A DNA stretch of 64,000 bases. Origin: a virus. Taxonomy: Duplodnaviria > Heunggongvirae > Uroviricota > Caudoviricetes. Positions 1 through 64,000 of the stretch are shown here, piece after piece. Within the stretch, counting starts at the first letter, position 1. Each line of letters starts with the position of its first letter. Location: the IMG/VR virus record IMGVR_UViG_3300043467_001216; one strand, written 5' to 3'. The notes under the pieces are model-generated. The model saw only the letters and a list, made by a program, of their open reading frames with translations. It did not search any database and was not told where the DNA came from. Position numbers and translations under genes: made by a program.

Positions 1-978
1 GCTATTGAGATTGGGGCGATGACTGCCTTAGTTGCGGTAACAAATAGAATTAAAGGTGGTGTTTGGTTAATGTTTGGATTGGTTACGTTCATTCAAATGG
101 TGGGTAATATATTCTTCTCATATAAGGAAGTTGATACTGCGAGTTACTTATTTAAATCTTGGATTGAATTAACGGCACCTATTTGGGAGGCGTTAGGTTC
201 GGACTCTACTGATTTAGTTGCTATGAAACGATGGATTGCGTTTTTGGAAGGTGGTTTACTACCAATCATTTCACTAACATCATTACACTTCTTTGTTAAG
301 TTTGATGATGGTAAACCTAAGATTGAACAAGCGGTTAATGACCAAATTACCGATTCGGTAACTCAATCAATTGAAGAAGATGTTGAACCTATGATTCATC
401 CTGAAGCTATTGAAAATGGGGTTTACGAGACAAGTAAAATAGTTAATGAACATAAGGAAGATGAAGCTAAAAAAGTTTGGAATAAAGTTCGTGAATTAAG
501 AGAAGAAGGTAAATTACCTACACCTACTCAGGAAGATTTGGAAGATGAACCAACGGCATTAGCTTTCACACCATATGAAGTTGAAGAAGAATCACCAATC
601 GTTGAAACATTTGTTAGTGAAGATGAATATCTTGATTTACAAGATAGTCATTCATTAGTAAGTGAACCTGTAAGTGAACCTGTAAGTGAACCTGTAAATG
701 AGGTTGTAAATGAGGTTGTAAATGAATCTGAAACTGAGGGAATAACTGAGGGAATAACTGAGGGTGTAAATGAGGGTGTAAATGAGGGTGTAGAACCGAT
801 TATTGAAACAACTGAAACTATTAATGACGATATTCGAGAGATATTGGAAGAAATTGGTGATGAGGTTATTTCACAAGATGAAACAGAAGAACAAGTAATT
901 AATGTTGAAGAGATTATTTCACAAGACGAACCGGAAGAAAATAAAGTAAGACGTTTGAGTTATGTGAAAAAATCATAA
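1..978 (+). CDS. membrane-anchored acidic repeat protein (5' end probably outside window)
   Basis: Frame open from base 1 (no stop before ATG at 19); hydrophobic helices near N-terminus; D/E-rich tail with tetrapeptide repeats SEPV/NEVV/TEGI/NEGV. Confidence 0.6.
   Translation, partial: AIEIGAMTALVAVTNRIKGGVWLMFGLVTFIQMVGNIFFSYKEVDTASYLFKSWIELTAPIWEALGSDSTDLVAMKRWIAFLEGGLLPIISLTSLHFFVKFDDGKPKIEQAVNDQITDSVTQSIEEDVEPMIHPEAIENGVYETSKIVNEHKEDEAKKVWNKVRELREEGKLPTPTQEDLEDEPTALAFTPYEVEEESPIVETFVSEDEYLDLQDSHSLVSEPVSEPVSEPVNEVVNEVVNESETEGITEGITEGVNEGVNEGVEPIIETTETINDDIREILEEIGDEVISQDETEEQVINVEEIISQDEPEENKVRRLSYVKKS
661..792 (+). repeat. 11 tandem in-frame 12-bp units
   Basis: agtgaacctgta x3, aatgaggttgta x2, aatgaatctgaa, actgagggaata x2, actgagggtgta, aatgagggtgta x2. 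Confidence 0.9.
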
Positions 979-981
979 CAC

Positions 982-991
982 ATATTTATAA
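982..991 (+). promoter_or_regulatory. ATATTTAT-type upstream motif
   Basis: ATATTTATAA directly abuts ATG at 992. Confidence 0.4.
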
Positions 992-1606
992 ATGAAAAAA
1001 TATGGGTTGATGGTAGACATTATTGAATATAAAAATTTTAAATCGTTAAGTGAGAATACTGATAAAAAACAAATCATATTAACTCACACTTCAAGGTATA
1101 TTAACGATTATCTACAATCATTAAAATATAGACATAATGGGGATTATACTAAAATCCCCAATTATGTTATTGGTCGGGATGGTAAAATTCTTCAATTATT
1201 AAACAATGAAGAATGTTCTCAAATATTTAAAAACCCTGACATAGATAATAAATCAATTGTAATTTCATTAGAAAATTTAGGGTGGGTTCAAAAAGAACCC
1301 TTAACAAACCATTACGTTAACTGGATTGGTGATATTTATAATGGAGAGGTGTTTGAGAGAAAATGGAGAGATTACTATTTTTGGCAACCATACACTGATG
1401 GACAGATTAATTCATTAGTGTCTTTGTGTAAAAAAATATTTGGTGAAACCAAGATTGAATTTCAATTCATCGGTCATAATACAAAAATAACTGATTTTCA
1501 TAAATATGAGGGGTTATTAACAAGAAGTAATTACGATGTTTCATTTACAGATGTTAGTCCAGCCTTTAATTTTGAAGATTTTATAAAAAAAATAGAAAAT
1601 GGGTAA
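992..1606 (+). CDS. putative N-acetylmuramoyl-L-alanine amidase (Amidase_2/PGRP-like)
   Basis: IILTHTS, NYVIGRDGKILQ, NKSIVISLENLGW and YTDGQINSLVSLCKKI resemble the T7-lysozyme/PGRP fold; judged by eye only. Confidence 0.45.
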   Translation: MKKYGLMVDIIEYKNFKSLSENTDKKQIILTHTSRYINDYLQSLKYRHNGDYTKIPNYVIGRDGKILQLLNNEECSQIFKNPDIDNKSIVISLENLGWVQKEPLTNHYVNWIGDIYNGEVFERKWRDYYFWQPYTDGQINSLVSLCKKIFGETKIEFQFIGHNTKITDFHKYEGLLTRSNYDVSFTDVSPAFNFEDFIKKIENG

Positions 1607-2219
1607 TTCACACGACGAAATTAAAAGATTATTAAAAGCCTCAAGAACATTATTATCTAACGATAAATTAAATGAGGAGTATGAAGATATTAGAATCAAA
1701 TATAACATATTATCAGAACAATCAGTGGTTGGTGATAGATATAATGTTGGTCAGAGTATTGAGGATGAAATCGAAGATGACGAATATGAAACCGCAGAAA
1801 CGGAAGATGAGGAAATTGAAGATGAAGGGAGTGGTAGTGACAAGAAACAAGGTTATAGAGTTTCAGGGGGTATTTTAGTTTTACACGGTAAAGAACAAAC
1901 CGATTTAGAATTAACTACAGACGAGAAAATCACATTTCAAGAAACTATGGATGAATTTGTTACTGAAGTTTCAGATTTGGTTGATTTTAATAAACTAAAC
2001 ATTTATCCAAAAAACGTGGAGTGGTCAGGTAAAATCATTGATTTTGACATTGAATTTTATTTTAGTATTGGTGAGGAAAATGGGGTTTATATTGATAGTC
2101 AAATGGTTAAAGTTGATGAACAGTTTTTAGACTTATTAACTAAATTACAACAATACTACGAGAAATTCAAATCTAAATGGTCTAAAGTATTAGCGAGTAG
2201 AAAACGAACAACAGTATAA
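1599..2219 (+). CDS. hypothetical acidic protein
   Basis: 206-aa ORF, 8-nt overlap with upstream gene; nested ORF 1672-1878 rejected. Confidence 0.6.
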   Translation: MGNSHDEIKRLLKASRTLLSNDKLNEEYEDIRIKYNILSEQSVVGDRYNVGQSIEDEIEDDEYETAETEDEEIEDEGSGSDKKQGYRVSGGILVLHGKEQTDLELTTDEKITFQETMDEFVTEVSDLVDFNKLNIYPKNVEWSGKIIDFDIEFYFSIGEENGVYIDSQMVKVDEQFLDLLTKLQQYYEKFKSKWSKVLASRKRTTV

Positions 2220-2238
2220 TAAATTAAATTAGAATGAT

Positions 2239-2487
2239 ATGGCTTTAAGTACAACTGACAAACGAGAAATTGAAAATATTGTTAGAAAAGAAATAAAAGA
2301 CTTCTTGGGTTCTAATACTATTAAACAATTTGAAAATAAATTATTGGATATAATTGCTAGTGAATTAAATAACCGTAGTAAAGTTAATACTAATGTTAAA
2401 GAGATTGTGGTTAAAGTTTTTAGAGAATTCTATTACTATATGTGGTCTCAAAAAAGTTCTTGGGAACCTAAATTAAGAAATGCTTAA
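2239..2487 (+). CDS. hypothetical protein
   Basis: 82-aa ORF in + strand gene train. Confidence 0.55.
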   Translation: MALSTTDKREIENIVRKEIKDFLGSNTIKQFENKLLDIIASELNNRSKVNTNVKEIVVKVFREFYYYMWSQKSSWEPKLRNA

Positions 2488-3121
2488 AAAAATGGAAAGT
2501 ATTGTTAAAAGATTAGTTGATGGGTTTAATAAAAATAGTTCAGGTAAATTAACAGGTATGGAAGGTGCCTTGGCGAAGAATGATTTTATGAGAGATATTA
2601 GTGAAGAAGATATGGATGAAAAATGGTCTGAAAATTTTAAGAAAAGTATCGACTGTGATAATCCAAAAGGGTTTTCTCAAAAAGCTCATTGTCAGGGTAA
2701 AAAGAAAAAAGGTGAACATCAAGAATCAACAGGTGCTGCAAGTGCCGGTGGTTATTCCGCACCATTGTTTGGTGAGTCTGACGGGGAAATCACTAAAGTT
2801 GAGGCTAATGAAGTGACAAGTAGTTCTTCTGTTGGTGCGTATGACGCTCCTGGTTTTGAAGATGTTAAGATGAGAGGTAATCATACTCGTGGTTCAGGTA
2901 GGTCTTATAAAAAGACACAAGTACCAGGTGGTTCTTTTGTACAGGTTAAATCAAAATGTAAGAAATTTCCATATTGTAATCAAGGTATTGGAGCAATTAA
3001 ACTATATGGAGGTAAAAAACTGAACGAGGCAATATCCAAAGTGAGTAATAAAATGAATATAAGTGAAGATACCGTTAGAGAAATCATTGCTTATGAATAT
3101 AGAAATTTACTTTCAAAGTAA
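2480..3121 (+). CDS. hypothetical protein
   Basis: 213-aa ORF overlapping upstream stop by 8 nt. Confidence 0.6.
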   Translation: MLKKMESIVKRLVDGFNKNSSGKLTGMEGALAKNDFMRDISEEDMDEKWSENFKKSIDCDNPKGFSQKAHCQGKKKKGEHQESTGAASAGGYSAPLFGESDGEITKVEANEVTSSSSVGAYDAPGFEDVKMRGNHTRGSGRSYKKTQVPGGSFVQVKSKCKKFPYCNQGIGAIKLYGGKKLNEAISKVSNKMNISEDTVREIIAYEYRNLLSK

Positions 3122-3138
3122 TTTAAAATAAAAACTAA

Positions 3139-3150
3139 ATATTTATATAA
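3139..3150 (+). promoter_or_regulatory. ATATTTAT-type upstream motif
   Basis: ATATTTATATAA 12 nt before ATG 3162. Confidence 0.35.
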
Positions 3151-3161
3151 AAAAATATAAA

Positions 3162-4898
3162 ATGAAAAGAGAAAATAGTTTAATATCAAAATTAGTTGAT
3201 AAAGTATTAAATGAAACAATCGAAGAAAGAGCCAATTCTTTAGTTTCAAGATTAAAACATAAAGAAATGAAAGAAACTCATACAGGTTCAAAAATCAAAG
3301 GTATTATCAATAGTATGAAAGGTGAGGTTAACGAACTTGGAGGTATGGATGATGGTCATCCAAAATTAGGTGGTAAAAGATTTAAAAAAGATATGTCAGA
3401 TGACGAAATTGATGATATCCTTAGTCAATTAAGAATGGGTGATGATGATGATTTTGAAGATGGTGTTGATGAAATGCCACCATTTAAAAGAGGACGTGAT
3501 TATGAGGATGATGATTTTGACAATGAACTTGATGAAAATTACGATAGTGAAGAATTACAAAGTCATTTTGATGATAAGGAATATGATGACTTTGATTTTG
3601 AATCGAGTAAAGGTAGACTTAGACCTAATTTAAGAGATTTAGAAGGTGGAACAACGCACGGACGTGAATTTATGAAAGATTTTAAAGATAGAAGTGATTT
3701 TGCTAAGAAATTAAGACGTGGGTTTAGAGGTGAAGAAAACGAGGAACAACTATACGAAATCGAAATGGAACCTCAAGGTGAAGTATGTGAGTGTGGTGGT
3801 GATATGTATGAGGGTGTTTGTAATGAGTGTGGTACATCTTTAGGAATGATGGAAGAATCTGAAGATATTGAAATGAAAGAAACAAATGCTGAAGGATGTA
3901 AGACTGTTAAAGAAGTTGTTAAATCACAAAACGGTGAAGTTACTGAATTAGACCAAGAATTAATGGAAAGATATAATTGTGGTTCTTTAAAAGAATCTTT
4001 AATCCGTAGAGGTCTTATGAAAGAATCTTTAAAAGGTAATCAGAAAAAAATTGACAAAAACAAAAATAATAAAATTGATGCTGAAGATTTTGCGTTATTA
4101 AGAAAAGGTAAAAAAACTGAGACTAAAGAATCATTAAAAGGTGGACAGAAAAAACTTGATAAAAACAAGAATAATAAGATTGACTCTGAAGATTTTGAGA
4201 TGTTAAGAAATGGTAAAAAATCTAAAGATAAAGAAACTGTTACAGTAACTGAAAGTGAGTTGATTTCATTAATTGAAGAAATGGTTAATGAGGAGTTTGA
4301 AACTATTGGTACTAAACCAAGAGGTTTATCTGAATATGAACGAGCTCATAAAAAATCAGGAAGTGAAAACAAAGAGTATTTCAAGTCATTGAAGAAAAAA
4401 ATGGATGATTATCTAAAAGATGGTTCTAAAGGTGATTATGAAGAAAACCCAAAACATTTTCCAAAAGGTAATGGTGAGTTAGAAAAAATGAAAGCTAAAA
4501 AATATACTATGTCTAAAGATGGTGATGAGTTCATTGATGATTTTATGAGACCTGGTATGGAAAATTTAGATTACGATGAAATTCACCCTGACGAAAAATG
4601 GATGGAGGATAATATTGAAGGTTCATCAAGAACAGGAAATAATCCTAAATGGGGTAATGCTGAAGAAACTGAATTAGGTAAAAAACTTAATAAAAAACGT
4701 AAAGACAATAAATTTGCTAAAGCAACTAGACAAGCTTATAATAAATCTGCTCAACCTGTTATATCAGATAAAACGGGTGAAGATAGTGGTAAAGGTCTTA
4801 ATATTAAATTAGAATCTACTGATAAGAAAGAAAAAGTTTTAAATGAAGAATTCATCAAGATTAAAAACTTGATGAGTTACAATAGAAAAACTCAATAA
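3162..4898 (+). CDS. large charged protein with zinc-ribbon-like CxCG..CxxCG and internal 35-aa duplication
   Basis: 578-aa ORF; CECGGDMYEGVCNECG; KESLKG.QKK.DKNKNNKID.EDF..LR.GKK repeated twice. Confidence 0.7.
   Translation: MKRENSLISKLVDKVLNETIEERANSLVSRLKHKEMKETHTGSKIKGIINSMKGEVNELGGMDDGHPKLGGKRFKKDMSDDEIDDILSQLRMGDDDDFEDGVDEMPPFKRGRDYEDDDFDNELDENYDSEELQSHFDDKEYDDFDFESSKGRLRPNLRDLEGGTTHGREFMKDFKDRSDFAKKLRRGFRGEENEEQLYEIEMEPQGEVCECGGDMYEGVCNECGTSLGMMEESEDIEMKETNAEGCKTVKEVVKSQNGEVTELDQELMERYNCGSLKESLIRRGLMKESLKGNQKKIDKNKNNKIDAEDFALLRKGKKTETKESLKGGQKKLDKNKNNKIDSEDFEMLRNGKKSKDKETVTVTESELISLIEEMVNEEFETIGTKPRGLSEYERAHKKSGSENKEYFKSLKKKMDDYLKDGSKGDYEENPKHFPKGNGELEKMKAKKYTMSKDGDEFIDDFMRPGMENLDYDEIHPDEKWMEDNIEGSSRTGNNPKWGNAEETELGKKLNKKRKDNKFAKATRQAYNKSAQPVISDKTGEDSGKGLNIKLESTDKKEKVLNEEFIKIKNLMSYNRKTQ
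4020..4229 (+). repeat. two tandem 105-bp (35-codon) units inside CDS
   Basis: units 4020-4124 and 4125-4229 encode near-identical peptides. Confidence 0.85.
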
Positions 4899-4945
4899 TT
4901 TACTTTACAAAATAACTAATTATTATTTCTCCATAGACTAACTCT

Positions 4946-5410
4946 ATGGAGAATTTTTTTAACTATATAACAAAACCTGTGAGACCTGAAGATGTTGATG
5001 TGTGGTTTAGAAGTAATAACATTATTCCTGAAAAATTGGAATTATTTTATGATTTTACCTATTCACTTAATAAGACAATTGTTGATACGTATTTAGGTAG
5101 TACAACAGGTAATGAAACTAAAATAGTTATGACAACTGATGACATTGAAAATCATTTTAAATGGTGTTGGAATAGAACAGTTGAAAACTTCAAGAAAGAA
5201 AGTATCACATTCAATATTACAGGTGAACATTATGAATATTATAATTCATTTTTCTTAGATACTTTTTATAATCAAAAGAATGATGAGATAAGAAACTCAA
5301 TTGACGGTTTCTTTGATGATTTATTTGATACTCAAAAACCATTTACTAAATCCGATTTAGATATGATATCATCTATCTACAAAGTATTGGAAAAAAATAT
5401 TAGTAAGTAA
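4946..5410 (+). CDS. hypothetical protein
   Basis: 154-aa ORF. Confidence 0.65.
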   Translation: MENFFNYITKPVRPEDVDVWFRSNNIIPEKLELFYDFTYSLNKTIVDTYLGSTTGNETKIVMTTDDIENHFKWCWNRTVENFKKESITFNITGEHYEYYNSFFLDTFYNQKNDEIRNSIDGFFDDLFDTQKPFTKSDLDMISSIYKVLEKNISK

Positions 5411-5488
5411 AAAAATCCCCCTACTATTTACATTAACGACTATAAAATTAAATTATAGTATAATAATAAAATTAAACAATTTAATTAA

Positions 5489-5668
5489 ATGGAAACATTA
5501 GAACAAATCAAAACTTTGACTGAGGAATTGTCAGTTGACGCAACTAAGTTCTTTAAAGGTAATAACAGTGCGGGAACAAGAGCGAGACAATCGGCTCAAA
5601 AATTAAAGAATTTATTACAATCTTTAAGAGAAGAGATTTTAACGGAAAGAAAAAAAGAGGAGAAGTAA
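5489..5668 (+). CDS. histone H1-like small basic DNA-binding protein (Bacteroidetes type)
   Basis: 59-aa ORF below ORF-track cutoff; FFKGNNSAGTRARQSAQKLKNLLQSLREEI matches the ~60-aa H1/Hc1-like proteins common in Bacteroidetes. Confidence 0.5.
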   Translation: METLEQIKTLTEELSVDATKFFKGNNSAGTRARQSAQKLKNLLQSLREEILTERKKEEK

Positions 5669-5856
5669 TGAACGACTTTAATACAATATATCTTTTTGTA
5701 TTTATCTTTTCAATGTTAACTGTGTTAAGAACAGTTTTCAGGTTTATAGTTTCCCTTCTACAAGAATCACCACAAAAATTGGTTCTTAGTAGTAGGGAAC
5801 TAATATTCCTTGCCATTTCAATATCATATTGTTTAACGTATATAATAAAATTTTAA
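5668..5856 (+). CDS. small membrane protein
   Basis: TAATG coupling to upstream ORF; two hydrophobic helices. Confidence 0.4.
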   Translation: MNDFNTIYLFVFIFSMLTVLRTVFRFIVSLLQESPQKLVLSSRELIFLAISISYCLTYIIKF

Positions 5857-5858
5857 TT

Positions 5859-6308
5859 ATGAGTTTATTTACTGAATTTTCTACATTGTTTCCTTATCTA
5901 CAATCTGTTAGAAAATTAAAAAATTATTTAAGTTTTGATGTACATTTTCCAACTAGTTGGAAAATACCTAAGAAGTTTGTTAATGAACAAAAAGTTGTGG
6001 AACAAGAATCTAAATTAGATGGCCATAGATTAATTTCTTTTGTGTCGGAAATTAGTGAAACGTCTGTTGCTGATACGACATCTGATATTCAAAATATTAT
6101 TAAATATAATTTAGATAGGGAAGAAAAAGATAAGTTATTTCAAACTAAGGTTAACGAATTAAAGACTATCTTTGAAAAACAAAATTTAAACAAATTAAAG
6201 AATTTAGTATTTGATTATAAATCTGAAAGAATAACGTTAGATGACGATGATGACACCGAAGAATCCGTTGACGAAGGAAGAGAGATTGTTGGAGAGGGAC
6301 AGGATTAA
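5859..6308 (+). CDS. hypothetical protein
   Basis: start moved to ATG 5859 just after upstream stop. Confidence 0.55.
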   Translation: MSLFTEFSTLFPYLQSVRKLKNYLSFDVHFPTSWKIPKKFVNEQKVVEQESKLDGHRLISFVSEISETSVADTTSDIQNIIKYNLDREEKDKLFQTKVNELKTIFEKQNLNKLKNLVFDYKSERITLDDDDDTEESVDEGREIVGEGQD

Positions 6309-6309
6309 A

Positions 6310-6444
6310 ATGTTTAATGAATTGGAACGTCAAAAGTTACAATTCATTAATAATATTAAACAACAAACTAAAGAGGGTATTTTACCTAAAAAACCTGAAA
6401 AGAAATCGTTATGGAAGAGAATTATAAAAGTGTTGATGGGATAA
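6310..6444 (+). CDS. small hypothetical protein
   Basis: 44 aa from ATG 6310; the longer track ORF overlaps the upstream gene. Confidence 0.35.
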   Translation: MFNELERQKLQFINNIKQQTKEGILPKKPEKKSLWKRIIKVLMG

Positions 6445-6677
6445 TTGAGAAACTAGCGTTGATTAGTGATGCTGTTGACTCGTTATTTCCTGATGGTAGA
6501 AGTGCGGTTGTGTTTCAATTGAAGACTGAGGAGTTTAAGAAAGTACAAAGTAATTTTAGAGAAATTGATAGGGAACACAAACAATTTAAAATTGATATCT
6601 CTGGTGTTGAATTTATTTTTTTTGAGGAAACGTCGTTGACTGACGAAATAAATACTGTTTCGGATAACCAAGATTAA
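6411..6677 (+). CDS. hypothetical protein
   Basis: 88-aa ORF; 3' end overlaps convergent gene by 65 nt. Confidence 0.45.
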   Translation: MEENYKSVDGIIEKLALISDAVDSLFPDGRSAVVFQLKTEEFKKVQSNFREIDREHKQFKIDISGVEFIFFEETSLTDEINTVSDNQD

Positions 6678-7251
6678 CTAACATATCGTAAAGATATTTT
6701 CGTTGTGGGGTGGATGAATCTTTAATAAAGATACAATCCATCCTTTTTTCATTTATATACTTTTGAGATAAGTTATCTATGAAACGTGACGAATCAATTT
6801 CATTCTTAAATGTGAAAAGATTTGTGTTCTCATTTAGTTGAACGATTACCTTATTATTTAGTTTTGAAACCATTTTTAATCCGTCACCCCTTAAATACTT
6901 TTTAATTAATTCCTCACAATTGATTTTCTTTTTAGTGGAATAATCGACAAACTCTTCGTTTATTTTGTAATTGTTTATTTGTAACATACAGTAATCATCG
7001 TCTTCTACGGTAACCTTACTTTGTCTACCAAATTCATCTTTAATGTATATTGTGTTATTTTTTGATTTAGGTCCTAACAACCCTAATTCAAAGGTACTAT
7101 GATACCCGTTTTCGTGTTGTCTGTCAAAAATAACCTCATCACTAATAGATAATAGATTATTATAATACTTTTGAGCCCTATCAATTGTTTTAAATTTCTT
7201 GATAATTTTCTTTTTTAATCTATTTTTGAATAACACTATTATATAGTCCAT
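6613..7251 (-). CDS. hypothetical protein
   Basis: 212-aa minus-strand ORF. Confidence 0.65.
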   Translation of the reverse strand: MDYIIVLFKNRLKKKIIKKFKTIDRAQKYYNNLLSISDEVIFDRQHENGYHSTFELGLLGPKSKNNTIYIKDEFGRQSKVTVEDDDYCMLQINNYKINEEFVDYSTKKKINCEELIKKYLRGDGLKMVSKLNNKVIVQLNENTNLFTFKNEIDSSRFIDNLSQKYINEKRMDCIFIKDSSTPQRKYLYDMLVNLGYPKQYLFRQSTTFPQKK

Positions 7252-7284
7252 ACATAATAAATAATTTTATAAATAAATAAGTAA

Positions 7285-8208
7285 ATGCAAACAAATTATT
7301 ACGACGTACTTGGAGTTAAAGAAAACTCAGACCAAGACACGATTAAAAAAGCTTATAGGTCTTTGGCGAAAAAACATCATCCAGATAAAGGTGGTAATGA
7401 TGAGATGTTTAAGAAAGTTTCTGAAGCTTATGATGTTTTAGGGGATGAAAATAAACGAAGACAATATGATACCCAAAAACAAAACCCATTTCATAATGCA
7501 AGAGGTGGTGGGAATGGATTTAATCCATTTGATGAAATGTTCAATATGTTTAATGGTGGTCGACAAAGACAGAGAACTGTTCCTGATAAAATAATTGATA
7601 TTTTAATAACACCTGTAGAATCCTATAATGCGGTTGATAAACATATTAAATATCAAAGAAAACATATGTGTGTTGATTGTCACGGTAATGGGGGTGATAG
7701 ACAACACTGTGGACATTGTAATGGTACTGGTGTGATAACACAACGAATTGGTACGGGAATGTTTATTCAAATGGTTCAATCGCATTGTAATGTTTGTAAT
7801 GGTGTTGGTTATACATATACTAGAGTTTGTGGGACTTGTAAAGGTTCTTGTACTACTGAAAAAATGGACAGTATTAGTGTTAAATTACCTCACGGAATTG
7901 ATGACGGTCAATTTTTGAAAGTTCAAGGGAGAGGTGATTTTAGTAATGGTATTTATGGTAATTTAATTATTAGAATTAAAGTTAAAAATGATAGTAATTT
8001 TGAGAAATTTGGGGATGATTTAATTTATAATAAATTTTTGAACTTAGATGAATTAAAAGTGGATTCGTTTGTAGTCCCACATCCTTCAGGTGACTTATCA
8101 ATAAAAATACCACCAGTATTTGATTCATCAATACCTTTAAGAGTTAAATCTAAAGGTTATAATAATGGTGAGTTGTATATTAAATTATATGTAAAGTTCA
8201 CACGTTAA
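7285..8208 (+). CDS. dnaJ: type I DnaJ/Hsp40 co-chaperone
   Basis: J domain with HPD (YYDVLGV...KKHHPDKGG); G/F-rich linker; four CxxCxGxG zinc-finger repeats ([32 protein letters not shown]); C-terminal domain. Confidence 0.9.
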
Positions 8209-8433
8209 TTAACGTGTGAACAATGATGCGATATCTTTAACAATTTGAACTAAACCGTAAAATCCAAGAAATAATATTGCAACACCAATGGCAACTAATT
8301 TAAGGTTACCTGATGATAAAGCTTTATTTTTGCAACTTTTACATTCCTTTTTATTTTTATTAGGTTCTGTGTAGTTAGGGACTTCAACTAAGGTTGAAAA
8401 AATTTCTTCTTGATTTGTTTCTTGATTTTCCAT
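8209..8433 (-). CDS. small tail-anchored membrane protein
   Basis: 74 aa with C-terminal hydrophobic helix LKLVAIGVAILFLGFYGLV. Confidence 0.5.
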   Translation of the reverse strand: MENQETNQEEIFSTLVEVPNYTEPNKNKKECKSCKNKALSSGNLKLVAIGVAILFLGFYGLVQIVKDIASLFTR

Positions 8434-8504
8434 ATATTTTAGTATTATTAAATAATAATAATTAGTATTTTTCTAATTTTAAATAATTAAACAAAAAATA
8501 AAAT

Positions 8505-9344
8505 ATGTTATCTTATATTGGTGGTAAAAGTAAAATTGGTAAATGGATAGTTCCATTCATACCTAAAGACATTGAAACGTATGTCGAACCATTTAGTGGT
8601 ATGTATTGGGTTTTCTTCAATATGGATTTGAAAGAGTATCCTAACCTAAAGAAAGTTGTTTACAACGACTTTAACCCACTAAATTATAACCTATTCAAGT
8701 GTGTTCAGAACCCCCAAGAGTTGTTGAAGGCAATCAATTCAATTGAGTGTCAACAATTCGGAGTTGAGGTAACACCACCACACTTAAAAGAACAATTTAT
8801 CAGCTTTCAGGCTGAAATTTTTAAGGAAGGTTTCAGCGTAGAACCTGGTGATTATGTGGTCGCGGCTAAGTATGTGTATGTGTTGACTCAGGTGTTCTCA
8901 GGTTCAAAACCTGAAACCTCATCATATATTGACTTGAAAGGTAAATACAAATCAAAGTATCTAACATTTAGAGATAAGTTAAGTAAACCTGATTGGGTAG
9001 AACATTTCTTAAAGATAACTCACGTTGAGAATATGGACTTTGCTGATGTAATAACTAAGTATGATGGTGAGAAAAGTTATTTCTATACTGACCCGCCATA
9101 TTGGAAGACTGAGAATTACTATTCAAATCACGACTTCGATAGAAACGACCACGAGAGATTGGCAAATACACTAAAAGGTATTCAAGGTAAGTTCTCATTA
9201 TCTTATTATGATTTTGAAATATTATCTGAGTGGTTTCCAAAAAATGAGTATATTTGGGAGAGTAAACTATTCGCCAAAGCGGCAGCAGCTAAAAAAGGTA
9301 AAACACAAACTATGGGTGAAGAGTTATTAATTATGAATTATTAA
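8505..9344 (+). CDS. DNA N6-adenine methyltransferase, D12 (Dam-like) class
   Basis: YIGGKSKI, EPFSGMYWVFF (SAM-binding) and YTDPPYW (DPPY catalytic motif). Confidence 0.85.
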   Translation: MLSYIGGKSKIGKWIVPFIPKDIETYVEPFSGMYWVFFNMDLKEYPNLKKVVYNDFNPLNYNLFKCVQNPQELLKAINSIECQQFGVEVTPPHLKEQFISFQAEIFKEGFSVEPGDYVVAAKYVYVLTQVFSGSKPETSSYIDLKGKYKSKYLTFRDKLSKPDWVEHFLKITHVENMDFADVITKYDGEKSYFYTDPPYWKTENYYSNHDFDRNDHERLANTLKGIQGKFSLSYYDFEILSEWFPKNEYIWESKLFAKAAAAKKGKTQTMGEELLIMNY

Positions 9345-9362
9345 TTATTTTTGAATTTAGTA

Positions 9363-9377
9363 ATATTTATAGATAAA
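9363..9377 (+). promoter_or_regulatory. ATATTTAT-type upstream motif
   Basis: ATATTTATAGATAAA 8 nt before ATG 9386. Confidence 0.4.
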
Positions 9378-9385
9378 AATAAAGT

Positions 9386-10771
9386 ATGAAAATAACATCA
9401 GTTTTAAGGAACATATTATTAGAAGATTCACGATTTGAAAATTTATATACTAAATTTGTTGAACCTGCTCCGTCGAAAGACCCTGCTAAACCAAATAAAC
9501 CTAAACTTAAATTCGATACGTTAAAGCAATTTATATTTGCTGACCCTACGTCAAAGATGCCTGAGGATGTTGATGCTGAAGGTTTATCGTTAGCCGATAT
9601 TAGAAATTTAGGTAATAAGTTTAAAGTAGGTGCTTATACTCAATGGTTGTTGAAAAACTTCTTTAAACCGACTTTCCAAGGAGACCAAGCGAATGTTGAC
9701 CCATCAAGTCCTGAATATAAGGAAATGGTGAAGGAATTCAGACGTTTATTCCTTGAGGATTTGTTTAAGATGAATGATATTATCGGAAAGTTTGAACGTG
9801 TTAAACCATTAATACCGGCAGAACAACGTGATATTAATTCATATACACCGACAACGTTAACAAATTTAATTCTTAATTTACCTGAAGAATTAAAAGCTAA
9901 GATTCAAACTAAGGATGTAAAATCTCAGGCGAGAGAAGAAAGAAAGGCTAACAGATTCGCCCATCCAGGTGCTACAATTATGAAAGAGGGTACTAACTAT
10001 ACTTTAATTAAAATTGAAGGGACTGATACACCTCAGAAAGAGGCGGCACAGTGGTATGGTGGATTCTATGACTATATGAATGGTGAGTCACATTGGTGTA
10101 CTTCACCTCCGGGGTCTAACTACTTTATGACTTACGCATCGGCAGGTCCATTATATGTGATTATGGCTAACGATGATAAAGGACAGGTGGGTGCAAGAAC
10201 AGGACTTCCAACTGAAAGATACCAAATCAACTTCCCTAAAAACCAATTTATGGATAGAATGGACGGTAGATTTGATGTTGTTGAGAAATTCAATGGAGAC
10301 TTCGCTGAGTTTAAAGAAATCCTTAAACCTGAATTTGCAAAAGGATTCGTTATTCCAAATACTGATGAGGTTGAAATTACATATCCTGGAAGTTCTGCGG
10401 GTGTATTCATCGCATTATATGGATTTGATGATTTGATTAAATCATTACCAAAAACTATTAAACAGTTACACGTAAGTAATACTTCAAACACACCTGTTTA
10501 TTTAGATTTAAGTGATGCTATTGGTGAATTCACTGAATTAGATACGATATTATTACATAATGTTGTAAAAGAAATTCCTGAGTCAATCGGTAATCTTAGA
10601 AACTTAGATATATTGTCATTGACTGATAATAAAGAATTGAGAACATTACCAAAATCTATTCTTAATTTAGAAAATCTAACTTTCTTAGTGTTAACAGGTA
10701 GTAATGTTGATTTAGGTGATATGTCAGAGAACTTTTTTGAAACTGCTGACGGAGTTTATGCACTTGCTTAA
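9386..10771 (+). CDS. leucine-rich-repeat protein with PcfJ-like central motif
   Basis: C-terminal LRRs (IPESIGNLRNLDILSLTDNKELRTLPKSILNLENLTFLVL); central ESHWCTS..Y..GPLYVIM. Confidence 0.7.
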   Translation: MKITSVLRNILLEDSRFENLYTKFVEPAPSKDPAKPNKPKLKFDTLKQFIFADPTSKMPEDVDAEGLSLADIRNLGNKFKVGAYTQWLLKNFFKPTFQGDQANVDPSSPEYKEMVKEFRRLFLEDLFKMNDIIGKFERVKPLIPAEQRDINSYTPTTLTNLILNLPEELKAKIQTKDVKSQAREERKANRFAHPGATIMKEGTNYTLIKIEGTDTPQKEAAQWYGGFYDYMNGESHWCTSPPGSNYFMTYASAGPLYVIMANDDKGQVGARTGLPTERYQINFPKNQFMDRMDGRFDVVEKFNGDFAEFKEILKPEFAKGFVIPNTDEVEITYPGSSAGVFIALYGFDDLIKSLPKTIKQLHVSNTSNTPVYLDLSDAIGEFTELDTILLHNVVKEIPESIGNLRNLDILSLTDNKELRTLPKSILNLENLTFLVLTGSNVDLGDMSENFFETADGVYALA

Positions 10772-10786
10772 TAAAAAAACATAAAT

Positions 10787-11083
10787 ATGAAAAATTTAGA
10801 AGTTGATTTATACATCACACAATTTAGAGGTTTCTTCGATAAGAACCCAAATGACTTACTCTCTTTGATTGGTGATGTTTTGGTTGAAGATTTTTTTAAA
10901 CGTGTTGAAGAACAATGTTATAAAAATCTTGAGAAAGGTGATGAAGTATCTGTGACTAGACAACAACTAATTGATATTGTTGTCGACCTTAAATCGGAGG
11001 AGTCTGAATTTGAGAAAGACTTTAAGAGTTCAATCACAAAAGTATTCGAACATACTAAATTTGGAGACATCTGTCTTAACTAA
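10787..11083 (+). CDS. hypothetical protein
   Basis: 98-aa ORF followed by terminator. Confidence 0.6.
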   Translation: MKNLEVDLYITQFRGFFDKNPNDLLSLIGDVLVEDFFKRVEEQCYKNLEKGDEVSVTRQQLIDIVVDLKSEESEFEKDFKSSITKVFEHTKFGDICLN

Positions 11084-11085
11084 TT

Positions 11086-11112
11086 AAAACCCCCAAGACC
11101 TGGGGGTTTTTT
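11086..11112 (+). terminator. rho-independent terminator
   Basis: CCCCCA-agacc-TGGGGG followed by a T-run. Confidence 0.85.
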
Positions 11113-11173
11113 ATTATCTGAAAAAAAAAACAATTATTTTTTGTTGGGTGCTTGTACAATTAGATTTTATACA

Positions 11174-11181
11174 TATCTTTG
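11174..11181 (+). promoter_or_regulatory. Bacteroidetes-type -7 box
   Basis: TATCTTTG fits TAnnTTTG, 21 nt before ATG 11203. Confidence 0.5.
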
Positions 11182-11202
11182 ATAAACCAAAACGATAGAG
11201 AT

Positions 11203-11967
11203 ATGAGAAACACAGTTATGACATTAGACCAAGTAAAAGAAGTAGCACCATCAGTATTCGCTACAAGTGCATCACCAAAAGTATCTAACAGATACACATT
11301 CGTTCCAACCGTGGACATCGTAGAGAACTTCCAAAGAGAGGGATGGGAGATTGCAAGTGTTAAACAAACAGGTAAAGGTGTTCACGGATTACACGAAATC
11401 AAATTCCGTAATGGTGAGTTACCAAAAGTTGGTGACACATTGGTTGAGGCTATCGTTAAGAACTCACACAATGGTATGGCAACATTAAATATCTCCGCAG
11501 GACTACACAGATTGGTATGTGCTAACGGATTGACTGTCCCAACTTCATTGTCTGAGTCATTCAAAGTAAGACACACAGGTTTCGAGTTAGACGACGTTAA
11601 ACGTTTGACTGAGGACTTCTCAAAAAGATTACCATTAATCGAAGGGTCAGTGAACCGAATGATGGAGAGAGAGTTATCAACTGACGAGAAGTTGGACTTC
11701 GTTAGAAAATCCGCTGAGCTTCGTTGGAAAACAGGTTCAATTCCTGTGACATTGGACTACGAGGAAATCTTGAATCCATTGAGAGATGCTGACAACGGGG
11801 ATTCACTTTGGCAAGTATTCAACGTGGTTCAAGAGAAGTGGGTTAGAGGAGGTATCCAATACAAATCTAACGGTGGTCGTAAAACACAACTTAGAACGTT
11901 GAACGACATCTTGAACACCAACCGAATCAACACAAAACTTTGGGAGTTGGCTGAGGAAATGTTCTAA
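11203..11967 (+). CDS. DUF932 family protein (plasmid/ICE-associated)
   Basis: KNSHNGMATLNISAGLHRLVCANGL matches the DUF932 signature NSHDGS..GL.RLVC.NG; start moved from TTG 11179 to ATG 11203. Confidence 0.75.
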   Translation: MRNTVMTLDQVKEVAPSVFATSASPKVSNRYTFVPTVDIVENFQREGWEIASVKQTGKGVHGLHEIKFRNGELPKVGDTLVEAIVKNSHNGMATLNISAGLHRLVCANGLTVPTSLSESFKVRHTGFELDDVKRLTEDFSKRLPLIEGSVNRMMERELSTDEKLDFVRKSAELRWKTGSIPVTLDYEEILNPLRDADNGDSLWQVFNVVQEKWVRGGIQYKSNGGRKTQLRTLNDILNTNRINTKLWELAEEMF

Positions 11968-11973
11968 GACAAT

Positions 11974-11996
11974 GGGGAGTAAAATCCCCTTTTTTT
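11974..11996 (+). terminator. rho-independent terminator
   Basis: GGGGA-gtaaaa-TCCCC followed by T7. Confidence 0.8.
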
Positions 11997-12020
11997 ATTA
12001 TCAGGTATTGAATTATTTAT

Positions 12021-12028
12021 TATATTTG
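12021..12028 (+). promoter_or_regulatory. Bacteroidetes-type -7 box
   Basis: TATATTTG only 4 nt before ATG 12033. Confidence 0.5.
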
Positions 12029-12032
12029 TGGT

Positions 12033-13772
12033 ATGGAAGTATTGTTAGACATTAAATCAGTTAAAAGTTCTGTAAATATATACAAGAATTATTGCCCATT
12101 AGAAATTGAAGATATTTTCGGGAAAGGGTCTTTTGATGCTAAAACGTTATATTCAGATAGTAAAAGACATACACATTACGAATTTGATAAATCTGAGGAA
12201 ATAAGTGGTTCTGACTTGTTTGACAAATATAAAAACGACCAATTATGTTCACCTTCAATAAATAGAAAAAGTGTTGAGGTATTAAAGAGTAATGAAAAGG
12301 TGACGATTAAAATTTATCGTTACAATTTACATAGAGAAATAGGGAAACCGTATTTCAGAAAATCAACCTCGTATGTTTCATTAACATATAATATTAAACG
12401 TAATCAGTTTTATTTCTTTCTTATTAACAATTATCACAAGAAAAGAAATTTTAGTAAAACACTTAGATGTCTTAGTCCGTACTTGATATTGAATCATTTC
12501 CGACACCACTTAGTTGATACTTTATCTAATCGTGATGATGTTGATAAAGTCTTTAATGTTTTTTTTAAAGGTATTTACGAAGATATGGTTAATTACGTTG
12601 ATTTACTTGAATACGTTGTTAAAAAACAAGGGTTTAAATTACCGAACAATTTTGATGTATTCGCTGATGCTATCGGTGGTAATGGTTTCTATGGTAGAAC
12701 ACCAACTAAATTAGATGGTAAGAGAAATGGGTTTAAATATATTGATACCATTATGGGTATTAACATTTTGAAGGGGGATAAACTTAGACGAGTATTACAT
12801 AAGGTATCAGGATTTAATTTGGGTTTATATTATGAAATGGCTAGTTACTTTAAGGATGATTTTATTTTATCAAGACCTGATGAGGACCTAATTAAAATCT
12901 TTAATTCAAATATTAGTTATTCATCATTAAATGGGAGTGTCTTGATGACTAGGCAAGAAAAAATTAATATGTATAATATTATTATGGAGTTGATTAATAC
13001 TAATAGTAGTGATTTGTATTCAATTTCTGACCATTTAAATATTAAAAATAAATTGTCTAAATACGAAACTGTGAAGTGGAAATCTAAAACATATGATGAG
13101 TTTGTTGATGAGCACGACGAATGGTCACGTAATTTAGATTCATACACTAAAGGTGTAACACAAAGAAGATATAATAAAGAGTTCCTTAATCACATTGAAA
13201 AACCGTTTGAAATGGATGGTATTAAATACTACCCTGTTGTTTTAAACAGTAGTGATGATTATAATAGAGAATCAACTGTTCAAACAAACTGTGTTAGAAC
13301 TTATATCCATTATGCTCATTCATTGATTGTGTCATTACGTAGAGATAGTAAAGACAGTTATGAAAGATTAACTATTGAGGTGAATTTAATACCTGATGAG
13401 GATGTTAGATTATTAAGAAAACAAACTAAGGCAAAGAGAAATTCAACACCTGACGATAGTTGGAGTTTAGCGACTCGTGAACTTGATGACAGAATTGAGT
13501 TTATTAATAAGAATGGGTTATTTACTTTACCTGAAATGGACGTAATTTATACACGAGGTTTACCTAGACACGCAAAGGTTGATAATAGACTGATTCACAA
13601 TGATGGTTACAGTTATTGGACTGTATGTTGGGATGATGAAGAAGTTGACTCTATTACTGGTCTGTCATATTTCCCTGTGATTGATGATGAGGTAACCCAA
13701 GATGAAATTGATTATTTATTAACTAATAACACTCCGAATTATGTTACGGAGGATGATGATTTACCATTATGA
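12033..13772 (+). CDS. PcfJ-like domain protein
   Basis: 579-aa ORF; TNCVRTYIHYAHSLIVSLRRDSKDSYERLTIEV resembles the PcfJ core (HCV..Y...I.SLR...TLE); recalled from memory, not searched. Confidence 0.6.
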   Translation: MEVLLDIKSVKSSVNIYKNYCPLEIEDIFGKGSFDAKTLYSDSKRHTHYEFDKSEEISGSDLFDKYKNDQLCSPSINRKSVEVLKSNEKVTIKIYRYNLHREIGKPYFRKSTSYVSLTYNIKRNQFYFFLINNYHKKRNFSKTLRCLSPYLILNHFRHHLVDTLSNRDDVDKVFNVFFKGIYEDMVNYVDLLEYVVKKQGFKLPNNFDVFADAIGGNGFYGRTPTKLDGKRNGFKYIDTIMGINILKGDKLRRVLHKVSGFNLGLYYEMASYFKDDFILSRPDEDLIKIFNSNISYSSLNGSVLMTRQEKINMYNIIMELINTNSSDLYSISDHLNIKNKLSKYETVKWKSKTYDEFVDEHDEWSRNLDSYTKGVTQRRYNKEFLNHIEKPFEMDGIKYYPVVLNSSDDYNRESTVQTNCVRTYIHYAHSLIVSLRRDSKDSYERLTIEVNLIPDEDVRLLRKQTKAKRNSTPDDSWSLATRELDDRIEFINKNGLFTLPEMDVIYTRGLPRHAKVDNRLIHNDGYSYWTVCWDDEEVDSITGLSYFPVIDDEVTQDEIDYLLTNNTPNYVTEDDDLPL

Positions 13773-14119
13773 TACCAGAACATTGTATAAAATATTTTGA
13801 AGCGAAATATGAAATTTATCCCTCCAATTGTCAGGTGATAATGTCTGAGGAATTATTTAAAAAATTAGTTAGTCGTAGTGAATTACTTTGGTGTAGACAC
13901 TCAATAACAGGTGGTGTGGATAAAATGGAATCGTCATTACATTCTTTTCACGAAACAGGTATTTATATTTACTTAGATGAAATAAGGGCGAACCAAATCG
14001 GTGCGTCGACTAAAACAATAAATGAGTATAAAGTTTACTTTATGTATGAAATTAGTAAAAAACATATCGTTGACTTTACAATAAACCAAATAATAAAACA
14101 AAACAAAAATGGAAATTAG
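13769..14119 (+). CDS. hypothetical protein
   Basis: ATGA overlap with upstream gene. Confidence 0.6.
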   Translation: MIPEHCIKYFEAKYEIYPSNCQVIMSEELFKKLVSRSELLWCRHSITGGVDKMESSLHSFHETGIYIYLDEIRANQIGASTKTINEYKVYFMYEISKKHIVDFTINQIIKQNKNGN

Positions 14120-14432
14120 TAGTTCTGAATTACAAGAAAAAATTAACAAAGGTGAAAAATTAGTAGTTGACTTTTGGGCTGAGTGGTGTGGACCGTGTAG
14201 AATGCAAAAACCAATCTTCGAACAAGTTAGTCAGACAGCTATCGAAAACAAGTCAGAGGTGTCGTATTACACATTCAACGTCGAATCTGATAAAATATTC
14301 GCAGCGTCATTAGGTATTAGAAGTATTCCAACAATCAAATCATTTTCAAATGGTGGTGAGGTTACTACTAAAGTTGGTCTTATGGATGAATCACAATTAA
14401 AATCATTAGAGTCAATATTAATTAATGGGTAA
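14109..14432 (+). CDS. trxA: thioredoxin
   Basis: WAEWCGPCRMQKP active site; thioredoxin length. Confidence 0.9.
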   Translation: MEISSSELQEKINKGEKLVVDFWAEWCGPCRMQKPIFEQVSQTAIENKSEVSYYTFNVESDKIFAASLGIRSIPTIKSFSNGGEVTTKVGLMDESQLKSLESILING

Positions 14433-14712
14433 GTTATTAATTTTATATACGATGGACGGTTGTCCTTTCTGTCAAATGATGAAAGAGAAGTTAATTGAAT
14501 CTAACATCATTTATTATGAACGTGACATTGACGAGCATAAAGATGAGTATGACTTGTTTGTGGAAATTACGGAAAACGATTATGTTCCTGCGTTTATGAT
14601 AATAGAGGGTGATGATGAAAAACAACCAATTACATCATTGTACGCACCTGATAGGGATTTCAACGACTTAGATGAAGGTATTGAAATAATTAAAAACAAA
14701 ATGATTCTATAA
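14425..14712 (+). CDS. glutaredoxin/NrdH-like redoxin
   Basis: N-terminal CPFC motif; 95 aa. Confidence 0.75.
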   Translation: MGKLLILYTMDGCPFCQMMKEKLIESNIIYYERDIDEHKDEYDLFVEITENDYVPAFMIIEGDDEKQPITSLYAPDRDFNDLDEGIEIIKNKMIL

Positions 14713-14741
14713 AAAACCCCCAATTAAATGGGGGTTTTGTT
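14711..14741. terminator. bidirectional rho-independent terminator
   Basis: A-run, CCCCCA-attaaa-TGGGGG, T-run; lies between convergent genes. Confidence 0.85.
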
Positions 14742-15548
14742 TTAAAAGATAATACAGTTATTTGTTTGGTCTTTAAATAACCAAGGTTTAGGACCGAAGG
14801 GTTCGTCAATATCTTTGGTGAACTCATATGTTGATAATGTATGTTTGAATGATTCTAAATCAAAATTAAATACATCTAGCACCATTGATTTAATTACTTC
14901 ATCATTATACATTGAATCCGTTTTAATCTCAATCATAAAATCTTCATCTTCATCAATCCTTGTTGAGATTTTAAATGTTAATTTTTTTGAACTAATACTT
15001 GTCATAATGTTATGGGCGATATATTCAGAATAATAATAATGTATTCGACCCATATTTAGACTGTAACCGTGAGGGAATTCAGATGTGATTGTTATTGGGG
15101 GGTAAATGAAATTAGGTAATACGTCAATATCGGTACTTAAAAAATCAATTTCATATACTAAATCATTTGTGATTGAAAGGGAATTATCTAAACTTGCGTT
15201 TTGAATTATGAAGTCGGAGTATATTGGTCTTGATGTGTTATAGAATGTGAACCAATAGTCTTCTTGTTTTTTAGGACTAACGTCGTATTCGACTAAATCA
15301 ACAAGGTTAAGGTCTTTATATCCCAACACCTCTAAAACGTCTTTATTTTCTTTTAAAAACGATTCTTTAATGTGTGTAAGGTCTAATGGTTTCTCATATG
15401 ACGTGAATCCGTTAATTATAACAAATTTACCACAATCTGAGGTTTCAATTACAGAGTCATAATCACCTAACTTATTAATTTCATTTAGGATATGGTCCGC
15501 AAATTTGTTAACTATACCTCTATTTCTTTTAGGGTTAATGTATTTCAT
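14742..15548 (-). CDS. hypothetical protein
   Basis: 268-aa minus-strand ORF. Confidence 0.65.
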   Translation of the reverse strand: MKYINPKRNRGIVNKFADHILNEINKLGDYDSVIETSDCGKFVIINGFTSYEKPLDLTHIKESFLKENKDVLEVLGYKDLNLVDLVEYDVSPKKQEDYWFTFYNTSRPIYSDFIIQNASLDNSLSITNDLVYEIDFLSTDIDVLPNFIYPPITITSEFPHGYSLNMGRIHYYYSEYIAHNIMTSISSKKLTFKISTRIDEDEDFMIEIKTDSMYNDEVIKSMVLDVFNFDLESFKHTLSTYEFTKDIDEPFGPKPWLFKDQTNNCIIF

Positions 15549-15652
15549 ATTAAATATTTTTCTTAATTAATATTCAATTAAATTAACACTCTAAATAGTT
15601 AAACAAAAAATGGGAGTCACTGACCCCCATTTTAATCGAATATCTTAACACC

Positions 15653-15802
15653 TTACCTTTTCGTGTAGTATTTCTCAACTACTTTCTTAATTGACTCTTG
15701 AATCGTTTGGTTTTGAGGTTGAGCACCTCCTTGTTCCGGTTGTGGTTGAGCTCCTCCTTGTTGTGGTGCTTGATTTCCTTTATTTTTGCATCCGCATCCC
15801 AT
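15653..15802 (-). CDS. small Q/G/P-rich protein starting MGCGCKNK
   Basis: 49-aa ORF below track cutoff; internal repeat QQGGAQPQP/EQGGAQPQN; hairpin at 15608-15634 downstream. Confidence 0.35.
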   Translation of the reverse strand: MGCGCKNKGNQAPQQGGAQPQPEQGGAQPQNQTIQESIKKVVEKYYTKR

Positions 15803-15891
15803 TGTATTTTTGTTTTAAAGTTTATTCATCAATAAATATCTTACAAACAACTTAATTGTAAATAATAGATAATTATTAATATAATTAATTG

Positions 15892-15906
15892 ATATTTATT
15901 GATATG
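15892..15906 (+). promoter_or_regulatory. ATATTTATTGATATG motif containing the start codon
   Basis: identical 15-mer at 36986 and 54317. Confidence 0.5.
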
Positions 15907-17400
15907 AAAAATTTTAAACTAATAGAGTCGGACCTTAGAAAACTAGTCAGATTAATCATAGAAGAAACTGAGAATGAATCCGAAAGTGAAATTGTTAAGA
16001 TATTACCTACTGAGTTTTTAAAATTATTTAAATACACCAATAGTGTTGATGCGATTTTAAATCAAAAAAAATATAAAGATAAAAAGGTTGTGATTGCTGG
16101 TGACCTTAACTTTCCAAGTAATGATAAAGTTAAAACATTGGGTAAATTACACGGTGTTGAGGGTCGTTTGGATGTTAGTAGATTATCCAATCTACAGTCA
16201 TTAGGTGAATTAGATTTTGTTGACGGAGTTTTAGATATTTCAAGTACTAAAGTTAGTACGGTTGAAGGAGTTAGAGTTAGTGGTTCAATTAGAGATTGGG
16301 GAACACCTATTGAAACCGCAAGGTTGAGAAAAGAATTTCAAAGTAAATTAGATGAAGCTAATGAAAGACGTGAAAGTGGTGAGTGGGATGATGTTGAAAA
16401 TGATGATGAGTCAGCAAAAGCACACGCGTTACTAGAATACATTGATAATAATGAGCGTATTGATATATGGGATGAGGAGTCCAGAGAGGAATTTGATGGG
16501 TTGAAACGTAGATTAGAATTACTTAACGACCAATATAATGAGACTGATGATGATGATAGGATTGTTGAATTAACTAGTGAAATTGATGAAATTGAAGCTA
16601 GAATTGATGAGATGACAGGTCTTTATTATGACGTATACGATGCGTTACCAACAGGTTATAGTCATTATGGTGAAATGACTGTGTTTAATTTTAGAGACCA
16701 AGGTAATTTAGGTAATTTAAAAGAATATGCTGTAGGAACAAACGATGAAGCTGATAAGGCGTTAAAAGAATATTGGGAGAATTTATTGGATGACATTGGG
16801 GTTGATGGTATTCAACAATACATAATTGAAAATAACATTGATGGTGATAGGGTTGCTGAAGAGTTTGAAGAATATTATGAAGGTGATATTCGAGATAATT
16901 TAGATGTGTATTTTAATCTTGATGATTTGGAATTAAGTCCGGAACAAGAAAGTAGAAAAAGAGATATGGAATCATATATTGAAGAATTGGAATCATATAT
17001 TGAGGAAATGGAAGAAAAACAATCATCACTTGAAGATGAGATTGAAGACCCTGATGAATATTCTCAAGAATATGATAGGATTCAAGAATTAATTGATGAG
17101 GCTGAAAAGAAAAAAGAAGATGCTCAAGAGGAGATTGATGAAATGAGGGGTGAAGTTACTGATGAAATGATTGAATCTGAAGTTCAAGATAAATTATATG
17201 ATATTAGACAAGACCCATATGATTTCTTAAAAAATCAAATGGGTTATGACAGTAGAAGTATTCGTGATTATATTGATATGGATGGTGTTGTGGAAGATTT
17301 ATCTCGTGATAGTGATTATGGTGATTTAAATGGTTATGATGGGAGTTATGACGAAATTAAAATTGGAGGTGATTATTACGTTGTGATGAGAATTAATTAA
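15904..17400 (+). CDS. highly acidic protein with LRR-like N-terminal part
   Basis: start at ATG inside the conserved 15-mer; N-terminus MKNFKLIESDLRKLVRLIIEE; long D/E-rich coiled region. Confidence 0.7.
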   Translation: MKNFKLIESDLRKLVRLIIEETENESESEIVKILPTEFLKLFKYTNSVDAILNQKKYKDKKVVIAGDLNFPSNDKVKTLGKLHGVEGRLDVSRLSNLQSLGELDFVDGVLDISSTKVSTVEGVRVSGSIRDWGTPIETARLRKEFQSKLDEANERRESGEWDDVENDDESAKAHALLEYIDNNERIDIWDEESREEFDGLKRRLELLNDQYNETDDDDRIVELTSEIDEIEARIDEMTGLYYDVYDALPTGYSHYGEMTVFNFRDQGNLGNLKEYAVGTNDEADKALKEYWENLLDDIGVDGIQQYIIENNIDGDRVAEEFEEYYEGDIRDNLDVYFNLDDLELSPEQESRKRDMESYIEELESYIEEMEEKQSSLEDEIEDPDEYSQEYDRIQELIDEAEKKKEDAQEEIDEMRGEVTDEMIESEVQDKLYDIRQDPYDFLKNQMGYDSRSIRDYIDMDGVVEDLSRDSDYGDLNGYDGSYDEIKIGGDYYVVMRIN

Positions 17401-17443
17401 TTGATTAAATAACAATCAATCGTTATAATTAAATAAAAAAAAT

Positions 17444-18208
17444 ATGACTAAGAGTAGGAAAAATGATTTCATAATGGACACCGATTGGTTGTTTCAAGGA
17501 ATCATTGATGCGGAGCAAAAACAATATATCCTGTTAGATTATTTTCAAAAGTTAAATAAGGATTTTGATGAAATGAAAATATATCCAATGTTTATTGAGT
17601 TGTCATTACATTTGGGTAATATGCAAACATTGTTAACCCAAGACAAAATATTATATACCGAAAAGAAATTCACTACACCTGACGATGAATTATTGTTATC
17701 GGATTTAAAATTGAAAGAGATACCGGTATTAACTGATGAAGAAGTTGATGAGTATAAAAAGATTTTAAAACATTTCCAACCACAAATTCACGACTACTTC
17801 AACTTTGCAAAATCATTATGGACAATAGTATATGATTCTGTAACACTTAAAGTTGTTAAAAACGTTGAGAATATTGAAAAGAAGATTGGTTTTTTCTATA
17901 TTAAATACAATGAGAAAAACTACGTATGGAGATATGACAAAAAACGTGGATATAAATCACAACCTGAAGGTAGAACTGAATTAAAATTAATTTATAAAAC
18001 ATTTGATGATAATTTTGATGTGAATGAGATAATCTCGACACATTCAAAAACATATGATAAGAATAAAGAATCGGAAAGTCCGGTCTTTGAAGTTGTTTGT
18101 GATAATATATTTCCACTAAAAGAAACTGTTATTCCAATTGTGAAAAGAAAAATTTTAGCGTATATTAGCCAAACTAAAAAAGAGAAGAAACTAATAATGA
18201 TTGACTAA
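17444..18208 (+). CDS. hypothetical protein
   Basis: 254-aa ORF. Confidence 0.65.
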   Translation: MTKSRKNDFIMDTDWLFQGIIDAEQKQYILLDYFQKLNKDFDEMKIYPMFIELSLHLGNMQTLLTQDKILYTEKKFTTPDDELLLSDLKLKEIPVLTDEEVDEYKKILKHFQPQIHDYFNFAKSLWTIVYDSVTLKVVKNVENIEKKIGFFYIKYNEKNYVWRYDKKRGYKSQPEGRTELKLIYKTFDDNFDVNEIISTHSKTYDKNKESESPVFEVVCDNIFPLKETVIPIVKRKILAYISQTKKEKKLIMID

Positions 18209-18405
18209 TGAGCTTTCATAAAAGATATATTAATATCGACACAACAAAAGAATATTTAAACCGAGGGGATTTAGACGAACTATATAACGCTGACGCATAC
18301 TTCTTCAATGATGATTTGAGTTACGATGTATATAGGATGTATTTAGAGGAGTTGACTGATAAAGAAATCAAATTAAAACTAAATAACTATGGACAAAACA
18401 ATTAA
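18208..18405 (+). CDS. hypothetical protein
   Basis: TAATG coupling. Confidence 0.5.
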   Translation: MSFHKRYINIDTTKEYLNRGDLDELYNADAYFFNDDLSYDVYRMYLEELTDKEIKLKLNNYGQNN

Positions 18406-18577
18406 ATTATTACAGTCGAAACTTAGAAGACCAATTCACATTACCTACATTTCAGAACACATCTTGAAGAAAGATATTACTGAAACAAGAAAATTAGTAA
18501 CCAAACTTATGGAAGATGGTTATATGTTTGAAAGTGAAACATCTAAAGATTATTTTTATATTAAACCAAATGAGTAA
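18389..18577 (+). CDS. hypothetical protein
   Basis: 62-aa ORF overlapping neighbours. Confidence 0.5.
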   Translation: MDKTIKLLQSKLRRPIHITYISEHILKKDITETRKLVTKLMEDGYMFESETSKDYFYIKPNE

Positions 18578-18800
18578 AGAACACGTAAATCACCCAACAC
18601 ATTACGGGGGAGAAGGTAACCCTTACGAAGCAATCAAAGTGATTGATGCTTGGGAATTGGGTTTTAGTTTAGGTAATACTGTGAAGTATATCTCAAGAGC
18701 TGGTAAGAAAGAGTCTGACAAAGAATTACAAGACCTTAAAAAAGCAATGTGGTATCTTCAACACCACATCGAAGAGTTGGAGAAAAAACAATCTAATTAA
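18570..18800 (+). CDS. DUF3310 family protein
   Basis: HPTHYGG..PYEAIKVIDAWELGFSLGNTVKYISRAGKK...DL.KA.WYL is the DUF3310 pattern; start moved to ATG 18570. Confidence 0.7.
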   Translation: MSKEHVNHPTHYGGEGNPYEAIKVIDAWELGFSLGNTVKYISRAGKKESDKELQDLKKAMWYLQHHIEELEKKQSN

Positions 18801-18818
18801 TTATACAGAATAAAATAG

Positions 18819-18860
18819 TCTGGACTTATATTTATTAATAAAAATAAATTAAAGTTCAGA
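18819..18860 (+). promoter_or_regulatory. inverted repeat enclosing ATATTTATTAATAAA motif
   Basis: TCTGGACTT (18819-27) pairs with AAGTTCAGA (18852-60); motif at 18828-18842 sits in the loop; upstream of tail-fibre gene. Confidence 0.45.
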
Positions 18861-18870
18861 TTATTTTTAG

Positions 18871-20751
18871 ATGGCTAATCAAAAAGTCCCCCAATTACCC
18901 GTATTAACCGCTATCACAGGTAGTGATTTATTTTACGTTGTTGACGTTAGTGATATAACGGATGACCCAACGGGTAGTTCCAAACAGATTACAAGAGACG
19001 AAATATTAACAAGTGTTAATCAAATAGATTTTAACTTAACTGCCGTAACAACACACGAGGAAGGTCGAGTTTCTTGGAATGATGATATTAAATCATTAGA
19101 AATTGATACTGAAAACCCTGAAGTTCAAGTCCAAGTAGGACACGAAATGGTTATTAGAGTTAACAATCAAACAGGTTCTATTTTAACTAAAGGGACTGTT
19201 GTGTATATCAACGGTGCTCAAGGTCAAAGACCTACAGTGACTAAGGCGGATTATAGTGCTGATACGTCATCAGCGTCAGTTATTGGTTTAGTTGCAGCTG
19301 ACATAAATAATGGTGATAATGGTTATGTTATCACATCAGGAATTCTTGAAGGTGTCAACACAATTGATTATACGGCAGGAACATCATTATATTTGTTCAC
19401 AGGTGGGACGTATTCCTCAAATAAACCGCAAGCCCCTGACCACGATGTTCGTATTGGTAAAGTGGTTGTGTCAAACGCAACTACGGGTTCTATATATGTT
19501 AATGTTCAGAATGGTTATGAACTAGATGAATTGCACGACGTTAGAATCACAAGTGTGTCTGAGAATGATGTCTTGGTTCGTAGTACCTATAACGGTTCAC
19601 CTGTTTGGGTGAATACTAAAACAATTTCAGGTCTTACATATGTGCAGGCGACAACAATATCTGCAACGACATATCAAAATTTACCACCTGACTTATGGAC
19701 TCAGAATGGTAGTAGTATATACTATAATGGTGGGAATGTTGGTATTGGTCAAAGTAACCCAACTAGAAAGTTTGAGGTTGTAGATGGTGCTAGTTTAGCT
19801 TATTTTAACTTAACTGGTACAAGTGGACCAGCAGCTGTTATTAGTACTACAGACCTTACAAAATTAACTAGATTTATTGCAACTGATGGGACTAATTCAA
19901 TAAATATTGGTATTAGAACATCTGGTGAAACTGATAATCCTACTGTTGGTGGACAAGGTGATGCATTTATTTATGTTAATGCAAGTGCTAAGGGTTTAAG
20001 TATTGTTAATGCACCTTTTACAGGTATTAATAATGATTATATTAGATTATATGCGGGTTTACTTGCGACTCAAGGTATATCACATTTACACGTGCAAGGT
20101 TCTGGAACTACTAAAGGGTTTATCGGAATAAATAATGAAAATCCTATTGCACGACTACATGTAAGTGGTGATACACTCATAGATGGTGTTTTATCAGCGA
20201 CAACAATATCAGCAACAACCGCATCAATATCAGGTTCAGGTCAAAATGTTTTAACTGTTACAGGTTCAGGTAATAGTACCTCATCACCAATATTTAAAGT
20301 TATTGGTTCACAAGGAGAATTGTTTAGTGTTACTGATTCATTAACAGGTTTATTACAAAGTGTTAATAATATCTCAGGTTTACCAATTTGGCAAGTATAT
20401 TCTGATAATACCATATTAATGGGAACGTATTTAGCACCTTCGTTAAACACGACCGTTAGGGTATCATTAACTGCTGGAACTAATACTGTCTATTCAATAC
20501 CGACAAGTGCCTATACAGGTGGTTTCTTTGATTATACTGTGATTAGTAGTGGAGGTGCGGGAGCTAGAGCGGGAACTGTTATGTCTATATGGAGTGGTAC
20601 TACGGCTGAATACACTGATGTATCAACTAATGATATTGGTAATACATCGGGGATATCATTTTCAGTTGCGGTTTCCGGTGGTAATTCAGTGTTAAGTTGT
20701 TCCGCAACTACTACGGGTTGGATATTAAAAACTATAGTTAGAAGTATATGA
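18871..20751 (+). CDS. tail fibre protein
   Basis: 626 aa, S/T/G/N-rich beta-type sequence; N-terminus MANQKVPQLP.LTAITGSDLFYVVD typical of phage fibres; shares ISATTYQNLP motif with 22515 ORF. Confidence 0.7.
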   Translation: MANQKVPQLPVLTAITGSDLFYVVDVSDITDDPTGSSKQITRDEILTSVNQIDFNLTAVTTHEEGRVSWNDDIKSLEIDTENPEVQVQVGHEMVIRVNNQTGSILTKGTVVYINGAQGQRPTVTKADYSADTSSASVIGLVAADINNGDNGYVITSGILEGVNTIDYTAGTSLYLFTGGTYSSNKPQAPDHDVRIGKVVVSNATTGSIYVNVQNGYELDELHDVRITSVSENDVLVRSTYNGSPVWVNTKTISGLTYVQATTISATTYQNLPPDLWTQNGSSIYYNGGNVGIGQSNPTRKFEVVDGASLAYFNLTGTSGPAAVISTTDLTKLTRFIATDGTNSINIGIRTSGETDNPTVGGQGDAFIYVNASAKGLSIVNAPFTGINNDYIRLYAGLLATQGISHLHVQGSGTTKGFIGINNENPIARLHVSGDTLIDGVLSATTISATTASISGSGQNVLTVTGSGNSTSSPIFKVIGSQGELFSVTDSLTGLLQSVNNISGLPIWQVYSDNTILMGTYLAPSLNTTVRVSLTAGTNTVYSIPTSAYTGGFFDYTVISSGGAGARAGTVMSIWSGTTAEYTDVSTNDIGNTSGISFSVAVSGGNSVLSCSATTTGWILKTIVRSI

Positions 20752-21476
20752 GTACACATTATAAACCAAGGATTATTACTGATAATTTAATTTATTATGT
20801 TGACGGTGCTAATACCTCATCATACCCTGGAACAGGAACTATTTGTGATGATTTATCACGTCGTCAATTATTAGAACTGTCTTTAGTTAATGGGGTTGCA
20901 TTTGAAAATAATAATGGTGGTGTTTTTACATTTGATGGTGTTGATGACTTAATGTTATCTGATGTTACGATGAACGGTAAAATGACTAGTGGTATGACAT
21001 TTGATGTTTGGTTTAAACGAACTCAAGATATGAACGCATTTAATATGGTGGTTTCAAATCCGGTTCCTTATATTGCGTTTAGAGGTTCGGGTGCGGGTGT
21101 TAACTCTCAATATTTTTTATTTTCATTTTTAACTAGAATATCTTCAACTAATACGCAACGTTATTTATATTCTAATAATACGTTTAGTAATAATGTTTGG
21201 TATAATGTTGTTTGTACGTTATCTCAAAATACGACAACACAAGTGGTTGATGCTAAAATGTATGTTAATGGTGAATTAAACAATACTATAAGTGTTGGTT
21301 CGGCAACTGATAGTGTGTATCAACCCACTGCTGGGACTTTTTTTAGATTGGCGAATTACGCTCCAGCGGCATATCCGTTTAAAGGTAATATTTCGTCAGT
21401 TAAAATGTATGATAAATTACTAACGTCTGATGAAATTTTACAAAATTATAATACATTAAAAAATAGATTTAATTAA
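20748..21476 (+). CDS. LamG/concanavalin-A-like lectin domain protein
   Basis: FTFDGVDD, W...V and FKGNISSVKMYDKLLTSDEILQNY typical of LamG_3 domains; ATGA overlap with fibre gene. Confidence 0.7.
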   Translation: MSTHYKPRIITDNLIYYVDGANTSSYPGTGTICDDLSRRQLLELSLVNGVAFENNNGGVFTFDGVDDLMLSDVTMNGKMTSGMTFDVWFKRTQDMNAFNMVVSNPVPYIAFRGSGAGVNSQYFLFSFLTRISSTNTQRYLYSNNTFSNNVWYNVVCTLSQNTTTQVVDAKMYVNGELNNTISVGSATDSVYQPTAGTFFRLANYAPAAYPFKGNISSVKMYDKLLTSDEILQNYNTLKNRFN

Positions 21477-21501
21477 ATATAAAAAAAATAGTTAGAATTG
21501 T

Positions 21502-22185
21502 ATGAGTTCATTTTCAGGTCCAAAAATAGATATTAATAACCTTGTGTTGTATTTAGATGCGGGAAACTCTGATTCTTATGTTAGTGGTTCTACCACATGG
21601 TATGATTTAAGTGGTAATAATTATAATGGTACGTTAATTAATGGTACGGGTTTTAGTAGTGAAAAAAATGGTTGTATGACATTTGATGGTATTGACGATA
21701 TGGTTAGAACAAATTTTCAAACAATAACTGTAAATAGTAGTTTTGAGATATGGGCTAATAGAACTGAGAGTGTCAACGCATATAATATGATGGCTGGTAT
21801 GTATCTACCTTATTTTGCTATGAATAGTGGTAATACTTTACACTTTTCTAATTCAATAGGTGGTGTTCAAAGAAGTGCTTTTTCTTCACCATCAGGAACT
21901 TTAATGGATAATACTTGGTATTGTTTTCATTTTGTAAATTCATATGATGGTGTTAATACAACAATGAAATCGTATATTAACGGCACTTTAGTTCGTAGTA
22001 TTACTAATACAGGTCAAACGATTACAACAACTTTTCTTCCTCTAGTTATTGGTGGTTGGAGGTCTAATTTACCAACTGATTATCCATTTAAAGGTAAAAT
22101 ATCAATTGTTAAGGTTTATAATAAAGAATTAACACAAGATGAAATTAATCAAAACTATAATGCAACAAAAGGTAGATATTTATAA
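21502..22185 (+). CDS. LamG/concanavalin-A-like lectin domain protein (paralog)
   Basis: MTFDGIDDMV and FKGKISIVKVYNKELTQDEINQNY; paralog of 20748-21476. Confidence 0.7.
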   Translation: MSSFSGPKIDINNLVLYLDAGNSDSYVSGSTTWYDLSGNNYNGTLINGTGFSSEKNGCMTFDGIDDMVRTNFQTITVNSSFEIWANRTESVNAYNMMAGMYLPYFAMNSGNTLHFSNSIGGVQRSAFSSPSGTLMDNTWYCFHFVNSYDGVNTTMKSYINGTLVRSITNTGQTITTTFLPLVIGGWRSNLPTDYPFKGKISIVKVYNKELTQDEINQNYNATKGRYL

Positions 22186-22187
22186 TT

Positions 22188-22457
22188 ATGGAAACAATAT
22201 TACAAGATTACGAAAACAGAAAATTTATGATATTTAACGTATCTGAATTGGGCTTGATTGATTTTACACAAGTTTATCAAACATCAATTGATACTGTTAG
22301 AAAATCAGTTGATGGAACTAAAACATTGGTTAAATGGGATTCGGATGGAATACCATCATCAGTTAATCAACTAACAACCAAAGAAGGTCCATATACTTAT
22401 GATGAAATAATCGTTATTTTAAATACTTCTGAATGGAGTGGGACAATACCTGAATAA
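22188..22457 (+). CDS. hypothetical protein
   Basis: 89-aa ORF in structural module. Confidence 0.55.
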   Translation: METILQDYENRKFMIFNVSELGLIDFTQVYQTSIDTVRKSVDGTKTLVKWDSDGIPSSVNQLTTKEGPYTYDEIIVILNTSEWSGTIPE

Positions 22458-22514
22458 ATTAATAATTGATGGTATTTATACATAAATAAACCTGGATAGG
22501 GAAAGGTAAAAATT

Positions 22515-22985
22515 ATGTCAAACGAATTTAATATAAAGAATGGGTTTATCTCAAACTCAGATTCTAGAGTGATTGGTGGTTTCACCGCTAACACAATATC
22601 AGCAACAACTTATCAAAACTTACCTGTTGACCCCAATTATTATGTAACTGCGTTCACGTATAGTAATAACGTATTTACGGTTAAGCAAACAGGACAATCT
22701 GATTTAACGGCAACAATAAATTCTGTAACAGGGTGGACTGTTAATGGTGTTTTAACTGTTACGGGTGATACATCATTACAGGGTGTTACTGCAAATACCA
22801 TATCGGCAACAACAATATCAGGTGGGACTATGGTTATAACAACAACACCAACTACTGATAATACGTTAACTCAAGTATTATCAAGAGACCCAGTAACGGG
22901 AACTGTCGAATTAGTCGATACAACATCATTCCCATTCAACTATGGGTTGGCAAACGCAATAATGACAGGAACTTTTTTAACATAA
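22515..22985 (+). CDS. short tail-fibre-related protein
   Basis: ANTISATTYQNLP and ANTISATTISGG repeats shared with 18871 ORF. Confidence 0.6.
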   Translation: MSNEFNIKNGFISNSDSRVIGGFTANTISATTYQNLPVDPNYYVTAFTYSNNVFTVKQTGQSDLTATINSVTGWTVNGVLTVTGDTSLQGVTANTISATTISGGTMVITTTPTTDNTLTQVLSRDPVTGTVELVDTTSFPFNYGLANAIMTGTFLT

Positions 22986-23011
22986 AAATAAAAATAAAAA
23001 TAAAGTAATAT

Positions 23012-23434
23012 ATGGCAAATACATCATTAAATACACAACCAATTTATACGGCATCCGCTGATACTCAATGGATTGGAGGGGCTTTAACTGCGAACACAAC
23101 TAAAGACTTAACATCAGGAACTGCTTATTTGGCGTTTACTGCGTCAGCGAATGGGGGGTATGTTCAAAGATTAAGATTAAGACCATTAGGGACTAACGTC
23201 GCATCATTGGCTAGAATATTTATTAATAATGGTGATGTTACAGGAACAACCGCGAATAATATTCTTTGGGATGAGATATCATTACCGGCAACAACAGTTT
23301 CTGAGACATCGGCTTTACCTACTTATGAAATTCCATTAAATTTTGCATTACCCGCAGGTTACAGATTGTTTGTGACTATTGCTACGGGTGTGGCCGCAGG
23401 TTTTGCGATAACAGTTATAGGTGGAAAATATTAA
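23012..23434 (+). CDS. hypothetical structural protein
   Basis: 140-aa ORF in fibre module. Confidence 0.6.
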   Translation: MANTSLNTQPIYTASADTQWIGGALTANTTKDLTSGTAYLAFTASANGGYVQRLRLRPLGTNVASLARIFINNGDVTGTTANNILWDEISLPATTVSETSALPTYEIPLNFALPAGYRLFVTIATGVAAGFAITVIGGKY

Positions 23435-23437
23435 GAT

Positions 23438-23617
23438 ATGAACGAGTATATATTGTGGGAGTTTGAATACGGATACACAGGTCAAGTGTATCAGGAAATC
23501 AATAACGGACAAGTTATTAGATATTGTGATTTGGATGGGAATACTTTAACACTTGAAGGTGCTTACGGGTATAATTTAATAAATGTAACACCAGAAAGAC
23601 CAAGTTGGGCGTTATAA
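23438..23617 (+). CDS. small hypothetical protein
   Basis: 59-aa ORF below cutoff; fills the gap exactly between neighbours. Confidence 0.4.
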   Translation: MNEYILWEFEYGYTGQVYQEINNGQVIRYCDLDGNTLTLEGAYGYNLINVTPERPSWAL

Positions 23618-23618
23618 T

Positions 23619-24539
23619 ATGATAGATACTTTTAACATAAATGACGGTAGTTTAAACAACCAAGTGTTCAACTATAATGGGAATACAGGGTGGCAAGTAT
23701 GGAACAAACCACCTAAATGTAATTTAGTGAATTTCTTTTTAGTTGGTGGTGGTGCCGGTGGTCAAGGTGGTATTATTAATTCTGCCGCCAATCGTAATGG
23801 AGGTGCGGGAGGTGGTTCTGCCGCCTTTTCATATATAACCGTTCCAGCATTTGCAATTCCCGATACTTTATATATATTAGTGGCAAGTGGTGGAACAGGA
23901 GGTGCGTCAAGTGGTGGTGCCGGTGGTCAAGGAAGTCTTAGTTATGTCTGTTCTGTACCTGATACGTCAACTGTTAATAATATATTAATGAGGAGTGGTT
24001 CGGCGAATGCGGGTGTTACAACAACAACAACTGCGGGTGCGGCAATTACTGTTGCGGATATTTTATTAGCTGAGGCTGCGTTTATTTCAGGATATGCGGG
24101 TCAAACAGGTGGTGCGGGTGGTGTAACAAGTACTCCTGCGGTTGATATAACACCAACAGGTATTCCATTCACATCAGGTGCGGGTGGTGCTGGATGTGGT
24201 TCGACAGGAACGTTAGGTGTTGCGGGGGATATCGTAGGTATTTTAGATTTCCCAATTATCTCAGGTGGTACAAATACATCATCGGCAGGTGCGACTGCGG
24301 GTTCGGGAAATAACGGATTTTCGACAAGAGAAAGTTTTACTAGCCAAAATTATAAATATCCTATGTTCTTTACAGGAGGTGCCGGTGGTGGTGCAGCCTC
24401 TAACGCAACAGGTGTTGGAGGACGTGGTGGTGATGGAGCCTATGGTTGTGGTGGAGGAGGTGGTGGTGCCGGTGGAAACACAACTGCGGGACGTGGTGGT
24501 GATGGTGGTCACGGATTAGTTATAATTACAGTTACATAA
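23619..24539 (+). CDS. glycine-rich domain protein (paralog 1)
   Basis: MIDTFNI...WQVWNKP..C..V.FFLVGGGAGGQGG...GGAGGGSA...L.ILV..GGTGG...GGDGGHGLVIIT; Gly_rich-type pattern. Confidence 0.75.
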   Translation: MIDTFNINDGSLNNQVFNYNGNTGWQVWNKPPKCNLVNFFLVGGGAGGQGGIINSAANRNGGAGGGSAAFSYITVPAFAIPDTLYILVASGGTGGASSGGAGGQGSLSYVCSVPDTSTVNNILMRSGSANAGVTTTTTAGAAITVADILLAEAAFISGYAGQTGGAGGVTSTPAVDITPTGIPFTSGAGGAGCGSTGTLGVAGDIVGILDFPIISGGTNTSSAGATAGSGNNGFSTRESFTSQNYKYPMFFTGGAGGGAASNATGVGGRGGDGAYGCGGGGGGAGGNTTAGRGGDGGHGLVIITVT

Positions 24540-24542
24540 AAT

Positions 24543-25487
24543 ATGATAGATACTTTTCACATATCAGATGGTAGTGTCAATAGACAAGTGTTCTATGCGA
24601 CAGGACCGAATACCTTCCAAACTTGGAATAAACCCCAAAACTGTAAATTCGTTTACTTCGTATTAATCGGAGGTGGCGGAGGTGGCGGAGGTGGTCAAAG
24701 TGGTGGAACAGGAACCTCTCGTAGAGGTGGTGGTTCAGGTGGTTCAGGTGGATTAACTAAAGGTATGTTTCCCTCTTCAATTATTCCTGATAGATTATAT
24801 ATTCAAGTTGGTTCAGGTGGAACTGCTGGTGTTGGTGGTACGACTAACAGTGATGGTGGTACTGCTGGTATATCATATGTTATGGTTACACCTGACACTA
24901 CTGAAACTGCACAAAATATACTACTACAAAGTAGTTTGGCGGCTGCGGGTGGTGGTCGTTCAGGTTTAAATGGTGGTGCTCTTGGTGCTGCTGCAACGGC
25001 TTGGGTATTCACTAATAATATTTTTTATAAATTTGGGTTGGTTGATACTTATGCGGGTCAAGCGGGTGTTTTAGGTCAAACAACGGCATTACCAACTAAC
25101 TTAACAATTAGTGGTATTGTAAGTGGTGGTGGTCCAGGTGCGGGTCAAAACGGTGCAACTGCACAAGAGGGTGGTTCAGTTGTTGGTGGTGGGTCAATAC
25201 CTACAATGACAGGAGGACCAGCGGGTGGTTCAGCGACATCAACAACACCCGGAGGTAATGGTAGTGGTGGATATATGACATTTACCCCTAACACACTTGG
25301 ATACACAACAGAACCATTGATATTTATCGGTGGTGCTGGTGGTGGTTCATCAGATGGTGGACCCGGAGGTTCAGGAGCTGGCGGAGCCTATGGTTGTGGT
25401 GGTGGAGGAGGTGGAGCCGGAATAACTAACCAAGGTGGTAATGGTGGTAAAGGTGGTGACGGAATAGTCATAATAACGTGGTGGTAA
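24543..25487 (+). CDS. glycine-rich domain protein (paralog 2)
   Basis: same N- and C-terminal frame as paralog 1; 3-nt spacer. Confidence 0.75.
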   Translation: MIDTFHISDGSVNRQVFYATGPNTFQTWNKPQNCKFVYFVLIGGGGGGGGGQSGGTGTSRRGGGSGGSGGLTKGMFPSSIIPDRLYIQVGSGGTAGVGGTTNSDGGTAGISYVMVTPDTTETAQNILLQSSLAAAGGGRSGLNGGALGAAATAWVFTNNIFYKFGLVDTYAGQAGVLGQTTALPTNLTISGIVSGGGPGAGQNGATAQEGGSVVGGGSIPTMTGGPAGGSATSTTPGGNGSGGYMTFTPNTLGYTTEPLIFIGGAGGGSSDGGPGGSGAGGAYGCGGGGGGAGITNQGGNGGKGGDGIVIITWW

Positions 25488-25496
25488 TATTATAAA

Positions 25497-26459
25497 ATGA
25501 TAGATACATTCAATTTACCTGGAAAGGAAAGGTATACACAAATTTTTACAGTAAACTCAAGTGGGTCAACAGGTTGGGAAACTTGGAATAAACCATCAAA
25601 CATTTCTTACATCCATATTTTATGTATTGGTGGTGGAGGAGGTGGAGGAGGGGCTCGTGGTAGTTCGCTGAATACCGCAACAGGAGGAGGTGGTGGAGGT
25701 TCTGCAGCTCACTCAATTGGATTATTTCCTGCGGTTTTATTACCTGATACATTATTCGTTCAGGTGGGTAAAGGAGGTGCTAGTGGTGTTGGTGGTGCTA
25801 AGGGTGTTAACGGAACTGATGGTGGTTCGGGAGAACATTCTTATGTGTCAGTTATACCATCAACGGGAACTACTGCGGTATTGATGAAAAACGGTACTGC
25901 GGGTGCTGATGGTGGTAATGGTGGACAAAGTTCAGTTCAAGGTGCTGCGGGAACTGCGGGAACAACTTGGACTTATAACACAACATTTATATTTCCCCAA
26001 TTAGGACAGATATCACCATTTGCTGGTCAAAATGGTGGTATCGGTGGTTCAACAGGTGGTGGTAATGGTGGTTCGATAACTATTACAGGTCCAACAACAG
26101 GTGGTGGTGGTGGAGGTGGAACAACAAGTGGTGGCTCATCAGGTGGTGGTGGTTCAATTACGGGTGTTGGGATAATACCAACTATTGTTGGTGGAACTGC
26201 GAATTCATTAACGGCTAGTAATGGTGCGGGTGGTTATGGTATGAATTTATTAACAACTGAATCAAGTTCACCAAGTCCTTTATTTTTTACGGGAGCTGCG
26301 GGTGGTGGTGGTGCTGGTCCAAATGCTGATAGAGAAGGTGGTGACGGAGGTCACGCTGCTTACGGTTCAGGAGGTGGAGGTGGAGGTGCATCTTATAATG
26401 GTAAAGGTGGTGACGGAGGTAAAGGTGGTGATGGTGTTGTAATTATTACTTGTTGGTAG
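25497..26459 (+). CDS. glycine-rich domain protein (paralog 3)
   Basis: same frame as paralogs 1 and 2; 9-nt spacer. Confidence 0.75.
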   Translation: MIDTFNLPGKERYTQIFTVNSSGSTGWETWNKPSNISYIHILCIGGGGGGGGARGSSLNTATGGGGGGSAAHSIGLFPAVLLPDTLFVQVGKGGASGVGGAKGVNGTDGGSGEHSYVSVIPSTGTTAVLMKNGTAGADGGNGGQSSVQGAAGTAGTTWTYNTTFIFPQLGQISPFAGQNGGIGGSTGGGNGGSITITGPTTGGGGGGGTTSGGSSGGGGSITGVGIIPTIVGGTANSLTASNGAGGYGMNLLTTESSSPSPLFFTGAAGGGGAGPNADREGGDGGHAAYGSGGGGGGASYNGKGGDGGKGGDGVVIITCW

Positions 26460-26493
26460 TTGACATTTCAATTTAAAAAGTCTAAAATTATTT

Positions 26494-27357
26494 ATGGAAA
26501 ATTATATAGGAAAAATTATAAATGGTGATTGTGTTGATGTTATGTCAGAAATGCCAATAAACTCAATTGACTTAATTGTAACGTCACCCCCATACGGAGT
26601 TGGGATTGCCTATGATGTTCACGATGATGATATGTATATTGATGAATATTTGAAATTTACAACCAAATGGTTAACACAAGCATATCAGATATTAAAAGAT
26701 GATGGAAGGATTGCGATAAACATTCCTTATGAAATTAATAGACAGGACAAAGGTGGAAGAATTTTCTTTTGTTCTGAGGTTTATCAGGTAATGAAAAGAA
26801 TTGGATTTAAATTCTTTGGTATTGTTGACCTTGAAGAAGATTCTCCTCATCGTAGTAAAACTACGGCTTGGGGTAGTTGGATGTCACCTTCAAGTCCTTA
26901 CATATATAATCCAAAAGAATGTGTTATATTAGCCTACAAACACAAACATATTAAAACAGTTAAAGGTGAACCACAATGGAAAGGAATGCCAACTGAGATT
27001 GAACAAGAAGATGGGACAGTTAAGAAAAAAGTTGTCTATGATGAAATGGATAAGAAAGAGTTTATGGAATTGGTGTTTGGTCAGTGGAAATATTTTGCTG
27101 ATACTAAATCGTTAACAAAAGCGACTTTCTCTATGGATATCCCAACTAAGGCGATTAAAATATTGTCATATAAGAATGACGTAATATTGGACCCATTTGC
27201 GGGTTCAGGAACAAGTTTGGTTGCTGCTGAAACATTGGATAGACGATGGGTGGGTATTGAATTATCACCAAATTATGCTGAGATAGCTTGGAAACGAGTC
27301 CAAGGATTTGTGGACCAAAAAAAACAACAAGAATTAGAATTCGAAAAGGGGGAATAA
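26494..27357 (+). CDS. DNA methyltransferase, beta-class N4-cytosine/N6-adenine
   Basis: DLIVTSPPYG (motif IV) is N-terminal; DPFAGSGTSLVAAE (motif I) is C-terminal; SPPY favours m4C but is not decisive. Confidence 0.85.
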   Translation: MENYIGKIINGDCVDVMSEMPINSIDLIVTSPPYGVGIAYDVHDDDMYIDEYLKFTTKWLTQAYQILKDDGRIAINIPYEINRQDKGGRIFFCSEVYQVMKRIGFKFFGIVDLEEDSPHRSKTTAWGSWMSPSSPYIYNPKECVILAYKHKHIKTVKGEPQWKGMPTEIEQEDGTVKKKVVYDEMDKKEFMELVFGQWKYFADTKSLTKATFSMDIPTKAIKILSYKNDVILDPFAGSGTSLVAAETLDRRWVGIELSPNYAEIAWKRVQGFVDQKKQQELEFEKGE

Positions 27358-27373
27358 AAATCCCCCTTTTTTT
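27348..27373 (+). terminator. rho-independent terminator
   Basis: GGGGGA-ataaaaa-TCCCCC followed by T7; overlaps the stop codon. Confidence 0.8.
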
Positions 27374-27382
27374 GTTTTCATA

Positions 27383-27397
27383 ATATTTATAATAAAA
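27383..27397 (+). promoter_or_regulatory. ATATTTAT-type upstream motif
   Basis: ATATTTATAATAAAA 6 nt before ATG 27404. Confidence 0.4.
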
Positions 27398-27403
27398 AAT
27401 GTT

Positions 27404-28477
27404 ATGAGCCATTATATTATTAATAAACACGAATTTAAAGACGTTGTTAATAAAATTTACTTAGAAGAACAAAAAAACATTTTAAATGAGAAATGGTCTA
27501 AATTAAGTAAAGGGGAAAAAATATTCGTATTAGAATTTCTAAAAGTCATATATCCTGATAAATCTAAATTAATACAAGAATCTAAATGGTATAATACTTT
27601 AGGTGATATTGCCGGTATTTTTGACCCTACAGGTGTGATTGATGTTATCAACGGTATTAGTTATTGGAGACAAGATGATAAGTTATTTGCGTTACTGTCT
27701 TGGATTTCTGTAGTACCATTAATCGGTGACGTGATTGGTAAACCTGTTATTGGTGCATTAAAATTAGGTGGTGATACTGCTAAAATGTTTAAAGCCGCAG
27801 CTCTTGCGGGTGATGCTGCTAAAGTTGCTGAAACTGCAACTAAATCAGGTGGAGCTATTGGTAAATTTGTTAGTACTTCACCTACTTGGGGTGTTAAATT
27901 ATTAGAAATTTTAAAAAATGCGGGAAACAAAGTTCCAATACTAAGACGAATGTTTAAGTTAATTGAGGAATATGTTTCAGTGTTTGTAACCGCTAGTAAA
28001 GAAATGAAACTTGGTGCTGAGGTAACCAAAGGTATCGGTCTTGCGGAAAAGGAAACGTTAAAAAATACTTTTAGAGGGTTTAGAGATTTTGGTGGGTTTA
28101 AAAATAAATACCTCAAGTACATTTCATCTAAGGACGTATCACTCTGGAAAAAATTCACTGCGGGAGCACCACGAATATTTGGTGGTAATCCGGCTACTAG
28201 GTCATTAATGAGAAGAACTAAATGGTATTTAGGGTTTCTTGATTTCTTAGGTATTGGTGATTTTAAAACAACACCTGATGAATTAATGATTAAGTATCCG
28301 AATATAGAACAACAAGTTAATAAGTATAATCAAACTGAAAAGGCTCAACAAACATGGAATCAAGATTTTGGTTCAGGTGGTGATACACAAACCCAACAAA
28401 CAGATGGTGGGTTAAATACTCAAGATATTATGGGTATAAACCCGTTAGAAGTTTTTTTAAATCCTTTGTTTAAATAA
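27404..28477 (+). CDS. hypothetical protein
   Basis: 357-aa ORF; antisense 165-aa ORF rejected. Confidence 0.65.
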   Translation: MSHYIINKHEFKDVVNKIYLEEQKNILNEKWSKLSKGEKIFVLEFLKVIYPDKSKLIQESKWYNTLGDIAGIFDPTGVIDVINGISYWRQDDKLFALLSWISVVPLIGDVIGKPVIGALKLGGDTAKMFKAAALAGDAAKVAETATKSGGAIGKFVSTSPTWGVKLLEILKNAGNKVPILRRMFKLIEEYVSVFVTASKEMKLGAEVTKGIGLAEKETLKNTFRGFRDFGGFKNKYLKYISSKDVSLWKKFTAGAPRIFGGNPATRSLMRRTKWYLGFLDFLGIGDFKTTPDELMIKYPNIEQQVNKYNQTEKAQQTWNQDFGSGGDTQTQQTDGGLNTQDIMGINPLEVFLNPLFK

Positions 28478-29922
28478 TGAAAAAAATAGTAAGATTAAAT
28501 GAGAATCAAATGACCGATGTCATTAAACGAATGATAATGGAGTCAGGGATTCGTGATATTAATAAAATCGCTGAGAGATATCGAAAAGCTAAAATTTATT
28601 TTCATCAAGATTTGGATGGTGTAACAACTGCGATTGCGATGAAAGAATATTTAAAACAATATGGGATTGAAACCGTTGATTGTGAGGTAATACAATACGG
28701 TGATAAAGAATGGTCGATTAAAAAACCTGAAGGTAGTGGTGATGTTATGCCTGTATTGGTTGACTTTGCTCACGGTAAACCAATGTTTGTTATTCACACA
28801 GACCACCACGACACACAAGCGGGTGTTGAATCAGGGACTGCAACAAACTTTAAATCATCACGTTCAAATGTTGAAACTATATCACAATCAATATCACCAA
28901 AAGAATTATTCCCAAGTGATGATTTGTTATTAATCTCGACGGTTGACTCGGCGAATTTTGCACCAAACGATATCACAGTTGATGAGGTTAATAATTACAT
29001 CTTCAACTTAGATAAAGAAAAATCAGTTCCAAAAAACAAAATGGCTCTTGGTTTGACGATTAATAAATTATTATTGGCGTTTAAAAACAAACCTGATTTC
29101 TTAGAAGAATTGGTTATGGAATCAACACCATCTTTACTTAATATCTTAACTAACATTAAGAGAATTATGAAAGAGAAGGGGTTTGCGTCAGTTGATGTTC
29201 TACAACAAAATAGAGACAACTACGTTCAATCAATGAAGAATCATCCTAACGTTAAAGTTATGGATAATATCATTGTTCAATACGGTGGTGGTAATATGAT
29301 GAAACCTGGTTCTTATGATAGGTATACACCATTTAAAAACAATCCTGAAGCTGACTTTATAGTTATTGCTTGGCCGTTGGGGTTAGTTCAAGCGTCTTGT
29401 AATCCATTCAAAAAAGAGAGAGCATTGAAAGGTGTTAACTTAGGTGAGGTTAAAGATGAGGTGTTATCTAAATGGGAAACACAATTAAAACAAAAAGAAA
29501 TTCCATTATCTACAATCAAATGGGTATCTGAGAACAAATTAAATACTGAGTCAGTTGGTTTTACGTTTAAAGATTTTGAAGCATTGTATGGTGAAAAATT
29601 TAGTAAGATTAACAACGGACCTGAATTATTAAACATTATTAGTAATATAATGCAAAGACATTATAATAGTTTAAGTGATAAACAAAAATCTATTATGGAG
29701 AAAGTAACTGTTAGTGCTTGGGATATAATTCAAGCTAATAGTGGTGGACACAAATGTATTACGAATATATCAGGTCTTAGTTATTTAGGTAAGAACCCTC
29801 AGAAATTATCAGGAGGTGGAAGTTACCAAAAAAGTGAAGATGATTCACCATCGGTTAAGTTTACAAAAATGATTCAAAACGAATTTGTAAGAGTATTACA
29901 ACAAAAAATACAAGAAGGTTAA
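28477..29922 (+). CDS. DHH/DHHA1 family phosphoesterase (NrnA/RecJ-like)
   Basis: HQDLDGVTTA, VLVDF, VIHTDHHD (DHH motif) and C-terminal NSGGHKC (GGGH-like DHHA1 motif). Confidence 0.75.
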   Translation: MKKIVRLNENQMTDVIKRMIMESGIRDINKIAERYRKAKIYFHQDLDGVTTAIAMKEYLKQYGIETVDCEVIQYGDKEWSIKKPEGSGDVMPVLVDFAHGKPMFVIHTDHHDTQAGVESGTATNFKSSRSNVETISQSISPKELFPSDDLLLISTVDSANFAPNDITVDEVNNYIFNLDKEKSVPKNKMALGLTINKLLLAFKNKPDFLEELVMESTPSLLNILTNIKRIMKEKGFASVDVLQQNRDNYVQSMKNHPNVKVMDNIIVQYGGGNMMKPGSYDRYTPFKNNPEADFIVIAWPLGLVQASCNPFKKERALKGVNLGEVKDEVLSKWETQLKQKEIPLSTIKWVSENKLNTESVGFTFKDFEALYGEKFSKINNGPELLNIISNIMQRHYNSLSDKQKSIMEKVTVSAWDIIQANSGGHKCITNISGLSYLGKNPQKLSGGGSYQKSEDDSPSVKFTKMIQNEFVRVLQQKIQEG

Positions 29923-30260
29923 AATTCTATTCGGTCGTCAAGTTTAATACCTAAACGTTTGCATGTACCACCTTTAACTTCTAAAATCATATCACCTTCA
30001 CCACAATAGTTTCCACAATCTTTTGATTTACAAGGGGGACAATTGTGGTGGATGTTTGATATCATACCATCTTTAATAAAGATTATATCCAAAGGTATCA
30101 CACAATTTTTCATCCAAAAACAATGGTCGGCATCATCCATTAAAAATAACATACCTTGATTTGGTGATGTAAACTTTTTTCCCATCATACCGTTTGATTT
30201 ATCCTTGGGGGTAATCATAGTTTTTACTACAAACTTGTTATTATTAATTCGAATATTCAT
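29919..30260 (-). CDS. DUF192 family protein
   Basis: GMMGKK...GMLFLMD....FWMKNCVIPLDIIFI..G.I matches the DUF192/COG1430 pattern. Confidence 0.75.
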   Translation of the reverse strand: MNIRINNNKFVVKTMITPKDKSNGMMGKKFTSPNQGMLFLMDDADHCFWMKNCVIPLDIIFIKDGMISNIHHNCPPCKSKDCGNYCGEGDMILEVKGGTCKRLGIKLDDRIEF

Positions 30261-30294
30261 ATCTATAAATATTGTGAGGTTAAATAAAATTAAC

Positions 30295-30302
30295 TATATT
30301 TG
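30295..30302 (+). promoter_or_regulatory. Bacteroidetes-type -7 box
   Basis: TATATTTG 5 nt before the smpB ATG. Confidence 0.55.
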
Positions 30303-30307
30303 TTACT

Positions 30308-30742
30308 ATGAAATCGAGAGTGAATATAGTTAACAAGAAAGTTAAGTTTGAATACTTTTTCGTTGAGACATTTGTCGTTGGGGTTAAACTACAGGGTTCT
30401 GAGGTTAAGTCAATCAGTGACTCAAAAGTTTCAATGACTGATACGTATTGTTACTTTAAGAATGGTGAGTTATATGTTAAAGGGTTAAACATTGCTAGTT
30501 CTAATGTGTCATACGCTCACGAACCTATGAGGGAACGTAAATTGTTAATGAAGAAGAAAGAATTGCGTAAACTTGAGAACGAATTAATTAATGGGTTAAC
30601 GATTGTTCCGTATAGATTGTATCGTAATGAGACCGGGTTGATTAAGATGGAGATTGTATTAGCCAAAGGTAAGAAGTTGTGGGATAAGAGAGATTCGATT
30701 AAAGAACGAGATATAAATAGAGAATTAAAACGAGGTCTATGA
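30308..30742 (+). CDS. smpB: SsrA-binding protein SmpB
   Basis: full-length similarity to bacterial SmpB as recalled: NKK.KFEYF..E.F..G..LQGSEVKS, RKLLM...EL.KL and AKGKKLWDKRDSIKERD tail. Confidence 0.9.
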   Translation: MKSRVNIVNKKVKFEYFFVETFVVGVKLQGSEVKSISDSKVSMTDTYCYFKNGELYVKGLNIASSNVSYAHEPMRERKLLMKKKELRKLENELINGLTIVPYRLYRNETGLIKMEIVLAKGKKLWDKRDSIKERDINRELKRGL

Positions 30743-30978
30743 CAAAGGTATTAAAAGGTAAAATAGTCCACCAAGGTGGTGAACTAATGGTGGAACATTC
30801 ACCAAAGAAAATATTTGCAGAATTAAAAGGGGAGTCAATTGAAAAAGTCTTTTACAAGTATGATATTCTTAACCCCTTCACTGAACACAATTTAAAGGAG
30901 GGTGATGAGGTTGAATTTGTGTTTGAATTATATATTGATAATGGAGGTTCATTTAAATTTTGTGAAATAGTAAAATAG
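30739..30978 (+). CDS. hypothetical protein
   Basis: ATGA overlap with smpB. Confidence 0.55.
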   Translation: MTKVLKGKIVHQGGELMVEHSPKKIFAELKGESIEKVFYKYDILNPFTEHNLKEGDEVEFVFELYIDNGGSFKFCEIVK

Positions 30979-30981
30979 TGT

Positions 30982-30989
30982 TATATTTG
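30982..30989 (+). promoter_or_regulatory. Bacteroidetes-type -7 box
   Basis: TATATTTG. Confidence 0.45.
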
Positions 30990-31007
30990 TTGAAATAATT
31001 AAAGGAT

Positions 31008-31121
31008 ATGAAAACAATAGAGATAACACCACAAGAATTAAGAATGGCTACAAGACCTAACATCTATCGTAATAAGAAAAAATATTACAGAAAGAGTAAG
31101 CACAAGAATTCAGAAATTTAG
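31008..31121 (+). CDS. very small basic peptide (37 aa)
   Basis: ATG 18 nt after a TATATTTG box; K/R-rich; no other support. Confidence 0.25.
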   Translation: MKTIEITPQELRMATRPNIYRNKKKYYRKSKHKNSEI

Positions 31122-31129
31122 TATATTTG
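31122..31129 (+). promoter_or_regulatory. Bacteroidetes-type -7 box
   Basis: TATATTTG 22 nt before ATG 31152. Confidence 0.45.
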
Positions 31130-31151
31130 TTGAACATTTAAAATTTGAGAT

Positions 31152-31430
31152 ATGGTGATTAATAGTTTTCATAACATTAAAATAGAACACGAAAAGTTTG
31201 GAGTAGTATTAGATGAGACATTCATTGATGGAACACAATTCAAATTATTCCTTAAAGCGATTCACGGGTGTTTAGTTGAGAAAGAGGATTTGACATTCTT
31301 CAACGGGACTGATTTTTTAGTTCACGTCCCATTTAAACATTTGGTTGATTCGATAATCAAAACAGGTAAGACCGAGTATACCTCATCTGACCACGTTAAA
31401 AGTAAAATCGAAGCATTGGTAACAAAATGA
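31152..31430 (+). CDS. hypothetical protein
   Basis: 92-aa ORF. Confidence 0.55.
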   Translation: MVINSFHNIKIEHEKFGVVLDETFIDGTQFKLFLKAIHGCLVEKEDLTFFNGTDFLVHVPFKHLVDSIIKTGKTEYTSSDHVKSKIEALVTK

Positions 31431-31876
31431 TGAAACTAATTTACATATTGTTGGTGGTGTTGGGGGTAAGTTCTTGTTATAAAGAAGACCCCCAACCAAA
31501 AGAGTCTAAACCTATTATCGTTTACCCATATGTGACTGATACAGTTACTGATTCAATACCAACATTGAAAGGGTCAACTTGGGTATTAACGGGAATCAGA
31601 ATTGGAGGTATAGGTAATCCTCAAACAGTTAGTGATACGTTACAATTTATATCAAACACAAGTTATAAATACAACGGGTATAGTTCAAAATATTCGTTGT
31701 ATTACACAGGTGGTGGTTTTAATATGAGTATTAACGGAACGTCTTGGGGTAATTTAAGTGGGACAATCTATGAATACAATTTAAAGAGTGGTAAAATCGA
31801 AGGGTTGAAATTTATTGATATTACACCTGGTTCGAGTAACCAAACAAATTATTTTCTTTGGATGAATAAAATCTGA
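31427..31876 (+). CDS. lipoprotein
   Basis: MMKLIYILLVVLGVSSC lipobox. Confidence 0.65.
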   Translation: MMKLIYILLVVLGVSSCYKEDPQPKESKPIIVYPYVTDTVTDSIPTLKGSTWVLTGIRIGGIGNPQTVSDTLQFISNTSYKYNGYSSKYSLYYTGGGFNMSINGTSWGNLSGTIYEYNLKSGKIEGLKFIDITPGSSNQTNYFLWMNKI

Positions 31877-31936
31877 TTGATAGTTTGAAATATTATATAT
31901 AAGTTTATTAACAATTAAAAATCTATTAGTTATGAA

Positions 31937-32170
31937 ATGAAAAGTTGGTTAAATTTAAGTAGTAATGGTTGGTTGGTATTGGCCTCTACGATTGTCTACA
32001 TCAGTGTCCTTACAATAATATTTGAATATGTTATTAGTAGAGAATTTCCGATGTTCTTACAAATGATATCAGTGTTTTTTGGGTTATTTTACACTGTGTC
32101 TCAATTAAAAATAATATCCAAATATGTTATAAATTTATTTAATTTTAAAGAAAAAGAAGAAGAAGTATGA
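31937..32170 (+). CDS. small membrane protein (possible NfeD-like partner of SPFH)
   Basis: two hydrophobic helices; ATGA overlap with the SPFH gene. Confidence 0.5.
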   Translation: MKSWLNLSSNGWLVLASTIVYISVLTIIFEYVISREFPMFLQMISVFFGLFYTVSQLKIISKYVINLFNFKEKEEEV

Positions 32171-33069
32171 TTACAATTATTTTATTAGTATTGTCATTGG
32201 TTGTTGCAGGTGTAATGATTTTTAGAGGTGTTGCGAATGATGACACTGTGAGTTTAAGAAACGGGATTATCGTTGGTGTATTGGGGATTGTTATCTCATT
32301 AATTCAACCATTCTCAACAGAACGAGTGGATACAGGTAACGTTGGTATCAAAGTTAATTTAACAGGTGATGCTCGTGGTGTATCGAAGTATGAGTACAAA
32401 ACAGGTTGGGTAGTTTATAACTCTTGGACTGAAACAATGTATGAGTTCCCTGTGTTCCAACAACACATTGAGTATGGTGACCAAATGGTGATTACTAAGG
32501 GTGGATTTACCACAACTATTAACCCTACGTTTAACTACAAATTGAAATCTAGTACAGTTGGGGATATGTTCCAAAACTTGAGATTACCGATTAAAGAAGT
32601 GGAGCAAGGATGGTTGAAAAATGCAATCGTTGGAGCGGTGAATGACGTGGCGAATACTTGGTCTGTCGATAGTATCTTTAACCACCGTGAAAATTTCGAG
32701 TCTAATATCGTAGTCGAATGTAATAAACGATTGATTAAATGGTTTGACGTATCTCAGTTGAGAACTAACATTACACCTCCTGAGGCATTACAAGAATCAA
32801 TTATCGCAAAAACAAGAGCCATCCAACAAGCGGAAGCATCTAAACAACAAGCAATTGCTGCTCAGGCTGATGGTCAACGTAAAGTTGCGGTTGCAAAGGC
32901 TGACTCCGCAGAGACTGTTATCAACGCATCCGCTAAGGCGAGAGCGATGGATTTAACACAACAAAAGTTAACACCTTTGTATGTTGAATATAAGAAAATT
33001 GAGAAATGGGATGGTCAATTACCTTCAACAGTTGCGGGTGGAACAGGAACATTCTTGAATATAAAATAA
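32167..33069 (+). CDS. SPFH/band-7 (prohibitin/flotillin-like) membrane protein
   Basis: N-terminal TM helix, then a VDTGNVGIKVN..G core and an A/Q-rich coiled C-terminus typical of SPFH proteins. Confidence 0.75.
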   Translation: MITIILLVLSLVVAGVMIFRGVANDDTVSLRNGIIVGVLGIVISLIQPFSTERVDTGNVGIKVNLTGDARGVSKYEYKTGWVVYNSWTETMYEFPVFQQHIEYGDQMVITKGGFTTTINPTFNYKLKSSTVGDMFQNLRLPIKEVEQGWLKNAIVGAVNDVANTWSVDSIFNHRENFESNIVVECNKRLIKWFDVSQLRTNITPPEALQESIIAKTRAIQQAEASKQQAIAAQADGQRKVAVAKADSAETVINASAKARAMDLTQQKLTPLYVEYKKIEKWDGQLPSTVAGGTGTFLNIK

Positions 33070-33086
33070 TAAACATAATACAATAT

Positions 33087-33110
33087 GGTAACGACAATGG
33101 TGTCGTTACC
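33087..33110 (+). other. perfect 9-bp intergenic hairpin
   Basis: GGTAACGAC-aatggt-GTCGTTACC; no T-run. Confidence 0.6.
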
Positions 33111-33140
33111 ATTAATAACCAACAACCAAAACTTATAGAT

Positions 33141-33656
33141 ATGAAATTAGATGTGTCAAATTTATTATTAAACGATTTAGTTGAACTTAGAGATAAAATC
33201 AATGGTTTAATTTGGGAATATAAAGATGGACACATCTACATCTGTAAGGTTAGGTCTTATGGTCGTAATTGGGAAGAAAAGGGTATTACTAATATAAGTA
33301 GATTGAGAGACTTATGTTATGAATATGATGGTGAAAACGGTATTGTTGACATCTACACGACAAATACTGACTTAGGTGAAGGTTTTTATAACTATGGTGA
33401 TACTAAAGTTATAAAATCACTTGAGGACTATGAGAAGTGGAATAAACACAAGGGATTAACTATACTCCTTCAAAGGATGGAAGAAGAATTACGTGATGAT
33501 GCTGAGGACCAAGAGAAACCTTATAATCAACGACGTTCTCATTTTAGAACATACTACACTCAGGAAATGGTTGATGAACTGAAGGAAGATATAAAAAACC
33601 TTCCAATGGATTTTGAACCTCCAAGAAATTATTTTCAGTATGAGGATGCTGAGTAA
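33141..33656 (+). CDS. hypothetical protein
   Basis: start moved to ATG 33141 downstream of the SPFH stop and hairpin. Confidence 0.55.
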   Translation: MKLDVSNLLLNDLVELRDKINGLIWEYKDGHIYICKVRSYGRNWEEKGITNISRLRDLCYEYDGENGIVDIYTTNTDLGEGFYNYGDTKVIKSLEDYEKWNKHKGLTILLQRMEEELRDDAEDQEKPYNQRRSHFRTYYTQEMVDELKEDIKNLPMDFEPPRNYFQYEDAE

Positions 33657-33669
33657 TTGAAATTTTGTT

Positions 33670-33677
33670 TATATTTG
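33670..33677 (+). promoter_or_regulatory. Bacteroidetes-type -7 box
   Basis: TATATTTG. Confidence 0.45.
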
Positions 33678-33702
33678 TATATATAAATAAAAACAAACGG
33701 AT

Positions 33703-33927
33703 ATGAGTTCAGAGACATTAGGTACATTAGCAGTGATAGGTTTTGGTGGGTATATGATTTTCAAATTTTGGAAGACAGCAATAAAATTAGTGATTGGATT
33801 AATTTGTTTTTGTATTGTTTACACTTATTTTTCATTGAAAAAATATTTTAACGGTTCAACTGAAGGTAAACAAAAAATTGAACAAGTTGTTGAAGAAACT
33901 GTTAAAGAATCAACACCTGGTTATTAG
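33703..33927 (+). CDS. small membrane protein
   Basis: two hydrophobic helices. Confidence 0.55.
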   Translation: MSSETLGTLAVIGFGGYMIFKFWKTAIKLVIGLICFCIVYTYFSLKKYFNGSTEGKQKIEQVVEETVKESTPGY

Positions 33928-33986
33928 GAAATAACGTTTCTTTGTATCGTATAACAAAGTGGTGGATGTGCCTCTATGGCCCCAAA

Positions 33987-34011
33987 GGGAGATTTCGGTC
34001 TCCCTTTTTTT
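33987..34011 (+). terminator. rho-independent terminator
   Basis: GGGAGA-tttcgg-TCTCCC followed by T7. Confidence 0.85.
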
Positions 34012-34019
34012 ATTTAGAT

Positions 34020-34034
34020 ATATTTATAAATAAA
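34020..34034 (+). promoter_or_regulatory. ATATTTATAAATAAA motif
   Basis: identical 15-mer at 35397. Confidence 0.5.
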
Positions 34035-34041
34035 AGGTATT

Positions 34042-34398
34042 ATGGGAACAATTATTATAAATGAAAAACAATTAGAAACTTTAGTTAATAGATTGAAAAA
34101 TAACATTAATGAAGGTGGTAATCACAATAACTCTCGATATATGTTCTTTAGTAATTTGGAACAAATTAAAAGACAATGTGAAATGTTATTGGAAATGGAT
34201 GAATCAACAATTAATGAGATATTAGAAAACGGTCACGATTGGGCTCAGGACCATATTGCTGAAGCAAAAAACAATATGGACCAAGTATTTGATTTCTTAA
34301 TGAATGAGACAAAAGGTGAAGGTGAGGATGATGAAGATTACGAAGATGATGATTACGAAGATGATGATGAGGACGTTGATTTCGGTGACGATTTTTAA
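34042..34398 (+). CDS. hypothetical protein with poly-acidic C-terminal tail
   Basis: MGTIIINEKQLETLVNRL N-terminus; tail GEGEDDEDYEDDDYEDDDEDVDFGDDF. Confidence 0.6.
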   Translation: MGTIIINEKQLETLVNRLKNNINEGGNHNNSRYMFFSNLEQIKRQCEMLLEMDESTINEILENGHDWAQDHIAEAKNNMDQVFDFLMNETKGEGEDDEDYEDDDYEDDDEDVDFGDDF

Positions 34399-34422
34399 TT
34401 AACAAATGTTTGATATTATAAA

Positions 34423-34455
34423 ACCTTTATCCTATAATTAGATAAAGGTTTTTTT
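34423..34455 (+). terminator. rho-independent terminator
   Basis: 9-bp stem ACCTTTATC/GATAAAGGT followed by T7, abutting ATG 34456. Confidence 0.75.
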
Positions 34456-34977
34456 ATGGAATATCCCCAAGTTAATTTCAATCAGGTGTTTGTGGACCAC
34501 CGAGGAACATTCACTCCACTATCTTTAAATTCCTACGATAAGGAATGGTTACAAAGTAACATTAGTATTAACCCCCAAATGTTTACTCTAAGAGGTTTAC
34601 ACTTCCAAGTTGGGGATAAGGCTCAGTCCAAACTAATTAAGGTGATTACAGGGTCTATTGTTGATTTCATAGTTGATATTCGTGAGGATTCACCTGAGTA
34701 TATGAAATTGTATCATTATAATATGGTGTCGGGTTCTGAATTACTAGTACCGAGGGGTTTTGCTCACGGGTTTATGACAACGCAACCAAATACGGTAGTT
34801 CAGTATTTAGTTGACAATGTTTATTCACCCGAATCGGAAGGGTCGATTTATTGGAAAGAGATTGAAGGGTTGTACGATGTGTTGAATTTTGCGTCATATT
34901 TTAAAGAATTAGAAGATGAAGACATTATAATGTCGGTTAAAGATTATAAAACTATAAATTTTAAATTAAACAAATAA
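34456..34977 (+). CDS. rmlC: dTDP-4-dehydrorhamnose 3,5-epimerase-like cupin (RmlC family)
   Basis: DHRGTF, LRGLHFQ, QSKLIKVITGSIVDFIVDIR and VPRGFAHGF match RmlC motifs. Confidence 0.8.
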   Translation: MEYPQVNFNQVFVDHRGTFTPLSLNSYDKEWLQSNISINPQMFTLRGLHFQVGDKAQSKLIKVITGSIVDFIVDIREDSPEYMKLYHYNMVSGSELLVPRGFAHGFMTTQPNTVVQYLVDNVYSPESEGSIYWKEIEGLYDVLNFASYFKELEDEDIIMSVKDYKTINFKLNK

Positions 34978-34988
34978 AATATAGAGGT

Positions 34989-35207
34989 ATGTTATACGAA
35001 AATGAAATTAAAAAATTAGATGTGTATTTTGAAGGGAAGTATCTTATTGATGAAGAGAAAGACCTTGAGTTAAAGAAAATACTAAGTTACGTTATTGAAG
35101 AACGTAAGAAGTTCAAACAGATGGTGAATGAAACCCCAAACGATATGGACTTAGGTAAACTAGTAAGAAGTTATTATAGAAATTTAAATGAAGGTGAAAC
35201 GATTTAA
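34989..35207 (+). CDS. hypothetical protein
   Basis: 72-aa ORF. Confidence 0.5.
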   Translation: MLYENEIKKLDVYFEGKYLIDEEKDLELKKILSYVIEERKKFKQMVNETPNDMDLGKLVRSYYRNLNEGETI

Positions 35208-35385
35208 ATTTGATATTCCAACTTTAATTGTTGGTAAATCAATAGATGAGGCTCGAAAGATATGTTTGGCGGAAGGTTATGTTTTAAGTTTGGGTGACAA
35301 GGTGGATATGAATGAAACTTATCTTATTAATGTAACAGAATTAGGACCTGATGGTAAAATATTAAACGCCAAATACGGTAAATAA
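35188..35385 (+). CDS. hypothetical protein
   Basis: 65-aa ORF overlapping upstream gene by 20 nt. Confidence 0.45.
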   Translation: MKVKRFKFDIPTLIVGKSIDEARKICLAEGYVLSLGDKVDMNETYLINVTELGPDGKILNAKYGK

Positions 35386-35396
35386 GGGTATTGGGT

Positions 35397-35411
35397 ATAT
35401 TTATAAATAAA
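35397..35411 (+). promoter_or_regulatory. ATATTTATAAATAAA motif
   Basis: 10 nt before ATG 35422. Confidence 0.5.
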
Positions 35412-35421
35412 AGTTTATAAA

Positions 35422-35889
35422 ATGGAAAAAGTTTTTAGTAAAAAATCAATATTGAATAAAAGACTATTCGAACAGGAAGAGGAAAAGGATGATACTAACG
35501 TTGAAAAATCTGAAGGTAAAGTAAGCGGGTCATTTGTTGATATAGTTTCAGGGATTTTACATTCAAGAACTCAAATACATATATATCATTTACAAACAAA
35601 ATCGTTTGCGGTTCATAAAGCCTTAAATGATTATTATGATGGTGTTGTTGATTTATTTGACGGTTTAGTTGAATCATATCAAGGTAAACACGGAATTGTT
35701 GAGGATTATAAATGTGATGGTTACGATAATTACACTAGTGTTAATAGTGCAATTGAATACTTACAGAAATTGGATAAAACAATTGAGAGTTCAAGAAAAT
35801 CAGTTAAAGAAAGTTTCATTCAAAATCAAATAGACACAGTTCAAGAATTAATTTACTCAACTATTTATAAGTTGAAATTCTTGGAATAA
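35422..35889 (+). CDS. hypothetical protein (weak Dps/ferritin-like helical-bundle resemblance)
   Basis: 155-aa ORF; IHIYHLQTKSFAVHKALNDYYDGVVDLFDGLVE loosely resembles Dps helices A and B. Confidence 0.55.
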   Translation: MEKVFSKKSILNKRLFEQEEEKDDTNVEKSEGKVSGSFVDIVSGILHSRTQIHIYHLQTKSFAVHKALNDYYDGVVDLFDGLVESYQGKHGIVEDYKCDGYDNYTSVNSAIEYLQKLDKTIESSRKSVKESFIQNQIDTVQELIYSTIYKLKFLE

Positions 35890-35916
35890 TTTACTTTTCA
35901 TAGTATTTTAATTTTT

Positions 35917-35946
35917 ACCCCAATTTTAATTAGTTGGGGTTTTTTA
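35917..35946 (+). terminator. rho-independent terminator
   Basis: CCCCAA-ttttaattag-TTGGGG followed by a T-run. Confidence 0.8.
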
Positions 35947-35947
35947 T

Positions 35948-35955
35948 TATATTTG
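35948..35955 (+). promoter_or_regulatory. Bacteroidetes-type -7 box
   Basis: TATATTTG 4 nt before ATG 35960. Confidence 0.5.
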
Positions 35956-35959
35956 TTTT

Positions 35960-36286
35960 ATGGATGCGAAAGGAAAATATAAGTTAGCCGAATTGCTTGT
36001 TGATAAGACAAAATTAGCCGTAAATTATGAAGGGATTAACTTCATCCAATTCAGAATTGAATTTCCATTTTTAAAAGGTGGTGTTTGTAAGGATTACTAT
36101 TTAAAACTTGAGTTGGAAAAAAATTCTTGGAATTTTGGAATGCCACCTAATTATCACTTAATCACTTACTTAGAAACTTTATTCAGAATTAAAGATGAAT
36201 CAATAATAAACGAGATTCGTGAATTATATCTTGATATATTTGAAGAAAGAATTAAAAATTTACAAGTATATCTATTGACACATTGA
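35960..36286 (+). CDS. hypothetical protein
   Basis: 108-aa ORF. Confidence 0.55.
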   Translation: MDAKGKYKLAELLVDKTKLAVNYEGINFIQFRIEFPFLKGGVCKDYYLKLELEKNSWNFGMPPNYHLITYLETLFRIKDESIINEIRELYLDIFEERIKNLQVYLLTH

Positions 36287-36329
36287 AATAAAATCTATAT
36301 GATTGTTATATAAGAAAAAAGATAATAAT

Positions 36330-36764
36330 ATGACAATCAAACAGGCGTTAAAGGAGAAGAACCGATTGATTAAAGCAATCGACGATGAGTTCAAAAAAGT
36401 GTACTCATACAACTCAATAGATGAGGGTAATGTTAGACCATACTCAACGGTTACGGCATTAGAAAACATAATGACTTTGGAAGAAGGTCTAATCGACATC
36501 AAAACAAAAATCCATAGAGCAAATATGGGTGTTTACAATAAGATTTTCAGATTGTCTGAGTTGAAATCTTTGGCGAAAAGATTAACCCAAATTAATTGTG
36601 ATGAAGGTAAAGTAACTGACAGATACCATAGAGGTACTGAACCATCAATTAAAACTGCGGAAGTGTCAGTTGTTGATAGAGACTCACGAGTTAAAATGAT
36701 TGAAGAAGAGATTGAACAATTGCAAGAAGAGTTAGATACTCACAACGCAACCACATCAATATAA
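36330..36764 (+). CDS. DIP1984/septicolysin-like family protein
   Basis: MTIKQALKEKNRL...L.E.L..IK.KI.RANM........L.ELK.LAKRL pattern; start moved from TTG to ATG 36330. Confidence 0.5.
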   Translation: MTIKQALKEKNRLIKAIDDEFKKVYSYNSIDEGNVRPYSTVTALENIMTLEEGLIDIKTKIHRANMGVYNKIFRLSELKSLAKRLTQINCDEGKVTDRYHRGTEPSIKTAEVSVVDRDSRVKMIEEEIEQLQEELDTHNATTSI

Positions 36765-36935
36765 TCGGACTTGTTGTTGACTAATAAATCATTACTAAAT
36801 TCTTCAGAGATGTTCGATGTTTATGACCGTGATGCCGACTCAAAGTTCAACCATCAAATTTATTCAAGGTTCACTAATTAAAAATTAAAACTCGTCTACC
36901 TGGGATTTGTTTTTCAACACAATAAGATTATATTT

Positions 36936-36967
36936 CCCCCCATCTGTTAAAGGTGGGGGTTTTTTTA
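36936..36967 (+). terminator. rho-independent terminator
   Basis: CCCCCA-tctgttaaagg-TGGGGG followed by T8. Confidence 0.85.
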
Positions 36968-36968
36968 T

Positions 36969-36976
36969 TATATTTG
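36969..36976 (+). promoter_or_regulatory. Bacteroidetes-type -7 box
   Basis: TATATTTG. Confidence 0.4.
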
Positions 36977-36985
36977 TATTTAGTA

Positions 36986-37000
36986 ATATTTATTGATATG
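36986..37000 (+). promoter_or_regulatory. ATATTTATTGATATG motif containing the start codon
   Basis: identical to 15892 and 54317. Confidence 0.5.
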
Positions 37001-37678
37001 GAAGACAAAAAATATATAGAAATCTTTAACAAATACTCTAAAAACGCGGTTGATATTGAAGGTATCAAATTTACGTTGATAGGTATCAATAACCCTGGTG
37101 TTGGAAACCAATTAATCAACGAACAATTGGTGTTTAGAATGTCAAATGTAGATGATTTATCTTATAATATATTTTCGTTAGTTGAATTAATTCGGGATAA
37201 AGTTCTAAAGTTTAACAGGTTATTTAGTTTGGGGAATTTTGGTTTTGATGAAATTGAAATTGAAAATGCTGATGGAGTTTACATTGGTAAAGGTGATAAT
37301 GTGGGGGAATTAATTAGTGGTGTGTTTGAGAATACTACAAAATTAAAAACACACAAATATTACTCAACTGATTATGGTCAAGAAGTGGTAGATGTGTTTA
37401 TGGTTAAACACATTTCATTTAAATATGAAATGGATGGTGACTTTATTAGATTTGTGAATAAAGTAAGACCAATTAAAGCTTATGTTGTTGGGGTTAATTC
37501 AAGACAACCTGTTGGTGAACTTGACCTTGAAGATGCTGAATATGTGTATCAGGAAGGTTTTACTGGTTCGTATGAGGAAACTGAATTGAATTATACTAAG
37601 ATGGATTACCTTGATTTTCCTAAAAGGTTTATGGATGGAGATTTCCAATCAACTTATGTCTATACCGATTTCTTATAA
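36998..37678 (+). CDS. hypothetical protein
   Basis: start at ATG inside the conserved 15-mer; the track N-terminal extension runs through the terminator. Confidence 0.6.
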   Translation: MEDKKYIEIFNKYSKNAVDIEGIKFTLIGINNPGVGNQLINEQLVFRMSNVDDLSYNIFSLVELIRDKVLKFNRLFSLGNFGFDEIEIENADGVYIGKGDNVGELISGVFENTTKLKTHKYYSTDYGQEVVDVFMVKHISFKYEMDGDFIRFVNKVRPIKAYVVGVNSRQPVGELDLEDAEYVYQEGFTGSYEETELNYTKMDYLDFPKRFMDGDFQSTYVYTDFL

Positions 37679-37705
37679 AAAAACCCCCAAGATAGGGGGT
37701 TTTTC
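37677..37705. terminator. bidirectional rho-independent terminator
   Basis: A-run, CCCCC-aagata-GGGGG, T-run; between convergent genes. Confidence 0.85.
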
Positions 37706-38314
37706 TTATTTGATATCAGTTGATTCTAATAATGTGTAACTAAATTTGTTACCGTGAATTTTAAGTGCTTTTTTACAGATTTTCATAAACTCGTTAAAGT
37801 CTTTAACTCTTTTGAATACTTGACATCCTTCAGACCAGTTTTCAACCCAAGTAGAATCTGTTCCTGCTTTATGGATGTTAATACCAAACATACCTTCATC
37901 AATTAAAGTCTCTTCGAATATTAAATCTTTATTAGCGTCTCTCCATACTTTTACTTTCGCCAATCTTTGACAAAGAGCTTCGTATTTTCCTTGATGTAAA
38001 TCAACCGCCCAAGTAGTTCTATATTGATTTGGAACTAATCTAGCAACACCTTTTTTATTGTGGAATTGTTGAACTCCTTTTTTACCTGGGTCACAGGTTG
38101 CGTTCCAGCAATAGAATTGCCAAACACCTTTCTCATCTTTAAATGAAATTGTGATATGGTCATCAAATACGTTAGTTACTTTTTTAGCAACTGATGGTGC
38201 GTTGTTTCTAACACCAACGATATTAACATCATAACTTTTATTTGATTTGTCCTCAAACCACACATAACCTTTAGCTTTTAAAGCTGATTCAATCTGTTCT
38301 CTTGTATAAGACAT
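37706..38314 (-). CDS. putative peptidoglycan-active enzyme (endolysin candidate; S-x-G-C motif)
   Basis: NIVGVRN, CDPG, GINIHKAG and WSEGCQVF resemble a phage cell-wall hydrolase family with a YkuD-like SxGC motif; by eye only. Confidence 0.5.
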   Translation of the reverse strand: MSYTREQIESALKAKGYVWFEDKSNKSYDVNIVGVRNNAPSVAKKVTNVFDDHITISFKDEKGVWQFYCWNATCDPGKKGVQQFHNKKGVARLVPNQYRTTWAVDLHQGKYEALCQRLAKVKVWRDANKDLIFEETLIDEGMFGINIHKAGTDSTWVENWSEGCQVFKRVKDFNEFMKICKKALKIHGNKFSYTLLESTDIK

Positions 38315-38463
38315 AATTTAAATTTTTTTGTTTATTTAATTATAAATATGTAGTCGGTTATATTTATTGGTTTAAAAACCCCCGAACTAATGGAAGATAT
38401 TATTGAAGAATTTGAAGAATTTGGTGACCACCTTATTTGTTCTTTTTAAGAGTGGTTATTGAT

Positions 38464-38631
38464 ATGGATGAAACTATTGGAAAATTGATTAAGAAGATAA
38501 TTGATAAACAATTAAACTCGCCGCGGTGTGGCGAGTATTCATCTCAAATTGATTATGATAAAATCATAAAAGATTTAAAGAAATTGAAAAAACGGTTGAG
38601 TTCTGGTATGGTTATTGATGATGATAAGTAA
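38464..38631 (+). CDS. small hypothetical protein
   Basis: start at ATG in GGTTATTGATATG (partial copy of the 15-mer motif). Confidence 0.4.
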   Translation: MDETIGKLIKKIIDKQLNSPRCGEYSSQIDYDKIIKDLKKLKKRLSSGMVIDDDK

Positions 38632-38739
38632 AACTTATATTATGATACACAATACCGAAGCCATATTACAAACAACATTAGGTTCTGTTGTTATTTTAGT
38701 TGTAATCACACAATTGATTGTTAGTAAAGTGAAGGGGAA

Positions 38740-39237
38740 TTAAATTGGTTTAACATCACGGTTGTAAATACCCCAATCATCCATTGAACCATCTAAATGG
38801 TCCTGACTCATTTCTTGACCACTAAATAAATCTAACGCACCATCATATTCTAATTCCTTAAATAGATTAATAGCGTCGGAACTATCACCATACGACTCAA
38901 TTTCTTGTGAGTATTCAGTTCTCATTATAATACTTTCAACAACCCAATATGGTACTTGATAAGTATTATATTGAGGTTCAATTAAATTATCGTAATCTTC
39001 GTTTGCTAAACTATCGTCGTTTAATTTAATAAAATTAACAATGTATGATGTGTCAAGTCTTAAATCATCAGATTTAATACCAAATAATTTAAGTAATTTA
39101 CTAACTTGATTTAATATATCACCATATTCGATATAATCAAACTCACGGTCTAAGATATTTTCAAGTAAATCTGTGGTTTTATAAAAACGTTTAACAATCG
39201 CGTGTCTTAATTTTTCGGGTTGTTCTCCTAATCTCAT
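38740..39237 (-). CDS. hypothetical acidic protein
   Basis: 165-aa minus-strand ORF. Confidence 0.6.
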   Translation of the reverse strand: MRLGEQPEKLRHAIVKRFYKTTDLLENILDREFDYIEYGDILNQVSKLLKLFGIKSDDLRLDTSYIVNFIKLNDDSLANEDYDNLIEPQYNTYQVPYWVVESIIMRTEYSQEIESYGDSSDAINLFKELEYDGALDLFSGQEMSQDHLDGSMDDWGIYNRDVKPI

Positions 39238-39310
39238 AATGTTAAATTTATATGTATAAATAGTTGAGTTGTATAATAAATTTAGTTACCTTTATTAAAA
39301 AGAAAATTAT

Positions 39311-39526
39311 ATGCAAACATTAGTATTTAACACAACAACAAAAACTGCAAAACTTTATGAAGGTATTGCGGAAAGTACAACCCTAATCGCTCACTACACT
39401 GACGTTCCAACTGTGAAAGTTATGGATGATGGGTATTACCAAGTAATGCAAAGAGACGCATTAGAAAAACAATTACCTGTATTAAGAGTTCCAATCGCAA
39501 ACACAAATATGTTTATTAAAGAGTAA
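39311..39526 (+). CDS. hypothetical protein
   Basis: 71-aa ORF. Confidence 0.5.
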   Translation: MQTLVFNTTTKTAKLYEGIAESTTLIAHYTDVPTVKVMDDGYYQVMQRDALEKQLPVLRVPIANTNMFIKE

Positions 39527-39837
39527 TGAAATCAATCGGTCAAATTTTTAGAAGTAATAGACAATTAATGGATGAACCTGAAGTTCAGGTGTTAATAGAA
39601 TATTGCCGTGAATTGGAAGGGCAAGTTATGGATAGAAAGATTGATGATAATTACGATAAGGAACACGTTCTACGTAGTATGTTAAAGGACATTAGAACAG
39701 GTATTGATGACACATTAAAAGACGACGAGGAATCAATCAGGTTCAATGAAACACCAAGAGTTGATTTCAAAGATGCTATGTTGAATTTGAAAAAATTCCT
39801 TGCCGAAATGTGTTTAATTAACAAAATTATTTTATGA
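39526..39837 (+). CDS. hypothetical protein
   Basis: TAATG coupling. Confidence 0.55.
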   Translation: MKSIGQIFRSNRQLMDEPEVQVLIEYCRELEGQVMDRKIDDNYDKEHVLRSMLKDIRTGIDDTLKDDEESIRFNETPRVDFKDAMLNLKKFLAEMCLINKIIL

Positions 39838-40220
39838 AGAAAAGAGTTTATTTAGTCGATATTGATGGGACTATCTGTGATGATATAAAGAATGAAGAGA
39901 GTCATTTATATCCTGACGCTAAAGTATATGATGGTGCTTTAGAAGAATTAAATAAGTTGTATGATGAAGGTAATATAATTACATTCTTCACTGCCAGAGA
40001 AAGTAAAGACCGTGAGGTTACGGAAAAGTGGTTGAACGATAATGGGTTCAAGTATCACGGATTAATCACTGATAAACCAAGAATCAAAGATGCTCAGGAG
40101 TATGTTTGGATTGATAACATTCCAATCAGAGGTATTACCTATAAAGGTAAGTGGTCACCAATCATTGAGAAACAATTATTCTGTGATGAGGTGAAATCAA
40201 TGTTGATGTTTAAGAAATGA
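39834..40220 (+). CDS. HAD-superfamily phosphatase
   Basis: N-terminal VYLVDIDGTICDD (DxDGT nucleophile motif); FFTARE. Confidence 0.7.
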   Translation: MKKRVYLVDIDGTICDDIKNEESHLYPDAKVYDGALEELNKLYDEGNIITFFTARESKDREVTEKWLNDNGFKYHGLITDKPRIKDAQEYVWIDNIPIRGITYKGKWSPIIEKQLFCDEVKSMLMFKK

Positions 40221-40247
40221 AAAAAGGGGTCTAATTCGACCCCTTTT
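40221..40247. terminator. bidirectional terminator
   Basis: A-run, GGGGTC-taattc-GACCCC, T-run. Confidence 0.8.
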
Positions 40248-40566
40248 CAATTGGAATTACTTTTACTCTGATACGTCCCACTTGGTGGTTTGCTAACTTG
40301 CCAAATGATTTTTTACTTAAATCAATTCTGTTTTGTGATTTATTACCCATCCTATCGGTAATTTCAACAGTGTCTGATTTATTGTTTGATAAGTTAACAA
40401 CGATTGCTTTTGAACGTAGTGGTAAGTAATTGTAAGCTGCCGTCGAATATTCTCTATGAACTTTTGGATGTCCTGTTGTATCATACCAAGTTGCGGTGTG
40501 AACGTCAGGTTGAGTGTTCGTTAGTGAGGTTAATGACAGACATAATAAAATAAATATTACTCTCAT
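40231..40566 (-). CDS. secreted RlpA-like double-psi beta-barrel protein
   Basis: signal peptide MRVIFILLCLSLTSL; ATWYD..G...AAY..LPL.S...V.NL.N.KS..V.ITDR....IDLS...F..L pattern. Confidence 0.65.
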   Translation of the reverse strand: MRVIFILLCLSLTSLTNTQPDVHTATWYDTTGHPKVHREYSTAAYNYLPLRSKAIVVNLSNNKSDTVEITDRMGNKSQNRIDLSKKSFGKLANHQVGRIRVKVIPIEKGSN

Positions 40567-40610
40567 AGTGTATAAGTATACGTATAATCTTGACAAAAGG
40601 AAACCATTGA

Positions 40611-40625
40611 GTATTTATTAATAAA
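40611..40625 (+). promoter_or_regulatory. GTATTTATTAATAAA motif
   Basis: 8 nt before ATG 40634. Confidence 0.45.
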
Positions 40626-40633
40626 AATCTGAT

Positions 40634-41836
40634 ATGAAACATAAAATAATGATTACTGAATCTCAGTATAAAAAATTATTGAGGGGTATTAATGAACAAC
40701 AGAATAAAAATTTTTCACCTCAGTTAAGTTTTGGGCGTAAATCAGCACCTTGGTTGAGTGCAATTTTTGGAAATAAGCAAGATGGTTATACTATTTATTT
40801 ACCACAGTCAATAAAAACTGAAGAAGTTAACAGTCTTATTAGTGACGATGAAGTTAAAGAGTTAAATAAAAGTGGGTATGGGCAAAGATTATCTTATCAA
40901 TTGGGTGAACGTAACGGAAGTCATTTTATGGGTACAATGAGACAAATAAACCCAAAATACCGAGCTCTAATAATTAAAACGTATCAAATGCTTATTGAAA
41001 GTGGGGTTAAAAATCCGAAACTTAAATTTGAGAGAACTGAAAAAACAACAACAACTAAACCAACAGGTGAACCTGGAGGTGAAATACCGTTTACTAAAAA
41101 GTTTCCTGTTAAAGATGATTTAAAAAGTGAAAAATATTTTGTTGATAATAGTTGGGCGTTAGATATACAATTTGTTACAAAATTTAGAGAAACTACCCTT
41201 AAAAATATTAAAGATGAATTGTCAAATACACCTAACGGTCAAGGTGTTTTAAATGGAATCACAGTTAGAACATCTTGTTCAACATTACCTAATGGTAAAT
41301 CACCTGATGGTAAAGTTCACACATTTGCTGAATTATCTAAATTAAGAAACAAATCGGCAAAAGATTTTGTTCTTAAAGAATTACAATCAATTGGGGTTAA
41401 GATATCACCTGAATTAATTTATGAAGATGATTGGGAAGGTGGTCTTACGGGTAAATATTTAGGGGCGTCAAGTAACAGTGGTAATATTTGGGGTCAACCT
41501 GGAGCGTCAAAAAACACTGATGATTATGAACAGGATAAATATTTAGAAATTGCCTTAGATTTGGTTATTTCAGGTAAGAGAAAAATCCCTATTGACCCAA
41601 CTAATGAGGATGGAACGAAAAATGTTAGTTATGATTATGTTGCGGCATTTTATGTTCCTGATATTCCACGTACTATACCAACTATTGACCTTGCTTGGGT
41701 TTGGAATCCAAAAACCCAATCTAAATGTAAAATTGGTGAACCAAATACTCAAATGAAATGTGAAACTTGGGGTGAAGGTCCTAAAGATTGGTCAACCAAT
41801 ATGAAAGGTAAAATTCATTGGGGAACTGAAGATTAA
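40634..41836 (+). CDS. hypothetical protein
   Basis: 400-aa ORF; N-terminus MKHKIMITESQYKKLLRGI. Confidence 0.65.
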   Translation: MKHKIMITESQYKKLLRGINEQQNKNFSPQLSFGRKSAPWLSAIFGNKQDGYTIYLPQSIKTEEVNSLISDDEVKELNKSGYGQRLSYQLGERNGSHFMGTMRQINPKYRALIIKTYQMLIESGVKNPKLKFERTEKTTTTKPTGEPGGEIPFTKKFPVKDDLKSEKYFVDNSWALDIQFVTKFRETTLKNIKDELSNTPNGQGVLNGITVRTSCSTLPNGKSPDGKVHTFAELSKLRNKSAKDFVLKELQSIGVKISPELIYEDDWEGGLTGKYLGASSNSGNIWGQPGASKNTDDYEQDKYLEIALDLVISGKRKIPIDPTNEDGTKNVSYDYVAAFYVPDIPRTIPTIDLAWVWNPKTQSKCKIGEPNTQMKCETWGEGPKDWSTNMKGKIHWGTED

Positions 41837-41840
41837 TAAA

Positions 41841-41867
41841 AAAAGGGAGATAATACTCCCTTTTTTT
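41841..41867. terminator. bidirectional terminator
   Basis: A-run, GGGAG-ataata-CTCCC, T7. Confidence 0.85.
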
Positions 41868-42423
41868 ATTTACAACGAATTACTATGTGAATGGTTGAGT
41901 CTTCAAGAGTGAATCCAAAACCAAATTCTTTGTATTTTTCGTCAAGTAATATTGACATATGTGGTTTAGATGCTACAAAGATATCGAAGATACATTCAGA
42001 TACTAATTTATTGAAGTCACCATCAGTTTTTTTGATTAGTGTGAACGTTTCGATAGGTAACATACTAATACATTCGGCACCTTTAGTTATCTTATCGTGA
42101 CAGTACTTCTTTACTAATTTTTTAGAGTATTTTTGACAATCAATGGTTAATTGTTTGTCTTCAACAACTGAACATTTACCATAGTCATTTCTGAATTCAT
42201 TGAATGATTCAAACAAATATGATTTTATTTTGTTAGTGTCTATTTTTGAATTAACTGAGTCTAAGTAGTCATATCTAAAACTAACTAAACCGTTTATTGG
42301 TTGAACAACTGAAGTTTTACTGTTGAAGTCAAATAACCATACTTTAGAGTGTAGTTTGTAACCACTTTGAGCGTTAACGTTTAACGTTACTAAGATTGTC
42401 AATATCAAGATTAATGTTTTCAT
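41866..42423 (-). CDS. secreted protein
   Basis: signal peptide MKTLILILTILVTLNVNAQ; several Cys. Confidence 0.65.
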   Translation of the reverse strand: MKTLILILTILVTLNVNAQSGYKLHSKVWLFDFNSKTSVVQPINGLVSFRYDYLDSVNSKIDTNKIKSYLFESFNEFRNDYGKCSVVEDKQLTIDCQKYSKKLVKKYCHDKITKGAECISMLPIETFTLIKKTDGDFNKLVSECIFDIFVASKPHMSILLDEKYKEFGFGFTLEDSTIHIVIRCK

Positions 42424-42484
42424 AGTATGATGTGTTTGTCTTATAAAAATACAATAATTATTCTTTACTCAAACAATTTCTTGA

Positions 42485-42499
42485 ATATTTATTAATAAA
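42485..42499 (+). promoter_or_regulatory. ATATTTATTAATAAA motif
   Basis: identical to 18828; 8 nt before ATG 42508. Confidence 0.5.
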
Positions 42500-42507
42500 C
42501 TTTTAGA

Positions 42508-44172
42508 ATGAGAAATATATTAGCCGAACAAATTAGTAAGATGCAATCTATGATGGGTATTCAAGATGACTTACTACTTGAAGCTTCGAAATTAAAAATA
42601 TTAACAGACAAAGAAGGTTTAGACCAAGACCAAGCGGAATTACTTGATGAGTTATGCGGTGGGTTATCGGTTTGGATGTTAAGTAAGATAAAAGATTTCC
42701 AAAGAGAAACGGCTAGAATTAGAAATATGGAGGATTTATCCGATAAAGCAATGATTAATTTAATAAATGTCAATGGGTTAACTAGTAGGATAAGACCAAA
42801 CATTATTAATGTTATGGATTGGGTTCGAGTTGGGTTGAATAGTAATGTTAAACCATTTAAAAACTTAACATTACAAGAGTTAGATAAGAAAGCTAAGGAA
42901 TGGCACGAATCATTGAGTATTGGTCAAGGTGATATTAATTATGTTGAGAAAAATGACATAATTAAAGACTTCCGTGATGAAAATGGTAATGGGTTTTATT
43001 GGGCTGACTTGAATACTAAGGATTCGAAGGAAGAGTCTGAAAGAATGGGTCACTGTGGTCGTTCAAATTATGGGTATATATATTCATTAAGAGAAACAAA
43101 ACCTATTAATGATAAATTCAAAATCAATAGAAGTCATTTAACAACCGCAATTGGACATGATGGTATTATGTATCAATTAAAAGGTCCTAAGAACTCTAAA
43201 CCTAAAGAAGAATACCATAACTACATTTTACCATTGTTTTATGTGTTAGGTGGTGAAGGTGAAGAAGATGATTATTTAGTTAAAGGATTTGGAACCGAAT
43301 ACGCGTCACAACAGGATTTCAAATTAAGTGACTTACCTGATGATGTTATCAGAGAGTTATATCGAAATAGACCTGAATTGTTTGAAGGTAGAGTGATGAT
43401 GAGAAAATTGGTTGATATGGGTATAATTGATGCTCCTAATGTTAACTATAATATTACACTTAATATAGACCCTGATGATGTTACAAGATATGTTGATGGT
43501 GATTACGTTTATAGAAGATATAAGAAAAAGGTTACAACACCTGCGGGTCAAGAATATGAAAGAACTGTTGAAGTTACAATGTTTGAATTAATATTAGCGG
43601 GAGAAACTTGGGATTTATATTATAATGACTATACGGATTGGAGAGATTGTCTTAACTATTACGTAGATGATAAGAATGAACAAGAAATTAGAGAAATTTT
43701 AAGAAAAGTTGCTGAACGTGATGATGATGAATTCATTGCTGAAGATTTTGACGAAATGGATATTGAGGATATTATTGAAGAATATGATGATAATCATAGT
43801 ATACAAAGTGCGTTAGGTAATGCTCAAAGTAACGCTGAAGCGGATGATTACTCTAATTATTTATATGGATTATTAAAAGATGCGTTACAAGAATATGGGA
43901 CAATTGAGAAAATGAATGATGAGGGGGTAATCTTACATATAGATACACAACGATATTTTGATGATGTTCATTCTGATTATCTTGATGAATATTTTGAAAG
44001 ATGTGATGATGATATTGAATGTACCTTTAAGGAACTTGCGTATGAAGGTGAAATTGAAAAACCAAAGTGGGACCCTGATGATAGATGGTATCCAAGCGTT
44101 GATAAAAATAACTATAATGAAATGTTATCCGATTATCTCTACGATGTAAGAAGTGAATATAATGTAAAATAA
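42508..44172 (+). CDS. acidic protein with PcfJ-like motif
   Basis: 554-aa ORF; ERMGHCGRSNYGYIYSLRE...SHLTTAI; D/E-rich C-terminal half. Confidence 0.65.
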   Translation: MRNILAEQISKMQSMMGIQDDLLLEASKLKILTDKEGLDQDQAELLDELCGGLSVWMLSKIKDFQRETARIRNMEDLSDKAMINLINVNGLTSRIRPNIINVMDWVRVGLNSNVKPFKNLTLQELDKKAKEWHESLSIGQGDINYVEKNDIIKDFRDENGNGFYWADLNTKDSKEESERMGHCGRSNYGYIYSLRETKPINDKFKINRSHLTTAIGHDGIMYQLKGPKNSKPKEEYHNYILPLFYVLGGEGEEDDYLVKGFGTEYASQQDFKLSDLPDDVIRELYRNRPELFEGRVMMRKLVDMGIIDAPNVNYNITLNIDPDDVTRYVDGDYVYRRYKKKVTTPAGQEYERTVEVTMFELILAGETWDLYYNDYTDWRDCLNYYVDDKNEQEIREILRKVAERDDDEFIAEDFDEMDIEDIIEEYDDNHSIQSALGNAQSNAEADDYSNYLYGLLKDALQEYGTIEKMNDEGVILHIDTQRYFDDVHSDYLDEYFERCDDDIECTFKELAYEGEIEKPKWDPDDRWYPSVDKNNYNEMLSDYLYDVRSEYNVK

Positions 44173-44175
44173 TTT

Positions 44176-44205
44176 AAACCCCCAGGTAAAATTGGGGGTT
44201 TTTTA
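44176..44205 (+). terminator. rho-independent terminator
   Basis: CCCCCA-ggtaaaat-TGGGGG followed by T6. Confidence 0.85.
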
Positions 44206-44229
44206 TTTGGTAGATGTTTGGATATGTAT

Positions 44230-44237
44230 TATATTTG
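44230..44237 (+). promoter_or_regulatory. Bacteroidetes-type -7 box
   Basis: TATATTTG 17 nt before ATG 44255. Confidence 0.45.
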
Positions 44238-44254
44238 TTAAAAATGTAACGGAT

Positions 44255-44560
44255 ATGAGAAAAGTAGTTTTATTAGGGTTGTTAGTTTTGGGGGTGGTGT
44301 CTTGTAAAAAAGAAGATAAAGTATTAATGAAGTATGCCTACATCACTCAGGACAACGTAGACTATAAAAACGAGAAAGGTTACGGTGTTATAACAACACA
44401 CTTATGTCCGGTAGATAAGTCAGTATCTTCTGTAGATATTGAGAACGAGAGAAGTAATCAAAAATACTTAACTGAAATGAAAGGTAAAGAAATATTGGCT
44501 GACACCTTGGTTGATATTAATTCTGATGTTACCAAAATTTTATTTAGTAGATTAAAATAA
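44255..44560 (+). CDS. lipoprotein
   Basis: MRKVVLLGLLVLGVVSC lipobox; the track start at 44192 runs through the terminator. Confidence 0.6.
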   Translation: MRKVVLLGLLVLGVVSCKKEDKVLMKYAYITQDNVDYKNEKGYGVITTHLCPVDKSVSSVDIENERSNQKYLTEMKGKEILADTLVDINSDVTKILFSRLK

Positions 44561-44566
44561 TATTTA

Positions 44567-44574
44567 TACATTTG
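44567..44574 (+). promoter_or_regulatory. Bacteroidetes-type -7 box
   Basis: TACATTTG 17 nt before ATG 44592. Confidence 0.4.
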
Positions 44575-44591
44575 TAAAAACGATAAGAGTT

Positions 44592-44744
44592 ATGGAAAGA
44601 TTTTCAATGAGAGAAGTGTTAAAGGAGAAATACGGTGAAACTGAGAAAAACACTAAAACTGCCAAGTCAACTAAGAAAGTTGAGAAGAAGGGTAACTATG
44701 TTGTGAAGATAGTAGATGGTGTTAAATATATGGTTTTAAAATAA
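44592..44744 (+). CDS. small basic protein (50 aa)
   Basis: below track cutoff; has its own TAnnTTTG box; fills the gap. Confidence 0.3.
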   Translation: MERFSMREVLKEKYGETEKNTKTAKSTKKVEKKGNYVVKIVDGVKYMVLK

Positions 44745-44749
44745 TAGAT

Positions 44750-45082
44750 ATGTTAAATATAGTTTCAAAAACATTAATGGTTGATATTGAGAATGATATC
44801 ACATTACATAACGGAGCGATTACAATGAAGGTATTACATCAAGCGTATATTAATCAAGATAATGAAGGTGAAATTTACGTTGATGTTGAATTAACCGACT
44901 ACTTAAACGTTAAATTTTTAGGTAAAGAAATTGATTATTCAAAGTTGAAATTAAATTTGAAACAGTTAGATGTTGACCTTGACGAATTAGTTCAAAATTC
45001 AGTGGTAGATATTGTAACTGATGAGGATGTAGAATATTTAAAACAATTGTATTTAACAATTAAATCACCATATACGAAATAA
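44750..45082 (+). CDS. hypothetical protein
   Basis: 110-aa ORF. Confidence 0.55.
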   Translation: MLNIVSKTLMVDIENDITLHNGAITMKVLHQAYINQDNEGEIYVDVELTDYLNVKFLGKEIDYSKLKLNLKQLDVDLDELVQNSVVDIVTDEDVEYLKQLYLTIKSPYTK

Positions 45083-45085
45083 GAT

Positions 45086-45622
45086 ATGCAAAACAGGGCT
45101 AAAACAGGTATTGAATTTGAAAACTTAGTTCAAGTTGATGGTTGGGTGAAAAAAACCAAATCACCAAGAATGAAGTGGAGTGGTAAAGGTAGAACTATAT
45201 TCGACAAGATTAAGTCGGTAGATTACGACCCAACTCGTTTTATCTTGGACGAGACGGTTGAGATTAGTAAATATGATATCTTTCACCCTGAAACAAAAAG
45301 ATATCGTGAGGTAAAGAAATATAATAAAGACACGTTTAATGGTTGGTTATTATATTCTGAACCGTATTTTAAAATGGCTTCGAAACATTTTTTACATAAA
45401 ATAAATGTTGAAGATTATAATAACTTTGTTGAGGAGTTTTATAATCATAATCTTAATACCGGTTTATTTGATAGAGTTATCAAATTGATAAATGAAAAAA
45501 GTGAGGGGATTAGGGTTGTTGATGGGTTTATACCCAAGGAAGAGTTAGAGTTTAGAACAATTATTGATAGAAACAATTGGATGGGTTATTATAGAATTAC
45601 TATTCAAGTAAAAAGAAAGTGA
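45086..45622 (+). CDS. hypothetical protein (possible PD-(D/E)xK nuclease fold)
   Basis: GIEFENLV near N-terminus and YDIF...REVKK; weak. Confidence 0.55.
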   Translation: MQNRAKTGIEFENLVQVDGWVKKTKSPRMKWSGKGRTIFDKIKSVDYDPTRFILDETVEISKYDIFHPETKRYREVKKYNKDTFNGWLLYSEPYFKMASKHFLHKINVEDYNNFVEEFYNHNLNTGLFDRVIKLINEKSEGIRVVDGFIPKEELEFRTIIDRNNWMGYYRITIQVKRK

Positions 45623-45623
45623 T

Positions 45624-45944
45624 ATGACATTTGAAAATTTTTTTAAGATACTTGATTGTTACAAGAGAGGGTCTGAAATGATATCAGACCTTCACGATTT
45701 TGGTTTTGATTTGATGGAGGGTAAATTTAAATTATCCGATATTTTATACGAACAATTACAACACTCAATACGTTCTGTTTATGGTGATGAAGGATTGGAT
45801 TGGGTGGAATGGTTCATATTTGAAAATAAGTATGGTGAGGGTGATTTTGTTATGGAGGCTTGGCACGAAGATGAATTAATCTGTCAAACATATGAAGAAT
45901 TATATAAATATTTAGAAAAACATCATAAATTATGTACACATTAA
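45624..45944 (+). CDS. hypothetical protein
   Basis: 106-aa ORF. Confidence 0.55.
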   Translation: MTFENFFKILDCYKRGSEMISDLHDFGFDLMEGKFKLSDILYEQLQHSIRSVYGDEGLDWVEWFIFENKYGEGDFVMEAWHEDELICQTYEELYKYLEKHHKLCTH

Positions 45945-46222
45945 AAAGAAGTGATGGTTTAGTTAAAAGGTCCGAAGATATTAGATGGATTGAGTTTAAC
46001 GAAGAAGGTAGTGGTAAAGAAATGCACGAAAAACCTGATGTTGGTTTAAGTTTAATTATGTCACCATTCAATATGTTTTATACTTGGATGACAACTGAGG
46101 TTACAGAACTATTGGAAAGTTCAGAAAATTATATTAAATTTAGGACTAAGAATAGTGATTACGAATTAATTAAAGAAGACGATGACTTGGATAAACCCGG
46201 AAGCTTGGATGAAGAATCTTGA
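45932..46222 (+). CDS. hypothetical protein
   Basis: 96-aa ORF. Confidence 0.5.
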   Translation: MYTLKRSDGLVKRSEDIRWIEFNEEGSGKEMHEKPDVGLSLIMSPFNMFYTWMTTEVTELLESSENYIKFRTKNSDYELIKEDDDLDKPGSLDEES

Positions 46223-46577
46223 TGCCAAGCCAATTAACTTTAACTTAGATACTAAACTTAAAACTTATGATGAGTATCTTAAAGATAACTTCTTCTATAA
46301 GTTTGGTGAGGTGTTTAGAACCTTAGTCGGGACTAAATTTATGTGTTACGAAGGTGATGAATTAATTACTAAAACAATTAAGGAAATCAAGTTCAACGCT
46401 GATATAGTATACGATGAGGTCCGTAAAGAATATGTTGATAAGAAAAACAAATTTGTTGCTTTACACGAGTTACCAATGCCGAATGATTACACAGGATATA
46501 AATTGTTTATGTTTGTAATTAGTGATGACGACATTCAATATAATTTTAGTGAAATTTATTTAAAACCTGAGAAATGA
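46209..46577 (+). CDS. hypothetical protein
   Basis: start moved to ATG 46209 (14-nt overlap, as at other junctions). Confidence 0.55.
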   Translation: MKNLDAKPINFNLDTKLKTYDEYLKDNFFYKFGEVFRTLVGTKFMCYEGDELITKTIKEIKFNADIVYDEVRKEYVDKKNKFVALHELPMPNDYTGYKLFMFVISDDDIQYNFSEIYLKPEK

Positions 46578-46735
46578 GAAGAGTTAAAATCCCCATTGAT
46601 GCGGCAGTCAAGGTAATACCTGAGATTGCTAACATAGGTAGTTTACCAAGAAAGAAAAAGAAACAAATGAAAAAGTACTTTGATAAAGTCTTTATGGATA
46701 AATTTTATAAATGGTTAGAAAATGGAAAACGATAA
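46574..46735 (+). CDS. small basic protein (53 aa)
   Basis: ATGA overlap; below track cutoff. Confidence 0.3.
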   Translation: MRRVKIPIDAAVKVIPEIANIGSLPRKKKKQMKKYFDKVFMDKFYKWLENGKR

Positions 46736-46940
46736 ATATGATAAAATGTTGGAGCGTTTAATTGAGGATGCTTTAAAATATGGTTCAGGTTTGGAGGCGG
46801 CTATAGACCATCTTAATCTGGGTTTTGTTCATCTGTATAGACATTTAAATGGTGATGATAAACAAAATCTGTTACAAGACTTACAGGAGTATAATGAAAA
46901 ACTAAAAAAGATATTAGTGGATGAAGGAGATAGCGTTTAG
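46722..46940 (+). CDS. hypothetical protein
   Basis: 72-aa ORF. Confidence 0.5.
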   Translation: MENDKYDKMLERLIEDALKYGSGLEAAIDHLNLGFVHLYRHLNGDDKQNLLQDLQEYNEKLKKILVDEGDSV

Positions 46941-47100
46941 TATTGGTGGTTTGTTGGTATTCTTAACTGTTATATTAATGGTTAATTATTCTTTGAGATT
47001 AAAAAGTTTTGGGTTCGATAATAAGAAGTATTTTAATTTTTTAGTATATTTGTTATTCGTAGAAATGTTATTATTAGGAATCAGTCAAATTATACTTTAA
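46921..47100 (+). CDS. small membrane protein (59 aa)
   Basis: two hydrophobic helices; below track cutoff. Confidence 0.35.
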   Translation: MKEIAFSIGGLLVFLTVILMVNYSLRLKSFGFDNKKYFNFLVYLLFVEMLLLGISQIIL

Positions 47101-47104
47101 GATT

Positions 47105-47359
47105 ATGGCAGCAATTACAATGAGTGAGGTGAAGATAGGTAGAACAACATATCCTGTTAAGAGTGGTGATTATATTTTATATAATGGTGCTTGTTATCAG
47201 TTTATAGCTGGTGATGGTAGAACTTTGAAACAAGAAGGTTTTACCGGTTATAGTAATTTGAAAATGCCTATGACATTAATTAAGAAAATACCGTTCATCA
47301 GAATGACAAAAGTTAGTTTCAATAAAAATGGGGTGGATTTAGTAAAATGGTATTTCTAA
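47105..47359 (+). CDS. hypothetical protein
   Basis: 84-aa ORF. Confidence 0.5.
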   Translation: MAAITMSEVKIGRTTYPVKSGDYILYNGACYQFIAGDGRTLKQEGFTGYSNLKMPMTLIKKIPFIRMTKVSFNKNGVDLVKWYF

Positions 47360-47685
47360 ATATAAGGATTACCAAACTCTTTTAAACTATTAAACATATC
47401 TTCGATACGTTTACATTCTTTAATGAAGTTAGATGCAATCTCAGGGGGTAATTGGAACCATTCAGTTCCCCCTTCCAACAAATACTTAAAGTAATCTCGT
47501 TTCATTACCGTTTCAATTTTTGTGTAGTATTCTGATTGGTGTTTACGTAGTAAGACTAACTCGTGAGGGTTTGAAGTCTGATGGGCTTTTAGTCTTAATT
47601 GGGGGTCATTTTTTGAGATACCGATTTTATATCGTTCAGGTTCGGAACCCCATTCAACTATTAGATATACATAACCATAATCCAT
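47356..47685 (-). CDS. T5orf172/GIY-YIG-like domain protein
   Basis: GYVYLIVEW....YKIGISKNDPQLRLKAHQTSNPHEL......EWFQL pattern. Confidence 0.65.
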   Translation of the reverse strand: MDYGYVYLIVEWGSEPERYKIGISKNDPQLRLKAHQTSNPHELVLLRKHQSEYYTKIETVMKRDYFKYLLEGGTEWFQLPPEIASNFIKECKRIEDMFNSLKEFGNPYI

Positions 47686-47720
47686 ATGGTTAAATGTAAA
47701 TCAAGGGGATTTTAAGTAAA

Positions 47721-48191
47721 TTATTCTTCCTTTCTTATGAATTTTATTTTATTAACATCAATATCAACACTACCCATATATTCAGGGTCTAATTCACCAT
47801 TATAGTACATTTTTGTGTAGAATTTATATTCTTTTGGTAAATATCTGTGATACTTGTTAAGTTGTTTTTTTAAGTCAAAATAGTCCTTAAAACAAGGTCT
47901 GTTTTCAAAACCATCCATTGATGAGTATTGTAGTGGTGCACATAAAGAATAACCAGTCCTCATAAATTCATATTCACTAAAATAGCTAATTACAGGTACT
48001 TTAAAATAATCAGATAATTTATCAACATCTACTATAATATCAATACCAACTATTGTTGAATATCTATTAGGTTCATTATCGGTAAATTCCCAACCAACAA
48101 TATACGGGTATTTTTTATGAATTGTTTTAAGCAACATATCAATACCTTTTAATTGGTTTTCGGTTGGTTCATCTCTAAAAATCTTGAACAT
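47721..48191 (-). CDS. hypothetical protein
   Basis: 156-aa minus-strand ORF. Confidence 0.6.
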   Translation of the reverse strand: MFKIFRDEPTENQLKGIDMLLKTIHKKYPYIVGWEFTDNEPNRYSTIVGIDIIVDVDKLSDYFKVPVISYFSEYEFMRTGYSLCAPLQYSSMDGFENRPCFKDYFDLKKQLNKYHRYLPKEYKFYTKMYYNGELDPEYMGSVDIDVNKIKFIRKEE

Positions 48192-48226
48192 ACAAATAAA
48201 TAGTTTTGTTTTTAAAATTAAAAAGT

Positions 48227-48234
48227 TATCTTTG
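48227..48234 (+). promoter_or_regulatory. Bacteroidetes-type -7 box
   Basis: TATCTTTG 19 nt before ATG 48254. Confidence 0.45.
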
Positions 48235-48253
48235 TTCTATAAATATATCACTT

Positions 48254-48493
48254 ATGAGAAAGACGTGTAATGTAGTTGAAATGTTAGAATACGCAAATAT
48301 GCAATTGGCTAGAACTGATGAGTTTGCAACTAAAGATTTTAAAGTCGGTATTAGTGTAATGATTGAACATATATTACACTTAACAGGTAATTATTCAGGG
48401 TTTATGTTTATTAATAACGAAGATTCTGACACAGGAACGTTAGGTTATTACAGTAGATATTATTTTACTAACAGAAAATTGGAGAAAAAATGA
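48254..48493 (+). CDS. hypothetical protein
   Basis: start moved from TTG 48206 to ATG 48254. Confidence 0.5.
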   Translation: MRKTCNVVEMLEYANMQLARTDEFATKDFKVGISVMIEHILHLTGNYSGFMFINNEDSDTGTLGYYSRYYFTNRKLEKK

Positions 48494-48867
48494 CATACGA
48501 TGAAATGAAAGAGTTTTTGGAGTCCATTGGTGGACTTGAAAATGGGTTTTTTACTGACAGACCCCCAATCACTGACCCACATTTTTTTGGTGTTAAGGAA
48601 GGTTGGTATCAATTAATCAAAGACTTGATTGTGGACCTAAATGAAATGGGTTGGGATAAACAGGTGATGCAAGTTAAAGAGAAATTTGGTGGGTTAAGAT
48701 TCTATGTGAATTCACATATTGAAAATGATGATTTACACAATAGAGTATTCAAAGCAGAAAAAGATAGTTATAAAATTTGTGAAGTATGTGGGGAACCTGG
48801 TAGAGTAAGAAATAACGGGTGGTATATGACCTTATGTTATTCACACAGAAGAGAAGGAGACGATTGA
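48490..48867 (+). CDS. hypothetical protein with C-terminal CxxC..C.H cluster
   Basis: ATGA overlap; CEVCGEPG....LCYSH. Confidence 0.6.
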   Translation: MTYDEMKEFLESIGGLENGFFTDRPPITDPHFFGVKEGWYQLIKDLIVDLNEMGWDKQVMQVKEKFGGLRFYVNSHIENDDLHNRVFKAEKDSYKICEVCGEPGRVRNNGWYMTLCYSHRREGDD

Positions 48868-49272
48868 ATGAAAAAGGTTAGTTTTGATTATGATGGAACA
48901 TTGGCATTACCCGCAGTGGAGGAGTTTGCTAAGGAGTTAGTGGACCAAGGTTATGATGTTTGGGTGGTCACTTCAAGAGTGGGTGATGACAATTTAGATA
49001 AGTCATTCCAACCTTGGAAATCACCTGATTGGAATAAAGATTTGTGGGACACTTGTTTAAATGTGGGTATACCTAAAAGTAAAGTTGTATTCACAAGTTT
49101 TGTGGATAAGATTGAATTTTTAAAAGGAAAGAATTATATTTTTCATTTAGATGATGATTTGTATGAGTTAACCGCAATTATGGAATCCAAAGATGGTTGT
49201 ATGCCATTGAATGTTGGTCACTCAGATTGGAAAAGAAATTGTTTAGAAGAATTAGAAAAACATAAAATATGA
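48868..49272 (+). CDS. HAD-superfamily hydrolase
   Basis: VSFDYDGTLA (DxDGT motif). Confidence 0.6.
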   Translation: MKKVSFDYDGTLALPAVEEFAKELVDQGYDVWVVTSRVGDDNLDKSFQPWKSPDWNKDLWDTCLNVGIPKSKVVFTSFVDKIEFLKGKNYIFHLDDDLYELTAIMESKDGCMPLNVGHSDWKRNCLEELEKHKI

Positions 49273-49634
49273 AAAAAAACAGACGTAGAGCGGTCCACGC
49301 TGAGTTAATTAGAGAAAGTAGAGATAACCCAGGTTATTTCAGGTATAACATTACCATCAGGGAAAAAGATGGAATGGAACACATAGTTCCTGCTTATGGT
49401 AAAGATATGCAAGATGCGATTGAAAGATTGTTATGGAATGAACGTGTTGGTAAGGTAACCAAATCAAAAATAATGGCACCAAGTTTTGCTATATTATTAC
49501 TTGCCGTTGTTGCATTATCAGGTATGACGGGTGTAATCTACGACAATCCATTATGGGTTGCTGGTGGTCTTGGATTTTGTGGTGTTTCATTATTATTAAC
49601 ATCATTGGTGGATAAATATTTAAATAGAAAATAA
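49269..49634 (+). CDS. membrane protein
   Basis: two C-terminal hydrophobic helices. Confidence 0.55.
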   Translation: MKKNRRRAVHAELIRESRDNPGYFRYNITIREKDGMEHIVPAYGKDMQDAIERLLWNERVGKVTKSKIMAPSFAILLLAVVALSGMTGVIYDNPLWVAGGLGFCGVSLLLTSLVDKYLNRK

Positions 49635-49635
49635 T

Positions 49636-49872
49636 ATGACAAGTAGAGATTTTGCGTTTTGGTTGCAAGGATTCTTTGAAGTTGCAAACCCAATTTCTAT
49701 CGGTTCAAAAGAAACTGAAATGATTAAGAGACATTTAAATCTTGTTTTCAAACACGAGATTGACCCGGCAATGGGTGATGAAAAACACCAACAAGTGTTG
49801 AATGAAATTCATACACCAAGTAAATGGCCGTCAACATTTTCAAATCCTGATAAAGAAATATTACGTTGTTGA
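49636..49872 (+). CDS. hypothetical protein
   Basis: 78-aa ORF. Confidence 0.5.
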   Translation: MTSRDFAFWLQGFFEVANPISIGSKETEMIKRHLNLVFKHEIDPAMGDEKHQQVLNEIHTPSKWPSTFSNPDKEILRC

Positions 49873-49874
49873 TT

Positions 49875-50063
49875 ATGAGTGAATTTGAATTACCTAATTA
49901 TACTACATCAGAGTGTAGTGATGGACCTAAGTCAGGTGCTGTTGTATTAAAAGAGTTCGTTGTTCGATGGGATTACAATGGTGATGGTAGTATCACCGTA
50001 TCATTGAATAATAGTGACGATAAACTAATCCAAAGTTTGGAACATACAAAATCAAAAGTATGA
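49875..50063 (+). CDS. hypothetical protein
   Basis: start moved to ATG 49875. Confidence 0.45.
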   Translation: MSEFELPNYTTSECSDGPKSGAVVLKEFVVRWDYNGDGSITVSLNNSDDKLIQSLEHTKSKV

Positions 50064-50320
50064 GAATTGATTATTTAACGGAGAATTTTGAAGGTGAAGA
50101 TTTTTTGGTTGCGGATGGTTTTGACGATGCCATTATTGGTGTTGACGAAAATAGTATGAGAATTATATATTCTGTGACTAAATCCATTGAAATTTTAATG
50201 AAAGAAAATATGACATATGAAGAAGCTAATGAGTATTTTTACTTTAATGTTAGTGGTTCTTATGTTGGTGATAAGACACCGATTTGGTGTTACGATAATT
50301 GTTTAACAAACCAAAACTGA
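50060..50320 (+). CDS. hypothetical protein
   Basis: ATGA overlap. Confidence 0.5.
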   Translation: MRIDYLTENFEGEDFLVADGFDDAIIGVDENSMRIIYSVTKSIEILMKENMTYEEANEYFYFNVSGSYVGDKTPIWCYDNCLTNQN

Positions 50321-50324
50321 TATT

Positions 50325-50474
50325 ATGTTAGAACTAGTAAAAATAAGTCACAACGCTGATAAAGCAACTGCGATTAGACTAATATCGCAAACATTGGAAA
50401 ATTATGGGTTAGTGGTTAAAGTCCACGAGATTAATGATGAAGAAACGGTATATTCAATTGATGTTTTAAAATAA
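50325..50474 (+). CDS. small hypothetical protein (49 aa)
   Basis: below cutoff; fills the gap. Confidence 0.3.
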   Translation: MLELVKISHNADKATAIRLISQTLENYGLVVKVHEINDEETVYSIDVLK

Positions 50475-50480
50475 AAAAGT

Positions 50481-50750
50481 ATGGGTATTTCAATTCACGT
50501 TGATTTAGATGAGGTTTACGACCAAATGGATTCTTGGGATAAAAAAGAAATGGTTAGTTTCCTTCGTCATGATGGTTATTTAACTGAGGAAAAAACACCT
50601 ATTAATGAAGGTGTTAGAATAGAAATACCATTGGATGCGACATTTGAACAGGAACAACATTTAAGGATGATTTCAAAGTTAGGTGGATTATTTTATCGTA
50701 TCAGTGATGAGGATATGGAAATAATTCGTAATATTGTAAAAAAGTATTAG
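50481..50750 (+). CDS. hypothetical protein
   Basis: 89-aa ORF. Confidence 0.5.
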   Translation: MGISIHVDLDEVYDQMDSWDKKEMVSFLRHDGYLTEEKTPINEGVRIEIPLDATFEQEQHLRMISKLGGLFYRISDEDMEIIRNIVKKY

Positions 50751-50754
50751 TGTT

Positions 50755-50976
50755 ATGAAGAAAAAAGATTTCAAATTCAATACAAAAGAACGTAAGTCAG
50801 TTAACGCAGACTTAAATGATTTCTGTTATTTGGCAAAACCTCACGACTTCATTGAAGTTACTGATTGGTCCAATCTTGATGGTTATGATATCACATTAAA
50901 TGATAAACATATCTCATTAACAAGAGGTGAGTTGGATGCAATTAAAGCGTTAGTTAAAAAATTAAATAAATTATGA
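50755..50976 (+). CDS. hypothetical protein
   Basis: 73-aa ORF. Confidence 0.5.
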   Translation: MKKKDFKFNTKERKSVNADLNDFCYLAKPHDFIEVTDWSNLDGYDITLNDKHISLTRGELDAIKALVKKLNKL

Positions 50977-51458
50977 ACTTATACGAAACATATCTTAATA
51001 CTAAATCATCAGGTTCAGTTGAAGATAGAATTGAGGTGATGAACGACATCATCAGACAAAATCCTAAGTTAATGGATTATATTGAAACCAAGATTGATTC
51101 CTGTTATGGGACTCACATTGTTTACTTGGTTAATATGAGGGTTAACGGTGAAGATATGTTGAAGATAGGTTATACCAAGAATTCTGTTGATGGTAGATTT
51201 GGTGAACATAGATATGCCGGTAGAGATAGTTTGGAGATTGTTGAGAAAATCCGAGAAGGTAAGTTACAAGCCAAAGGTGCGATTGAGTTTGAGAAATCAC
51301 TAAAAGAGAAGTTTAAAGACTTCAAAATCACGACTGATTTAACACTACCTGGTAAAGGTGAATTTTATGACATCGTATTCTATGATGAAATGATAAGGAT
51401 ATACGACGAAGAATATCCCAAATTTATAAATGTTATCGGTTTAAAGTCCCCTAATTAA
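50973..51458 (+). CDS. T5orf172-like domain protein
   Basis: HIVYLVNM......LKIGYTKNSVDGRFGEH........GEFYDI. Confidence 0.55.
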   Translation: MNLYETYLNTKSSGSVEDRIEVMNDIIRQNPKLMDYIETKIDSCYGTHIVYLVNMRVNGEDMLKIGYTKNSVDGRFGEHRYAGRDSLEIVEKIREGKLQAKGAIEFEKSLKEKFKDFKITTDLTLPGKGEFYDIVFYDEMIRIYDEEYPKFINVIGLKSPN

Positions 51459-51467
51459 TGTTAGGGG

Positions 51468-51482
51468 ATATTTATTTATATG
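51468..51482 (+). promoter_or_regulatory. ATATTTATTTATATG motif containing the start codon
   Basis: preceded by hairpin CCCCTAA-ttaatg-TTAGGGG. Confidence 0.45.
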
Positions 51483-52028
51483 AAAGTTATAATTACGGAA
51501 TCTAATTTAAAATATGTGATATTCAGATATTTTGATAATCAAAAAAGTAAAGGTCAACAACCTTATGTAAGTAGTAGACTGTATAAATTATTTAAAAGTG
51601 ATGAAGACACTTTGTTGGATTACTTATTTGATTACCTTGGTGGTAGAGACGGTGCTACTGAGGTTGCTAAAAAAATGTTAAAAGAATTACCTGATAGGAT
51701 TAAAATAAATGATGCACAATTTGAGGGTGAGTTTTATTATTCAATCTATGATGTAGGTAGTGAGATTAACCCATATGATGGTTATTTACCTGTGTTTATA
51801 GATTGTTATGGTGATGTTAATGGTGCTCCTGTATGGAATGATGATAATGGAGATTACGATTATATTGATACTACATTATATGATTGGTATTCGGAGTTGG
51901 ATATGACTGAAGGTTGGGAAGTAAAAGATACTTTTGTTTCAGATATTAATGGTCAATTTTTTGATTTGATAACACGATATACGGGTGTACCAATTAATGT
52001 TGAAGGATTCTCAGTAATTGATGGATAA
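51480..52028 (+). CDS. hypothetical acidic protein
   Basis: N-terminus MKVIITESNLKYVI. Confidence 0.6.
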   Translation: MKVIITESNLKYVIFRYFDNQKSKGQQPYVSSRLYKLFKSDEDTLLDYLFDYLGGRDGATEVAKKMLKELPDRIKINDAQFEGEFYYSIYDVGSEINPYDGYLPVFIDCYGDVNGAPVWNDDNGDYDYIDTTLYDWYSELDMTEGWEVKDTFVSDINGQFFDLITRYTGVPINVEGFSVIDG

Positions 52029-52032
52029 AAAA

Positions 52033-52058
52033 TAAACCCCCTTAATTGGGGGTTTTTT
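52033..52058. terminator. bidirectional terminator
   Basis: A-run, CCCCC-ttaatt-GGGGG, T6. Confidence 0.85.
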
Positions 52059-52059
52059 G

Positions 52060-52581
52060 TTATAGTTTACATAGAAGAATATCGTTGAATTTATATTGGG
52101 GAGTTCCTTCAGTTTCAAGGATGTCAATTCTATTAACATATCGTTTATTCATTGTGTCGGTTACTTTATACACACCTGATTTTTTACCAGCATTAGTAAT
52201 CAAAACCTCATCACCATAATCAAATTGACCTCCCCATCTTTTTAATAAGTTACGACTCATAGCAATCCATTTATGTTGACTTGCTTTCTTTGGGTTTATC
52301 TTATACATTCCCGCAGTTACCAATGGGTCCTTATCACATTGTTTGATTACCGGGTAATACATTGTTGCGGTTAAATGTTTCAAAACCTTTTTACTTTTCT
52401 TCAAGGTTTTAAACTGCATAGTTACCTCAACTGATTTAGGTTTCTCAACCTTAACAACTTTTTGTGTTTTGTGTTTTTCATTTAATTCCTTGGCTAAGTT
52501 CATCATATAGACTACATAGGAATGGTAATACATACCTAACACTAAAATAATTGCCGATTTAAAAAGTTCTTTCACATTCAT
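52060..52581 (-). CDS. 3D-domain (MltA/RlpA-like DPBB) cell-wall protein
   Basis: N-terminal TM helix; TATMYYPVIKQCDKDPLVTA....IAMSRNLLKRWGG.F.YGDEVLI......GVYKVTDTMNKRY..RIDIL. Confidence 0.65.
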   Translation of the reverse strand: MNVKELFKSAIILVLGMYYHSYVVYMMNLAKELNEKHKTQKVVKVEKPKSVEVTMQFKTLKKSKKVLKHLTATMYYPVIKQCDKDPLVTAGMYKINPKKASQHKWIAMSRNLLKRWGGQFDYGDEVLITNAGKKSGVYKVTDTMNKRYVNRIDILETEGTPQYKFNDILLCKL

Positions 52582-52676
52582 ACGTTTTATATTTAAGGGT
52601 TACGAATACGAAGATAGTTAATATTTAAAATTTGGGGGTCTTTTAATTTCCGAAATAAATTACTATAATTAGAGAT

Positions 52677-53063
52677 ATGAGTAGAGTTAATTTGATTGCA
52701 TCAACAGGGTTAATCTTCAATGAAGATAAGTCAATGGTATTAGGTGTGTCACGTAAAGACGATAAAACTAAATTTGGTTTACCTGGTGGTAAGGTTGATG
52801 AAGGTGAAACAATGTATGAAGCATTGGTTAGAGAGTTGAAAGAAGAAACAGGATTGGATGTTATTAAGGCGGTCCCGATATATTTCAGAGAAGATGGTAT
52901 ATACGTGACCGTGGTTTATTTGATTAGTGAATATTCAGGTGATATATATACAGAAGAGGCCGGTGTCGTTAAATGGGTTACATTTGAAGAATTGAAACAC
53001 GGGGCGTTCTCAGAATACAATACAATGTTGGAGGAACATTTGAAATTTATAAATTATATATGA
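52677..53063 (+). CDS. Nudix hydrolase
   Basis: Nudix box GLPGGKVDEGETMYEALVRELKEETGL. Confidence 0.85.
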   Translation: MSRVNLIASTGLIFNEDKSMVLGVSRKDDKTKFGLPGGKVDEGETMYEALVRELKEETGLDVIKAVPIYFREDGIYVTVVYLISEYSGDIYTEEAGVVKWVTFEELKHGAFSEYNTMLEEHLKFINYI

Positions 53064-53818
53064 ATATGAAGAAATTAATTTATTTTACATTAGGTAATAA
53101 TCCAAATTACTTAAAATTGGCTGATATGTGTATTAACAGTTTATATCATAATGGTTATGATGGTGATTTTTTATTTATAACTGACTTAAAGAATGAGATT
53201 TTAAACCAAATCAATTTTAAAACTCAACCTTATTTTTTAGAATTAAAAGAATCTTCATTGTTAGAATCGTCGGCGAATAAACTTAAAGTTTATTCATTTA
53301 ATAAAATAAATGAATATGATAAAATTATATTTTCAGATTTAGATATTTTATGGGTGTCGAACCCTGAAATAATTTTTAATCTTATTGATGAGGATAAATT
53401 TTATATGAGTAATGAAGAAGGGTTAATGACTGATGAATTATGGGGTGGTTTGTTGTTAACTGATACTGAAAAAATTGAAATTGACCAATTGAAAATTTTT
53501 GGGTTAAATTGTGGTCTATTTGCGTTTAATAACAAAATGATACCGTATTTAGAGCAGGTTGATTTATTTTTGAATAATAATTTAGAGTTACAAAATGTGT
53601 GTTTAGAACAACCATTTTTGAATGTTTATGTTTATCGTAATAATTTATATAATAATAAATTGAATGGTTTGGTTAGTCATAAAGGTTATCATTTTGTTAA
53701 TTCACCTTTAGATTTAATCAAATATGATGGTGTTGTTTTACATTTTGCAGGTGGTCCTGGTAATTATGATTTTAAATATGAAAAAATGTTGATTTATTTT
53801 AACGAATATTTTAAATAA
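53060..53818 (+). CDS. glycosyltransferase (GT8-like, DxD)
   Basis: IIFSDLDILW DxD motif; overall nucleotide-diphospho-sugar transferase layout. Confidence 0.6.
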   Translation: MNMKKLIYFTLGNNPNYLKLADMCINSLYHNGYDGDFLFITDLKNEILNQINFKTQPYFLELKESSLLESSANKLKVYSFNKINEYDKIIFSDLDILWVSNPEIIFNLIDEDKFYMSNEEGLMTDELWGGLLLTDTEKIEIDQLKIFGLNCGLFAFNNKMIPYLEQVDLFLNNNLELQNVCLEQPFLNVYVYRNNLYNNKLNGLVSHKGYHFVNSPLDLIKYDGVVLHFAGGPGNYDFKYEKMLIYFNEYFK

Positions 53819-53830
53819 ATAACGTGTTAT

Positions 53831-54031
53831 ATGTTGGTTGAGGGGGAATATAATTATGCTAAACTAATTACTATTGAAGGTGATGTTGTCGCGGTTGCGG
53901 TTATGGAAGTAGGTTCAGAGAATGAAGCTGGTGTTGTTAATTGGGCTTTAGATAATGATTTCACCTTAGTTAAGATTGACGAACAAGAGTTTTTGGATTT
54001 TGAAAGTGATTATGATATTGAACTTGAATAA
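53831..54031 (+). CDS. hypothetical protein
   Basis: 66-aa ORF. Confidence 0.5.
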   Translation: MLVEGEYNYAKLITIEGDVVAVAVMEVGSENEAGVVNWALDNDFTLVKIDEQEFLDFESDYDIELE

Positions 54032-54069
54032 AATTTTCACTCAGGTGTTGTGCATATCCAAAAGATAGT

Positions 54070-54077
54070 TATATTTG
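54070..54077 (+). promoter_or_regulatory. Bacteroidetes-type -7 box driving the sRNA
   Basis: TATATTTG with no ORF downstream. Confidence 0.5.
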
Positions 54078-54083
54078 TAGTGT

Positions 54084-54306
54084 GTGAGTGTCACACAGGA
54101 TGTCAGAACTCCTAACTTACAATCTGACCATTAAGTATCAGGTGAGATGATACGGGTTGATTACCCCAACTTAGTAAGTGAAACCATCAGGATGTCAGAA
54201 CTCCTAGTTCACAATCTGACCACTAAGAATCGGGTGAGGCGGTTCGGGTTAAACACCTCAATCCAAAGGATGAAATTTAAACCCCCAAGTACATTGGGGG
54301 TTTTTT
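54084..54306 (+). ncRNA. candidate phage sRNA: 5' hairpin, two tandem 92-nt pseudoknot-like units, intrinsic terminator
   Basis: no ORF on either strand; units start at 54096 and 54188 (46 of the first 52 nt identical); AGGA/TCCT interleaved with GTCAGA/TCTGAC; terminator CCCCCAA-gtaca-TTGGGGG followed by T6; 5' end approximate. Confidence 0.6.
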
Positions 54307-54316
54307 GTTTTATCTA

Positions 54317-54331
54317 ATATTTATTGATATG
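54317..54331 (+). promoter_or_regulatory. ATATTTATTGATATG motif containing the start codon
   Basis: identical to 15892 and 36986. Confidence 0.5.
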
Positions 54332-54805
54332 AAAATAATATTAACTGAGAATAAGTTAGATAAAATAATTGAAAAATATGGTATAGTTAAAACCATTAGA
54401 AATATTGGTGGGTATAAAAATTTTGATAAAATATACCCTGATTATTTTTATTCAGGTGATACATCACAATGGGATAGAGAACGTGTTATTAATTTTTTAA
54501 ATGAATGTGTTGAGGTTAATAACAGAATAGAAAATGAATCAAGTATTTATCTTCACGACTATTGGGAAGATATCTTATATCAAAGTTGGAGTGATTATAA
54601 TGAAGATGCTGGTAGAGAGTTTCAGTATGAATCTAGAATAATGTCTATTAGTACTGATTTTGCACATACTGAAGTGTGGCAATATGATGAGGAAGGTGAA
54701 ATGTTTGATGAAGCTTACGATTATAATGATATACCTTTGAATAGATTGGAAACTAGGTTTTTAAGTAAAATATTTGGGCAACTTTGGGGGGTATTTAAAT
54801 TATGA
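54329..54805 (+). CDS. hypothetical acidic protein
   Basis: N-terminus MKIILTENKLDKIIEKY; start inside the conserved 15-mer. Confidence 0.6.
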   Translation: MKIILTENKLDKIIEKYGIVKTIRNIGGYKNFDKIYPDYFYSGDTSQWDRERVINFLNECVEVNNRIENESSIYLHDYWEDILYQSWSDYNEDAGREFQYESRIMSISTDFAHTEVWQYDEEGEMFDEAYDYNDIPLNRLETRFLSKIFGQLWGVFKL

Positions 54806-55278
54806 AGTTATTAAAATTATTATCGACATTAATTACTGAGAGTAGGTTATTTGACAGATTTGTTGTCAACGGTCTTGTTGTTGATGTAACCAGCACTCGT
54901 GAGTCTGATGTTGCGGTAATGGATAATACAACATTCGGTAGAGTTCCCAAAGAAGAAATATTAGAATCAATGAGAGATATCATTGAAGTTATTGTAACAC
55001 AAGGATTGGTGGTATTAGATACTTGTGAAAGAAGATGTGGTTTATTAGTAAGTGATTATTCAATGGGGTTCGATTACCAACTTTGGGTAACATTGAAGAC
55101 TAATAAATTAGAATTGAAAATTAACACATCAATCAAACATCCAAAACAATTATTTAACGATAAACACAAAACAAGACGTGTTATCGTAACTAGAGACGGT
55201 GAGACCGTTATCAGAGAATCATTAGAACATTATCGTTCAGTTAAAATCGGAAAAAAAATCGTTTATTTTATAGACTAA
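54802..55278 (+). CDS. hypothetical protein
   Basis: ATGA overlap. Confidence 0.55.
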   Translation: MKLLKLLSTLITESRLFDRFVVNGLVVDVTSTRESDVAVMDNTTFGRVPKEEILESMRDIIEVIVTQGLVVLDTCERRCGLLVSDYSMGFDYQLWVTLKTNKLELKINTSIKHPKQLFNDKHKTRRVIVTRDGETVIRESLEHYRSVKIGKKIVYFID

Positions 55279-55337
55279 ATCGTAAATTATCTATAACTTT
55301 AGTCATAAAAGAAATTTTAGATTAAATACTAACGATT

Positions 55338-55535
55338 ATGAATAAGCATAGAATTAACATTATCAACAAACAGAGTAGTAGGTTGATACATAAGAACCAC
55401 TTAGATAGTTGTTTAGAACATTTATCAATCGCTCACTTTCACTTATCAAAACATCTTAAAGGTAAGAATGATATGGGGTTATTGACTAACATATTGAACT
55501 CATCTTTTGAGATAAAAAAACATTTAAAACGATGA
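55338..55535 (+). CDS. hypothetical protein
   Basis: 65-aa ORF. Confidence 0.45.
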   Translation: MNKHRINIINKQSSRLIHKNHLDSCLEHLSIAHFHLSKHLKGKNDMGLLTNILNSSFEIKKHLKR

Positions 55536-55958
55536 ATGGATAAAAAGATTGGATTTACGTGTTCCTGTTTTGATTTATTTCATGCGGGACATATTATGAT
55601 GCTTAAAGAAGCTAAAAGTGTTTGTGATTACTTAATAGTTGGTTTACAGAGTGACCCCACGTTAGACAGACCTGAGAAGAATAAACCTGTTCAAAGTATA
55701 GTTGAAAGATTTATTCAATTGGATGCTTGTAAGTATGTTGATGAGATTGTGGTTTATGCGACAGAAAAAGATTTAATGGACGTATTGTTATCGTATCCAA
55801 TCAATGTTAGGATTGTTGGGGATGAATACGCTGAAGTTAATTTTACAGGTAAAAACTTACAACATATTGAAATTTATTATAATACAAGACGACATTCATT
55901 TTCAACAACAGAATTAAGAAAACGAGTAATTGAATTATCAAATGGACAAAGTAAGTGA
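55536..55958 (+). CDS. cytidylyl/adenylyltransferase (RfaE domain II / TagD-like)
   Basis: CSCFDLFHAGHIMMLKEAK (HxGH motif), LIVGLQSD, VDEIVVY and FSTTELRKRV match the glycerol-3-P cytidylyltransferase / heptose-1-P adenylyltransferase family. Confidence 0.8.
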   Translation: MDKKIGFTCSCFDLFHAGHIMMLKEAKSVCDYLIVGLQSDPTLDRPEKNKPVQSIVERFIQLDACKYVDEIVVYATEKDLMDVLLSYPINVRIVGDEYAEVNFTGKNLQHIEIYYNTRRHSFSTTELRKRVIELSNGQSK

Positions 55959-56478
55959 TATATTGGTTAAACAATTTTCCTTGTCGGATGAGTTTAAAGA
56001 TTACATTCAAGATAATATTAATAATTCAGGTTGTTCTAACATTGAATTTTTAGAATTTAATAATGGTTTGTTTGGTGTTTCATTACACGATGGTATAATA
56101 CTAAATGATACGTTGTTAAAATATCCATTATCGTTATGTATTTTCATAATACTACACGAATTAACACACCAATTACAATTTAATAAATATGGTGTTGACA
56201 AGATGTATCTTTATTTAAATGATGTGAGTGATGATGAGGTTAGTGAATTCATTTTAAAACAAGAAATCGTTGCTGATAGATTGGCATCACTGAAAATACG
56301 TCAATTACAAAAGAAAGGTTTAATTAGTAAAGATTTTACACCAATACAGATTCATAAAAAGGTCGACCCAAAACTCTTTAAACAAAAGATTGTAAATTAT
56401 AGAAACCTGATGAGAGAACAAAACGTTAGAACACCTGACGATGTTAGTTGTTTTTTTAAATCATTAATATTATATTAG
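55942..56478 (+). CDS. HExxH zinc-metallopeptidase-like protein
   Basis: FIILHELTHQLQF; start moved from TTG 55930 to ATG 55942. Confidence 0.5.
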   Translation: MDKVSDILVKQFSLSDEFKDYIQDNINNSGCSNIEFLEFNNGLFGVSLHDGIILNDTLLKYPLSLCIFIILHELTHQLQFNKYGVDKMYLYLNDVSDDEVSEFILKQEIVADRLASLKIRQLQKKGLISKDFTPIQIHKKVDPKLFKQKIVNYRNLMREQNVRTPDDVSCFFKSLILY

Positions 56479-56482
56479 TAAA

Positions 56483-57196
56483 ATGAAAAAGAAAATTGTT
56501 GTATTCACAGGTGCTGGTGTTTCAAGAGAAAGTGGTGTCTTGACATTTAGAGATAGTGTGGATGGGTTATGGGAGAATCATAGTATTGATGATGTTTGTA
56601 CACCTTCAGGATGGAAAAAAGACCGTGAGAAGGTTTTGAATTTTTATAACGATAGACGAAGACAATTACCTACGGTTGAACCTAACTCAGCCCACACAGG
56701 TTTGGTTAAGTTAGAGGACAAATATGACGTAACAATCGTTACCCAAAATGTTGATGACCTACACGAAAGAGCGGGTTCATCTAAGATATTACATTTACAC
56801 GGTGAGTTGACTAAAGCCAGAGGTGCGATGTATAGTCATAAGACAAGTCCATTGGATAATATCGTGGTGATTGGTTATAATGATATTAACATTGGTGATA
56901 AGTGTGAGATAACAGGTTCACAGTTGAGACCCCACATTGTTTGGTTTGAAGAGATGCCATTCAACGTCGAGGAAAGTTATGACGCAATAACCGAATCTGA
57001 TGTGTTAATCATTATCGGAACTAGTTTGATGATTGGTTACACATTAAATCTATTATCAAGTGTTAGTGATGAGTGTAAGATTTATTATATTGACCCCCAA
57101 CCAAGTAGGTATTTGGACCATTTAGGTAAAGATATTACTTACATTGAGAAACCGGCAACGGAAGGTGTTGAATTAATTTTAAATGAATTGTTATGA
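56483..57196 (+). CDS. cobB: Sir2-family NAD-dependent protein deacylase (CobB type)
   Basis: VVFTGAGVSRESGVLTFRD, QNVDDLHERAG, HLHGE, RPHIVWFEE and IIIGTS are collinear with CobB; most zinc-module cysteines are absent. Confidence 0.9.
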   Translation: MKKKIVVFTGAGVSRESGVLTFRDSVDGLWENHSIDDVCTPSGWKKDREKVLNFYNDRRRQLPTVEPNSAHTGLVKLEDKYDVTIVTQNVDDLHERAGSSKILHLHGELTKARGAMYSHKTSPLDNIVVIGYNDINIGDKCEITGSQLRPHIVWFEEMPFNVEESYDAITESDVLIIIGTSLMIGYTLNLLSSVSDECKIYYIDPQPSRYLDHLGKDITYIEKPATEGVELILNELL

Positions 57197-57600
57197 AAAG
57201 AAATATACCTGATATGAAGAACCAATTGTTGTTCTATATGGATAAGTGGGGTGAAAAAGGAAACAAGTCTGACCGAACACCTGAAAAGTATGAGGAAACT
57301 ATGATTAATCTTGAGAAGAAGATTGAGAAGGATATGATTGAGGTTTTATCTAAAATGGGGATTAATGCCAGTGTTAAGACTGATAGATATTCATTACCAC
57401 ATCAGTTTCAAATTAAAACTACACAATACGGAGAATCATATTTGAATGGGGCATTCGAATCTGTTAAATTATATCGTGCGGTTTTAAAAGAAATGACTAC
57501 TTTGAATTTATATAAAATTAGATTTTATATTTTAGCCGAGGTCGAAGATTGTTTACCTATAGGTAAGGTTAATTATTACTTCAATTATTATATTCACTAA
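57193..57600 (+). CDS. hypothetical protein
   Basis: ATGA overlap with Sir2 gene. Confidence 0.55.
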   Translation: MKRNIPDMKNQLLFYMDKWGEKGNKSDRTPEKYEETMINLEKKIEKDMIEVLSKMGINASVKTDRYSLPHQFQIKTTQYGESYLNGAFESVKLYRAVLKEMTTLNLYKIRFYILAEVEDCLPIGKVNYYFNYYIH

Positions 57601-57613
57601 AAACAAATAAAAA

Positions 57614-57973
57614 ATGAAAAAATTAACATATCACGAAATTAAAGAACGTGAACTGAAAGTTGTTGAGAAGTATGATGACAAAGATTTCGATAGGTATATT
57701 AAATTATTAATACTTGCTAAAAAAATCTTCTCTGAAAAAATATTATGGGTTGTTAGTTTCATACCCTTTTTAATTATTTGGGGGATATTTTATTTATTTG
57801 GAGCCATTAAATTAGATTTACCAACTATCATCACTTTTGTTATTTCACATATGATATATTGGATATTTGCTGGTAAGAAAAGTACTCAAAAATTGATTAA
57901 TAATGTTGTTCCCGAATTAGAAATGGTTATTGATGCGATAAAAGAAATTAAAGAAGAACGTTTAAAAAAATAA
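57614..57973 (+). CDS. membrane protein
   Basis: two or three hydrophobic helices. Confidence 0.55.
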   Translation: MKKLTYHEIKERELKVVEKYDDKDFDRYIKLLILAKKIFSEKILWVVSFIPFLIIWGIFYLFGAIKLDLPTIITFVISHMIYWIFAGKKSTQKLINNVVPELEMVIDAIKEIKEERLKK

Positions 57974-57977
57974 TATT

Positions 57978-58466
57978 ATGTCAATAGATTTAGATAACCT
58001 CAAAAAACATATTGAGGAATTAAATAAAAAAACTGAAGCGATGATGCAAACTCCTGAGTGGGAAGAATATGCTAAATTAAAAAAAGATTTTGACGGGTTT
58101 GTTTCTCATATGAAACAACGAAGAATTGATAAACTATACACATACGTGATTGGTTTAATCAACGATTCAAGTTCATATGAGGTTAAAGTACGTAGACCTG
58201 CGGAAGATAAGATTGAGGAATGGTTGGAACGTCTTGATGGTCACAGAAGTAATTTATATCGTAATGGTCTTAAAAAAGGTTACATTGCTTGTGAATCTAA
58301 CGCTTTAGATTTATTGTGGGAAATGTTCAGTAAGTATGGTCTAAAAAGTGATTATTCTGACACTTTTACCGATGCCGCTTATACTCTTAATATCTACACA
58401 ATGGAAATGTATTCAGGTCAAGGTGAATATGGTTATCACATACATAAATTAACACAGGTATTATGA
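57978..58466 (+). CDS. hypothetical protein
   Basis: 162-aa ORF. Confidence 0.6.
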   Translation: MSIDLDNLKKHIEELNKKTEAMMQTPEWEEYAKLKKDFDGFVSHMKQRRIDKLYTYVIGLINDSSSYEVKVRRPAEDKIEEWLERLDGHRSNLYRNGLKKGYIACESNALDLLWEMFSKYGLKSDYSDTFTDAAYTLNIYTMEMYSGQGEYGYHIHKLTQVL

Positions 58467-58624
58467 GCGAATTAAGTATTTGGAACAAATTAAAGTTACG
58501 CATTGGTGCGGTGGCTTTCGGTATATTCATTTGGTCTATGGGAATGACTGATGAAGAATATTTTGATGCGATTTACGAACAAGAAAAAAAGTTAAAAGAA
58601 AAGACCGATGAGCAAGAGAATTAA
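58463..58624 (+). CDS. small membrane protein (53 aa)
   Basis: ATGA overlap; one hydrophobic helix; below cutoff. Confidence 0.3.
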   Translation: MSELSIWNKLKLRIGAVAFGIFIWSMGMTDEEYFDAIYEQEKKLKEKTDEQEN

Positions 58625-58790
58625 GATTAATTTTGAAACAGTTAATGAAGGTGAATACACAGTTATTCATCCGAAAGAAATTGCTGAAATAAATAGAAGG
58701 ATTAAAATTGAAATGACACCATTTATTGAGGAGTTTAAAAAGAAAGAATACGAATCTTGGTTACAAGCTGGTAAAACTATTATGAAATGA
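58608..58790 (+). CDS. hypothetical protein
   Basis: 60-aa ORF. Confidence 0.45.
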   Translation: MSKRIKINFETVNEGEYTVIHPKEIAEINRRIKIEMTPFIEEFKKKEYESWLQAGKTIMK

Positions 58791-59107
58791 GTTCAAAAAA
58801 AATCAAAATCGGTGACTCTCAATTCACATTTGTGTTAAGACATCGTTGGGAGAAAGGTAGTAAATCTATTTTAGATAATTACGATGCGAACAAGTTAAGA
58901 AAAGAATTATCACTAGGTGTTTGGTTTAAGAAAGATAAGGTCGTTGGTAGGGTTAAGAAGGGTTCAGACAAAGGTGAAACGGTAAAGAATACCTTCAATG
59001 TTGATAATATGGTTAATGATTACTACGTTGGTCTCAACTTGATTGTTTGTAAATTTTGGGTTAATTTTTCATTTAAACCAACATTTGGTTCGAATTATAA
59101 AGGATAA
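58787..59107 (+). CDS. hypothetical protein
   Basis: ATGA overlap. Confidence 0.55.
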   Translation: MSSKKIKIGDSQFTFVLRHRWEKGSKSILDNYDANKLRKELSLGVWFKKDKVVGRVKKGSDKGETVKNTFNVDNMVNDYYVGLNLIVCKFWVNFSFKPTFGSNYKG

Positions 59108-59110
59108 GAT

Positions 59111-59464
59111 ATGAGTGATTGGAAAGACGAAATTGAATTACCCTCAGATGATGAGTATTCAAAGTTTATGGATAAAATTACAGGTAAAGAGGGGTTTAAG
59201 AATGAAGCAATAAAAGTGTTGGACCATTATATCGGTTCAGAATTTGAAGAGACGTTAATGAAGAAGATACAATCTGATTTAGATGTTGTCTTAAATAACT
59301 ATTTGAAGGATGTCCCAATGTATAAAACAGATTTCCCAATTAGTTTTAACCACGATATCGGTGAATTTATTATATCCGAAAATGGGTATGTTGCATTTCT
59401 ACCTAAGAAAACTCCCCAATACATTGAAGTAAATATAACAATAAATAAAACAGGTGAATTATGA
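59111..59464 (+). CDS. hypothetical protein
   Basis: 117-aa ORF. Confidence 0.55.
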   Translation: MSDWKDEIELPSDDEYSKFMDKITGKEGFKNEAIKVLDHYIGSEFEETLMKKIQSDLDVVLNNYLKDVPMYKTDFPISFNHDIGEFIISENGYVAFLPKKTPQYIEVNITINKTGEL

Positions 59465-59537
59465 TATCAAGGTATATGATGATATAAAAAGTTTAACAGA
59501 AAATTTGGTTAGAGTTTTGAAATCAAAATAAGTTTTC

Positions 59538-59545
59538 TATATTTG
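59538..59545 (+). promoter_or_regulatory. Bacteroidetes-type -7 box
   Basis: TATATTTG 19 nt before ATG 59565; could also drive the downstream RNA array. Confidence 0.45.
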
Positions 59546-59564
59546 TAAGACAAAACACAGAGAT

Positions 59565-59831
59565 ATGGAAATTACACGCTTCGACAGACACGAATCAATG
59601 AACGATGAAACTCGTTCTGAAATCTTACAAGTAATTAGAACGTTATCATTTAGTGATGAGTCGTCTTTTAAACTTGAAAATTACTTATACGGTTTGTTCG
59701 ATGGGTATGATTACACACCATTCATCTTAAACTCTGAGGACTTCAAGAACATTAAGGACAAAGAGTTGACTGATAGAGTTACAAAAATCTTGGATGAGGT
59801 TAACAAATATCCAAGAGTGGTTTATAAATAA
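59565..59831 (+). CDS. hypothetical protein
   Basis: 88-aa ORF. Confidence 0.55.
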   Translation: MEITRFDRHESMNDETRSEILQVIRTLSFSDESSFKLENYLYGLFDGYDYTPFILNSEDFKNIKDKELTDRVTKILDEVNKYPRVVYK

Positions 59832-59836
59832 ATTAT

Positions 59837-59922
59837 TGTGTTGTTCCCTTGAGAAAGGAACTAGGGTAAAAACGGAGCATAGGAAGGGTGAAGATTGCTA
59901 CAACACAGAGGCTCTCAACCTC
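59837..59922 (+). ncRNA. structured leader preceding first tRNA-like element
   Basis: TGTGTT (59837-42) pairs with AACACA (59902-07), enclosing hairpin GTTCC-cttgagaaa-GGAAC; then hairpin GAGG-ctctcaa-CCTC. Confidence 0.35.
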
Positions 59923-59926
59923 AAAT

Positions 59927-60012
59927 AGTCAGGTAATGCGTAATGGGAAAACGGTTATCTCATCCAACTAAAAAGGGTTGCATCGTTGTGGGTTCGAGTC
60001 CCACCCTGGCTA
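59927..60012 (+). tRNA. tRNA-like RNA 1 (non-canonical core)
   Basis: acceptor AGTCAGG/CCTGGCT (U3-G70); perfect T arm GTGGG-TTCGAGT-CCCAC; D-loop-like TAATGGGAAAA; ATGCG/TGCAT helix replaces the D and anticodon stems; no CCA encoded. Confidence 0.45.
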
Positions 60013-60272
60013 CAACTTCGCTGGTTAATGGGGGTAGTTTGCATCTTGCAACTCAAGTGGTTAAGTTCGGCGTTAAGATATTAATCCTACTATGGTGATT
60101 GATTGAAATGTACGGCTCACACCAACCTCTGCAAGTTAAAACAAACTGTACTACACATTCAAAGATGGGTTACACAATAGAATTTATTCTATAAGATGCT
60201 GTGTCAAATTGAGATATGTGTAAGTATAACATCTGAAGTTTGCCTCAATGGTATTTTTAGTAAGATGTATTT

Positions 60273-60371
60273 AGTCAGGTGGCGTAATGGTAAAAGCGTT
60301 GGTCAGTGGGTTTAAACACCTAACGGTAAAAATGGGTACCAGATATACAGGTTCGAATCCTGTCCTGACTA
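60273..60371 (+). tRNA. tRNA-like RNA 2 (99 nt; 34-nt domain where the anticodon loop should be)
   Basis: AGTCAGG/CCTGACT acceptor; T arm ACAGG-TTCGAAT-CCTGT; TTGGT/ACCAG helix closes 34 nt; discriminator A. Confidence 0.5.
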
Positions 60372-60389
60372 CTGACAATAAAACTTTGG

Positions 60390-60442
60390 GGTCAGGGTTT
60401 TGTTGGCACTGAAAGGTGTGTGTTTTCAACGGTTCGAGTCCG
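60390..60442 (+). pseudogene. 3'-truncated tRNA-like fragment
   Basis: GGTCAGG 5' strand and CGG-TTCGAGT-CCG T-arm remnant but no 3' acceptor strand; abuts element 3. Confidence 0.4.
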
Positions 60443-60556
60443 AGTCAGGTGGCGGAATTGGTAGACGCTAACGGTGGTAAGTGTGATAGTCAGAGCTCGG
60501 GAACTCCTATCAAAAAGTTTGGTTCACACATACAGGTTCAAGTCCTGTCCTGACTA
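60443..60556 (+). tRNA. tRNA-like RNA 3 (114 nt; Leu-type D arm)
   Basis: AGTCAGG-TG-GCGGAATTGGTAGACGC is the class II tRNA-Leu 5' part; T arm ACAGG-TTCAAGT-CCTGT; core closed by GTGTGA/TCACAC; discriminator A. Confidence 0.55.
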
Positions 60557-60569
60557 CTAAAAATAAGAT

Positions 60570-60800
60570 ATGAATAATAGAGAACAAAAATTGATTGATT
60601 TAATGTTTGAAATGGTGTTAGTGACAACAAACGACCCCGTATTTTGTAAAAGACCAAGAGGTGAAAGAATGGCTTGGGTTGCAGATAATTTGAGGGGTTC
60701 GGGATTTGATACACATCCAATCGGAATGAGTTGGGGGGTTTTGGTTGACTCTTCATTCAGGGACACAATTGATGTTAAAACAGAAAATTTAGATAATTAA
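60570..60800 (+). CDS. hypothetical protein embedded in the RNA array
   Basis: 76-aa ORF between tRNA-like elements with normal amino-acid composition. Confidence 0.5.
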   Translation: MNNREQKLIDLMFEMVLVTTNDPVFCKRPRGERMAWVADNLRGSGFDTHPIGMSWGVLVDSSFRDTIDVKTENLDN

Positions 60801-60805
60801 CTAAC

Positions 60806-60949
60806 AGTCAGGTGGTGGAATGGTAGACGTGTAATGGGTGATTTGATTAATGGGGCCGTGAGACATCACATTAAATATGTTGACCATCCCCAAGAACCGA
60901 ATAAAATCGGTCTTTTCAAATCGTACAGGTTCGAATCCTGTCCTGACTG
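60806..60949 (+). tRNA. tRNA-like RNA 4 (144 nt; branched domain replaces the anticodon arm)
   Basis: AGTCAGG/CCTGACT; GGTGGAATGGTAGACG D region; 9-bp helix GTGATTTGA/TCAAATCGT abuts the T arm; inner helices TGGGG/CCCCA, GTGA/TCAC, ACCGA/TCGGT; discriminator G. Confidence 0.5.
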
Positions 60950-61119
60950 CTGAATTAGCCCTCTGGTGGTGCACCGCTAAGGAACGAAGATAGAGATTAC
61001 AGATATGGGTTGAAATAAAAAGACCTTCGGGTTTACACATATGTTGGCGTGGACGCTCTCCGAATCGTATGTCGGCATAGTTTGTGTGTTCTAGGGATAA
61101 TTTAAAAACACACATTTTT
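60950..61119 (+). ncRNA. structured spacer
   Basis: AGACC-TTCG-GGTTT (UUCG tetraloop hairpin); GTGTGTT/AACACAC 7-bp stem; GGTG-gtg-CACC; only a minus-strand shadow ORF. Confidence 0.3.
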
Positions 61120-61235
61120 AGTCAGGTGGCGGAAGGGATTGAGGTAACTCGGTCGTTGGTAGACGCACATATCCATACAGGGATGATGCAGTACTGTATT
61201 ACTGTGTCTTACAAGTTCGAATCTTGTCCTGACTA
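61120..61235 (+). tRNA. tRNA-like RNA 5 (116 nt; 21-nt hairpin inserted in the D loop)
   Basis: GGCGGAA[GG GATTGAG GTAA CTCGGTC G]TTGGTAGACGC; T arm ACAAG-TTCGAAT-CTTGT (compensated); TATCC-ATACAG-GGATG stem with 6-nt loop; variable hairpin CAGTA/TACTG. Confidence 0.55.
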
Positions 61236-61276
61236 CAAAAAATAACGAAGGTATTGTTTAATTAAATAAAAAAACA

Positions 61277-61284
61277 TATCTTTG
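61277..61284 (+). promoter_or_regulatory. Bacteroidetes-type -7 box
   Basis: TATCTTTG 12 nt before tRNA-like RNA 6. Confidence 0.45.
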
Positions 61285-61296
61285 AAATGTTAATAT

Positions 61297-61411
61297 AGAT
61301 AGGTGGCGGATGGGTAGACGCAGAGGTGAGGGGATATAGTAACACTCTGAAAGTAGCAGTCTCGTTACGTCCTACGGTGAAATCGAACAGGTTCGAATCC
61401 TGTCCTATCTA
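61297..61411 (+). tRNA. tRNA-like RNA 6 (115 nt; possible Leu-GAG with expanded loop)
   Basis: acceptor AGATAGG/CCTATCT (compensated relative to the others); D arm GCG-GATGGGTAGA-CGC; CAGAG/CTCTG closes a 19-nt loop that begins GU-GAG-G; T arm ACAGG-TTCGAAT-CCTGT. Confidence 0.55.
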
Positions 61412-61461
61412 CACTATAATGAATTTGGGTAACGATTTAGATACAAGAATTCATATAGTTA

Positions 61462-61531
61462 AGCGGAGTAGTGTAATTGGTAACATATTGGATTGTCTCC
61501 TTTGATGTGGGTTCGAGTCCCATCGCCGCAA
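61462..61531 (+). tRNA. tRNA-like RNA 7 (70 nt; poor anticodon stem)
   Basis: D arm GTGT-AATTGGTA-ACAT; T arm GTGGG-TTCGAGT-CCCAT; acceptor has two mismatches; the anticodon region TTGGA-TTGTCTC-CTTTG pairs poorly. Confidence 0.45.
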
Positions 61532-61545
61532 CTAAAATTTAAATT

Positions 61546-62076
61546 ATGAAAACAGTTCTTACATTCTTATTATTACTTGCGTTTAATACATTCGCACAGG
61601 ACGTTACAGTATTGGGTAGAATCTATATTGATACGGCAGTTATGTCACCAACTGAGTATACAACTTGTGATACAACAAAGACACTCAGAATTATGACTGA
61701 TAACGACCTTTCAAATATTGCCTCAGATAGGTTATCCAAAATGTATAGTTTATCTAACGATTATGATAATGAATTTTTAAATGGGGGGTTTGATTTCTGT
61801 AAAAAAGTTGCGGTAGATTCAAGTAAGAATATATTACTAATCTATGTTGATGTTAGTAATAGTTACAAGATAGATGCTATTGAAGCTATTATGGAATATG
61901 TTGATGAAGATAAAGTATTACATAAAGACATTAAAGAACTAACACCTAAAATGATTTACACAAATTATTTCCAAGTGTTTACAAGTACCTCTAAACGTGA
62001 ACACGTTGTGGTTACGTTAGTGTTACCTAATGATGAAAATAAAAAGTATTACTACATAGATACTATACCTGAATAA
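61546..62076 (+). CDS. secreted protein
   Basis: signal peptide MKTVLTFLLLLAFNTFAQ. Confidence 0.6.
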   Translation: MKTVLTFLLLLAFNTFAQDVTVLGRIYIDTAVMSPTEYTTCDTTKTLRIMTDNDLSNIASDRLSKMYSLSNDYDNEFLNGGFDFCKKVAVDSSKNILLIYVDVSNSYKIDAIEAIMEYVDEDKVLHKDIKELTPKMIYTNYFQVFTSTSKREHVVVTLVLPNDENKKYYYIDTIPE

Positions 62077-62079
62077 ATT

Positions 62080-62313
62080 ATGACAAAGAAAGAATTAGTA
62101 GAGATATTAAGTCAGTATGACGATGATATGTTAATCTTGATACCAGGTTATGAAAACGGTTTTAATTTAACTGGTTATGTTACTTCAACACTCGTTATGA
62201 AACGACCTAGAGCTAGTTGGTGGGATGGTGAATATTTGGTATTAAATGATTCACAACTAACACCAAATGGTATATTATTACATCCAAGAGAAAGGGATAA
62301 TGAAAAAGGTTAA
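62080..62313 (+). CDS. hypothetical protein
   Basis: 77-aa ORF. Confidence 0.5.
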   Translation: MTKKELVEILSQYDDDMLILIPGYENGFNLTGYVTSTLVMKRPRASWWDGEYLVLNDSQLTPNGILLHPRERDNEKG

Positions 62314-62593
62314 TATTAAAGGTCGTGAATTCAAGTATATAGTTCAAAATCAATGTAGTGAATATGGTGATTACTATTGGACTGAGTTTTATGAGGAAAC
62401 ATATACTAAAACATATAAAAAGTATTGGTTATTTGGTCCGACATTGACTAAGGAAGAACCAATTGTGTTATTTCAATTATCTTTAAATGTTGAAGACGAG
62501 TATTACACCAAATCAGATATTAGGTCAAAAATTTTAAGACAACTTGAATTGCTGGATAGGAAAGAACAAATTGAAAGAGGTGAATTGATATGA
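62300..62593 (+). CDS. hypothetical protein
   Basis: start moved to ATG 62300 (14-nt overlap). Confidence 0.5.
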   Translation: MKKVNIKGREFKYIVQNQCSEYGDYYWTEFYEETYTKTYKKYWLFGPTLTKEEPIVLFQLSLNVEDEYYTKSDIRSKILRQLELLDRKEQIERGELI

Positions 62594-62961
62594 AAAATCG
62601 TTATAATGATATAATTGATGAGGTGTATGACAAATACGATGAGTTATTTGATTCATATTATCCTGCGTTTAGTGCTCCATATCCAAAAAGATTAACCAAA
62701 GAAGAATTGGTTCAGGAAATAAAGAATGGTGGTAGTGTTCTTAAAGAGTTCCAATTGGATGTTAAGATAACTGAACGTGAGTTGAGTTTGGAGGAAAGGT
62801 TTAATCTAAGATATCCTGGTGGTAAATTCTCGGTATTCCAAGAGAACTACCCCAACACACACAAAAGAAATGACCCAAATGGGTTATTAGATGCTTTCGA
62901 TATCCCCACCAAAAAATATAGACTTGAATATAAAAACGAAATTGTTGAATATTATGAATGA
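62590..62961 (+). CDS. hypothetical protein (paralog A)
   Basis: MKNRYNDIIDEVYDKY...ITERELSLEERFN...YKNEIVEYYE. Confidence 0.6.
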   Translation: MKNRYNDIIDEVYDKYDELFDSYYPAFSAPYPKRLTKEELVQEIKNGGSVLKEFQLDVKITERELSLEERFNLRYPGGKFSVFQENYPNTHKRNDPNGLLDAFDIPTKKYRLEYKNEIVEYYE

Positions 62962-63394
62962 AAGATATAATCAAATAATTGATGAGGTATATAATGGGTA
63001 TTTAGTTCATACTATCTCAGGTGTTGAAAATGGTTTTGATAAAATCAAAGGTTATTTAGATAAATGTTTAGTTGAATTTGATGGTGAGTACGAACATTTT
63101 AATAATCCATCATTTCAATATGGGTATCGTCCACATACACAAGAAGAGTTCGTCAACAAAATCAAAACAGATGATGAGTTTGGTGAAAAGTGGGGTAAAA
63201 TAACTGAACGTGAGTTGAGTTTTAAAGAAAGACAGAACTATGGTATTGATATTCTTGGATATGAGAGCTTATTAGATTATGGTCATTCACAAAATGATGA
63301 TGATATAATATTAGAATTATTAAATATTTGGAATGTTCCCACCAAAGTAATAACACTTGATTATAAAAACGAAATTGTTGAATATTATGAATGA
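62954..63394 (+). CDS. hypothetical protein (paralog B)
   Basis: MNERYNQIIDEVYNGY...ITERELSFKERQN...YKNEIVEYYE; start at ATG 62954. Confidence 0.6.
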   Translation: MNERYNQIIDEVYNGYLVHTISGVENGFDKIKGYLDKCLVEFDGEYEHFNNPSFQYGYRPHTQEEFVNKIKTDDEFGEKWGKITERELSFKERQNYGIDILGYESLLDYGHSQNDDDIILELLNIWNVPTKVITLDYKNEIVEYYE

Positions 63395-63611
63395 CGAAAC
63401 GAGAGTGCTTGACCACATAGATTATAAAGGTTATTGTTATGTATATGAAAGACGACCTGGTAAAAATGGTGAAATATGTTTGGCGACTAAAGACCCTACG
63501 AAATATTGTAATGGTTTTTATTCTTTCTCAAGTAAAGACCCAGGTAGTGGTGTTGCTTTCGTTGTAATTGCTCACGATAATCCAAATGAAGATTGGTATG
63601 AAAATTATTAA
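63387..63611 (+). CDS. hypothetical protein
   Basis: start at ATG 63387 in the repeated junction ATTATGAATGA. Confidence 0.5.
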   Translation: MNDETRVLDHIDYKGYCYVYERRPGKNGEICLATKDPTKYCNGFYSFSSKDPGSGVAFVVIAHDNPNEDWYENY

Positions 63612-63801
63612 TAAATTTAAAGTCGGTGATAAGTTAAAGGCTAGTGATTATGATAAAGAACATCACGGTTTGGAATTTGTAACAATTACCTCAATAAACG
63701 AGGAGAATGAAGTTTACCATTGGGAATCACCTTGTCCTTATTTAGGTGGTAAAATACATTCGGGTTATTTTTTTAATGAAGCGGAAAGTTATGAGTATTG
63801 A
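63598..63801 (+). CDS. hypothetical protein
   Basis: start moved to ATG 63598 (14-nt overlap). Confidence 0.5.
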   Translation: MKIINKFKVGDKLKASDYDKEHHGLEFVTITSINEENEVYHWESPCPYLGGKIHSGYFFNEAESYEY

Positions 63802-63970
63802 AGTTAAAAAATGTGTTGGTGAAATCATTGATACATTATGTGATAGAGGTGGATTCGATGATTGGTGGTATAACCTTGATGATGAGGTTGAAAAAGAAAT
63901 CACCGACAAGTTAGAAGAAATTGTTAAACGAAGATTTGAGAAATACAATGGGGGTAGTGGTAAGTTATAA
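63791..63970 (+). CDS. hypothetical protein
   Basis: start moved to ATG 63791 (11-nt overlap). Confidence 0.5.
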   Translation: MSIEVKKCVGEIIDTLCDRGGFDDWWYNLDDEVEKEITDKLEEIVKRRFEKYNGGSGKL

Positions 63971-64000
63971 AGAAGAAAGATACTCAGGTAGAGTATATGA
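63948..64000 (+). CDS. hypothetical protein, 3' end outside window
   Basis: ATG 63948; frame open to the window end. Confidence 0.3.
   Translation, partial: MGVVVSYKEERYSGRVY

Follow-up and report, generated by a model that had tools for sequence, protein, structure and literature searches.

In this work, we ask what genes that have the shape of tRNAs can be for when they carry no anticodon arm. The DNA considered here, hereafter the window, is a stretch of 64,000 nucleotides from a lake jumbo phage (IMG/VR record IMGVR_UViG_3300043467_001216), and it carries an array of tRNA-shaped RNA genes on its + strand, at positions 59927-61531. An initial annotation had described these genes as sharing a Leu-type acceptor/D/T scaffold without a canonical anticodon arm, with selection acting on RNA pairing, a description that the comparative data have strengthened. 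It had left two readings side by side: either they are tRNAs with short insertions that need an undescribed processing route, or they are anticodon-less tRNA-like RNAs. We will first detail the array and the family to which it belongs, and then examine which of these readings holds and what such RNAs might do.

Anatomy of the array

Between 59927 and 61411, six elements combine a 7-bp acceptor stem with a T arm, the D arm of tRNA-Leu being present as well in five of them, and in all six a stretch of 36-94 nt stands in the place of the anticodon and variable arms (Table 1). They measure 86-144 nt, to which a seventh element of 70 nt (e7) is added, compared with about 70-95 nt for a canonical tRNA. 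All seven positions given by the initial annotation are found in the sequence, and its acceptor AGATAGG/CCTATCT in the 61297 copy, its T stem ACAAG/CTTGT in the 61120 copy and the lack of an encoded CCA throughout the array can be read directly. However, the acceptor strand AGTCAGG opens five copies (59927, 60273, 60443, 60806 and 61120) and not four, and what had been taken for a 3'-truncated copy at 60390-60442 belongs to a separate conserved hairpin unit of 71 nt. Of the four private helices that had been proposed, GTGTGA/TCACAC in e3 is present in the minimum-free-energy fold, while alternative pairings take the place of the other three.

The Rfam tRNA model (RF00005) matches 60273-60371 at 49.5 bits with a 33-nt skip within the anticodon loop, 60443-60556 at 35.5 bits with the whole anticodon arm (53 nt) skipped, 61297-61411 at 30.5 bits with 48 nt skipped, and 61462-61531 at 41.9 bits. 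Four of the seven elements pass its gathering score through the acceptor, the D arm with its GG and the T arm alone. The 7-bp acceptor, the GG-bearing D arm and a T arm with a UUCRANY loop are there, but the 5-bp anticodon stem and 7-nt loop of a canonical tRNA (positions 27-43) are not, and it is at this place that the model skips 33-53 nt. ARAGORN with default settings detects a single element, at 61462-61532.

Table 1. Features of the array and their positions in the window.
Feature	Length	Position	Strand	Description
e1	86 nt	59927..60012	+	acceptor AGTCAGG/CCTGGCT; T arm GTGGG-TTCGAGT-CCCAC
e2	99 nt	60273..60371	+	tRNA-Leu-like scaffold; about 49 nt replacing the anticodon and variable arms
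inter-element unit	71 nt	60372..60442	+	13-bp hairpin (CAAUAAAACUUUG/CAGGGUUUUGUUG), CACU-GAAA-GGUG hairpin, 3-bp T-loop-like hairpin
e3	114 nt	60443..60556	+	exact Leu D arm GGCGGAATTGGTAGACGC; 64-nt private module closed by GTGTGA/TCACAC
small ORF	76 aa	60570..60800	+	inside the array
e4	144 nt	60806..60949	+	slightly diverged D arm (GGTGGAATGGTAGACGT); discriminator G; 94-nt multi-helix module
e5	116 nt	61120..61235	+	scaffold; 21-nt hairpin within the D loop; T stem ACAAG/CTTGT
e6	115 nt	61297..61411	+	scaffold; acceptor AGATAGG/CCTATCT; 65-nt module
e7	70 nt	61462..61531	+	ARAGORN 'tRNA-Thr(tgt)'; degenerate anticodon arm

The elements differ in their conservation among the contigs that we fetched for comparison (designated by L numbers). 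In e1, a D-like hairpin (ATGGGA-AAACGGTTA-TCTCAT) and a variable stretch are enclosed by a short outer helix, ATGC/GCAT, which is a reading made by eye (ATAC/GTAT in L166) and is absent from the RNAalifold prediction. Between e1 and its homologues in L150, L166, L011, L041/L074 and L002, the acceptor, the inner hairpin and the T stem have undergone compensatory changes, both sides having changed in 6 of the 18 predicted pairs. Among the fetched contigs, e2 is found in the window strain only and e4 is likewise strain-specific, and the modules of e2, e3 and e4 have no diverged homologue there. The related strain L150 is devoid of e2, and it has also lost e3 and e4 together with the small ORF, a reading frame without any family match. 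The fold of e4, which remains under the threshold of the Rfam tRNA model, has a z of -2.4. The inter-element unit is found directly 5' of an AGTCAGG element in most relatives; its fold has a z of -1.7, and its core (60390-60442) is unchanged in 17 fetched contigs (100% identity) and still matches at 98% in L156 and at 94% in L092.

The central module of e5 consists of two hairpins, one closed by AUCC/GGAU with the loop AUACAG and one of 9 bp with the loop CUGUAU, in a fold with a z of -2.7. These loops are exact complements. The extra 21-nt hairpin inside the D loop of this copy had escaped the initial annotation.

As for e7, it has two acceptor mismatches and an anticodon stem of only 3 bp. 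In L156, the one close homologue examined, the purine-purine mismatch at 6:67 is still there (G·A, for A·G in the window). The homologues of e7, at 79-97% identity, carry at the anticodon arm either a 3-nt loop on a 5-bp stem (L166 and L171) or other loops that are not of 7 nt, with no anticodon conserved among them. Given these mismatches, the short stem and the loops of the homologues, e7 is not a working tRNA-Thr.

A widespread family specific to phages

A T-arm/acceptor string of 24 nt is exactly repeated inside the window and found in at least 120 IMG/VR contigs (153 exact copies), so that the array lies far beyond what chance can produce. We collected 133 distinct elements of 53-190 nt, with a Leu-type D arm in 83 of them and a unique centre in 111. 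The exact 24-mer is present in only 21 MAG contigs from 185,579 species genomes, in no isolate, and in none of 50,697 GenBank phage records; one variant member lies unannotated in MW202828.1, and blastn found no match to the window region in any GenBank phage record. This distribution in MAGs and isolates, and the fact that the elements are complete and arrayed, lead us to reject a host tRNA fragment serving as attP. We found no paper describing this family, and its presence in well over a hundred uncultured phages suggests an apparently undescribed and widespread class of non-decoding tRNA mimics. The initial annotation, confined to a single locus, had missed this family and its inserts, which are hypervariable yet individually conserved. 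The chassis is nearly identical across phages of 26-55% GC, and this could reflect recent horizontal spread or gene conversion, not a sequence-specific partner.

The missing anticodon arm

In the family, neither an anticodon arm nor a removable intron can be found above shuffled controls. Only 2 of 83 elements show, at the expected position, a 5-7-5 arm of canonical type that includes U33 and R37, against 0.96 expected by chance. Without introns, ARAGORN makes 25 calls on the real elements and 12-21 on elements with shuffled centres; when introns are allowed, it proposes solutions for 80 of 133 real elements and for 64-72 of 133 shuffled ones, and the anticodons and intron positions that it proposes are mutually inconsistent. 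The alternative of anticodon-less tRNA-like RNAs is thus the one borne out by the canonical-arm count and the ARAGORN shuffles, and the same figures tell against tRNAs with short insertions.

Two known types of intron were considered in particular. The Intron_gpI model, which does detect a genuine group I intron in L011, has no match in the window at its gathering score, nor in 59800-61600 at E <= 10, and the inserts measure 20-140 nt when group I introns typically exceed 200 nt, so that we reject a tRNA containing a group I intron. A protein-spliced intron of the bulge-helix-bulge type, which would be one insert leaving a canonical cloverleaf once excised, is disfavored at the level of the cloverleaf by the intron solutions of ARAGORN, which are inconsistent and near the shuffled level.

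Selection on pairing and conservation of the modules

In the acceptor and T stems, 96.8% of the cells are paired and 11 of the 12 pairs have changed on both sides, a level of covariation that was reached by none of 500 shuffles. The case of e6 is particularly clear: in L150, the same module is carried by the acceptor AGTCAGG/CCTGACT instead of AGATAGG/CCTATCT, meaning that two base pairs have been exchanged in an otherwise near-identical element. The module of e6 is also 98.5-100% identical in L151, L158, L163 and L165, with different flanks. For e5, 14 distinct variants were gathered from 27 fetched contigs and the window, and its module is almost invariant over all of them, while the flanks, the D-loop hairpin, the T stem and the acceptor all differ: the D-loop hairpin is swapped or absent, the T stem and the acceptor covary, and the neighboring protein has diverged to 57% identity. 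Compensatory changes are found in other sub-families too.

The centres of the 133 elements have no common motif, and they are modestly more structured than shuffles (mean z = -0.77, with 29% below -1), which means that not every module need be a folded 'cargo'. Some copies have hairpins inserted in the D loop, and the order or content of the cassettes differs in most of the fetched relatives. The modules match no Rfam family, complementarity to phage DNA does not exceed chance, and no protein gene co-occurs consistently with the arrays (the best is found at 14 of 121 loci), so none of these gives a pointer to what the modules bind. Promoter and terminator scans stay at chance level.

Possible connection to tRNA maturation and leucylation

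The elements lie inside ordinary phage tRNA arrays and on the same strand. Their 3' ends resemble those of the genuine tRNAs: 123 of 127 elements and 197 of 216 genuine tRNAs have C74, and the commonest trailers are CAA and CTA in both (C74-N-A76). A73 is found in 114 of 127 elements and U48 in 77 of the 83 that have a Leu-type D arm, the majority D arm being GGCGGAAUUGGUAGACGC and the T loop UUCGAAU. The family therefore has the core of bacterial tRNA-Leu on which LeuRS relies (A73, U8-A14, A15-U48, G18-U55 and G19-C56), the exceptions in the window being e4, with G73, and e1, without a Leu-type D arm. In Aquifex aeolicus LeuRS, A73, U8-A14, G18-U55 and G19-C56 are critical, A15-U48 is also cited for the E. 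coli enzyme, and affinity falls by only 2.5-fold when the entire anticodon stem-loop is deleted (PMC2377443). The members of the family are thus possibly matured like tRNAs and leucylated, an efficient and accurate charging not being guaranteed.

What the array may be for

The explanation that we favor, and to which we give moderate confidence, is that these are non-decoding RNAs on a tRNA-Leu chassis, which undergo a tRNA-like maturation, are possibly leucylated, and display a variable RNA cargo. What is retained is the 'top half and elbow' of a bacterial tRNA-Leu, with its 7-bp acceptor stem from A1-U72, U8, the D arm with A14, A15 and G18G19, U48, the 5-bp T stem with its UUCGAAU loop, and A73, when the anticodon and variable arms are swapped for a different structured module in each copy, some D loops also receiving an extra hairpin. 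The genes would be co-transcribed with the phage tRNA-type genes; RNase P would then cut at A1, the 3' trailer would be trimmed and CCA added, in the same way as on the genuine tRNAs that these phages encode, and the RNA would adopt an L-shaped core. Since LeuRS needs only A73 and the tertiary core, and not the anticodon arm, many copies may be charged with leucine, and since they have no anticodon, they could not decode. The chassis would thereby offer a stable and correctly processed frame to show a variable RNA module. The modules, which are the part that differs between phages, would most likely bind factors of the host or the phage or act as decoys for them, for instance in counter-defence, and recombination between the repeated chassis would shuffle, delete and add cassettes to give new arrays.

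One can extend this explanation, more tentatively, to a single tRNA-Leu chassis that acts as a plug-and-play platform for the expression and display of a large and fast-evolving library of cargoes, with cassettes exchanged between phages by recombination in the chassis. The cargoes could then be RNA effectors, such as aptamer-like inhibitors or decoys directed against host defence or housekeeping proteins, some of them possibly multimeric through loop-loop pairing, to which the complementary e5 loops AUACAG and CUGUAU lend themselves. We regard this extension as possible, though clearly less secure.

The most serious rival, which we nevertheless hold to be unlikely, makes the chassis the working part: it would be a decoy or sponge for something that recognizes the acceptor, the T arm or the elbow of tRNAs (a host tRNA-targeting defence nuclease or toxin, LeuRS, RNase P, the CCA-adding enzyme or EF-Tu), and the centres would mostly be neutral filler, whose divergence curbs recombination between repeats. 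A chassis conserved far above the centres, the presence of several copies per genome, centres that are motif-free and on average only modestly structured, and the ease with which strains gain and lose copies all speak for it. However, the modules of e5, e6, the e1 type and several sub-families are conserved nearly base for base across contexts, with compensatory changes, and filler under genome-size pressure should have been reduced to versions of about 70 nt, whereas the element lengths are spread evenly up to the maximum.

It is improbable that the elements mainly punctuate processing, as mitochondrial tRNAs and the t-elements of plants do, by offering sites for RNase P and 3'-end cleavage in a long transcript whose relevant products would be the spacers or small mRNAs set free. 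Although elements do flank the small ORFs at 59565-59831, 60570-60800 and 61546-62076 and the spacer unit 60372-60442, most of them adjoin each other or true tRNAs instead of ORFs. Furthermore, the spacers 60013-60272 and 60950-61119 are not unusually structured, the former is deleted in L150, and punctuation needs neither conserved internal modules nor a Leu-specific core.

Slightly less credible still, and in our view very improbable, is that they are genuine tRNA genes whose short intervening sequences are removed by an undescribed endonuclease-ligase route of the host or the phage, leaving decoding tRNAs. ARAGORN with introns can draw some cloverleaves, such as an ad hoc one for e2 (60273), read as Leu(taa) interrupted by 7 nt, and its calls in the family lean slightly toward Leu(taa) and Leu(caa); large phages also often encode RNA ligases, none being seen in the window. 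But shuffled centres yield nearly as many solutions, the anticodons and intron positions proposed are inconsistent, e5, the best-sampled module, is conserved as a pair of hairpins whose loops have 6 nt, without an anticodon arm to excise, hairpins are inserted in D loops as well, group I introns are not matched in the window, and the same phages already have normal tRNA-Leu genes.

Finally, decaying tRNA-Leu duplicates or a selfish tRNA-derived repeat (SINE/MITE-like) spreading as DNA with no RNA function, which the 'pseudo-tRNAs' routinely listed in phage genome papers, the strain-dependent copy number, the flanking recombinogenic repeats and the putative GIY-YIG-like homing endonuclease genes (from a sequence motif) near some arrays could bring to mind, is the least plausible of all, as it predicts broken pairs and equal substitution at paired and unpaired sites when we observe compensatory double substitutions in both stems, preserved tertiary-contact nucleotides, the 3' trailer of real tRNAs, an orientation that always follows the tRNA array, modules conserved between unalignable flanks, and neither target-site duplications nor terminal features beyond the acceptor strands.

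Comparison with known systems

Several natural RNAs share one trait or another with the family. In cultured jumbo phages, 'tRNA-Undet' or 'pseudo-tRNA' genes have been annotated without analysis. Tenacibaculum phage pT24, whose host belongs to the Bacteroidota, has two such 79-nt 'tRNA-Undet' genes in a small tRNA cluster, with a 9-bp stem and a 4-nt loop as anticodon arm, but they differ from the family by their acceptor GGUUGUA, their class-I D arm and their lack of a hypervariable insert. Among viral and cellular RNAs of tRNA-like shape, the TMERs of murid gammaherpesvirus 68 and mascRNA go through the processing machinery of tRNAs and do not decode; they are eukaryotic and Pol III-transcribed, and the cargo of the TMERs (pre-miRNA hairpins) comes after the tRNA-like part. 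They thus resemble the family in being tRNA-like and non-decoding, but they are unrelated in sequence and the TMER cargo is not embedded.

Like the family, tmRNA has a tRNA-like acceptor and T domain around a large internal domain, and no anticodon. However, the acceptor bears U3-A70 and not the alanine identity pair G3:U70, the D stem is a real one, pseudoknots and a tag reading frame are absent, and we reject a tmRNA identity: Rfam finds no tmRNA in the window, and the lone call of ARAGORN -m, at a relaxed threshold, is reported as 'Tag not identified'. The role as SmpB partners that the initial annotation had considered is disfavored on the same grounds. Phage tmRNAs occur near family members in four of the fetched loci.

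YrlA and the bacterial Y RNAs (RF02553), also found in phages, join a tRNA-like module, with acceptor-, D- and T-like arms, to another functional module. The 5' and 3' ends of YrlA are located in the stem that binds Ro, and its acceptor-like stem is closed, which is a permuted topology, whereas in the family the RNA ends are located in the acceptor stem. There is no YrlA match in 59800-61600 at E <= 10, no TROVE-domain protein among 20 window ORFs scanned against Pfam (a part of the 64-kb window) and no Ro/Rsr gene seen near the arrays, and a Y RNA-like identity is rejected; weak matches to YrlA, below threshold (34.6 bits for a gathering score of 69), lie beside family members in L030.

The species 1 and species 2 RNAs of T4 (rnaC, of 139 nt, and rnaD) are, like the family, stable RNAs other than tRNAs located in a phage tRNA array on the same strand, and we found no described function for them. 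As in the family, the end of rnaC is formed by a perfect T arm, CCGGG-UUCGAAU-CCCGG, and then an acceptor-like strand. Yet there is no sequence relationship, and rnaC lacks a Leu-type D arm, belongs to no multi-copy family and shows no design in which a constant frame holds a variable insert; all that Rfam tRNA models recognize in it is the T arm, plus a weak helix of acceptor-like type (17.5 bits to tRNA-Sec, E = 0.59). With the T arm alone in common, the window elements are not RNAs of this type.

The closest topology is that of the engineered 'tRNA scaffold' of Ponchon and Dardel, in which the acceptor, D and T arms are reportedly kept and a foreign structured RNA takes the place of the anticodon arm, the cell processing and protecting the whole as a tRNA. 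The family has the same topology, but the scaffold is man-made, whereas the family is natural, built on a tRNA-Leu-type frame, arrayed, and sometimes endowed with D-loop hairpins. If these are indeed non-decoding RNAs that display a cargo, their chassis would be the natural counterpart of the engineered scaffold, and, should the cargoes be RNA effectors exchanged between phages, they would represent a new class of RNA-based accessory genes of phages as well as a natural precedent for its synthetic design.

Anatomy of the array

The initial annotation placed seven tRNA-shaped elements (e1 to e7) in the array, and a reading of 59400-62000 leaves them where they had been put. We will call chassis the tRNA-Leu-like frame made of the acceptor, D and T arms, and module, or centre, the insert that replaces the anticodon and variable arms. 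Five elements end with ACAGG-TTCRART-CCTGT-CCTGACT or a compensated variant, among which the T stem previously noticed in e5 is indeed there, and none encodes CCA, as had been said. The Leu-type D arm, GGCGGAATTGGTAGACGC, which we take to be that of E. coli tRNA-Leu, had been described as clear in e3, e5 and e6 and diverged in e2 and e4. This holds for e3 and e6, where it is intact, and for e2 and e4, where it is slightly diverged, but the e5 copy is split by a 21-nt hairpin. The central observation of that annotation, the missing anticodon arm, is supported by the Rfam tRNA model, which skips this region in e2, e3 and e6.

Features of the array and of its surroundings in the window (for e1 to e6, the start position)
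Feature	Position	Properties
Four tandem paralogous ORFs (306, 314, 320, 287 aa)	23619-27357	Extremely glycine-rich, GGxGG runs
Cytidylyltransferase-like protein	55536-55958	PF01467, E = 4e-15
Sir2-family protein	56483-57196	PF02146, E = 2e-38
e1	59927	Starts AGTCAGG; T stem GTGGG/CCCAC
e2	60273	Starts AGTCAGG; Rfam tRNA 49.5 bits, 33 nt skipped
71-nt unit	60372-60442	Core 60390-60442
e3	60443	Starts AGTCAGG; Rfam tRNA 35.5 bits, 53 nt skipped
76-aa ORF	60570-60800	Between two tRNA-like elements; no family match; absent from related strain L150
e4	60806	Starts AGTCAGG
e5	61120	Starts AGTCAGG; T stem ACAAG/CTTGT
e6	61297	Starts AGATAGG, paired with CCTATCT end; Rfam tRNA 30.5 bits, 48 nt skipped
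e7	61462-61531 (61462-61532 in ARAGORN)	Rfam tRNA 41.9 bits; sole default ARAGORN call in the array, tRNA-Thr(tgt)

When introns are allowed, ARAGORN returns conflicting cloverleaves for the window array (Leu-taa with a 7-nt insert, Tyr-ata, Ala-agc, Asp-atc and Arg-gcg). Folded singly, the window elements are moderately more stable than dinucleotide shuffles (z = -0.5 to -2.7). The identity of e7 as a real tRNA-Thr is ruled out by its A1·A72 and A6·G67 mismatches and its 3-bp anticodon stem, and in its homologues (79-97% identity; L156, L166, L171 and L175) the loop of the anticodon arm has 3 nt or other sizes. The purine-purine mismatch at 6:67 is A·G in the window and G·A in L156. ARAGORN still reports e7 as a tRNA-Thr.

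What had been taken for a 3'-truncated copy is instead a conserved unit of its own. Its core is matched at 100% identity by 17 fetched contigs, at 98% by L156 and at 94% by L092, and most relatives have the unit directly 5' of an AGTCAGG element. It is predicted to fold into a 13-bp hairpin, of which its GGTCAGG forms the 3' half, a hairpin with a GAAA tetraloop and a 3-bp T-loop-like hairpin. Possible roles are those of a processing signal or of an independent small RNA.

A large family with hypervariable centres

The family was sought in IMG/VR through an exact 24-mer, ACAGGTTCRARTCCTGTCCTGACT, which covers the T arm and the acceptor 3' strand and is carried by at least 120 contigs. Among the IMG/VR matches listed, 153 copies are found, 130 of them with AGTCAGG 53-190 nt upstream and a flat length distribution. 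De-duplication of these listed matches, window copies included, gives 133 distinct elements. Their centres measure 17 to 140 nt (median 54), and 111 of the 133 are unrelated to any other. There are just nine small sub-families. The Leu-type D arm is present in 83 elements, most commonly with loops GAATGGTAGA or GAATTGGTAGA, and 77 of these 83 have a T at the U48 position. A k-mer enrichment over all modules gave no convincing common motif, and the stability of the centres, averaged over the family, exceeds that of shuffles by a modest margin only (mean z = -0.77). The string CACCUCCCC, which resembles the anti-Shine-Dalgarno end of 16S rRNA, occurs within one module sub-family (L003 787-892, L012 and L043). 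This module is seen on chassis with different D arms, and thus appears to have moved between frames.

When 185,579 prokaryotic species were scanned, each represented by one genome, just 21 contigs had the 24-mer, all from MAGs and ten of them labelled Bacteroidota, and no exact copy was found in GenBank phage records. Judged by where its sequences occur, the family is phage-specific. One member, whose acceptor is compensated (AGTGCAG/CTGCACT), lies unannotated in MW202828.1, a complete uncultured phage genome from Manatee Spring (523-632 of our locus L179). Its module is the same as in the IMG/VR loci L073 and L099, and a second element containing a T arm comes next, at about 640-700.

Selection on the chassis and on the modules

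As the census was seeded with the exact 24-mer, the invariance of the chassis among seeds is partly built in, and the covariation test was therefore limited to non-seed copies, which were found by approximate sequence match with no requirement for pairing. In these copies, 96.8% of the stem cells are paired, and both partners have changed in 11 of the 12 pairs of the acceptor and T stems. None of 500 shuffles attains any of the five measures, and sliding the partner columns by 1 to 3 positions makes pairing drop to 28-50%. Compensated chassis include AGTTAGA/TCTAACT with ACGAG/CTCGT (L058), and acceptors AGCCAAG/CTTGGCT (L067, L076) and AGTTGTG/CACAACT (L022). The clearest single case of pairing exchange is that of e6, compared between the window and L150, a second strain of the window phage from a different lake assembly: apart from one T-loop base, the two copies differ by the exchange of two acceptor pairs, which are U3-A70 and C4-G69 in L150 but A3-U70 and U4-A69 in the window.

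For the modules, the flanking-protein route to close IMG/VR relatives gave patchy matches, while exact-protein look-ups and a metagenome scan gave usable ones. Diverged arrays were obtained through homologues of the downstream 176-aa protein and one metagenome scan for the e5 module. The comparative tests of window modules cover e1, e5 and e6; e2, e3 and e4 are strain-specific. The 14 distinct e5 variants share a 44-nt centre that hardly varies, 23 of its positions being fixed by the search pattern. Four of the 21 free positions vary, and two of these four change, within a 9-bp hairpin, a U·G pair into C-G and a G·U pair into A-U. The flanks are unalignable as far as position 1 and just past the discriminator, and the 176-aa neighbour protein is just 57% identical in some of the contigs that bear e5. 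Around this centre, the D-loop hairpin has two distinct forms whose pairs covary, or is missing, the T stem is ACAAG/CTTGT or ACAGG/CCTGT, and the acceptor has one further compensated pair. The e6 module keeps 98.5-100% identity over five different contexts, the e1 type shows both-side changes in 6 of 18 predicted pairs, and compensated helices are seen in other sub-families too, such as TTGAA/TTCAA vs AGCAA/TTGCT on either side of a conserved GCTGGGTAA loop.

The selection on RNA structure proposed in the initial annotation is therefore borne out by the both-side stem changes that no shuffle could match and, as far as these substitution patterns can tell, it acts on the RNA of chassis and modules alike. 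That the chassis alone serves as a decoy or sponge with the centres as filler, as the largely unrelated centres might suggest, is unlikely beside the conserved e5 and e6 modules.

Two loops of e5 (61120-61235), AUACAG (61174-61179) and CUGUAU (61193-61198), are exact 6-nt complements that are kept in all variants, AUACAG and half of CUGUAU being fixed by the search pattern. This complementarity suggests a kissing interaction, possibly intermolecular. As a general feature, loop-loop complementarity is at chance level, since e5 is the only case among 56 two-loop elements.

Cassette turnover and genomic context

L150 lacks e2, e3, e4, the 76-aa ORF and one spacer, and its e6 precedes e5, with breakpoints that fall within the chassis repeats. 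Most of about 30 related contigs also differ in which elements they contain and in what order. From these comparisons, the arrays are cassette-like. In other phages, the elements are found within ordinary tRNA arrays, on the same strand and beside genuine tRNAs that include normal tRNA-Leu genes with different acceptors. The nucleotide after the discriminator is C in 123 of 127 elements and in 197 of 216 tRNAs, CAA and CTA being the commonest triplets in both, and the discriminator is an A in 90% of the elements vs 63% of the tRNAs. This C-N-A trailer (mostly CAA or CTA), which stands in place of CCA in genuine tRNAs of loci L001-L120 and at 60013, 60372, 60557, 61236, 61412 and 61532 of the window, looks like a degenerate CCA or a phage- or host-specific 3'-processing signal. 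That the elements themselves are processing punctuation, a reading to be weighed against the conserved modules, is very improbable.

Other structured RNAs are found at no more than a few kb from family members (L030 1477-1884; L075 553-939; L016 5468-5866; L014 1088-1533; L011 7609-8193), namely a GOLLD RNA (298.8 bits), four phage tmRNAs and a group I intron (97.8 bits). In L011, the intron abuts the tmRNA match with a 6-nt overlap, so that the tmRNA gene may be interrupted. The phages that bear the family have dense non-coding-RNA islands.

No consistent partner protein was found when 2,003 ORFs from 121 loci were clustered, the best cluster being present in 14 loci. Pfam and PHROGs scans of the neighbouring window ORFs were uninformative except for the cytidylyltransferase-like and Sir2 genes, which lie just upstream of the array amid small ORFs of no known kind. 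These two genes may point to a link with NAD metabolism or counter-defence. A SIR2 gene is found downstream of the array in the relative L151. Elsewhere in the window, the glycine-rich ORFs form its sole GC peak (46% vs about 30%).

In promoter and terminator scans, sigma-70-type sites were at chance and the Bacteroidota-type TAnnTTTG was marginally enriched (116 window matches vs 102 expected). Two of its matches lie at 59538-59545, 20 nt upstream of the ORF preceding the array, and at 61277-61284, 13 nt upstream of e6. A Bacteroidota host is suggested by the labels of the MAGs and by the example of Tenacibaculum phage pT24. The window phage, which comes from a freshwater lake, is probably a jumbo phage, since contigs of 0.2-1 Mb carry an exact copy of its 176-aa neighbour protein.

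Decoding, splicing and other readings

Without introns, ARAGORN calls tRNAs in 25 of the 133 elements, against 12-21 when the centre alone is shuffled, and with introns in 80 against 64-72. Such near-equal rates imply that the calls are driven by the scaffold. The proposed anticodons are scattered over the family (Ile, Tyr, Cys, Ser, Pro, Gly, Glu and Leu), often with a wrong loop size, and an anticodon arm at the canonical position (5-bp stem, 7-nt loop, U33 and purine 37) fits 2 of 83 elements for 0.96 expected from shuffles. A hidden anticodon arm or intron thus gives no signal over chance in either test, and the members do not look like decoders or interrupted tRNAs on their sequences. The idea of interrupted tRNAs that are spliced, to which the intron-permitting calls might lend themselves, can be given slightly less credit even than that of punctuation. 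Extra inserts are also found as D-loop hairpins (window 61120; L061, L078 and L115), at a site that we take to be tolerant of additional nucleotides. Since tRNA finders overlook members or assign them arbitrary anticodons (Thr, Pro, Ile, Tyr), phage tRNA inventories, and the codon-usage inference derived from them, are contaminated.

The tmRNA identity was discarded, the ARAGORN -m call being spurious, and a host tRNA mimic or an attP fragment was set aside on the 24-mer genome scan, which gave MAG contigs alone. To look for a guide or antisense role, the window modules were compared with the 64-kb window and all 133 modules with 1.1 Mb of phage DNA that had been fetched; in both cases the longest matches are at chance. 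No Rfam family matches the modules or spacers at E <= 10 or E <= 1, nothing unusual was found in the structure of the spacers, and no homology to T4 rnaC or rnaD was found. Repetitive as the arrays are, pseudogenes or a selfish DNA repeat make the least probable reading of all next to the compensated stems.

A proposed model: a chassis with a displayed cargo

The topology of the family is the same as that of the engineered tRNA scaffold, which stabilises recombinant RNAs, and for this reason we favour a model in which the chassis would provide processing, stability and possibly charging, while the module would be a displayed cargo. From established tRNA biology, maturation would go through RNase P and the 3'-end/CCA pathway. 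In Aquifex aeolicus, leucylation by LeuRS depends critically on A73 and on the core formed by U8-A14, G18-U55 and G19-C56, whereas affinity falls only 2.5-fold when the whole anticodon stem-loop is deleted; A15-U48 is also cited as needed in E. coli (PMC2377443). As the family keeps this identity set, leucylation of its RNAs is plausible. One may speculate that the cargo has a role in host interaction or counter-defence, for which the high turnover of the elements between strains and their accessory-gene neighbourhood would be expected.

Relation to known systems

Phage tRNA clusters are usually seen as codon-usage helpers or as spares against tRNA-cutting defences, and their odd members are usually tagged as pseudo-tRNA, then passed over. 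At least one such odd class is large, phage-specific and clearly under selection, judging from its stems, with a constant tRNA-Leu frame and many different inserts. In phage genome papers, 'pseudo-tRNA' and 'tRNA-Undet' genes are named without analysis. A full-text literature search of incomplete coverage, which makes an earlier description possible, gave no account of hypervariable inserts borne by a conserved tRNA-Leu frame. For YrlA, tmRNA, tRNA introns of the group I or spliced kind, and attP fragments, a defining test speaks in each case against membership. The family belongs with the phage tRNA-like stable RNAs, and there is a real chance that it is a new functional class.

If its members are processed and charged as predicted, they would be a natural case of tRNA-scaffolded RNA display and a catalogue of small structured RNAs for partner screens, and possibly a pool of leucine-charged RNAs barred from translation. 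Two phages offer points of comparison. The cultured Bacteroidota jumbo phage pT24 has two near-identical 79-nt tRNA-shaped genes annotated as tRNA-Undet (LC168164.1 192032-192110 and 192399-192477, that is 5790-5868 and 6157-6235 of our locus L178), with an anticodon arm made of a 9-bp stem and a 4-nt loop, and it could be used to study anticodon-less phage tRNA mimics experimentally. Among classical cases the species 1 RNA of T4 comes closest, a 139-nt stable RNA of the tRNA cluster for which we found no described function; it has a perfect T arm and, apart from this, nothing in common with the family, yet the processing and charging of the latter, if confirmed, could give a lead on it.

Follow-up and report, generated by a model that had tools for sequence, protein, structure and literature searches.

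Among the tRNA-like elements encoded by the 64,000-nt viral DNA stretch analysed here (IMG/VR record IMGVR_UViG_3300043467_001216; hereafter the window), one, copy 4, contains a 21-nt palindrome within its D loop. This raises the question of what the insertion represents: decay of a tRNA gene, an intervening sequence that is excised, an element acting at the DNA level, or a part of the RNA itself. The results presented below argue for the last of these. Thus, the 21 nt probably constitute a selectively maintained hairpin, retained as an expansion arm between nucleotides 15 and 16 in the D loop of a non-decoding RNA of tRNA shape.

The positions of copy 4, its parts and its paralogues are given here, with nucleotides numbered according to the Rfam tRNA alignment of a paralogue.

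59927..60012, + strand: divergent sixth member, with acceptor AGUCAGG/CCUGGCU and T arm GUGGG-UUCGAGU-CCCAC
60273..60371, + strand: copy 1, no D-loop insert; Rfam tRNA match of 49.5 bits; 33-nt insert at the anticodon-loop position
60443..60556, + strand: copy 2, the insert-free reference of the original prediction; Rfam tRNA match of 35.5 bits
60806..60949, + strand: copy 3, 144 nt, discriminator G; no Rfam match
61120..61235, + strand: copy 4, 116 nt, tRNA-like and carrying the D-loop hairpin; cloverleaf resembling class II but lacking a decodable anticodon loop, based on fold, 3' motif and orthologues
61120..61126, + strand: copy 4, acceptor 5' strand AGUCAGG, pairing with 61228-61234
61129..61134, + strand: copy 4, D stem 5' strand GCG (nucleotides 10-12), followed by G13, A14 and A15
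61135..61155, + strand: copy 4, class A module (see below) inserted between nucleotides 15 and 16 and consisting of G61135, G61136, a stem-loop and G61155
61156..61166, + strand: copy 4, remainder of the D arm, U16 U17 G18 G19 UAGA and D stem 3' strand CGC
61167..61210, + strand: copy 4, body in place of the anticodon and variable arms; two hairpins, last base U48
61211..61227, + strand: copy 4, T arm ACAAG-UUCGAAU-CUUGU
61228..61235, + strand: copy 4, acceptor 3' strand CCUGACU and discriminator A73, followed by C, with no encoded CCA
61297..61411, + strand: copy 5, compensated acceptor AGAUAGG/CCUAUCU; Rfam tRNA match of 30.5 bits

The insertion is as precise as the original prediction had claimed. 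When positions 61135-61155 are deleted from 61120-61166, the remaining string, AGTCAGGTGGCGGAATTGGTAGACGC, is identical to 60443-60468, the first 26 nt of copy 2; this exact string test was used because aligning the 5' regions of the copies with MAFFT was uninformative. The inserted 21 nt, GGGATTGAGGTAACTCGGTCG, are bordered by GGCGGAA on the 5' side and TTGGTAGACGC on the 3' side, removal of the insert would join GGCGGAA to UUGGUAGACGC / UUGGUAGA, and the D loop without the insert is the canonical GGAAUUGGUAGA. Folding reproduced the predicted 7-bp GATTGAG/CTCGGTC stem with two G-U pairs and a GTAA cap: 61137-61143 pairs with 61148-61154 (G61137-C61154, A61138-U61153, U61139.G61152, U61140.G61151, G61141-C61150, A61142-U61149 and G61143-C61148), enclosing the loop GUAA at 61144-61147. 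The free energy of the 21 nt alone (-8.7 kcal/mol, z = -3.94) was equalled by 0/200 shuffled sequences, and the same hairpin is contained in the minimum-energy fold of the entire 116-nt copy 4 (-39.2 kcal/mol, z = -2.70).

Outside the insert, copy 4 has the 7-bp acceptor stem, a D arm with G18G19 and a T arm with a UUCRANU loop that are typical of tRNA. What it lacks is an anticodon arm with a 5-bp stem, a 7-nt loop, U33 and a purine at position 37: body hairpin 1 has 4 predicted base pairs (a fifth, U.G, is possible) and the 6-nt loop AUACAG, and body hairpin 2 has 9 bp and a 6-nt loop. The copies in the window have in common the acceptor AGUCAGG/CCUGACU, with compensatory changes in copy 5, a D arm resembling that of tRNA-Leu, a T arm of canonical form and, except for the G of copy 3, discriminator A; the window contains their 3' motif five times, where 0 occurrences are expected. 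The body of the divergent sixth member is homologous to those of elements in three other loci (L002, L047 and L082). Even at E <= 10 the Rfam tRNA model did not match copy 3 or copy 4, and its matches to three window paralogues, at 30-50 bits, contain large insertions where the anticodon arm is expected. ARAGORN recognised none of the family elements in the window, its sole call being 61462-61532. The window was also searched for a site complementary to the conserved 3' end or to the hairpin, which could have been a primer-binding or antisense target, and no such site was found within it. The array further contains a truncated T-arm piece at 60385-60442.

Elements of this kind are widespread. 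The T-arm/acceptor motif was found, among the matches listed, in >120 IMG/VR stretches, often several times per contig, from a collection whose contigs are partly redundant, and 304 distinct family-like sequences with a median length of 116 nt were extracted from all loci. The acceptor strand is exactly AGUCAGG in 267/304 and A73 is present in 272/304; likewise, U8 (304/304), A14 (292/304), A15 (288/304), U48 (271/304) and a GGNA motif in the D loop (284/304) are conserved and the T loop UUCRANU is invariant, retrieval with exact sequence patterns imposing part of this constancy on acceptor, T arm and D-loop flanks. All 12 commonest triplets trailing the elements start with C, and CCA is encoded in 6/304. 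A canonical anticodon arm at the standard place is found in only 2 of 234 parsed members. In the bodies that take its place tetraloops are the commonest loop size, with GAAA and GUAA foremost. The possibility that the bodies present anticodon-loop decoys was discarded: 9 of ~830 predicted loops are anticodon-like, and no anticodon is enriched. Family elements lie within phage tRNA arrays, among genuine tRNAs (19 tRNAs in L048, and 25 tRNAs plus a tmRNA in L093), and the genuine phage tRNA-Leu genes of the same arrays have acceptor stems that differ from AGUCAGG.

Next to the phage contigs, a scan of 185,579 species, each represented by one genome, returned 25 matching stretches. All of these are MAG contigs, mostly of Bacteroidota, which indicates that the RNA is phage-specific and not a host tRNA. 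The family was absent from the cultured phages in INPHARED, where a query with the minimal scaffold matched ordinary tRNA fragments only; the best match, in Synechococcus phage S-TIP37, is a tRNA-Leu fragment that adjoins an integrase gene and is probably an attachment site, and it was rejected as a family member. With Rfam, scanned for the window elements and 13 family-bearing loci, only the tRNA and tmRNA models were matched. Literature searches by sequence and by concept returned no description of the family, and no Rfam family describing it was found either. Generic tRNA-like candidates in IMG/VR were reported by Fremin et al. 2023 (PMC10690425). A paper on AcrIIIA1 that was also retrieved proved to be unrelated to the family. 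Judged from its sequences, then, the family is a large and phage-specific group of tRNA-Leu-derived RNAs without an anticodon arm and with hypervariable bodies, carried by uncultured freshwater phages and apparently undescribed so far. ORF clustering of 262 loci revealed no protein that accompanies these RNAs, the best protein family being present in 26/262. Nor was a partner molecule of the RNAs found.

The window itself appears to belong to a large phage of a bacterium. It is AT-rich (~31% G+C) and has small genes, nearly all on the + strand, which encode among others SmpB, Sir2, NUDIX, DnaJ and DNA methylases; related contigs are up to 187 kb long. The presence of SmpB in the window and of the tmRNA in the family-bearing locus L093, together with the MAG matches, points to a bacterial host. 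BLASTN of the array against cultured phages gave no nucleotide match, and a PHROGs search with ten large window proteins was uninformative. A Bacteroidota-type promoter motif showed no enrichment, and scans for sigma-70 promoters and terminators remained at background level.

The conserved positions of the scaffold coincide with the minimal identity set of E. coli LeuRS. This set comprises A73, A15-U48, G18G19, A20a and the tertiary pairs that join the D loop to the T loop, while the anticodon and variable arms are dispensable (PMC9976931). At the level of sequence, copy 4 has all of these features. Family RNAs may therefore be leucylated, or, for those with an insert beside G18G19, the insert might abolish recognition by LeuRS instead of making use of it.

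Is the D-loop insert of copy 4 an isolated case? The original prediction had placed it in one element. It is indeed present in copy 4, but it represents one class of a D-loop module that recurs within a family comprising hundreds of RNAs. The pattern AGGTGGCGGAA-N14-44-GGTAGACGC was found in at least 119 IMG/VR stretches, and 73 distinct inserts of 18-44 nt, mostly predicted hairpins, occur among the matches listed; D-loop inserts as long as ~65 nt are present in L093 and L271. Where members had been sampled irrespective of inserts, about 6 of 100 parsed ones have an insert. The inserts fall into several classes, in a number of which the loop sequences are conserved while the stems covary. Class A, the most frequent of them, is built as (U)G-[7-8 bp]-UGU/AUUU-[...]-G(A)U. 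The insert of copy 4 falls within this class and is an outlier near the loop, having GAG-GUAA-CUC in place of the consensus GGG(G)-UGU/AUUU-(C)CCC. The emphasis that the original prediction laid on a GNRA loop hence holds for the window's insert, whose GUAA fits GNRA, but such a loop is peculiar to this allele and is not that of the class consensus. Being divergent in this region, the window's allele may have another partner than the class consensus.

Class A hairpins covary strongly. In 23 distinct sequences 98.4% of the alignment cells are paired, and double changes occupy 42 cells, a value that was reached by 0/500 shuffles, compared to 12.2 in shuffled alignments. Changes on both sides occur in six of the eight pairs, with four pair types at pair 2 and five at pair 4, and sliding the register by 1-3 columns makes the signal collapse. 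The commonest state of pair 3 is U.G (15/23), which fits only a + strand RNA. Within 2.3 Mb of fetched sequence, 21/21 distinct contexts of class A hairpins are D loops, as are 11/11 of those of the commonest sequence.

To what extent the same hairpin occurs with the same body is seen in the orthologues of copy 4. Its body is present in ~19 metagenome or virome contigs (two from IMG/VR and ~17 others), being identical in L126 and having one or two substitutions in most of the others. Five of these contigs (L262, L269, L274, L282 and L283) carry the copy 4 body together with a hairpin identical to that of the window. That five independent metagenome contigs, differing in their flanks, have an identical 21-mer at this position of the D loop strongly indicates that the hairpin is not due to chance. 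In three of them (L262, L274 and L283) the T arm is ACAGG/CCUGU, a compensatory change with respect to copy 4. A second allele, GGAGUGGGG-UGU-CCUCGCUC (also written UGGAGUGGGG-UGU-CCUCGCUCG), is found in ~16 contigs, in one of which a C-to-U change keeps the pairing as G.U, and a third D-loop state, the ~65-nt insert in L271, was observed once with this body. Both hairpin alleles are present in L282, on two paralogues ~500 nt apart. The two alleles are homologous, and differ by a change of U.G to G-C involving both sides, a change of A-U to G.U, and the loop or tip. Hence both follow-up analyses that the original prediction had proposed for related phage genomes, a search for the same insertion and one for compensatory changes in its stem, gave positive results.

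The two alleles are discrete, and no intermediates were seen. When the window was compared with L156, 7 of the 22 hairpin columns differed against 4 of 266 outside (Fisher p = 1.5e-6), and the surrounding 290 nt are ~99% identical as compared to 70-79% for coding DNA. More generally, these RNA elements are 93-97% identical between related phages whose coding DNA shows 70-79% identity. Exchange of modules explains the discrete alleles as well as selection does. Evidence of such exchange is seen throughout the family: the 234 parsed members form 183 body clusters, 16 of which have more than one D-loop state (nine including the state without insert), and 13 inserts are found with two or more unrelated bodies. 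The sharing of bodies across D-loop states and of inserts across bodies implies that the D-loop slot and the body slot assort independently. Recombination between paralogues across the invariant segments of the scaffold would be the simplest mechanism for swapping modules. The idea that the hairpin substitutes for a missing variable arm was rejected, as the same body is found in both states and the length of the body does not depend on an insert (median 60.5 nt in its presence and 62.5 nt in its absence).

These results bear on the other explanations for the insert. The claim that random decay would not produce such an insertion is borne out by its conservation in homologues and by the compensated stem changes: as a structural component of an RNA the hairpin is maintained, and it is neither a product of decay nor a sequencing accident. 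That the insert is neutral, copy 4 being a decaying tRNA pseudogene with a palindrome inserted by chance, is accordingly extremely unlikely. Such decay would agree with the failure of ARAGORN and Rfam to recognise copy 4 and with fragments in the array like the T-arm piece. It is contradicted by the identity of the allele in six different genomic contexts, the strong covariation over the 23 distinct class A members, the near invariance of the scaffold nucleotides engaged in tertiary interactions, the compensated changes in T stem and acceptor, and the higher conservation of the elements relative to coding DNA in related phages. Excision of the hairpin as an intervening sequence, by analogy with the archaeal non-canonical tRNA introns to which the original prediction likened it or through some phage or bacterial equivalent, is very unlikely as well. 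It would give back exactly the canonical GGAAUUGGUAGA D loop, and the distribution of inserts resembles that of introns in that the same body exists with and without them and many kinds occupy one precise site. Yet a bulge-helix-bulge is absent: the helix is uninterrupted, with 7 bp here and 7-8 bp across the class, and its flanks allow no more than two weak pairs, formed across a G/G mismatch. In addition, 21 nt are far too short for self-splicing, and SmpB in the window and the tmRNA of the other family-bearing locus point to a bacterial context; bacteria are not known to have the tRNA splicing endonuclease EndA. Conserved loops on covarying stems, as observed in several classes, are what is expected of parts of a mature RNA, and there is no obvious gain in restoring a "tRNA" that has no anticodon. 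A group I intron was rejected too, as this would need a P3-P9 core of at least ~200 nt in the anticodon loop, against an insert of 21 nt in the D loop without an Rfam intron match.

A role at the DNA level, either as a mobile palindrome with a strict target or as an insertion that breaks a homing-endonuclease site in the conserved scaffold, is also improbable, if somewhat less so. The exact 21-mer of the window occurs once outside tRNA-like elements, at positions 65-85 of L285, in intergenic DNA of unrelated context, where it follows a CDS and precedes a terminator, and its boundaries there coincide with those of the insert. This copy could point to mobility of the DNA; it is a single case, for which the chance expectation, estimated from the size of the collection, is ~0.03. 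The discreteness of the alleles, with the hairpin as a hot spot of divergence, would agree with such a role, as would the location of segB within the tRNA cluster of T4 and the frequency of proteins that we take, from a reading of their N-terminal sequence alone, to be GIY-YIG-endonuclease-like (21/262 loci). On the other hand, the frequent G.U pairs are strand-specific, being A.C mismatches on the opposite strand, and so speak for selection at the RNA level, class A hairpins are absent from non-D-loop DNA in the 2.3 Mb, and the many unrelated classes of 18 to ~65 nt at one site are unlike a single mobile element. A dispersed palindrome of the REP or MITE type was discarded for the same confinement to D loops, the L285 copy of the window's allele being the sole exception. 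Finally, the hairpin might act mainly as an anti-determinant or switch that alters the spacing between A15 and G18G19 and thereby blocks or retunes recognition by LeuRS, RNase P or a host defence enzyme that targets tRNAs, so that one body would exist as charged and uncharged, or sensitive and resistant, isoforms. We consider this rather unlikely, though it agrees with several observations: the insert is located in the hinge region with the LeuRS identity elements A15-U48, G18G19 and A20a, it has no bearing on body length, and the same body is found with and without inserts, with two alleles even occurring in one contig. A simple steric block, however, does not call for multiple classes with conserved loops.

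As a retained arm, the hairpin seems to be a functional component of an unusual RNA of viral origin, for which we propose the following scheme. The scaffold keeps the acceptor stem, A73, U8-A14, A15-U48, G18G19 and the canonical T loop, which would provide the top half and elbow of the L shape, signals for processing and the features required by E. coli LeuRS; the anticodon/variable region is replaced by variable structured bodies. It has two cargo slots, one between nucleotides 15 and 16 of the D loop and the other one formed by the body, with hairpin modules being exchanged into both. RNase P, a 3' nuclease and the CCA-adding enzyme of the host would process and stabilise the expressed RNA. 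The D-loop hairpin would project from the hinge beside the 15:48 pair, where it may offer a protein or RNA partner a recognition handle or specificity tag, or may tune recognition of the elbow, for example by LeuRS. More tentatively, these freshwater phages may possess a combinatorial set of leucine-identity RNAs without anticodon, natural "tRNA scaffolds" with two slots and exchangeable hairpins, some of them copying conserved loops of host 23S rRNA, that act as decoys or aptamers for RNA-binding factors of the host; the window's hairpin would be one such cargo. We regard this more tentative reading as possible but doubtful.

tRNA-like stable RNAs encoded in phage tRNA clusters have been known since RNA C and RNA D of T4. 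RNA C (species 1 RNA, rnaC) appears to be the closest known kind of RNA, by analogy of its architecture. Like the members of the family, it is a small non-decoding RNA in a phage tRNA array with acceptor-like paired ends, a T arm of canonical form (CCGGG-UUCGAAU-CCCGG) and a large body in place of an anticodon arm, and its gene adjoins segB, which encodes a GIY-YIG endonuclease. It differs in having no recognisable Leu-type D arm and no known D-loop insert, and in being present as single copies and not as a multi-copy set with interchangeable modules; no sequence similarity between rnaC and the family is apparent by eye. The biological role of rnaC is still unknown (PMC3014915). With bacterial class II tRNA-Leu the family shares the D arm GGCGGAAUUGGUAGACGC, A73, A15-U48, G18G19 and the T loop, and copy 4 is predicted to fold, as tRNA-Leu does, into a class-II-like cloverleaf with a long extra arm. 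The family differs from tRNA-Leu by its D-loop inserts, hypervariable bodies, other acceptor and lack of a 7-nt anticodon loop. The archaeal introns resemble the insert in being short, in their non-anticodon position in the D arm and in that their removal restores a canonical D loop, but besides the missing bulge-helix-bulge the window's insert has a covarying stem and is located in a non-decoding RNA of a bacterial phage.

Two other systems combine a tRNA with cargo. In engineered "tRNA scaffold" RNAs a foreign RNA is grafted into a tRNA body for stability, and the TMERs of MHV68 are viral tRNA-linked small RNAs whose cargo is outside the tRNA. The likeness lies in a constant, stable and processable tRNA top half with a variable cargo. 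The chassis of the family, in contrast to the engineered one, is natural, phage-encoded and multi-copy, and has a second slot in the D loop; in contrast to the TMERs, its cargo is inserted within the tRNA shape. The tRNA-like domain of tmRNA and the modules of the bacterial Y RNA YrlA are likewise non-decoding and keep the acceptor/T-arm elbow, while the family differs from these in having no G3.U70 and no mRNA-like region, an intact D arm and a topology that is not permuted. With Rfam, too, the elements of the window and of the 13 loci scanned were matched by the tRNA model alone.

The family offers hundreds of natural variants that combine an invariant top half matching the requirements of LeuRS with two tolerant insertion sites and discrete, covarying modules, and through it the old question of what the tRNA-like RNAs of phage tRNA clusters do becomes testable. 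Its elements confuse tRNA annotation. They also indicate that a 7-8 bp helix, and inserts as long as ~65 nt, can be accommodated under selection between nucleotides 15 and 16 of the D loop, which is of relevance to the structural biology of tRNA and to the design of RNA scaffolds. Some members of the family are labelled by ARAGORN as tRNA-Leu, Ser, Glu or Pro.

Within the array, three features lie against or between the family copies:

60385-60442, + strand, truncated tRNA-like piece (GGUCAGG ... CGGUUCGAGUCCG)
60570-60800, + strand, 76-aa ORF between copies 2 and 3
60950-61119, + strand, 170-nt stretch immediately upstream of copy 4

No spacer separates the truncated piece from the 5′ end of copy 2. 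On stretch L126 (L-numbers denote other IMG/VR, metagenome or MAG stretches) and on more than ten metagenome contigs, the same piece instead adjoins the orthologue of copy 4. This change of partner shows that reshuffling of the arrays takes place at the conserved acceptor sequence. The 170-nt stretch upstream of copy 4 folds well; its identity is 99-100% in L156 and L266 and 76% in L250, a MAG contig, and in coding DNA L156 and the window share only 70-79% identity. The 170-nt stretch could represent a further RNA, a leader or a cassette that was exchanged recently. No Pfam match was found for the 76-aa ORF.

Two further classes of D-loop insert, distinct from that of the window's hairpin and carried by family members on other stretches, resemble 23S rRNA. 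They were located as follows (position, and strand in brackets):

L153 8064 (+), L184 3260 (+) and L180 1875 (-), class F insert
L174 2210 (-), L145 and L215 3496 (+), class G insert

In the class F sequence AGUAGUGGCGAGCGAAC, 16 of 17 nucleotides agree with E. coli 23S rRNA positions 241-257 (E 0.002), and the class G sequence UGAAAGGCCAAU is identical to positions 779-790 over all 12 nucleotides (E 0.008). Both matches are in the sense orientation and both concern conserved 23S rRNA loops. In addition, the stems closing the class F inserts, when read by eye, are not alike from copy to copy. Together, the loop matches and the differing class F stems suggest that these two insert classes mimic rRNA hairpins.

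An insert of ~65 nt is present in the D loop of the family members at L093 (4211, + strand) and L271. It forms a long stem enclosing a T-arm-like hairpin (GUGG-UUAGAAU-CCAC), and in L271 it is joined to the same body as that of copy 4 of the window. The 21-nt hairpin sequence of the window also occurs, without any mismatch, outside any tRNA-like element, at positions 65-85 of L285 (- strand), where a CDS stop codon lies on one side of it and a hairpin resembling an intrinsic terminator on the other. No protein similarity between this phage and the window was found across 13 kb of L285. This 21-mer is a single case and could have arisen by chance.

ARAGORN called a single tRNA in the window:

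61462-61532, + strand, tRNA-Thr(UGU), Rfam score 41.9 bits

This tRNA is odd, and perhaps it does not decode normally. On the following other stretches, family members were called tRNA-Leu, Ser, Glu or Pro by ARAGORN, and the anticodon arms assigned to them are implausible:

L048, 5644-5733 and 6093-6190
L018, 2223-2316 and 5430-5516
L012, 283-368
L057, 13807-13896

Phage annotations therefore likely contain tRNA counts that are inflated by the tRNA-like family.

Two further proteins encoded in the window are:

30308-30739, + strand, SmpB (Pfam E = 1.4e-44)
56483-57193, + strand, Sir2-family protein, 3 kb upstream of the array

SmpB is the partner protein of tmRNA. No tmRNA was found within the 64-kb window, and the tRNA array of L093, another family-bearing locus, includes one. 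Further domains encoded in the window are NUDIX, cytidylyltransferase-like, DnaJ, thioredoxin and DNA methyltransferase (two); a link to NAD metabolism is possible for the Sir2, NUDIX and cytidylyltransferase-like domains.
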